27,725 nucleotides of DNA. It comes from an uncultured bacterium. Lineage in GTDB: Bacteria > Gemmatimonadota > Gemmatimonadetes > Gemmatimonadales > Gemmatimonadaceae. The stretch spans positions 1 to 27,725 of the forward strand of contig CAXBQP010000043.1 in NCBI GenBank assembly GCA_963978095.1, read 5' to 3'. Made by a program: the position numbers and the translations under genes. Under the pieces are notes generated by a model. That model did no database searches, was not told the DNA's origin, and saw only the letters and a program-made list of their open reading frames with translations. Of this stretch, positions 1 to 27,725 are shown in pieces. Position 1 is the first letter of the stretch. Each line of letters begins with the position of its first letter.

Positions 1-1073
1 GCTCCCCCTCGTCCGCCACCGCCCGTCGTATCGTTGCCGAGCCGCAGTGCGCGCTTGTTGATCGTCGAGACCACCTTGCCCGTGGCATCCCAGAGCTCCT
101 CGTTGCTGCCGAAGCTCGTGTACTGGACCACATACGAGAACGGCTTCTGCATCGTGCTGACGCGGAAGTACTGCCCGTCCGGCGAGGCATCCACGCTCTG
201 GATCATCTGCGGCGCGCCGATCTTCTTCACGGCCTTGGTCTTCACGTCGATGAGCGCGAGTTGGCCGGTCGTGTAGTACTCGAGCAACTCCATCTCGTAC
301 GGTTCGTTGAGCAGACTCGCGAAGTTGCGTTCCGCGTCCTTCACGCCGTCGGTCCACAGGCGGACGTTCGGGCCAGTGGCGATCTCGGGCTTCTTGGGCT
401 CGGGCTTCCGGCCATCCGGCAGCTGGACGACCACCACGCTCTTGCCATCGGCGGTCCAGTCGATCGCGGTCACGAGCGTCGCGAGGAGCGGCGTCTTGGT
501 GACCTGCACCGACTTGCCGGTGGCGATGTCGGCGACGAAGACGTGCGAGGCGTCGTCGAAGTTGGCGACGAACGCGATCTGCTTGGCATCCGGTGCCCAC
601 GACGACCCGCTGATGGTCGCGCCCTTGGGCGCGTCGATGCTGACGGTCTTCCCGGCCACCGGGTCGATCAGTTGCAGGCCGGTCGCGCCCCGCGTCGTGA
701 GAGCACGGGCACGGTTGGCCTTGAAGTCCACTTGCAGGCCGCCCAGGTAGTAGTGCGCTTTTCCGAACGCGGTGACGCTCGGCAGCCCTTCGCTCTGCTC
801 TTTCAGGAAGAACTTCCGGTCCGGACTCGGCTGCGAGAGCGCGACATTCAGGTGGCGCGGCGCGGCGACCAGTGCGGTGATCTCGCTGGACGGGACCGCG
901 TAGGTCTCCTTCGCGAGCTGCGCTTTGTCGGCGACAAGCCATCCCGGTTCCTGCTTGCCGGCTGCCGCGGCCTGCGCGCCTTGCGCTCGCAGACTCGGCG
1001 TCGTGAACAGTGCGAGCGACGCGACGACGGCGCCGCGCGCGGTGAGGCGGAAGAAGGGACTGGTCCGCATCAT
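1..1073 (-). CDS. S9/prolyl oligopeptidase-family serine peptidase, exported; N-terminal part only (runs off the left edge)
   Basis: Absent from the ORF track because there is no stop in the window. Manual translation from ATG 1073/1070 (GAGGA upstream) is open to base 1: MMRTSPFFRLTARGAVVASLALFTTPSLRA-QG (signal peptide), then YAVPSSEITALVAAPR, propeller-type repeats SWAPDAKQIAFV / IDWTADGKSVV / ASPDGQYFRV, and LLEYYTTGQLALID and KPFSYVV, typical of S9 peptidase N-termini. The catalytic domain lies outside the window. Confidence 0.75.
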   Translation of the reverse strand, partial: MMRTSPFFRLTARGAVVASLALFTTPSLRAQGAQAAAAGKQEPGWLVADKAQLAKETYAVPSSEITALVAAPRHLNVALSQPSPDRKFFLKEQSEGLPSVTAFGKAHYYLGGLQVDFKANRARALTTRGATGLQLIDPVAGKTVSIDAPKGATISGSSWAPDAKQIAFVANFDDASHVFVADIATGKSVQVTKTPLLATLVTAIDWTADGKSVVVVQLPDGRKPEPKKPEIATGPNVRLWTDGVKDAERNFASLLNEPYEMELLEYYTTGQLALIDVKTKAVKKIGAPQMIQSVDASPDGQYFRVSTMQKPFSYVVQYTSFGSNEELWDATGKVVSTINKRALRLGNDTTGGGGRGG

Positions 1074-1225
1074 GGATCCTCAAAGAGGGGGGTGGGGGGA
1101 CGGCCCGGGGCGGCCGCTCCGAACGTGCCTAGAACATACGTGCCGCGCATGGGCTCCGCTGAGGGGCAGCGACCAGTCATCGTCGGGGAGTGCTCTGCGG
1201 GCCGGTTCGGGGTATCTTGCGGGAT

Positions 1226-3400
1226 ATGACCATTTCCTCTCGCTCGCTGCTGGCCGGCCTGGCGCTCCTGCTCGGCGTCGCCTCCCCCCGATCAGCGGTC
1301 GCGCAGTCCGGCAGCGCCGGCGCCAAAACGCCTGCCAAGCCAGGGGCCGCGTCCGTGGGCGCCCCGACATCTATGTCCGTCAAGCGGTTGCCCCTGGCCG
1401 TCACGGACATCGCCGACATCGTGACCCTGGAGAAGCTGGAGGATCGGCGCGACTACGACGCGGCGACGTTGCAGCGCATCTCCACCGCCAAACATCCGGA
1501 GCTGCGTCGGCGCGCGGCGCTCGCCATCGCGCGGCTCTACGACCCGCGGGGGCGCGCTCTGCTGCGCGCCATGCGCACGGATCCCGATACCGCGGTGCTG
1601 GCGACGGTCGCATGGGCGACGGGGCAACTGGTGGACACGAGCGCGGTGGCCTGGCTCGATTCGTTGCTGCAAGGGACCAAGACCCCGGTGGGGGTGGCCA
1701 CCGAGGCGGCCGGGGCGTTCGGGAAGATTCGGACCACTGACACCCGGCTCCGGCTCTCGTTGTACCTCGGCAACGCCACCGCAGGGCCGCGAACGGCCCC
1801 GGTCGTCGCGGAAGCCTTGCTGGCGATCGGTCGACACCGGGAGCGTGGGGCGATCGGTGCGATCGTGCGGTGGGCGCAGTCGGCGGACGTCGAACTCCGC
1901 TGGCGTGCCGCGTGGGCCCTGTTCCGCAACCGGGACCCCGCCGCGATCCCTGATTTGATGGCGCTCGCCACGGACCCGTCACCGGAGGTGCGGTTTTGGG
2001 CGGTTCGTGGTCTGAGCGGTGCCCGTGCGGACTCGTCGGACGTGGGCTCTGCCGGCACGCGGCCGGTACTGCTTGCCGCATTGCGCGATGCGGATCGTCG
2101 GGTACAGACCGAGGCTGTCCGCACCTTGGGGAGCTACTCGGACGCCGGGTCGCTGATCCAGCTGACGCTGTTGTTGAACGCCGAGGATATGTGGATCGCC
2201 ACGACGGCCGCCGAAGGGATCGGCTCGCGTGGCGACAAGTCGCGGGCGGCGATCGCCCAGCTGGTGAGCTCCACGGAATCCGACAATCCGACCTGGATCC
2301 GCGCCGCGGCGCTGAGCGCGCTGGCCGACGTCTGGCTCGCCGCGGCGCTTGAGCCGGCAACCGCGATGGCGAAGGACACATCCCTCACCGCGCGGACGGC
2401 GGCGGCGCAGGTGCTGGCGAAGCTCGGCGTCGGTGCGCGCGAAGGGTTGGAGTCGTTGCTCAAGGATTCGGATCGCGCCGTCCGCGCCACCGCGTGGACG
2501 GGGTATCTGAGCCTCGCGGACACCGTGGACGAACTCCCGCTGCGGCGCGTGGCCCGGCGCGGTGCGTTCGCGTCGCAGGACGTGGCGGTTCGCGCGGCGG
2601 CCGCTGCCTCGATGGCCAAGTGGGCCGACGCCTCCGACATCCCCACGCTGCTCGCCGCGTTCGCGGTCGCGCTGACGGACAGTGCGCTCATCGCCCAGGA
2701 ATCCACGATCGAGGCGCTCGCGGACATCGAGCAGCGCGGGGGCGGGGCCGCGGCGGCGTTCTTCGCCAAGTATCCGGTGGCGCCGAGCGATGCGGTGTAC
2801 GGATTTGCGGGCCGCGGCTTCGGCGCCAAGACGATCGCCGCGTGGGGCACGGGGCGTCCGGTGCGCACCACGCGTACCGACGCCGATTATCAGCGGATCG
2901 TCGAGTCACTCATCATCCCGGTGTACAATGGCGGGCCGGCACCGCGTCTGCGCTGGGAGACCACCAAAGGCATGGTCGATACCGAGCTGAATCCACTCGA
3001 TACGCCGCTCGCCGCCGACTACCTGTTGCAGCTCACCGCCAAGGGGACGATGCAGCACGTCCGGTTCGACCGCGTCGTGCCGAACTTCGTGGCGCAGCAG
3101 CGTGAGGCGGAAACCAACGAACCGCTCCAGCGCGATGAGATCAGTCGCGGTCGTTTGGTCCGCGGTAACCTCAGCTGGGGGTCGAACATCGGTAACGCCC
3201 CCCGGTTCCCGGGGCGCGGCCCCGGCGCGGCGTACGACACGGGACCAGCGGTGTACACGTTCGGCGTCACGCCGCAGCCGCACAACGAAGGCGACTTCTC
3301 GGCGCTCGGGCATGTGATCCGGGGGATCGACGTCGTCGACCGGCTGGAGCTCGGCGACTATGTGAAGTCGGTGCGGGTGCTGAAGCCCGGCGAGAAGTAG
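1226..3400 (+). CDS. Exported HEAT-repeat protein with C-terminal degenerate cyclophilin-like domain
   Basis: Signal peptide (MTISSRSLLAGLALLLGVASPRSAVA-Q) and many HEAT/PBS repeats (PELRRRAALAIAR, DVELRWRAAWAL, SPEVRFWAVRGL, DRRVQTEAVRTLG). C-terminal ETTKG..FDRVVPNFVAQ..PQPHNEG..GHVIRGIDVVD. ATG 1226 preferred over the ORF-track start at 1190. Confidence 0.8.
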   Translation: MTISSRSLLAGLALLLGVASPRSAVAQSGSAGAKTPAKPGAASVGAPTSMSVKRLPLAVTDIADIVTLEKLEDRRDYDAATLQRISTAKHPELRRRAALAIARLYDPRGRALLRAMRTDPDTAVLATVAWATGQLVDTSAVAWLDSLLQGTKTPVGVATEAAGAFGKIRTTDTRLRLSLYLGNATAGPRTAPVVAEALLAIGRHRERGAIGAIVRWAQSADVELRWRAAWALFRNRDPAAIPDLMALATDPSPEVRFWAVRGLSGARADSSDVGSAGTRPVLLAALRDADRRVQTEAVRTLGSYSDAGSLIQLTLLLNAEDMWIATTAAEGIGSRGDKSRAAIAQLVSSTESDNPTWIRAAALSALADVWLAAALEPATAMAKDTSLTARTAAAQVLAKLGVGAREGLESLLKDSDRAVRATAWTGYLSLADTVDELPLRRVARRGAFASQDVAVRAAAAASMAKWADASDIPTLLAAFAVALTDSALIAQESTIEALADIEQRGGGAAAAFFAKYPVAPSDAVYGFAGRGFGAKTIAAWGTGRPVRTTRTDADYQRIVESLIIPVYNGGPAPRLRWETTKGMVDTELNPLDTPLAADYLLQLTAKGTMQHVRFDRVVPNFVAQQREAETNEPLQRDEISRGRLVRGNLSWGSNIGNAPRFPGRGPGAAYDTGPAVYTFGVTPQPHNEGDFSALGHVIRGIDVVDRLELGDYVKSVRVLKPGEK

Positions 3401-3420
3401 CGCGCCTTCCGGCGACCGGC

Positions 3421-3933
3421 TCAGCGCCCCGGGCGCCTACCGCGACCGCGGCCGATCGCCATTTCGTCCAAAATCTTCTGCAGGGCGTCCTTCTGTTCCT
3501 GGCTCAGCAGGGCGCGAGCGTCGTCCGCCGCCTTGGCGTTGCGCTCGCCGATCTCGCGGAGCAATGGCGCCGCTTCCTGCAGCTTCTGCATGGCCATCGC
3601 GCGCTGTTCCTGCGTCATCAGGCCCGGCGAAGGCCTCGCACTGGTGGTGCTGTCGCCGCGCAGGGCGCGCATCTTGGCCATCGTCGGGGCGTTCGCGGCG
3701 GTCGTGGTGGAGTCGATCCGTCGCATCGTCGCGACCTGCTCCGCCGAGAGTTTGAGGTCGTCCTTGTGGGTGAGAATCACGCCGAGGAGGCTGGCGTCCT
3801 GCGCCGCAGCCATCAGCCCAGCGCCGCGTCCTCGGAGTCCGCCCAGCCCGCGCTGGGCCGTCGAGACGGCTGGAATGGCGGAACACAGGGCGAGGGCCAT
3901 CAGCAGAGGGACAACGCGCGATCGGGCACGCAT
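3421..3933 (-). CDS. Spy/CpxP-like (LTxxQ) periplasmic helical protein
   Basis: AGGAG RBS, signal peptide (..AIPAVSTA-Q), helical Met/Ala/Arg-rich body with LSAEQ, MTQEQ and LSQEQ motifs. Confidence 0.6.
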   Translation of the reverse strand: MRARSRVVPLLMALALCSAIPAVSTAQRGLGGLRGRGAGLMAAAQDASLLGVILTHKDDLKLSAEQVATMRRIDSTTTAANAPTMAKMRALRGDSTTSARPSPGLMTQEQRAMAMQKLQEAAPLLREIGERNAKAADDARALLSQEQKDALQKILDEMAIGRGRGRRPGR

Positions 3934-3991
3934 GGTGGGGCTCCTGGAAGCGGGTGGACAGGCAGCGTGTCGCCTGCGGTCATGGAAATAG

Positions 3992-4017
3992 GACGAGTGG
4001 TCTCCCGTGGACGTTAG
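3992..4017 (-). promoter_or_regulatory. Putative ECF-sigma promoter for the Spy-like gene
   Basis: The minus strand reads CTAAC-N17-CGTC, matching the generic ECF AAC-N17-CGTC pattern, about 60 nt upstream of ATG 3933. Confidence 0.4.
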
Positions 4018-4083
4018 CGGGGGCTGGTGCGGTCAGGGGCCAGCGCTGGTTATCTTTTCCCATCGTTCCCACTGAACCCGATC

Positions 4084-4560
4084 ATGACTTCCGTTACCCG
4101 TACTGCACTGTTCGCGGCACTCGCCGCGTCGATCGCCTGCTCGGGCGGGGCGTCGTCGCTTCCCGCGCCCTCGCCGGAGCGGCTGCCGTTCGCCGAGAAG
4201 CTCGACGTGGATTTCGCCAAGATGACGAAGACCAAGTTGGGTGTCTATGTGCGCGACCTGGAACTCGGGACGGGCCCGCTGGTGGAGACCGGGCAGAACC
4301 TGACGGTCCGCTACACCGGGTCGCTGAACAACGGGACGGAGTTCGACAAAGTCGGCCCGGGAGACAAGCCGATCTCGTTCCGGCTCGGACGGCGACAGGT
4401 GATCCAGGGATGGGACGACGGGATCATCGGCATGCGCGTCGGTGGGCGTCGCCAGCTGGTGATTCCTCCGGATCTGGGATACGGACCCGAGCGCTCGGGG
4501 AAGATCCCGGGTGACGCGACCTTGGTGTTCGTGATCGAGATCGTCGGCGCGAAGTACTGA
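4084..4560 (+). CDS. FKBP-type peptidyl-prolyl cis-trans isomerase, probable lipoprotein
   Basis: Motifs VRYTGSLNNGTEFD, VIQGWDDGIIGMRVGGRRQLVIPPDLGYG and IPGDATLVFVIEI. N-terminal lipobox-like AASIAC. Confidence 0.93.
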   Translation: MTSVTRTALFAALAASIACSGGASSLPAPSPERLPFAEKLDVDFAKMTKTKLGVYVRDLELGTGPLVETGQNLTVRYTGSLNNGTEFDKVGPGDKPISFRLGRRQVIQGWDDGIIGMRVGGRRQLVIPPDLGYGPERSGKIPGDATLVFVIEIVGAKY

Positions 4561-4577
4561 GTGCTGGTGCCGCGGGG

Positions 4578-5561
4578 TCAGTCCCGCCACGCCTCCGCGA
4601 ACTCCCGAACGATGGCACCGGCCGGCTTCACCTCCTGAATGCCGGCGACGCTTTTTCCCGCCTGCCAGTACTCGGCGCCGCGCTCGACTTGCGAACTTTT
4701 CTTCATGGAACGCATGCCCTTGAGTGCGTAATACATGCGCATCCAGTGCTTGGTCTTGCGTCCACGCAGCATCCAGCGGGCGAAGGGCCCGGCCGTGGTG
4801 CCGAGGCGTTTCACGTAGTCGTTGGCGATCACGCTCACGGGAACCCCGGTGAGCCGCTCGGTGAGGGCGATGTCCGCTTCGGTGGCATCCACGATGGCCT
4901 GCTTGTAGGCCTGGCTGGTCCTGCACTCCGGCGTCGCGATGAAACGCGTGCCGAGCTGGACCCCGGCGTAACCGAGCGCCAATTGCTCGGTGAACTCGTG
5001 GGCGGTTCCGACGCCGCCGGCCGAGATCAGCGGGACGCCGAGCGGCGCCAGCGCATCAAAGAGCTCCCGAGGCGAGAGACGTCCCGTGTGCCCACCGGCG
5101 CGGTTGTTGACCGCGATCAAACCGTCGACTCCGCCGTCGAGTCCTTTCTGGGCCCACTTCTTCTCGGTCACGTCGTGATAGACGATACCGCCCGCGGCGT
5201 GCACGCGATCGGCGACCCACTTCGGGTTCCCGAGCGAGGTGATGAAGAAGCGCACCCCTTCTTCGAGTGCGATGTCCACCCACTGGACCATCTTGTTGTG
5301 GTAGGCCTTGGACGACTGCTCGATGAGGGCGTTGAACCCGAACGGTTTGCTCGTGAGCGTGCGAATCTGCCGCAGGCCGGCGCGGAAGTCGTAGCCGTAG
5401 ACGTACGTCAGCGAAATCGGCTGCACGATGCCGATCCCCCCGGCCTCACTCACCGCCGCGACAAGCTCCGGATTGCTGCACGGATACATCGGCCCGCAGA
5501 TCAGCGGGACGTCGATGCCGACGGACCGGGTGAACGGAGTACTCGCGCGAAGCTCGCTCAT
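4578..5561 (-). CDS. Nitronate monooxygenase / FabK-family FMN oxidoreductase
   Basis: Motifs PLICGPM, PELVAAVSEAGGIG, AGGH, PLISAGGV, GVQLGTRFIATPEC and WQAGKSV. Confidence 0.88.
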   Translation of the reverse strand: MSELRASTPFTRSVGIDVPLICGPMYPCSNPELVAAVSEAGGIGIVQPISLTYVYGYDFRAGLRQIRTLTSKPFGFNALIEQSSKAYHNKMVQWVDIALEEGVRFFITSLGNPKWVADRVHAAGGIVYHDVTEKKWAQKGLDGGVDGLIAVNNRAGGHTGRLSPRELFDALAPLGVPLISAGGVGTAHEFTEQLALGYAGVQLGTRFIATPECRTSQAYKQAIVDATEADIALTERLTGVPVSVIANDYVKRLGTTAGPFARWMLRGRKTKHWMRMYYALKGMRSMKKSSQVERGAEYWQAGKSVAGIQEVKPAGAIVREFAEAWRD

Positions 5562-6052
5562 CTGGTTGTCTTGGGGGGGATCGGTCCGAGCTTCCAGCGC
5601 ACGGTGGCGCGTGCCACGAGGTCGCCCGTCGCGTCGGTGAGGGTGCTGTAGAAATCATGCTCCCCCTCAACCGTGAGATCGGGGAGTGCCGGACGGCTCT
5701 CGGCCGTGACCTTGCCGCGCGCTTTCTTGAAGTAGTCGATGGCCAGATGCGTGACGATCCCCCGGTAGCCCGCGGGCAAGGCGGTGGTCATCGCCGCGCC
5801 GCTCGCGAACTCGGCGACGTTCATCAGGGCGATCGCGTGGATCGAGCCGAGGTGCTGCTCCAGCCGGCGGCGTTGCCGGATCGAGATCTTGGCGTAACCG
5901 GGCTCCAGGACCTCCACCCGCGGGTTCACGGAGCCGGTGTAGGGAATCATCTGCTTCACCATGAGGGTGAAGAGGAAGTCGCCGAAGGGGATCTTGCGGA
6001 GCGCGCGATGGGCGTGGAGCAGTCGTTCGCCCGGGGATTCGGTGTGGGCCAT
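5558..6052 (-). CDS. Hotdog-fold (PaaI/DUF4442-like) thioesterase-family protein
   Basis: IPYTGSVNPRV..HLGSIHAIALMNVAEFASG..IDYFKKARG. Real start is ATG 6052. Stop overlaps the next gene's start (ATGA 5558-5561). Confidence 0.8.
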   Translation of the reverse strand: MAHTESPGERLLHAHRALRKIPFGDFLFTLMVKQMIPYTGSVNPRVEVLEPGYAKISIRQRRRLEQHLGSIHAIALMNVAEFASGAAMTTALPAGYRGIVTHLAIDYFKKARGKVTAESRPALPDLTVEGEHDFYSTLTDATGDLVARATVRWKLGPIPPKTTR

Positions 6053-6119
6053 CCCCAAAAGGTATCTTGTCTGAGGCAGGAGTGCCTCCCGACGACTTTC
6101 CCGAACTCCCGACACGACC

Positions 6120-8186
6120 GTGACCCCGCCGATTTCCGCTGCGCCCCTTCCACCCGTGGCCGAACGCATTCCGGTGAGCACCACACGGCACGGTGACACC
6201 CGCGTGGACGAATATGCCTGGCTGCGCGACAAGCACGATCCGCGCGTCATCGCGTATCTCGAGGCCGAGAACGCCTACACCACCGAGATGATGCGGCACA
6301 CGGAGGCGCTGCAGGGGGAGCTGTACGCCGAGATGCTCGCGCGCATCAAGGAGGACGACAGTCAGGTCCCCGCGCGCCGCGGCGACTGGTGGTACTACTC
6401 GCGAACGGAGCAGGGCAAGCCCTATCCGATTTTCTGCCGCCGCCACGGGTCCGCCGACGCGCCGGAGCAGATCTACTACGACCAGAACACCGCCGCCGCG
6501 GGACATGACTTCCACAACCTCGGCGGGTTCGAGGTGAGCCCCGATCACCGCTACCTCGCGTTGCTGGTGGACACCAACGGCTACGAGGACTTCGCGCTGC
6601 AGGTGATCGATCTCGAGAGCGGGCAGGCGCTGCCGGACACGGTCGCGCCGGTCGGGTTCGGGCTCGCGTGGGCCAGCAGCGGCACGCTCTTCTACACCAC
6701 GACGGACGAGGCCAAGCGGTCGCACGCGGTACACCGGCACACGCTCGGCACGCCCGCGAGCCATGACGTGCGCGTGTACCATGACGGCGATCCGCGCTTC
6801 AACGTCGGCGTCCACGCCTCGCGGAGTGCGGCGTGGGTCTGCATCTCCAGCACAAGCTTCACGAGCGCGGAGTGGTGGGTGGTCCCTGCCGCGGACGCAG
6901 CGCGCGCGCCGGTGTGCATCGCGCCGCGCGCCGAAGATGTGGAGTACGAGATCGCCCACGGCGGCGACTGGTGGTACATCACCACCAACCGCGACGGGGC
7001 CGCGAACTTCAAGGTGATGCGCGCACCCGTCAGCGCGCCCACCGAGTGGACGGAGTGGATCGCGCACCGACCGTCCGTCTTCGTGGAGGGCGTCGACGTC
7101 TTCGCGCGGCACGCCGTGGTCGTGGAACGCGAGGGCGGTCTGCGACAGCTCTCGGTGATCGAGCTTGCCACGGCGCATCAGCATCGGGTGGCATTCGGCG
7201 ATGCCGCCTACGGCGTGTATCCCGCCGACAATCCGGAGTTCGCGTCGTCGGTGTATCGATTCAGCTACTCCTCGCTCGCCCAGCCGCGGGCCGTGTACGA
7301 TTACGAACTCACGCAGCGCACGCGGGCGCTGCGCAAGCGCGACGAAGTTCTCGGGGGGTTCGAGGCGTCGCGCTACACCGTGGAGCGGGTGATGGCCCCG
7401 GCGCGCGACGGGACGCTCGTCCCCGTGTCGTTGGTGTATCGGGGGCCGTTGGTTCGTGACGGGAATCGCCCGCTGCTCCTCTATGCGTACGGCTCCTACG
7501 GCTATACGATGGAGCCGACCTTCAGTTCGACGCGATTCTCGCTGATCGACCGGGGGTTCATCTACGCCATCGCGCACGTGCGCGGCGGGCAGGAAATGGG
7601 GCGTGCCTGGTACGATGCCGGCAAAATGCAGCACAAGCTGAACACCTTTCACGATTTCATCGACGTGGCGGACCACCTCGTCCGGGATCGGTACACCTCG
7701 CCCCGCTATCTGGCGGCCAATGGGGGGAGCGCGGGCGGACTGCTCATGGGCGCAGTCGCGAACCTGCGCCCCGAGCTGTTCCGGGCGATCGTCGCCGACG
7801 TCCCGTTCGTCGACGTGCTCAATACCATGCTGGATGAATCGCTGCCCCTCACGAGCCAGGAGTGGGAGCAGTGGGGGAATCCGAACGATCCGGCCGACTA
7901 CGCCTACATCAAGGGGTACGCGCCGTACGAGAATATCCGCCCACAGCCCTATCCGAGGATCTTGGCGACGAGCGGGGTGAACGATTCGCGCGTCCCGTTC
8001 TGGGAGCCCACCAAGTGGGTCGCCCGGTTGCGTGCCGTGAAGACCGATCCACATCCGCTGCTGCTCAAGATGAACATGGGGGCAGGGCACGGGGGCTCCA
8101 CGGGGCGCTATGAACGGCTCAAGGAAGAGGCGTTCCGCCAGGCGTTCATCATCGATCAGCTGATCGGGGTGCCGGCCGGACAGTAG
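6120..8186 (+). CDS. ptrB: Oligopeptidase B (protease II, S9A)
   Basis: HGDTRVDEYAWLRD, YLEAENAY, LLYAYGSYG, HVRGGQEMGRAWY, catalytic GGSAGG, NDSRVPFWEPTKW and GAGHGG. Confidence 0.93.
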   Translation: MTPPISAAPLPPVAERIPVSTTRHGDTRVDEYAWLRDKHDPRVIAYLEAENAYTTEMMRHTEALQGELYAEMLARIKEDDSQVPARRGDWWYYSRTEQGKPYPIFCRRHGSADAPEQIYYDQNTAAAGHDFHNLGGFEVSPDHRYLALLVDTNGYEDFALQVIDLESGQALPDTVAPVGFGLAWASSGTLFYTTTDEAKRSHAVHRHTLGTPASHDVRVYHDGDPRFNVGVHASRSAAWVCISSTSFTSAEWWVVPAADAARAPVCIAPRAEDVEYEIAHGGDWWYITTNRDGAANFKVMRAPVSAPTEWTEWIAHRPSVFVEGVDVFARHAVVVEREGGLRQLSVIELATAHQHRVAFGDAAYGVYPADNPEFASSVYRFSYSSLAQPRAVYDYELTQRTRALRKRDEVLGGFEASRYTVERVMAPARDGTLVPVSLVYRGPLVRDGNRPLLLYAYGSYGYTMEPTFSSTRFSLIDRGFIYAIAHVRGGQEMGRAWYDAGKMQHKLNTFHDFIDVADHLVRDRYTSPRYLAANGGSAGGLLMGAVANLRPELFRAIVADVPFVDVLNTMLDESLPLTSQEWEQWGNPNDPADYAYIKGYAPYENIRPQPYPRILATSGVNDSRVPFWEPTKWVARLRAVKTDPHPLLLKMNMGAGHGGSTGRYERLKEEAFRQAFIIDQLIGVPAGQ

Positions 8187-8224
8187 CGGCCGCGTCACCG
8201 GTCCGAAACGACTATGTTCTCCCG

Positions 8225-9370
8225 ATGCTCATCGCGTTGATTCTCGCCGAGGGCCTTGCGCTGATGGTCCTGCTCGCCAGGCTCGCTGGAGGGCGCACGC
8301 GTCGTCCACCCGAGACGCCCGCGCCCGGAACGGGCGCGCCCGGGTTGGTCACCATCGTGATTGCGACACTGAATGAAGCGGCGCGGATCGCCCCGTTGCT
8401 CCGCGGCGTCGCCGCGCAGGGCGACGTGGTGAAAGAGATCCTTGTCGTCGACAGCCATTCGACGGACGGCACCCGTGAACTCGTCACCGCCGCTGCGGCG
8501 CGCGATTCGCGGATTCGGCTCCTCACCGACCCGCCACTCCCCCCGGCGTGGGTCGGCAAGGCGTGGGCGCTACAGCACGGGCTCGAGCACGCGACCACCG
8601 AATGGGTGCTGGGACTCGATGCGGATACCGAGCCCGCCTCCGGCCTCGCCGACGCCGTCGTTGCCGCCGCTGACCGCGAAGGGTTTGACTGTGTTTCCTT
8701 CAGCCCCTGCTTCGACGGGCAGACGACGGCGGAACAGTTGGTGCAGCCAGCGATACTCGTCACCCTGATCTACCGCTCAGGGGCGGCGGGGGACCCGCGT
8801 GTCCGTCCGGACCGCGTGCTGGCCAACGGGCAGTGCTTCCTCGTGCGAAAGGCGGTCCTCCTCGCGCACGGCGGCTACGAGCCCGTCAAGGCGTCCTTCG
8901 CCGAGGACGTCTCGCTCGCGCGGCGGCTGGCCTCACGCGGCGTGCCGGTGGGGTTCCTGGATGGCTCGCGTCTCTACACGGTGCGGGCGTACTCCGGACT
9001 CCCGCAGATGTGGCGCGAGTGGGGGCGCTCGATCGCCCTCCGCGACTCGGTTCCTGTGGTGAAGCAGTGGTTCGACATTGCCATCCTGTTCTTGGCGCAA
9101 GCGTTGCCGCTCCCGCTCACCCTCGTGATCGCCGGCGGACTCGTCCCGCTGGCCCCCTCTCCGGAACGGACTGCCCTCTCCTGGCTGGTGGGCACGCTGC
9201 TGAGCGTGCGACTGATGATGTTGCTGGCGATCCGGGGTTCGTATTCCCGCCGCGGCGTCGCGTTCTGGCTCAGCCCGCTGGCCGATCCGGTCGCGTGGTG
9301 GCGTATCGTGCTCTCGACGCTGCGCGGCCCCACGCACTGGCGCACACGCCGCTATACCAGCGCCAGCTGA
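8225..9370 (+). CDS. cruG: GT2 glycosyltransferase, CruG-like (carotenoid 2'-O-glycosyltransferase)
   Basis: TLNEA, VVDSHSTDGT, PLPPAWVGKAWAL, DADT, RVLANGQCFL, SFAEDVSLAR, GFLDG and WREWGRS, colinear with cyanobacterial CruG as I recall it. N- and C-terminal TM helices. Confidence 0.7.
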   Translation: MLIALILAEGLALMVLLARLAGGRTRRPPETPAPGTGAPGLVTIVIATLNEAARIAPLLRGVAAQGDVVKEILVVDSHSTDGTRELVTAAAARDSRIRLLTDPPLPPAWVGKAWALQHGLEHATTEWVLGLDADTEPASGLADAVVAAADREGFDCVSFSPCFDGQTTAEQLVQPAILVTLIYRSGAAGDPRVRPDRVLANGQCFLVRKAVLLAHGGYEPVKASFAEDVSLARRLASRGVPVGFLDGSRLYTVRAYSGLPQMWREWGRSIALRDSVPVVKQWFDIAILFLAQALPLPLTLVIAGGLVPLAPSPERTALSWLVGTLLSVRLMMLLAIRGSYSRRGVAFWLSPLADPVAWWRIVLSTLRGPTHWRTRRYTSAS

Positions 9371-9397
9371 CCTCGCCGCGGCCGACCTCGCCGCGGC
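9369..9397 (+). repeat. 14-bp tandem direct repeat GACCTCGCCGCGGC x2
   Basis: Exact copies at 9369-9382 and 9384-9397, directly at the cruG stop. Confidence 0.85.
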
Positions 9398-9446
9398 AGC
9401 GGATCCTGGGAGCACAGTTTCCGCTCCAGCGCGCCGATACTCCCAG

Positions 9447-11675
9447 TTGATGACCGTACCCGTGCGCGCCCCCGCCCCGACCTTCGACCACCGCGCGTCC
9501 CGTGCCAATGGGACGCGGGCGTTCGCGCTCCTGGGCCTGCTCGCCGGGGTGCTCCTTGGCCTGGCACTGCCTCGCGCCGCGGCGGCGCAGCAGGTGAACC
9601 CGGCGTCCCCGCGAAGCGGGGCCCGCAGCAGATCGCCGAGGCTCGCCCGCCACGTGCCCGCGTGGACCCTCGGCTCCCCATCCACCGCCGTCCTCCGTGC
9701 CCAGGGGCCGGCCGATTACGCCGAGCATTTGGTGTCGCTCGGCTACGATGTCTGGCACTACGACCGCAGCTGGGTGCGGCTCTCGACCCGCGACGACCGC
9801 GTGGTGGCCTGGGCCAATACCGACGGCACCCTTGTCGTCGAGTTGCGGCCAAGTGGCCCGGTACTGTCCGATGCCACGTTCACGCAGGGGTCCACCCGCG
9901 ACGACGTGCTCCGGTTACAGGGGACGCCGACCGTGTATCTGCCGCGGACGAATGACGGTGTCACCGCCATGCAGTATGGCGCGGCGGTGGTGCACCTCAG
10001 CGAGCGGGACAATCGCGTGGTGGCGTGGAGCGACCCTACCGGCCGCCGACTGAAGGTTCGAGCCACGGGCCCCGTGGCTGCGGCGCGCCCGATCCCGAAA
10101 CCGACGGCTCCGGCCTCGCTCGCGGCGACCCTCGCGTGGAATGATGCGTCCGGCGACGGGTACCTCGACGACGGCGAGCAGGCCCGCATCACGCTGACGG
10201 TCACCAACCGCGGGCCGGGGACCGCCTACGCAGTGACCCCGGCGCTGCTCAATATCGAAGGCTGGGACGGGCTCCGCATCGTGAGCGCCGAGCCGGTGGA
10301 TTCGATTGCTCCAGCCCACACGGCGACGCTCTCCTTGCGTGTCGTCGGGGCGTCAGGGCTGGAGGACTCCCGCGTGCAACTGCTGGTGGGGGTGCACGAG
10401 GGGAACGGGTTTGATCTCGACCCGTCGCTCTCCCTCGATATCCCGACGCGTCGAGCCCGCGCGCCCCGGTTCGCGCTCGATGGGATTGCCGTGAACGATC
10501 AGTCGGCGAACGGACGGATCGAGCCACGTGAGATCGTCGAGGTCATTGCACGCATTTCCAACCATGGGGAAGGCGAAGGGCAGGGGGTCGAGTACGCGGT
10601 GGTGCCCGGGGCGGGTGTCACGTTGACGCCTGACTCAAAGGCGAACGGCGTGATCGGGACTCTACGGGCCGGCGAGTCGCGCGACCTGCATTTCAGCGCC
10701 TTCTCGAACTCGCGGGCGTCCGGGTTTCCGGTGTCGATCACCGTGAGTGAGCCGCGCGCGCGTTACGACACCTCGTTGGTGCTTCCGTTGGCGCTCGACC
10801 GCCCCGTGAATGAACTCCCGTCGCTGGTGGTGCGCGGTCGGAAGGCTGCGGTCACCTCGGCGCCGGCACTCGTGTCGCCGGTCGACACGGGGATCCCTCG
10901 CGCGCCGCGGCGCAGCAACGTGGTGGCGGTCGTGCTCGGCGCCGAGCGATACGAGCACGCCCCGGAAACACCGCTCGCACGGCGCGATGCCGCGGTCTTT
11001 CGCGAGTATGTCCGCAACGTCTTCGGCGTCGGGGATGATGATTCGCGCCTGCTGTTCCGCACCGACGATGAAGTCTCCGGCACCGAACTGCGGCGCACCT
11101 TCGGTGATGGGGGGTGGCTCGCACGTCGCGTGTCGGCCGAAACCGATGTAGTCGTCTACTGGGCCGGCCACGGAGTCACCGATCCCAAGACGCGGAAAGC
11201 GTACCTGTTGCCCAACGACGGCGATCCATCGTACCCCGCACAGACGGGATTCGCGCTCGACGAGTTGTATGATCGGCTCGCGGCACTCGGGGCACGCTCG
11301 GTGACGGTCTTCGTGGACGCCTGCTTCAGCGGGCGCTCGCGGGACGGTGCCGCGGTCGTGGCCGGCTCGCGCGGTGTCGTGGTCAGTCTTGAACACCCGG
11401 CGTTGCGGGCCAAGAACATGGCGGTCTTCGCGGCCGCGCGCGGCGATCAGTTTGCCAGCGCCTGGCCCGAGGGGCAGCACGGCGTCTTCACGTACGCGCT
11501 CTTGGCGGGGCTTCGCGGCGCGGCGGACACGAATCATGACGGGTCCATCACTGCCGGCGAGCTGGCGGCCTACATCGCACGCGAGGTGCCGCGCACGGCG
11601 GCCCGCATCGACCGGGAACAGACGCCGGAGTTCGTCTCGCACGACCCGGCGCGGCCGGTGGTGGTGCTGAAGTGA
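9447..11675 (+). CDS. Exported multidomain caspase-family (C14) peptidase
   Basis: Signal peptide (..FALLGLLAGVLLGLALPRAAAA-Q), two ~60-aa repeats and two Ig/CARDB-like domains. Caspase domain has VVAVVLGAERY, YWAGHG (His 11169-11171), VFVDACFSG (Cys 11322-11324), HGVFTYALLAGL and ADTNHDGSITAGEL. Start is TTG 9447 or ATG 9450. Confidence 0.88.
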   Translation: MMTVPVRAPAPTFDHRASRANGTRAFALLGLLAGVLLGLALPRAAAAQQVNPASPRSGARSRSPRLARHVPAWTLGSPSTAVLRAQGPADYAEHLVSLGYDVWHYDRSWVRLSTRDDRVVAWANTDGTLVVELRPSGPVLSDATFTQGSTRDDVLRLQGTPTVYLPRTNDGVTAMQYGAAVVHLSERDNRVVAWSDPTGRRLKVRATGPVAAARPIPKPTAPASLAATLAWNDASGDGYLDDGEQARITLTVTNRGPGTAYAVTPALLNIEGWDGLRIVSAEPVDSIAPAHTATLSLRVVGASGLEDSRVQLLVGVHEGNGFDLDPSLSLDIPTRRARAPRFALDGIAVNDQSANGRIEPREIVEVIARISNHGEGEGQGVEYAVVPGAGVTLTPDSKANGVIGTLRAGESRDLHFSAFSNSRASGFPVSITVSEPRARYDTSLVLPLALDRPVNELPSLVVRGRKAAVTSAPALVSPVDTGIPRAPRRSNVVAVVLGAERYEHAPETPLARRDAAVFREYVRNVFGVGDDDSRLLFRTDDEVSGTELRRTFGDGGWLARRVSAETDVVVYWAGHGVTDPKTRKAYLLPNDGDPSYPAQTGFALDELYDRLAALGARSVTVFVDACFSGRSRDGAAVVAGSRGVVVSLEHPALRAKNMAVFAAARGDQFASAWPEGQHGVFTYALLAGLRGAADTNHDGSITAGELAAYIAREVPRTAARIDREQTPEFVSHDPARPVVVLK

Positions 11676-12595
11676 GGCCGTCTGCGGTGCTTCGCGCGCG
11701 TGGCGGGCGCCTGCACCGGTGGCGCGTCGCCAGTCGGCACGCGCTCTCCGTGGTCGCGTGCCTGCTGTCGGCACGGGAAGCACGCGCCCAAGCCCCCACA
11801 TGGGTCGAGGTCGAGCGTCGCGTGTCGCTCACCGACGGCCGTACGGCCGCAGAGGTCAAGGCCATCGCGTTGCAAGAGGCGCTCGCGGAAGCCGTTCGGC
11901 GCGTGGCTGGCGTACGGATCTCGGGCACCCAGTCCGCCGTCACCGGTGACTCCGCCGGCACGCGGATCGACCGCTTCGAACAGGCGGTGCGACTCGACGT
12001 CTCAGGGCGCGCCACGCGATGGGAGACGGTGCGCGAGGAATGGCGGTCGGCGCGATCCGGCGAGAGCGCCCCGCCGATGCTGGTGCTGACGATGCGCGTG
12101 CAGGTCACGCCCGAGGTCGGCCAGCGCGATGCGGGATTCGGCGTCACGTTGGGCGCGCGGTCGACACGTTTGATGGTCCGGGGCGAGTCACCAGCCGCGA
12201 ACGACGAGATCATCGCGACGGTGCGGACCACCGTCGACGCCTTCATCACGCTCGTGAGCGTGGCCGGCGATTCGGTGTTCGTACTCGCGCCGAACGCGGT
12301 CACGCCGCGCGTGGCCGCCGCGCCTCGCGAAACGATCGAGATCCCGGACGCCGAATCGCGCCGGATCGGCCTGCACCTGCGCGTGACGCTGCCGTCGGGC
12401 GTTCGCGGGCGTGAGGAGCGGTTGGTGGCGGTTGCCACGCGGAGCCCCGTGACGCCTCCGGGTGTGGCTGGCGTCGGGGAGGCTCGGGACACCGGGGTGC
12501 TGAGCCTGGAGGGATTCAATCAGTGGCTGGTCGGGATCCCGCTCGGCGAGCGCTCCCTGGCCGAAATGCCGATCGAAGTACGGAGAACGCCCTGA
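11672..12595 (+). CDS. Exported protein with FlgT_N/LPP20-like N-domain and DUF4384-like C-domain
   Basis: GTGA overlap with the caspase stop. Signal-like ..VVACLLSAREARA-Q, then AEVKAIALQEALAEAVRRVAGVRISG (FlgT_N-like). C-terminal DEIIATVRTTVDAFITLVSV..VFVLAPN..IEIPD..GREERLVAVATR (DUF4384-like). Confidence 0.6.
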   Translation: MRPSAVLRARGGRLHRWRVASRHALSVVACLLSAREARAQAPTWVEVERRVSLTDGRTAAEVKAIALQEALAEAVRRVAGVRISGTQSAVTGDSAGTRIDRFEQAVRLDVSGRATRWETVREEWRSARSGESAPPMLVLTMRVQVTPEVGQRDAGFGVTLGARSTRLMVRGESPAANDEIIATVRTTVDAFITLVSVAGDSVFVLAPNAVTPRVAAAPRETIEIPDAESRRIGLHLRVTLPSGVRGREERLVAVATRSPVTPPGVAGVGEARDTGVLSLEGFNQWLVGIPLGERSLAEMPIEVRRTP

Positions 12596-12630
12596 CCTGC
12601 CGATACTCAAGGCATAGAGGAGGCATCATC

Positions 12631-13209
12631 ATGAAGAAACTGTGCATCGCAGCTGGACTGCTCGCGCTGTCGGCGTGCGCCAGCCATCAGGGAAAGGTCG
12701 ACCAGTCGGCATCACCGGAGACACTGCGGCAGATGCCGGGGTGGTATCGGAAGCCCCCGAAGTCGGACGACCGGTGGATCGTGGCACCGGCGACCGGGGA
12801 GTCGCGTGATTTGCAGGTGGCGCTCAACAAGGCGGAACTCGAGGGGCGTACGGCGCTCGCCTCGCAGCTCGAGGTGAAGCTGGGCGGGTTGCAGCGTCGG
12901 TTCGTGGAGGAAACCGGGCTCGGCGCGGATGCGACGGCGCTCGGAGAGTACGAGCAGACGGCCAAGGCGGTCATCAGTCAGGTGCTGATCGGTAGCCACG
13001 CACGCGAGCAGCAGTTCACGCTCGACGCCGGCACCTACCGTGCCTGGGTGCTGATGGAACTGCCGGTCGGAGAGGCCAGCAAGGCCCTGCTCGAACGGCT
13101 CAAGCAGCAGGAAGCGATCGTGACGCGCATTCGTGCGTCGGAAGCATTCAAGGAACTGAATGCCGAGGTCGAGAAGTACGAGAAGCGCAAGGACGCTGGC
13201 AAGCCGTAG
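12631..13209 (+). CDS. LPP20-like lipoprotein
   Basis: Strong SD GAGGAGG at 12617-12623 and lipobox MKKLCIAAGLLALSAC. PGWY..PP..ATGESRDLQVALNKAELEGRTALASQL..YRAWVLMEL is an LPP20/FlgP-like pattern, followed by a coiled-coil tail. Confidence 0.7.
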   Translation: MKKLCIAAGLLALSACASHQGKVDQSASPETLRQMPGWYRKPPKSDDRWIVAPATGESRDLQVALNKAELEGRTALASQLEVKLGGLQRRFVEETGLGADATALGEYEQTAKAVISQVLIGSHAREQQFTLDAGTYRAWVLMELPVGEASKALLERLKQQEAIVTRIRASEAFKELNAEVEKYEKRKDAGKP

Positions 13210-13276
13210 GGAGGTCGATGTCGGGGCCGTGGTCCCGCACGCTGGGGGGGAAGGGGGAGCGGCGACTGGCAACGAC

Positions 13277-13313
13277 ACGAAACGGGCGACGGAGTGACCG
13301 TCGCCCGTTTCGT
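13277..13313. terminator. Bidirectional intrinsic terminator-like hairpin
   Basis: Perfect 16-bp inverted repeat ACGAAACGGGCGACGG-agtga-CCGTCGCCCGTTTCGT between the convergent LPP20-like gene and pntB. Confidence 0.8.
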
Positions 13314-13336
13314 TGTGTGACGCGGCCGCCGTTCGC

Positions 13337-14815
13337 CTAGTGGCTGTCGTCGAGCGCCTTGATCTCCTTCACGAGCGAGCCGAGAACGTTCTTGGCGTCG
13401 CCGTAGAGCATCAGGGTGTTGTCCTTGAAGAAGAGCGGGTTTTCCACGCCCGAGAAGCCCGTGCCCTTGCCGCGCTTGATCACGTATACGGACTTGGCGG
13501 TCCACGGACGGAAAATCGGCATGCCGAAGAGGGGTGACGACTTGTCCTCCTCAGCGTCCGGATTCACGATGTCGTTGGCGCCGATGATCACGGCCACGTC
13601 GGCCGTCTGCAGCACGCGGTTGGCGTCGTCCACGTCGGTAAGGAGCGCGCCGTAGTCGATCCCGGCTTCCGACAGGATGACATTCAAGTGTCCCGGCATG
13701 CGGCCGGCCACCGGGTGGATCGCGTACTTGACCTCGCCCCCCTTCTTGGCGATCAGCTCCATCAGCTCGCGGCAAATGTGTTGGGCCTGGGCGACCGCCA
13801 TGCCGTAGCCCGGCACGATGACCACGGAGCCGGCATACGCCAGCTGCACCGCGGCGTCCTCGGCGGTGATGGTCTTGGATTCCTTGGCCTCGCCCTTGGC
13901 CTTTGCCGCCGCCGGCGCGCCGGACCCGAAGGCGCCGAAGATCACGTTGGCGAACGACCGGTTCATGGCCTTCGACATCATGACGGAGAGGATGAACCCG
14001 CCGGCCCCCTCCAGGGCGCCGGCAATAATAAGCACATTGTTACCAATTGCGAATCCCGTCGCGGCGGCGGCGAGGCCGGCGTACGAGTTGAGCAACGAGA
14101 CGACCACGGGCATGTCGCCGCCCCCGATCGGCAGCACCATGGAAACGCCGAGGAACAGCGAGAGGGCGACCATCGCATAGAACGCCCAGGCCGTCTCCGG
14201 TTGGTAGATCAGCATGCCGAAGCAGCCGAAGGCCACCGCGATGAGCGCCAAGTTGACGGCGTTCTGCCCACGGAAGGTGATCGGCCGCCCGGTGATCAGC
14301 TCCTGCAGCTTGCCGAACGCCATGAACGAGCCGGTCACGGTCAGTGCGCCGAACAGCACTTCGAAACCGAGCGCTCCCGCCACCCCGTGGGAGAGTCCCG
14401 GGGTGAGCCCGGTGACCTCGTTCGGCGTGTAGGCGTGCCGGTATTCCACGATGCCCACGAGGGTGGCGGCGATGGCCCCGAAGGCATGCGAGAAGGCGAT
14501 GAACTGCGGCATCGCCGTCATGGGGATCTTCATCGCCATCGGATAGCCCGCGATCGCACCAACGACGAGCCCGAGGATGATCCACTGGTACGTGAGAATG
14601 CCGGAGTTCAACAGCGTCCCGACGACGGCGAACAGCATGCCGGCGGCCGCCTGCTGCATGCCGCGGCGCGCGGTATCCGGACGGGTGAGCGAGCGCAGGC
14701 CAAGGATGAAGAGGACGCTGGCCGCCAGATACGATGCTTGCACGATCAGGTCGCGCGTGCCGTTGATCTGCGGACCATCCTCGAGCAGACGGAAGAGAGC
14801 GAAGAGATGGCTCAC
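13337..14815 (-). CDS. pntB: NAD(P) transhydrogenase subunit beta
   Basis: MTAMPQFIAFSHAFG, IGGGDMPVVVSLLNSYAG, IVPGYGMAVAQAQH, IHPVAGRMPGH, IGANDIVNP and GFSGVENPLF. GTG 14815 overlaps the pntAB stop. Confidence 0.95.
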   Translation of the reverse strand: MSHLFALFRLLEDGPQINGTRDLIVQASYLAASVLFILGLRSLTRPDTARRGMQQAAAGMLFAVVGTLLNSGILTYQWIILGLVVGAIAGYPMAMKIPMTAMPQFIAFSHAFGAIAATLVGIVEYRHAYTPNEVTGLTPGLSHGVAGALGFEVLFGALTVTGSFMAFGKLQELITGRPITFRGQNAVNLALIAVAFGCFGMLIYQPETAWAFYAMVALSLFLGVSMVLPIGGGDMPVVVSLLNSYAGLAAAATGFAIGNNVLIIAGALEGAGGFILSVMMSKAMNRSFANVIFGAFGSGAPAAAKAKGEAKESKTITAEDAAVQLAYAGSVVIVPGYGMAVAQAQHICRELMELIAKKGGEVKYAIHPVAGRMPGHLNVILSEAGIDYGALLTDVDDANRVLQTADVAVIIGANDIVNPDAEEDKSSPLFGMPIFRPWTAKSVYVIKRGKGTGFSGVENPLFFKDNTLMLYGDAKNVLGSLVKEIKALDDSH

Positions 14816-15123
14816 TTGCCCGCCTCCGGCGCCGCGTCCGACTTCTTCTTGGGCCCGCCGAACATCGCGAGCATGCGGTCGGTGATCAGGAAACCGGCCA
14901 CCACGTTGGTCGCGGCGCACACCACGGCGATGAAGCCGAGGATGGTGGACACCTTCCCGTACTGACCGCCGGCGGCCACCAGGGCGCCGACGAGCGAGAT
15001 CCCCGAGATGGCGTTCGTCGCCGACATCAGCGGCGTGTGGAGCAGGGGAGGAACCTTCTGGATGATCTGGAAGCCGATGAAGCCGGCCAGAATGAAGACG
15101 TACAGTTGGAAGATCTGGGTCAT
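14812..15123 (-). CDS. pntAB: NAD(P) transhydrogenase subunit alpha, membrane part 2
   Basis: VPPLLHTPLMSATNAISG..NVVAGFLITDRMLAMF; start ATG 15123. Confidence 0.93.
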   Translation of the reverse strand: MTQIFQLYVFILAGFIGFQIIQKVPPLLHTPLMSATNAISGISLVGALVAAGGQYGKVSTILGFIAVVCAATNVVAGFLITDRMLAMFGGPKKKSDAAPEAGK

Positions 15124-15160
15124 GGGAATTTCGCCTGGTCCCTGGGGATCGGGCGCGCCG

Positions 15161-16267
15161 TCAGGCGCGCACCTGGCCGTCCAGCGCGACGAGCATCGCG
15201 CCGGTGATCTCGTCGCTCGCATCGAGCACGAGCGCGTTGTCCTTCATGAGGTGCGTGACCAGCGTCAGGACGTTGCGGCTGAGCATCTGCGAGGCGTGGA
15301 ACGATGCCTGTGACGGCAGGTTGAGCGGGCCCACGATCGACACGTCGTGCGCCACCACCGTCTCGCCGGGCTTCGTGAACGCCGCGTTGCCCCCGGTCTC
15401 GCAGGCCAGATCCACGATCACCGACCCGGGCTTCATCCCCTTGATCGCCGCCTCGGTGATCAGCAGCGGTGCCCGACGGCCGGGAATGGCGGCGGTCGTG
15501 ATGATCAGGTCGACCTGCTCCACATGCTTCGCGATCGCCTGCTGCGTCTTGATCGCGTCCTCCTCGGCCTGCTCCTTGGCATAGCCGCCCGATCCCTCGG
15601 CGCTGTGCCCGAGGTCGATCTTGAGCGGGGTGCCGCCCAGCGACGCGATCTGCTCCTGCGCGGCCGGACGCACGTCGAAGCCGCTCACCAGTCCGCCGAG
15701 TCGCTTGGCCGTGGCGATCGCCTGCAGTCCGGCGACGCCGGCACCGATCACGAACACCTTGGCGGGCGCCAAGGTCCCAGCGGCGGTGGTGAGCATCGGC
15801 AGCATCTTCGGCAGCAGCCCCGCACCGATCAGCACCGCCTTGTAGCCGCTGACGGTGGCCTGTGACGAGAGCACGTCCATCGACTGCGCACGCGTGATGC
15901 GCGGCACCTTCTCGAGCGCGAGCGCGTTGACCGTGCGTCCCGCCAGCGCCGCGATGGTCTCCGCGCTGCCGCTCTGCGCGAGATAGCAGATCAGGGTCGC
16001 GGCGGCCGGCAGAGCGGCGACCTCCGACGCGGTCGGGGGCTGCACCTTGCACACGAGCGTCGCGTCGGTCACAACGCTGGCAAAGTCGACGGCGATGGTG
16101 GCGCCGGCGGTCACGTAGTTCGCGTCGGTGAAACCGGCGGCGAGCCCGGCGTCATGTTCGACGCTGACGGTGGCGCCGCTCTTCACGAGCTTGGCCACAC
16201 TTTCCGGGACGAGCGCAACGCGAGCCTCGCGCGCGGCGTTCTCCTTCGGAACGGCGATGCGGATCAC
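15161..16267 (-). CDS. pntAA: NAD(P) transhydrogenase subunit alpha, NAD-binding part 1
   Basis: IAVPKE..EARVALVPE, PRITRAQSMDVLSSQ, IGAGVAGLQAI, GGYAKE, IPGRRAP and VIVDLACETGGN. Confidence 0.95.
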   Translation of the reverse strand: MIRIAVPKENAAREARVALVPESVAKLVKSGATVSVEHDAGLAAGFTDANYVTAGATIAVDFASVVTDATLVCKVQPPTASEVAALPAAATLICYLAQSGSAETIAALAGRTVNALALEKVPRITRAQSMDVLSSQATVSGYKAVLIGAGLLPKMLPMLTTAAGTLAPAKVFVIGAGVAGLQAIATAKRLGGLVSGFDVRPAAQEQIASLGGTPLKIDLGHSAEGSGGYAKEQAEEDAIKTQQAIAKHVEQVDLIITTAAIPGRRAPLLITEAAIKGMKPGSVIVDLACETGGNAAFTKPGETVVAHDVSIVGPLNLPSQASFHASQMLSRNVLTLVTHLMKDNALVLDASDEITGAMLVALDGQVRA

Positions 16268-16358
16268 GAGATGGGGTGGATAGGGTGAGCCTTCGAATAC
16301 CCGTCTGTCGCTTCCGGAAGAGCGCCGGACCTGTTCGCCGATGTTCTCCCAGCCACTA

Positions 16359-16386
16359 AAGGTACGGGCGGGACACGGAGCGTCAA
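16359..16386 (-). promoter_or_regulatory. Putative sigma70 promoter of the pnt operon
   Basis: The minus strand reads TTGACG-N16-TACCTT, about 90 nt upstream of GTG 16267. Confidence 0.6.
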
Positions 16387-16427
16387 CGCATCGTGCGCTC
16401 GGTCGCAGCGCCGGCCGCAGCGCTCCG

Positions 16428-17204
16428 CTATTTCGCCTTGAAGGAGCCGATGGCGGCCCGGGTGAAATCCGAGAGCACGAGGCGCCCGCTCATCCCGGCC
16501 CGCGCGGCGAGCAGGGTATCCCAGTTACCGGTTCCCTCCCAGAAGACGTGCTTCAGCAACGCCATGGCCTCGGGGTTCGACGCGGCGAGCGTGGTCGCCA
16601 GCGTATCGACACCGGCGTCGAGCGCCGCCACGTCCTCGAACACCCGCGCATAGAGCGCCTGCCGCTCGCACCAGGCCGCGTCCCGCCAGTCCGCGTCGAC
16701 GGCCATCGCACTGAAGGCCGCGAGTCCGATCTTCTTCTCGATCACCGGCCCCACCACGAAGGGGCCGATCCCCACCGCGAGCTCGCTCAACTTGGCCGAC
16801 GCCGACGAGACGGCCAACGCGTAGTCGCTCGCGGCCACGAGCCCGACGCCTCCCCCGGCGGTCTTGCCGTGGACCCGGGTCAGCACGAACTTCGGGGCGC
16901 GGATCATCGCCAGGATCACCGCGGCGAACCCGCTGAAGAACTGCTGCCCGCCGTCGAGATCCTGGATGGCGACCAGCTCGTCGAAGGATGCCCCGGCACA
17001 AAATGGGCCGGTCCCCTCGCTTCGCATCACGATCACACGGGCGGCCGGGTCATCGCCCAGCGTGCGGACGGCGTCGGCGAGCGCGTGCAACAGCTGTCCC
17101 GGGAGGGAGTTGCCCTTGGGGTGCGAGAATGTGACGGTGCCGATGCCACCGGCGATGCCGATGCGGACCGCGCCGGAGGTCGAGTTGGACGGTGTGGAGG
17201 TCAT
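16428..17204 (-). CDS. Enoyl-CoA hydratase/isomerase (crotonase) family protein
   Basis: FCAGASFDEL, VHGKTAGGGVGLVAASDY and LSELAVGIGP; start ATG 17204. Confidence 0.9.
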   Translation of the reverse strand: MTSTPSNSTSGAVRIGIAGGIGTVTFSHPKGNSLPGQLLHALADAVRTLGDDPAARVIVMRSEGTGPFCAGASFDELVAIQDLDGGQQFFSGFAAVILAMIRAPKFVLTRVHGKTAGGGVGLVAASDYALAVSSASAKLSELAVGIGPFVVGPVIEKKIGLAAFSAMAVDADWRDAAWCERQALYARVFEDVAALDAGVDTLATTLAASNPEAMALLKHVFWEGTGNWDTLLAARAGMSGRLVLSDFTRAAIGSFKAK

Positions 17205-17265
17205 CCCCAAAAGTAGCGCTTTCCTTCGATTGTCCAATGGCGGGCCCGTCCCCTAGATTTCGCCC
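17205..17265. promoter_or_regulatory. Compact divergent promoter region (crotonase / paaA); both transcripts probably leaderless
   Basis: Plus strand: TTGTCC-N18-TAGATT-6nt-ATG(paaA). Minus strand: TTGGAC-N16-TACTTT-5nt-ATG. The -35 regions overlap in the quasi-palindrome ATTGTCCAAT (17229-17238). Confidence 0.55.
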
Positions 17266-18234
17266 ATGGCAAACTCCACGACCGCTGTTCACGACGATCC
17301 GGCGCTCGTCGCCGCGTTCGAAGCCCGCATCGCCGCGGGCGAAAGCATCGAGCCCAAGGACTGGATGCCGGAGCGCTATCGCCGACAGCTGACCCGCATG
17401 ATGTCCCAGCACGCCCACTCGGAGATCGTGGGCATGCTTCCTGAAGGCAACTGGATCACGCGGGCCCCAAGCCTGCGCCGCAAACTGTCATTGATCGCCA
17501 AGGTACAGGACGAAGCCGGTCACGGGCTGTACATCTACTGCGGTACGGAAACCCTGGGCGTCGATCGCCACGACCTGGTGAATCAACTGCTCGACGGCAC
17601 CGCCAAGTATTCCAGCATCTTCAACTACCCCACCTTGAGCTTCGCCGACGTCGGCGTGATCGGATGGCTCGTGGACGGTGCCGCCATCGTGAACCAGACG
17701 ATCCTGGCCAAGACGTCGTACGGACCGTACGCGCGGGCGATGCTCCGGATCTGCAAGGAAGAGAACTTCCACAAGCGCCAGGGCTATGAACTCTGCGTGC
17801 ACCTGGCCAAGGGCACGCCGGCACAGCGGGCGATGGTCCAGGAGTCGATCAATCGCTTCTGGTGGCCCTCGCTCATGATGTTCGGCCCCAGCGACGCCAA
17901 CTCTCCCAACACGGGGGAACTCTTGCGCTGGAGGATCAAGCGCAAGACCAACGACGAACTCCGCCAGCGATTCGTGAACCTCACGGTGCCCCAGGTGCAG
18001 GCGATCGGCCTCACCCTGCCGGACCCGGAGCTGCGCTACGATGCCGACACGGGCAACTGGAACTTCGGGGAGATCGACTGGGCCGAGTTCCAGCAGGTGA
18101 TCAGCGGCAACGGACCGTGCAATCACGAGCGGCTCGCCGCCCGTCGCGCGGCGCACGAGGACGGCGCGTGGGTGCGCGCGGCCGCCGCGGCGTACGCCGC
18201 CAAGCAGGCGTCCAAGAGCACGGAGGCGGCATGA
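17266..18234 (+). CDS. paaA: Phenylacetyl-CoA epoxidase catalytic subunit A
   Basis: [55 protein letters not shown] and [10 protein letters not shown]. Confidence 0.97.
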
Positions 18235-18521
18235 CCGCCGACTCGCAGTGGCCGCTGTGGGAAGTCTTCACGCAGGGGTCGAAAGGCGAACCGTTCGAGC
18301 ACGCCGGGAGCGTGCACGCTGCCGATGCCGAGAACGCCTTGCAGAACGCACGTGATGTGTACGCGCGTCGCGGGGAAGCGGTGAATCTCTGGGTGGTCCC
18401 GTCGGCGGCGATCGTCGCGTCGGCGCCCGGGGATGCCGGGCCGTTCTTCGATCCCGGGAACGACAAAGCGTACCGGCATCCGCAGTTCTACAAGATTCCG
18501 CGCGGCGTGGAGGTCTTTTGA
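18231..18521 (+). CDS. paaB: Phenylacetyl-CoA epoxidase subunit B
   Basis: [47 protein letters not shown] overlap with paaA. Confidence 0.95.
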
Positions 18522-19321
18522 CCCGCCCGCCCGTTGCGGGCGCCCGCACGAACGCCGCATCGCAGCCGCTGGTGGACTACGTCCTGCGGATCGCCGATGA
18601 CCGCCTGGTGCTCGGCCATCGGGTCTCCGCATGGTGCGGCCACGGGCCGATCCTCGAGGAGGACATCGCCCTTTCCAACATCGCGTTGGACCTGATCGGC
18701 GCAGCCGCCGCGTGGCTCGCGCTCGCCGGCACGCTCGAGGGAACGGGACGTGATGCCGATGCGCTCGCATTCTTCCGCGACGAAACCGCCTACCGGAACG
18801 CGCTGCTCGTGGAGCAGCCGAACGGCGACTTCGCGGCCACGATCGTCCGGCAGTTCCTGTTCGACGCGTACTCCGTGCTCCAGCTCGACGCGCTCTCGCG
18901 GTGCGGACATCCGGAGATCGCGGCGATCGCCGCCAAGTCGCTCAAGGAGGACAAGTACCACCTCCGCCACAGCAGCGACTGGATGCTGAAGCTCGGGGAC
19001 GGAACGCCCGAGAGCCATGCGCGCGCGCAGCGCGCACTCGACGCGCTCTGGCGCTACACCGACGAACTCTTCGTGTCCGATGCGGTGGACCTGGACACCC
19101 GTGCCCTCGGCGTTGCCATCGACCTGGACGCGATGCGCGCCCAGTGGGACCACATGGTGTCGGACGTCCTCGCCCGCGCCACATTGTCCCGTCCGACATC
19201 GCCGGCCCGTGCCTCGGGCGGACGTACGGGTCGGCACACGGAACACCTCGGGCACATGCTCGCCGACATGCAGATCGTCGCGCGCTCCCACCCGGGCGCC
19301 ACGTGGGAGCCCAAGGGGTGA
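18518..19321 (+). CDS. paaC: Phenylacetyl-CoA epoxidase structural subunit C
   Basis: LRIADDRLVLGHRVSAWCGHGPILEEDIAL, LVEQPNGDFA, AAKSLKEDKYH, LGDGTPESH and GRHTEHLGHML. Confidence 0.95.
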   Translation: MTRPPVAGARTNAASQPLVDYVLRIADDRLVLGHRVSAWCGHGPILEEDIALSNIALDLIGAAAAWLALAGTLEGTGRDADALAFFRDETAYRNALLVEQPNGDFAATIVRQFLFDAYSVLQLDALSRCGHPEIAAIAAKSLKEDKYHLRHSSDWMLKLGDGTPESHARAQRALDALWRYTDELFVSDAVDLDTRALGVAIDLDAMRAQWDHMVSDVLARATLSRPTSPARASGGRTGRHTEHLGHMLADMQIVARSHPGATWEPKG

Positions 19322-19806
19322 TCACCCCCGATGCGGTCTACGGGATCCTCGGCACGGTGATGGACCCCGAGATCCCCGTCATCAGCGTCGTGGACCTGGG
19401 CATCGTGCGCCAGGTCACGGTGAACGGCGCCCAGGTGGCCATCACCATCACGCCGACCTACAGCGGCTGTCCAGCGATGCGCGAGATGCAGCGCGACATG
19501 TCGGTCGCCTTGGGTGAACACGGCATCAACGACGTCGCGTTCTCGACCGTGTTCGCCCCGGCGTGGACCACCGATTGGATCAGCGCCGAGGCCCGCGAAA
19601 AACTCCGCGAGTTCGGGATCGCGCCGCCAGGACCCGCCGAACGCGATGGTCTGATCACCCTCGCCCGCGCGCGCGCGGCGGTGCCGTGCCCGTACTGTGG
19701 CGCCTCGGATACGCAGCTCAAGAGCGAGTTCGGCAGCACGGCGTGCAAAGCTATCCACGTCTGCAACAGCTGCAAGCAGCCGTTCGACGAGTTCAAGGCG
19801 CTGTGA
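19318..19806 (+). CDS. paaD: Phenylacetyl-CoA epoxidase subunit D (SufT-like plus Zn ribbon)
   Basis: VMDPEIPVISVVDLGIVR, TPTYSGCPA, PAWTTDWIS and CPYC..FGSTACKA..CNSCKQPFDEFK; GTGA overlap. Confidence 0.93.
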   Translation: MITPDAVYGILGTVMDPEIPVISVVDLGIVRQVTVNGAQVAITITPTYSGCPAMREMQRDMSVALGEHGINDVAFSTVFAPAWTTDWISAEAREKLREFGIAPPGPAERDGLITLARARAAVPCPYCGASDTQLKSEFGSTACKAIHVCNSCKQPFDEFKAL

Positions 19807-21077
19807 CGCCATCCTCGGTCGGGTCCAGGCGCGGGCCGTTCGCATGGTGGGGAGAAGGGACTCCCGCGGCGCGGCGCGCGCTGGTCGCCGCGGGACTCGG
19901 CTGGGCGCTCGACGCCTTCGACGTCATGCTCTACTCGCTCGTGCTGGCCAGCGTGATCGGCGACTTGCATCTCACCAAGCCGGAAGCTGGCATGCTCGGC
20001 TCGGTGGCCCTGCTCGCGGCCGCTGGCGGCGGAATCGTATTCGGCCTGATCGCGGATCGGTTCGGCCGAACGAAGGCGTTGATGGGGAGCGTGCTCATTT
20101 ATTCCGTGGCAACAGCGCTCTGTGGCACCGCCACCAACTTGTGGCAGTTCGCCGCGTTCCGGATCCTGCTCGGGCTCGGCATGGGGGGCGAGTGGGCGAG
20201 TGGTGCCGCGCTCGTCAGCGAGACCTGGCCCGTGCAGCATCGTGGCAAGGCGTTGGGGCTGATGCAGAGCGCGTGGGCGATCGGGTACGGCGCTGCAGCG
20301 CTGGTGGTGAAGCTCGTCCTTCCCACGTACGGTTGGCGCGCCGTGTTCTTCGTCGGGATCGTGCCGGCGCTGCTCGTGCTGTGGGTGCGGCGCAACGTCG
20401 AGGAGCCGGAGCTCTGGCGCGCGCGTGTCGGCCAGCGTGATGCCGAGCGTCACGCGGCCGGCGGGCGCTCCGCCTTCGTCGAGATCTTCAGCGGTCCGAT
20501 CGCCCGCACCACGATCGCGGTGACGTTGATGAACGCCTGCACGCTCTTCGGGTGGTGGGGACTGAACTCCTGGATTCCGGCGTATCTCTCGTTGCCCGCC
20601 GCGCAGGGGGGGATCGGCCTCAGCACCGGCACCATGTCGAACCTCGTGCTGACGATGCAGGTCGGGATGTGGCTCGGGTATGTGACCTTCGGCTACATCG
20701 GCGATGCGATCGGCCGGAAGCGTGCCTACGTCCTGTATCTGCTGTGCGCGAGCGTGTTGCTCCCCACGTACGGCGCGCTGCACCATCCGTCGGTGCTGCT
20801 CGCGTTGGGACCGCTCGTCGCCTTCTTCGGCACGGGGTACTACAGCGGATTCGGAGCGGTGACGGCGGAGCTGTACCCCACCCGCTACCGCGCGACCGCG
20901 CAGGGATTCACCTACAATCTCGGACGCATCGCCAGCGCCGCCGCCCCCTTCACGGTCGGGTCGCTCGCAGCGACCCAGGGCTTTGCGATCGCCTTCGCGA
21001 TCACCGGGGCGGCGTTCCTGCTGGCGTCCCTGGCGTGGATCTGGATTCCGGAGACGCAGGGGCGGGCACTGGCCTAG
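19803..21077 (+). CDS. MFS transporter (aromatic-acid/sialate:H+ symporter-like)
   Basis: GWALDAFD, motif A ADRFGRTKAL, GLGMGGEW..SETWP..RGKALGLMQS, second repeat GDAIGRKR, about 12 hydrophobic segments. GTG 19803 overlaps the paaD stop. Confidence 0.9.
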   Translation: MTPSSVGSRRGPFAWWGEGTPAARRALVAAGLGWALDAFDVMLYSLVLASVIGDLHLTKPEAGMLGSVALLAAAGGGIVFGLIADRFGRTKALMGSVLIYSVATALCGTATNLWQFAAFRILLGLGMGGEWASGAALVSETWPVQHRGKALGLMQSAWAIGYGAAALVVKLVLPTYGWRAVFFVGIVPALLVLWVRRNVEEPELWRARVGQRDAERHAAGGRSAFVEIFSGPIARTTIAVTLMNACTLFGWWGLNSWIPAYLSLPAAQGGIGLSTGTMSNLVLTMQVGMWLGYVTFGYIGDAIGRKRAYVLYLLCASVLLPTYGALHHPSVLLALGPLVAFFGTGYYSGFGAVTAELYPTRYRATAQGFTYNLGRIASAAAPFTVGSLAATQGFAIAFAITGAAFLLASLAWIWIPETQGRALA

Positions 21078-21093
21078 GCGCCCGCGCCGCGCC

Positions 21094-21579
21094 TCAGCGC
21101 GCGGCGAACTGGGTGTGCCACGCGGCGATCTGCGGGTGGTGTGCGGACCAGGCCGCCCACGCCGATTCGGCCCAATCGCGCGCGGCCGCGGTGATCCGCT
21201 CGCGCGGACCGTTCGTGGGCACGTCGAGCACGGTTCGCGCCCCCCTCGTATTCGGCGGGGCGAGCCAGACGAAGGCGCCTTTGTGTCCCGAGAACCTCGG
21301 AACGCCGGGGGGATGGCCGAGCACGAAATACTCGTACATGTTGAGCAGGTGGACCGCGACCGACCGGATGGCTTGTGGTCCCGGCGTCCCCGGATGCTGC
21401 ACGGCGAAGGCATCGACGGCATACGGTCGGGCCTCGAACAGCGCCGGATCGACCGCCATGATGCCGATCAGCTCGCCGTAGCGCTCCCAACACGCGGGCG
21501 TTGACACCATGTAGCGATGGCTGAGGCCCTCCAACTGCGGGAAGATGCCACCGCATCCCACGCAGCGTTCCGTGGTCAC
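21094..21579 (-). CDS. DUF5946-like conserved hypothetical protein
   Basis: CVGCGG..HRYMVSTPACWERYGEL..VDAFAVQHPG..QAIRSVAVHL. GTG 21579 overlaps the upstream stop. Confidence 0.65.
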   Translation of the reverse strand: MTTERCVGCGGIFPQLEGLSHRYMVSTPACWERYGELIGIMAVDPALFEARPYAVDAFAVQHPGTPGPQAIRSVAVHLLNMYEYFVLGHPPGVPRFSGHKGAFVWLAPPNTRGARTVLDVPTNGPRERITAAARDWAESAWAAWSAHHPQIAAWHTQFAAR

Positions 21580-22043
21580 GGGGCGCGCGTGTACTGGAAG
21601 ACGCCGTCGGGCTGTGTGACGGTGAGTTTGGTGCCGCTCCACACCGCCGGCAGCACCGCGCCGACGACCGGCGTCAACGTGACGCTCGAACTCCCGTTCG
21701 TGGTCGTCCAGTTGCCGGAGGTCCGGTCCACGTACAACGTGCTGCTCCCCGCGAAGGTTTCGGTGCTGCTGGTCGCGATGTCGAAGTGTCGCGACGTGGC
21801 CAGCGACAAAGTCCCTCCGGTCACGACCACACTGTAGCCGGTGTCCGAGTACATCGTGTAGGGCAACGATTTTCCGCCGATGCTCGTCAGGGTGTAGTTG
21901 CCGTCGGGCGTCGTTGGGGCGGCGGGGGCCGTGGCGCCCCCTCCCGAGCACGCGGTGCACAGCGCGATAGCCACCACCGCGACCCAGGACCACAGCGCCG
22001 GACTTGCGCCCCGCCGGGGGAGCGGCGCACACTTCGTTCCCAT
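21576..22043 (-). CDS. Small beta-rich (lipocalin-like) putative lipoprotein; start uncertain
   Basis: Lipobox-like IALCTAC, then GNYTLTSIGGKSLP..GTLSL..SGNWT..GTKLTVT..VFQYTR. Confidence 0.6.
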   Translation of the reverse strand: MGTKCAPLPRRGASPALWSWVAVVAIALCTACSGGGATAPAAPTTPDGNYTLTSIGGKSLPYTMYSDTGYSVVVTGGTLSLATSRHFDIATSSTETFAGSSTLYVDRTSGNWTTTNGSSSVTLTPVVGAVLPAVWSGTKLTVTQPDGVFQYTRAP

Positions 22044-22430
22044 ATGCACGCGTACCGAATCCCCTCGCGCGTTCTCCTGATCCTCTGTGCCGTGCTCGCC
22101 GCGTGCAGCAAGAGCGAGAGCCCGACCGCGTCCTCGGGATCGAACTCCAACTCGACTCCTACCGGGACCACCGTCACCACGTTCGACGTCTACACCCCCG
22201 GCAACACCTTCAGTCCCTTCTCGCTGCGGGTGTCGCGCGGGAGCACGGTGCGGTTCAACATCTTCGGCGACAGCCATAACGTGATCTTCGACCATGCGAC
22301 GTCCGGTGCGCCGACCGATATCGTCGTCGTGAAAGACGTGGTCGTGTCCCGGCAGTTTTCCGCGACCGGCACCTTCAGCTACGTCTGCACGGTACATCCC
22401 GGCATGACCGGCGAGATCGTCGTCATCTAG
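22044..22430 (+). CDS. Cupredoxin (plastocyanin/azurin-family) lipoprotein
   Basis: Lipobox VLAAC, Ser/Thr linker, FSPFSLRVSRGSTVRF, HNV and type-1 Cu ligand loop YVCTVHPGMTGEIVV. Confidence 0.85.
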   Translation: MHAYRIPSRVLLILCAVLAACSKSESPTASSGSNSNSTPTGTTVTTFDVYTPGNTFSPFSLRVSRGSTVRFNIFGDSHNVIFDHATSGAPTDIVVVKDVVVSRQFSATGTFSYVCTVHPGMTGEIVVI

Positions 22431-22505
22431 CACGCGGTGGGGCGCCCTTCGGCCGCGCGTGGCCGGCAGTCTGGGCATCACGGCCTGCGCTACCGTCACG
22501 ACGCG

Positions 22506-23816
22506 CTACCGCGTCACGCCGCGGAACGTCGGCGTCCAGGTCGGGAAGATGTAGTCGAGGTTGGTATTCCCGAGCCGCTTCTGCACGATTTCGGCGAGCA
22601 CGTCCCGGTAGTCCAGTGTCACCTTGAGGTCCTGTCCGTTCTCCAGGTTCGCGGCGGCGAGCCCGGGCCATCCGTTGGTGACCACCCGTCCGCCGGCGAT
22701 CCCTTTTCCGATGGCGAGCATCGCGCTCGCGCGGCCATGGTCGGTCCCGGCGCTCCCGTTCTCCTTGGCGTTGCGGCCGAACTCGGACATCGAGATCACC
22801 GTCACGCCGATCATCGCGGGCGCGATGACGTCGGCATGGAACGCGCCGAGCGCGTTGGCGAAGTCGCGCATCGTGACGGACATCGATCCGGCGACCGGGT
22901 CCTGCGCCGAGTGCGTGTCCCACCCGCCAACGTCGACCTGCGCCGCTTCGAGCCCGATATCCGCCTTGATCAGCACGGCCACGGCCTTGAGCGCATTGCC
23001 GAAACTGCTGGTGGGATACACGGCGCCGTTCGCGGGCACATAGCCGCTGAAGTTGACCGACTTGAGCAGATTCAGCGTGTTGACGGCGTCGAGCGCCGAA
23101 CTGCGCAACGGTTCGTCCGCAACGGCGTAGTCGGATTGCAGGGCGGCGACGCGCGCGGCCTGCGTGGTGGTCGAACCGCCGATCGAGAAGGTCGACGGGC
23201 TCGAGATCGGCAACGTCTTCGGTCCGCCCACGAGCGTCTTCTGCAAGCCGGCGGAGATGCCGATGCCGCGCAGGGGAGCGGCGGGATTGATCGGCGGCGC
23301 GCTCGCCAAATGGCGGCCGAGCCACCCGGTGACCAGCGACGGGTCGGCGGGTTTCCCGACTTCCATGTAGCGCTGGGCGTCGAAGTGGGAGCGCGAGTTG
23401 TTGGTCTGTCCGATGGCGTGCAAGACCAGCAGGTCGGCATTGAGGTATGCCGGCACGAGCGCGGCCATCGCCTGCGGGAACGCGAAGAAGTTGTCGAGCG
23501 CGATGCCGCGCGTCGCGGGAGTCGTGGCGTCGGGGCGGGGGATCGCAATCGTCGGGCGGAGCGTGTAGTAGTTCGGATCGCCGAACGGCACGCACACCGA
23601 CATGCCGTCCGCCCCGCCGCGCTGGAAGACCGACACCATGACGTCGCGGGTCGACACATACGTGGAGGCGAGCACCACCTTGGGCAGCCAGGCGGGATGC
23701 AAGGCGGCGGCCGCGAACGCCGTACCGGCGCCGCCCACGAACTGTCGTCGCGACAGCGCGCGGTATTCCTCGCAGCCCGTGGTGTCCTGCAACTCCGGTT
23801 CCGGGGGGATGCTCAT
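22506..23816 (-). CDS. DUF1501 family protein, Tat-exported
   Basis: Tat motif SRRQFV; VFQRGGADG, SRSHFDAQ, TGWLGR, GGWDTH, MSEFGR, GTDHG and DLKVTLDYRDVLAE. Confidence 0.9.
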   Translation of the reverse strand: MSIPPEPELQDTTGCEEYRALSRRQFVGGAGTAFAAAALHPAWLPKVVLASTYVSTRDVMVSVFQRGGADGMSVCVPFGDPNYYTLRPTIAIPRPDATTPATRGIALDNFFAFPQAMAALVPAYLNADLLVLHAIGQTNNSRSHFDAQRYMEVGKPADPSLVTGWLGRHLASAPPINPAAPLRGIGISAGLQKTLVGGPKTLPISSPSTFSIGGSTTTQAARVAALQSDYAVADEPLRSSALDAVNTLNLLKSVNFSGYVPANGAVYPTSSFGNALKAVAVLIKADIGLEAAQVDVGGWDTHSAQDPVAGSMSVTMRDFANALGAFHADVIAPAMIGVTVISMSEFGRNAKENGSAGTDHGRASAMLAIGKGIAGGRVVTNGWPGLAAANLENGQDLKVTLDYRDVLAEIVQKRLGNTNLDYIFPTWTPTFRGVTR

Positions 23817-23817
23817 C

Positions 23818-25374
23818 TCAGTACCACTGAAAGGCCTGCGCGCTCAACGCGAGCGACATCGTCTCGCGGACGCGGAGGTCGTTGAAGGTCCCGCCCTTGA
23901 TGTACGTCAGCAGATTCGTCCGGAGCGCAGCCGATACCTCGCCGCCGTAGAACTCGTTGATGATGCGGTCCACCGCCGCGTCCGCGGTGCCGGTGAGGTA
24001 GGGCGCGGTGTCGACCTTCACGGTGGTGGTGGAGTTGGAGCTCGCCAGCGACACGGAAAAACTCCACCGCGGCAGGATATTGCCGGACCAGTACTCCACC
24101 TTGTCCGGATACCCGTCCGGCGTCTCATAGACGAAGAGCGGCTGGCCGATCCCACCCAGCTGGCCGTTGAGCGTCGTCGCCGAGACCACCTGCGCGGAGG
24201 TCGCGCGCAGGGCCGACACCATGAAGTGAAAGGGACGCTTGAACTTGGCCGGTGCCGCCGCGAGCCAACTCTCGTTCAGGATGGCCCGCACCACGAGCTT
24301 GATGTCCCCCTGCGTGGCGCGGAACACCCGCGCGACGGCCGTGATCTGCGCTGTGGTCGGCTCGGCCTGCAACAGCCACCGGAGCAGCTTGGTGCTGATG
24401 AACGTCGCGGTGTTGGGGTGCGCGGCGAGATAATCGATGAAACGCTCGCCCTCTGCCTGCGTCCCGTTCGCATCCGCCGCGAAGACCTGCCCCATGATCA
24501 CCTTCTGGGCGGTGTCGTGGAGCGTCGGGTTGAAATAGAACGTCCCGGTCCCCGTGGTGGTCCATCCGGTGAGGAGTCGCGACAACTCGGCGACATCGGT
24601 CTGCGTGTATCCGTTGTCGACGCCGAGGGTGTGCAACTCCATCAACTCGCGGGCGTAGTTCTGGTTGGGCGCTCCCTTTCGGCTCTGCGTTTGATCCAGG
24701 TACGAGAGCATCGCCGGGCTGTGCGCCGTCGCCTGCAGCAAGTCACGGAAGCGGCCCAGGGCGTTTGCCCGGATCACGTCGCGGTCGTCGGCGACCTTCA
24801 GATAGCCGACCTTGCCGATCGAGATGTTGAAGTGATCGCTCCAGAACTCCACCATGCGCTCGAACAGTTGCCGCTGCGAGAACGCTGCCCGGTACAGCGT
24901 CGCTTCCTGCAGCTGCGCCTGCACCGTGGAGGACGTCGTGGCAAAGAGGACGTCGTTGGTGGCGCGCAGCAGCGGCCACCGCGCCGCGATCACGGCATCG
25001 ACGTCCGTATCGTCGATTGTCGAGGGATGCAGCTGCTGATTCAAGTATTCCTGATAACCGAGCACGCTCACGCGCATCATCTCGGTGGCGGAGATCCCCA
25101 TGGTGATGCGACGCACGAGACGCGCATTGTTGTTCACCCAGGCGGGCAGCGCCGCCACCGACTCGTTGACCAATCGTGAGGGAAACTGCGCGGTCGGCGT
25201 GACCTGGTTCGGGTCACGGGGCACCGGGGCGCGCGGTGTCGGCAGCTTCTTCGGCGGCGGCGGATGCCAAATGCCGACCGCCTGCGCCTTGACGGCCCGC
25301 GGGAGCGCGGCGAGCCCCGCCAGCGCGCCGAGCAGGAAACCTCGCCGCGAGGCGCCGTCGCCCGAGGGGGACAT
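23818..25374 (-). CDS. DUF1800 family protein, Tat-exported
   Basis: Start ATG 25374 with Tat motif SRRGFLL..AVKA-Q; QLFERMVEFWSDHFN, SPAMLSYLD, PNQNYARELMELHTLG, HPNTATFISTKL and GQPLF..PDGYP. Confidence 0.9.
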   Translation of the reverse strand: MSPSGDGASRRGFLLGALAGLAALPRAVKAQAVGIWHPPPPKKLPTPRAPVPRDPNQVTPTAQFPSRLVNESVAALPAWVNNNARLVRRITMGISATEMMRVSVLGYQEYLNQQLHPSTIDDTDVDAVIAARWPLLRATNDVLFATTSSTVQAQLQEATLYRAAFSQRQLFERMVEFWSDHFNISIGKVGYLKVADDRDVIRANALGRFRDLLQATAHSPAMLSYLDQTQSRKGAPNQNYARELMELHTLGVDNGYTQTDVAELSRLLTGWTTTGTGTFYFNPTLHDTAQKVIMGQVFAADANGTQAEGERFIDYLAAHPNTATFISTKLLRWLLQAEPTTAQITAVARVFRATQGDIKLVVRAILNESWLAAAPAKFKRPFHFMVSALRATSAQVVSATTLNGQLGGIGQPLFVYETPDGYPDKVEYWSGNILPRWSFSVSLASSNSTTTVKVDTAPYLTGTADAAVDRIINEFYGGEVSAALRTNLLTYIKGGTFNDLRVRETMSLALSAQAFQWY

Positions 25375-26012
25375 CAGAGGGCGATGTTCAACAGGGCCAA
25401 TCCCATCCCGATCCCGCCGAGCCACGTGGCGGTCTGGAGGGCACGATACTTGGCAACGTTGATGCCAGCCAAGTCGTAGATGCCGCGAAGCAACATGCGA
25501 TTGCTCTCCTCGTCGCTGATGGACTCCATGGCCGTGGTCCATGCTTCAACGGAAGCATGCTTCCGGATGGCCTCCCAGTAGATCGCCCCCTTGGGCACAT
25601 TGCGTCCGACGCGCGGGACGATCACCCAGAGGGCGGTGAATCCGCCCGCCGCCAGGAAGACGATGGCGAGTTCACCACACGCCCCGCCGATGGTCCAGTT
25701 GGCCAAGGGAGATGAACGGATGCTGCTGAGGCCGCGCGTCTTCTCGAGGAAACTCGCGAACGCATTCGCCCCGAAGACGATGAATGTGGCCTTGCGGTCG
25801 GCGAACTCGATCGACCGACGTTGGTAGTCGTGGACGATCTTGTAGAGATCGCCCTTTCGGGACTTGTCCCCTTTGTCCTTCTTCCCCTTCTTCTCCTCCG
25901 CCGCCACAGCGCCGACGACGGCGGCGTCGATCTGCGCCAAGACCTCGGGATCCGCGACAGCATCGGACAGCGACGACAACGGAGTGGACACGAAGGCTCT
26001 CGGTTCGGGCAT
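25374..26012 (-). CDS. Pycsar effector (PycTM/DUF5706)-like membrane protein, 212 aa
   Basis: The real gene is the 3' part of ORF 25374..27038, starting at ATG 26012. It shows IEFADRKA + TM, a second TM ending in PR, GAIYWEAI, IYDLAGINVAKYRAL and a C-terminal TM. This is the characteristic PycTM motif order. Confidence 0.75.
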   Translation of the reverse strand: MPEPRAFVSTPLSSLSDAVADPEVLAQIDAAVVGAVAAEEKKGKKDKGDKSRKGDLYKIVHDYQRRSIEFADRKATFIVFGANAFASFLEKTRGLSSIRSSPLANWTIGGACGELAIVFLAAGGFTALWVIVPRVGRNVPKGAIYWEAIRKHASVEAWTTAMESISDEESNRMLLRGIYDLAGINVAKYRALQTATWLGGIGMGLALLNIAL

Positions 26013-26066
26013 GGCGCAGGAGGATCTCGTGCGCTGGACACGTGACCCTCCCGGGGGCGTACCGGA

Positions 26067-26073
26067 TATGATA
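26067..26073. promoter_or_regulatory. Overlapping bidirectional -10 elements (pirin / PycTM-like gene)
   Basis: TATGATA reads TATGAT on + (26067-26072) and TATCAT on - (26068-26073), within the 93-bp divergent gap. Confidence 0.45.
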
Positions 26074-26105
26074 CTGTTCGAAAGACAATCCGTCGAGAGG
26101 TCCGT

Positions 26106-26999
26106 GTGAGCATCCGCCCAGTCCGCCGTGTCGTTGACGCCCAGCCCACCATCGAGGGGGCGGGGGTCCGCCTGCATCGGGCGTTCGGGTTCGGCGACAA
26201 GAATGAGCATGACCCATTCCTGCTCTTCGACGACTTCCGCGGGAACCATCCGTCGGACTACAGCGCGGGTTTCCCTTGGCATCCGCACCGTGGGATCGAG
26301 ACGATCACCTACGTGCTGGCGGGTACGGTCGACCATGCCGATTCCCTCGGAAATCAGGGCCAGTTGGGCGCCGGGGACGTGCAATGGATGACATCGGGGC
26401 GGGGGATCCTGCATCACGAAATGCCCCATGGCGACCCGGCAGGTCGCATGCACGGTTTCCAGCTCTGGGCCAATCTGCCGAGCCATCTCAAGATGAGTGC
26501 GCCCCGGTATCAGGACGTGCCGAGCGCGGCGATCCCAGAGCTCCGCGAGGATGACGGGACCGTCGTGCGGGTCGTGTGCGGGGAGTTCTGGGGTCAGCGG
26601 GGGCCGGTGGATGGGATCGCCGCCGACCCGCAGTACCTCGACGTCTGGGTGCCGCCCGGCACCCGTCGCACCCTGCCGATGGATACCCGACGCAGTGCCT
26701 TCGCGTACATCTTCGAGGGAAGCGGCTCGTTCCGGGATGCGTCGGACCCGTATGGGGTGCTCGAGGAGGTCGACGACGACGTCGTCGTGCGTCAGTCGGT
26801 CGGGAACCGCAATCTGGTGCAGTTCGGCAGCGGTGACGAAGTGACGGTCACGGCCGGCGAGCACGGCATCCGTTTCCTGCTCGTGAGCGGCAAGCCGATC
26901 GAGGAGCCTGTGGCTTGGTACGGACCGATCGTGATGAACACCAAGCAGGAACTGCAGCAGGCCATCACGGAGCTGCGCGCCGGGACGTTCATTCGCTGA
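26106..26999 (+). CDS. Pirin family protein
   Basis: EGAGVRLHR, DPFLLFDDF, GFPWHPHRGIETITY, VQWMTSGRGILHHEMP, GFQLWANLP and EPVAWYGPIVMN; GAGAGG RBS. Confidence 0.95.
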   Translation: MSIRPVRRVVDAQPTIEGAGVRLHRAFGFGDKNEHDPFLLFDDFRGNHPSDYSAGFPWHPHRGIETITYVLAGTVDHADSLGNQGQLGAGDVQWMTSGRGILHHEMPHGDPAGRMHGFQLWANLPSHLKMSAPRYQDVPSAAIPELREDDGTVVRVVCGEFWGQRGPVDGIAADPQYLDVWVPPGTRRTLPMDTRRSAFAYIFEGSGSFRDASDPYGVLEEVDDDVVVRQSVGNRNLVQFGSGDEVTVTAGEHGIRFLLVSGKPIEEPVAWYGPIVMNTKQELQQAITELRAGTFIR

Positions 27000-27015
27000 T
27001 CCGGCGGGCCGAACG

Positions 27016-27053
27016 AACGGGGGCGGCACGCGAATCACGTGCCGCCCCCGTTT
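27016..27053. terminator. Intrinsic terminator-like hairpin between convergent pirin and M28 genes
   Basis: Perfect 15-bp inverted repeat AACGGGGGCGGCACG-cgaatca-CGTGCCGCCCCCGTT. Confidence 0.8.
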
Positions 27054-27068
27054 GCACGACGGTTCCGG

Positions 27069-27725
27069 TTACGGTTTTTTGAGCGATCCGTTGGCCAGAT
27101 GCAACAAGGCGCCGAGAGTCGTCTGGGCCGCATTGAGCCCGAGCCTGAAGTCCTTGTCGCTGTACGTCGAGAAGACGTCGCTGACCTGATGCCAGTTGGG
27201 GTCCCAGCCGGCCCCGACCTGCGAGCCGCGCTCGTTCTCGCGCAACGAGACCGTCGGAATCAGGTCCTGGAAGGGGGCGGAGTCGGTGTTGGTCATGTGC
27301 GGACCGACCTGCGCGGGATAATCGGTCGCATACTTCTCATTCGAGCCATGGAGGAACCACGCCAGCTGCTGGGAGGCGAGCGTCGCCTTGCTCTTCATCT
27401 GGAATTCGATGTTCACGTCGGCCTCGGGACGCTGATCCTTGGGAATCGACCCATCGGCGTTCGGCATGCCGTGATCCCACATCATCATGTCATGCTGGAT
27501 CATGCCGAGCCACTTGGGCTCGGGATACTTGCCGGAGCCCTTGGGGTTCTCGATCCCCTGCAGCGACTGGCGCTGGTCCACGTACGCGCGCGCGCCGTTG
27601 AGGCCGGTTTCCTCGTTGTTCCAGAGCGCGAAGCGGATCGAGCGCTCGGTCTTCACGTCCGGGCTGCTGAAGACACGTGCGAGCTCCATCACGAGCGCGG
27701 TCCCCGAGCCGTCGTCGTTGGCAGC
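27069..27725 (-). CDS. M28 family metallopeptidase, C-terminal part (runs off the right edge)
   Basis: AANDDGSGTALVMELAR, SIRFALWNNEETGLNG, MIQHDMM, TDSAPF and PNWHQVSD zinc-ligand motifs. Confidence 0.88.
   Translation of the reverse strand, partial: AANDDGSGTALVMELARVFSSPDVKTERSIRFALWNNEETGLNGARAYVDQRQSLQGIENPKGSGKYPEPKWLGMIQHDMMMWDHGMPNADGSIPKDQRPEADVNIEFQMKSKATLASQQLAWFLHGSNEKYATDYPAQVGPHMTNTDSAPFQDLIPTVSLRENERGSQVGAGWDPNWHQVSDVFSTYSDKDFRLGLNAAQTTLGALLHLANGSLKKP

Follow-up and report, generated by a model that had tools for sequence, protein, structure and literature searches.

Organization of the locus

The window (the whole stretch of 27,725 nt that was analysed) contains three co-directional genes, here referred to as A, B and C, for which the ORF listing gives the coordinates 9447–11675, 11672–12595 and 12523–13209, all on the + strand, in agreement with the first-pass annotation. 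The ORF of gene A opens with a TTG at 9447, from which its residues are numbered throughout (742 aa); most likely, the start codon is the ATG one codon further downstream, at 9450. As had been proposed, gene B is coupled to A, the tetranucleotide GTGA at 11672–11675 being common to the stop of A and the start of B. The third ORF itself opens at 12523 and the true start of gene C is the ATG at 12631, with a GGAGG just before it; counted from the stop of B at 12595, this gives the 35-nt gap between B and C described earlier. The features of the locus are the following:

9450–11675, + strand: gene A, protease of the caspase family, predicted to be exported, 741 aa when counted from the ATG (ORF, Pfam Peptidase_C14, start codon)
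9450–9587, + strand: signal-like N-terminal segment of A, residues 2–47 (hydropathy; hydrophobic core 24–41, then AAA-QQ; presumably cleaved)
9654–10061, + strand: two BamE/BLIP-like repeats of A, about residues 70–205 (self-alignment score 79; Atlas lead)
10104–10811, + strand: two CARDB-like Ig domains of A, about residues 220–455 (weak self-alignment; Pfam CARDB)
10923–11657, + strand: caspase (Peptidase_C14) domain of A, residues 493–737 (Pfam, homologue alignment)
11169–11171, + strand: catalytic His575 of A (AGHG)
11322–11324, + strand: catalytic Cys626 of A (DACFSG)
11672–12595, + strand: gene B, partner protein of 307 aa, predicted to be exported (its start overlaps the stop of A)
11792–12115, + strand: N-terminal alpha/beta domain of B, residues 41–148 (marginally FlgT_N/FlgP-like in fold; model pLDDT 84; VIA Z 7.3–7.6)
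12122–12592, + strand: C-terminal beta-sandwich of B, residues 151–307, with DUF4384 at 177–259 (Pfam; VIA Z about 8 to Ig/MG-like domains)
12631–13209, + strand: gene C, lipoprotein of the LPP20 family, 192 aa (Cys16 in the lipobox; residues 146–189 form a long helix at the C-terminus)
13277–13313, no strand assigned: hairpin with a perfect 16-bp stem, located between C and convergent pntB

The strong hairpin noticed 3' of C at first pass thus has a perfect stem, and the region shows a z of −2.64 over a 131-nt stretch. A consensus scan of 9200–13450 returned neither promoter nor terminator sites, and the hairpin was not called an intrinsic terminator because it lacks a T run. Within the window, the unit is flanked by genes for an S9 peptidase, a GT2 and PntAB, and no flagellar context is present.

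Judged from their sequences, all three proteins carry N-terminal export-type segments, as had been suggested. In A, the top hydrophobic 15-mer covers residues 27–41 and is followed by AAA-QQ, with a like segment in most homologues. In B, the hydrophobic segment is weak in the window's copy (residues 19–33), and members of the family possess clear ones ending in A-x-A/Q. In C, the lipobox reads L-S-A-C, and its Cys16, the putative lipidation site, is shared by all 22 sequences of the alignment.

The caspase and its N-terminal domains

The match of A to Peptidase_C14 (clan CD; residues 493–737) reaches 49.7 bits against a Pfam cut-off of 21.4 (E 4.9e-13). The intact His-Cys dyad reported at first pass is indeed present, with His575 and Cys626 kept in all 17 aligned homologues, and an EF-hand-like D-x-N-x-D-G loop lies at residues 694–705 of the same domain. 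For the NCBIfam family caspase_w_EACC1 (NF047832), A scores 72.5 bits and stays under the cut-off of 140. A PDB profile search with A listed metacaspase and MALT1 at no better than E 0.08–0.7, along with a designed Ig protein (E 0.002). Among the anti-phage defence models of PADLOC, A matches the generic caspase model alone (E 2.1e-9), and B and C match none. A second caspase was found on another contig of the window's own genome in a PF00656 family search.

Ahead of the protease domain, an Atlas search with residues 60–215 pointed to BamE/SmpA/BLIP clusters at 0.79–0.85, values under the trust line of 0.9 that we take as a lead only. Pfam CARDB is found in the window's A with a sub-cut-off score (18.9 bits), and homologues exceed the cut-off.

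Conservation of the gene unit

Neighbourhoods in other genomes bear out the idea that the three genes form a conserved unit. Searching via B, we obtained 20 Gemmatimonadota loci, with A in 19, C in all 20 and A-B-C contiguous in 18 of them. In the sole locus without A (L008) the contig end falls inside a 1150-aa gene, and the same gene, with 72% identity to the L008 copy, is located between A and B in L012. In another locus (L041) the order is C-A-B with the 4-nt overlaps kept. The flanks seen in the window (S9 peptidase, GT2, PntAB) are present in just 7 of the 20 loci. As C-type lipoproteins were detected in just three of seven further Gemmatimonadota B loci, we place C outside the invariant core.

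The B family is large: its profile retrieved 944 clusters with a threshold of E ≤ 1e-3 and still 511 with one of E ≤ 1e-10 (50% identity clusters; 1.84 billion representatives). Metagenomes were scanned with four distant B members as queries, and seven loci of 30–45% GC were looked at. Two of them comprise B and a complete CARDB-C14 gene, one of these also with two LPP20 genes; in two others B is followed by an A-like ORF broken off by the contig end. In L024 and L025, which share one sequence, B adjoins a CHASE2 cyclase and there is no caspase nearby; a further locus, L039, has a partial B-like match and no caspase within about 6 kb. Members of the B family are encoded beside exported caspases with varied binding domains (CARDB, WD40, FGE-sulfatase), and one FGE-sulfatase caspase/B locus adjoins a retroelement-like reverse transcriptase. 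Moreover, two natural caspase-B fusions were found. The first (P0169) consists of a signal-like N-terminus, a C14 domain with intact dyad, CarboxypepD_reg/PEGA and B-like residues 595–848; the second (P0110) consists of CARDB, C14 and B, with Ser at the position of the catalytic Cys, so an active protease is not required of every member. The recurrence of the same three genes in related and unrelated genomes, including B-caspase pairs in low-GC metagenome contigs, speaks against chance.

The partner protein, the lipoprotein and a possible ring scaffold

Protein B comprises an alpha/beta domain followed by a DUF4384-containing beta-sandwich. For DUF4384 (PF14326), the window's B scores 22 bits (E 1.8e-4) where the cut-off asks for 27, and the earlier assignment of this domain to the middle protein holds at the family level, with matches in 20 of 25 close and 41 of 42 wider relatives. 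FlgT_N, which had also been read into B, is marginal: the window's B has no match to PF16548, and weak matches are seen in 6 of 42 relatives (best E 1.2e-4). PDB sequence searches with B profiles gave nothing significant (best E 0.25 and 0.15). Foldseek with the whole B model returned weak multi-domain matches only (best TM 0.25), and comparison of the single domains by VIA-align was more informative. We also considered the N-domain of B as a diverged LPP20 domain and rejected this, since the C-versus-B profile comparison was non-significant (probability 4%).

The earlier LPP20 call for C is upheld by relatives, profile and fold in agreement. The window's C itself has no Pfam match to LPP20 (PF02169), and 17 of 22 relatives do match (best E 4.3e-9). 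The C profile matches Helicobacter pylori Lpp20 (HP1456, PDB 5ok8) at E 0.0022, and the fold model (pLDDT 77) has 5ok8_A as its top Foldseek match (E 2.1e-4, probability 1.0, TM 0.64 normalised by target length), with HP1454, encoded in the same H. pylori operon, further down the list (E 0.14). In contrast to H. pylori Lpp20, C possesses an additional long C-terminal helix, which is conserved. We know of no caspase in the H. pylori lpp20 operon.

These likenesses raise the possibility that C, with a potential contribution from the N-domain of B, forms an FlgP/FlgT-like oligomeric ring under the outer membrane, which would concentrate the caspase domains for mutual activation. Besides the LPP20-like character of C and its conserved helix, this would be in line with the N-domain of B aligning to 8z5n_5, one of the chains in the LPHT ring of Vibrio (Z 7.3; 20% identity and an rmsd of 2.2 over 65 residues), with FlgP-type lipoprotein chains being the sole, non-significant, PDB sequence matches of one B profile (E 0.15–0.17), and with the Vibrio ring, where according to a preprint the FlgP tail binds a groove of FlgT (bioRxiv 10.64898/2025.12.04.692373). 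However, the fold match of the N-domain is tied with dodecin (Z 7.6) and FtsA 1C (Z 7.5), the FlgT_N signal is marginal, and several B-caspase loci are devoid of C. Thus, we regard such a ring as unlikely. The H-ring/disc of Vibrio and Campylobacter likewise combines an LPP20-like lipoprotein (FlgP) with a protein, FlgT, bearing the alpha/beta domain to which B shows its marginal match, but B has DUF4384 in place of the middle and C-terminal domains of FlgT and its gene lacks a flagellar setting in the window.

Predicted contact between the caspase domain and B

An interaction among the three proteins had been predicted at first pass; the pair modelled here is the A caspase domain with B. Complex prediction gave a score of 0.60 (runs 0.60, 0.64, 0.57), compared to 0.00 for the best of three controls. 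In the benchmark, 116 of 157 solved complexes attained the mark, as did 2 of 215 mismatches, and the scores passing at 0.60 or under came from just 18 solved complexes and both mismatches. The runs share at least 75% of their contacts with a partner pLDDT of at least 77. Taken together, the models lend weak support to a contact of the caspase domain of A with B.

Instead of a targeting subunit, B could be a latency factor, which keeps the caspase blocked pending a signal, or a substrate that A cuts in order to free a fragment. The tight coupling of A and B and the fusions fit this proposal, as does the finding that some Csx30 proteins end in a DUF4384 domain, Csx30 being the substrate of the caspase-like Csx29 (bioRxiv 10.1101/2022.08.17.504292). 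In addition, two low-confidence loops of the B model (residues 85–87 and 97–106) flank a D-S-A-G-R/T stretch that is conserved in close relatives. Among distant relatives, though, this motif is not conserved, and the complex prediction returned no interface; we therefore consider a latency factor or substrate improbable, too.

A role of A as a secreted or surface protease for feeding or adhesion, with B and C as mere helpers for export and anchoring, seems very doubtful. CARDB-type and BamE-like domains are characteristic of proteins at the surface and in the envelope, and close relatives have a conserved S9 peptidase gene upstream, but the unit at large is not consistently accompanied by the S9 and GT2 genes. 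The family is also patchy within the phylum, being present in at least 6 of 151 sampled genomes at E ≤ 1e-10, a lower bound as a PF00656 search with the same tool missed the window's own caspase; and sensor-type domains or neighbours (WD40, FGE-sulfatase beside a reverse transcriptase, CHASE2) fit recognition better than bulk digestion. That A, B and C are unrelated neighbours can hardly be maintained, given their kept adjacency despite changing flanks, the fusions, the start-stop overlaps and the recurrence in low-GC contigs.

Proposed function and relation to known systems

We consider it reasonably probable that the unit is an extracytoplasmic caspase (orthocaspase) module, in which B binds the caspase and C provides the membrane anchor. 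A would be exported via Sec, carrying envelope-type binding domains (the two BamE-like repeats and the two CARDB-like Ig domains) ahead of an active C14 domain. B, exported as well, would serve as a dedicated partner of the caspase domain and represent an in trans version of the DUF4384 module found in cis in many orthocaspases; most likely it would hold, position or gate the protease. C, presumably in contact with B, would anchor the module in a membrane, the probable site being the outer membrane on its inner face. The protease would then cut at least one protein that belongs to the envelope or enters from outside, with the N-terminal domains of A, which vary, selecting the target. Arg/Lys specificity and Ca2+ dependence are features of the orthocaspase literature, and by analogy with other orthocaspases and metacaspases cleavage would probably occur after basic residues and probably be calcium-dependent.

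A more far-reaching idea, which we deem quite unlikely, is that of an extracytoplasmic surveillance device with a constant core (caspase, B and an LPP20/FlgP-like oligomeric platform under the outer membrane) and swappable receptor domains, which would be the CARDB/BamE-like ones in this unit and, elsewhere, WD40 domains or FGE-type domains diversified by a retroelement. An envelope-damage signal or the binding of a foreign ligand would then cluster the protease and fire it in the periplasm. If true, bacteria would possess an equivalent of receptor-driven caspase activation that is located outside the cytoplasm.

The closest relatives of the proposed extracytoplasmic caspase module are orthocaspases and metacaspase-like Peptidase_C14 proteins with accessory domains (WD40, FGE-sulfatase, GUN4, DUF4384), which have the same His-Cys dyad. 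Characterised orthocaspases, e.g. MaOC1 of Microcystis, are treated as cytoplasmic. Here, unlike in orthocaspases, DUF4384 resides on a separate, translationally coupled and apparently exported protein with an extra alpha/beta domain, the caspase bears BamE-like and CARDB-like domains, and the unit includes an LPP20 lipoprotein. A similar logic is seen in NlpI-Prc and LbcA-CtpA, pairs of an outer-membrane lipoprotein and a periplasmic protease, in which the lipoprotein partner tethers or steers an envelope protease; those systems, however, employ S41 serine proteases and TPR lipoproteins rather than a C14 cysteine protease and LPP20, and have no DUF4384 partner. The first-pass annotation regarded the system as undescribed. 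This applies to the split three-protein exported module, as no paper on the A-B-C operon was found in the literature searched, but not to the pairing of C14 with DUF4384: in two papers DUF4384 is recorded as an orthocaspase accessory domain (PMC6426788, PMC7475262), so the fused architecture is already in print. N-terminal helices that may be signal peptides are mentioned in a 2012 orthocaspase survey (PMC3501461).

The module, as read from its sequence, would place an apparently active caspase in the cell envelope, together with a dedicated partner and a lipoprotein. To our knowledge, hardly any of the many bacterial caspase homologues has been assigned a function, and those studied are treated as cytoplasmic. 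The large B family, with its 944 clusters, travels with caspases bearing different recognition domains. As a compact three-gene system, the unit makes the location, the partner dependence and the substrates of an exported caspase directly testable, and it would provide a first function for DUF4384.

A probably exported caspase in a three-gene operon

The stretch 9447-13209 is filled by three plus-strand open reading frames (ORFs), encoding a caspase-family protease with an export-type N-terminus (A), a partner with DUF4384 (B) and an LPP20-family lipoprotein (C).

Features of the operon
9450-11675, plus strand: gene A; the ATG at 9450, one codon past a TTG, is the most likely start
11672-12595, plus strand: gene B; GTG start, GTGA overlap with the stop of A
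12631-13209, plus strand: gene C; ATG start behind GGAGG, 35 nt from the stop of B
13277-13313: perfect 16-bp hairpin between C and the convergent pntB

The first-pass annotation had described the three genes correctly in these details (ORFs, GTGA overlap, 35-nt gap and hairpin). No terminator was called at the hairpin by the consensus scan, because it lacks a T run. The G+C content of the window is ~68%, and the organisms named as sources of its closest homologues place it in Gemmatimonadota.

Residues 493-737 of A (counted from the TTG at 9447) match Peptidase_C14 (Pfam; 49.7 bits, cut-off 21.4), with the catalytic dyad present as His575 in AGHG and Cys626 in DACFSG; both residues are kept in 17 of 17 aligned homologues, including two from low-GC metagenome contigs. 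An EF-hand-like D-x-N-x-D-G loop (residues 694-705) is largely conserved. Orthocaspases and metacaspases show specificity for basic residues and depend on calcium, and by analogy A may share these properties. Residues 24-41 are hydrophobic and followed by AAA-QQ, with comparable segments in most homologues. Ahead of the protease we found two CARDB-like Ig domains, which score below the cut-off in the window copy and above it in relatives, as well as two mutually alignable repeats of ~70 residues (self-alignment score 79); as a lead only, an Atlas search links the repeat sequences to BamE/SmpA/BLIP clusters (0.85). Classification of A as an NCBIfam EACC1-type caspase was rejected: its score is only half of the model's cut-off, and A therefore lies outside that family.

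Elsewhere in the genome, a second Peptidase_C14 gene was seen on another contig (G000:C44:14929-15813, 90 bits, 625-aa open frame). The minus strand of the window also carries ordinary-looking, adjoining DUF1501 and DUF1800 genes (22506-25542) and a 554-aa ORF (25374-27038), whose C-terminal part matches a Pycsar effector transmembrane domain (PycTM; E 2.8e-10 in Pfam, E 6.5e-13 in PADLOC) and whose N-terminal 390 residues gave no match; this ORF may encode a defence-type effector.

Conservation within Gemmatimonadota

Scanning species-representative genomes with the B alignment yielded 20 loci, every one from Gemmatimonadota. A is present in 19 of them and C in all 20, and the three genes are contiguous and on the same strand in 18. 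In locus L012, a 1343-aa Trans_reg_C/AAA_16 gene on the opposite strand separates A from B. The only locus without A, L008, ends with its contig inside a gene of this type, 72% identical to the L012 copy, so that the missing A is a contig-end effect. This regulator-like gene between the caspase gene and B (L012:1738-5769 and L008:1-3453, minus strand) may be a dedicated regulator.

B-family matches at E ≤ 1e-10 occur in at least 6 of 151 sampled genomes of the phylum, and two genomes of the same genus gave none; these counts are lower bounds, because the first-look filter of the genome search can miss real genes, as seen when a Peptidase_C14 search of the window's genome overlooked the window's own caspase. 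The distribution of B is patchy, as expected for an accessory module. DUF4384 itself was found in 38 of 61 genomes, a tally that includes the unpublished genome G057 and from which nothing is concluded here.

Seven further Gemmatimonadota loci came from five of the B-positive sampled genomes, one of them duplicating locus L005. A caspase gene stands beside B in 6 of the seven and a C-type lipoprotein is found in 3, with variant caspases among them: L038 contains two C14-FGE-sulfatase proteins, in L040 (G006:C42:4000-16000) B is flanked by CARDB-C14 and WD40-C14, and in L037 (G078:C31:59000-72000) a short C14 gene is divergent from B. Further genes in L040 encode a TPR-CHAT protease, an HRDC protein, a separate FGE-sulfatase protein and a reverse transcriptase; the reverse transcriptase group resembles a diversity-generating retroelement and adjoins a clan-CD protease cluster. 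In L037, B is followed with a 4-nt overlap by a Ser/Thr protein kinase gene, and the short C14 gene by an RCC1-repeat/Big_1 ORF of >1500 aa.

Relatives of B beyond the phylum

Against 1.84 billion representatives, the B profile matched 944 clusters (50% identity) at E ≤ 1e-3; a threshold of E ≤ 1e-10 leaves 511 of them, and one of E ≤ 1e-30 leaves 86. When metagenomes were scanned with four distant B members, seven loci with 30-45% GC were returned.

Gene content of the metagenome loci
L022: B, FadL-like protein, TPR protein, CARDB-C14, two LPP20 genes
L023: B, 158-aa ORF, CARDB-C14
L026 and L028: B, then an A-like ORF running off the contig end
L024 and L025: one shared sequence; B between a T9SS-tail protein and a CHASE2 cyclase, caspase absent
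L027: too short to judge

The exported 158-aa ORF between B and the caspase gene (L023:1504-1980, L028:3459-3935) has no Pfam match and may be an extra component in that low-GC lineage. In L025 (4140-6308, plus strand), also from a low-GC lineage, a CHASE2-adenylate/guanylate cyclase directly downstream of B takes the place of the caspase, which suggests that the B module can also work with signalling outputs of other kinds.

Folds of B and C

DUF4384 scores 22 bits in window B, below the Pfam cut-off of 27, and is matched by 20 of 25 close and 41 of 42 wider relatives. Almost all family members have a hydrophobic N-terminal segment ending in A-x-A/Q, which is weak in window B. The AlphaFold model of B (pLDDT 84) has two domains. 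Residues 151-307 are predicted to form an Ig/MG-like beta-sandwich (Z ~8 to RbmA, GbpA and complement MG domains) and residues 41-148 an alpha/beta domain, for which the top matches are tied at Z 7.3-7.6: dodecin, domain 1C of FtsA, a SIMPL-like protein and one chain (352 residues, 20% identity) from the flagellar LPHT ring of Vibrio. According to excerpts of its description, that ring entry contains FlgH, FlgI, FlgT, FlgP-C, MotX and MotY (bioRxiv 10.64898/2025.12.04.692373). FlgT_N is matched weakly by 6 of 42 B relatives, and the sole matches of the B profile among PDB sequences are FlgP-like lipoproteins, at non-significant scores. Taken together, the FlgT_N domain proposed for B in the first-pass annotation is plausible by fold but not established. 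We consider the ring scaffold with proximity activation of the caspase, also proposed there, unlikely.

For C, all 22 aligned sequences share the lipobox Cys. Pfam LPP20 is matched by 17 of the 22 relatives, but not by window C; the family profile finds Helicobacter pylori Lpp20 (5ok8, E 0.0022), which is also the best Foldseek match of the C fold model (pLDDT 77; E 2e-4, probability 1.0). A long conserved helix (residues 146-189) follows the core.

Predicted contact between A and B

Two natural fusions combine a caspase with a full B-like region. In P0169, that region comes after CarboxypepD_reg/PEGA domains, the N-terminus is signal-like and the dyad is intact. P0110 has the architecture A then B and keeps the His, but its catalytic Cys is replaced by Ser (D-A-S-F vs D-A-C-F); it could be a pseudo-protease, a nucleophile swap or possibly an assembly error.

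Complex prediction with the A caspase domain (480-742) and mature B (40-307), both as alignments, gave a score of 0.60 (runs 0.60, 0.64 and 0.57), compared to 0.00 for the best of three controls, with at least 75% of contacts in agreement between runs and a partner pLDDT of at least 77. The tool's verdict was 'weak support', and it returned no interface. Of 157 solved complexes, 116 reach its score mark, as do 2 of 215 mismatches; at or below 0.60, those reaching it comprise only 18 solved complexes and both mismatches. The predicted contact thus lends modest added support to the binding case, and modest only, because the fusions and the start-stop overlap already make binding likely. That B is instead a latency factor or a substrate of A we consider improbable.

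Proposed mechanism

We regard as rather probable an account in which A and B would be exported and B would bind the caspase domain, supplying in trans a DUF4384 module of the kind found in cis in other orthocaspases and some kinases; C would tie the assembly to a membrane, and the variable domains ahead of or behind the caspase would choose its target. That A is a feeding or adhesion protease is very unlikely. Only 7 of the 20 loci share the window flanks (S9 peptidase, GT2, PntAB), hence the triad is kept and its neighbourhood is not, and we give hardly any credence to A, B and C being chance neighbours.

The sections consulted of published work describe DUF4384 as an accessory domain in fusions with orthocaspases (PMC6426788, PMC7475262), with kinases and with further proteases, and also as one form that the C-terminal domain of Csx30 takes (bioRxiv 10.1101/2022.08.17.504292); those of a 2012 survey report many prokaryotic metacaspases with an N-terminal helix, a possible signal peptide (PMC3501461). 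Searches covering the main texts of open-access papers and preprints turned up no account of this operon, nor of any exported caspase partnered by a DUF4384 or LPP20 protein. A-B-C is a real, conserved and uncharacterised caspase module, probably of the envelope, which as a new variant belongs with the known orthocaspases and is not a new category.
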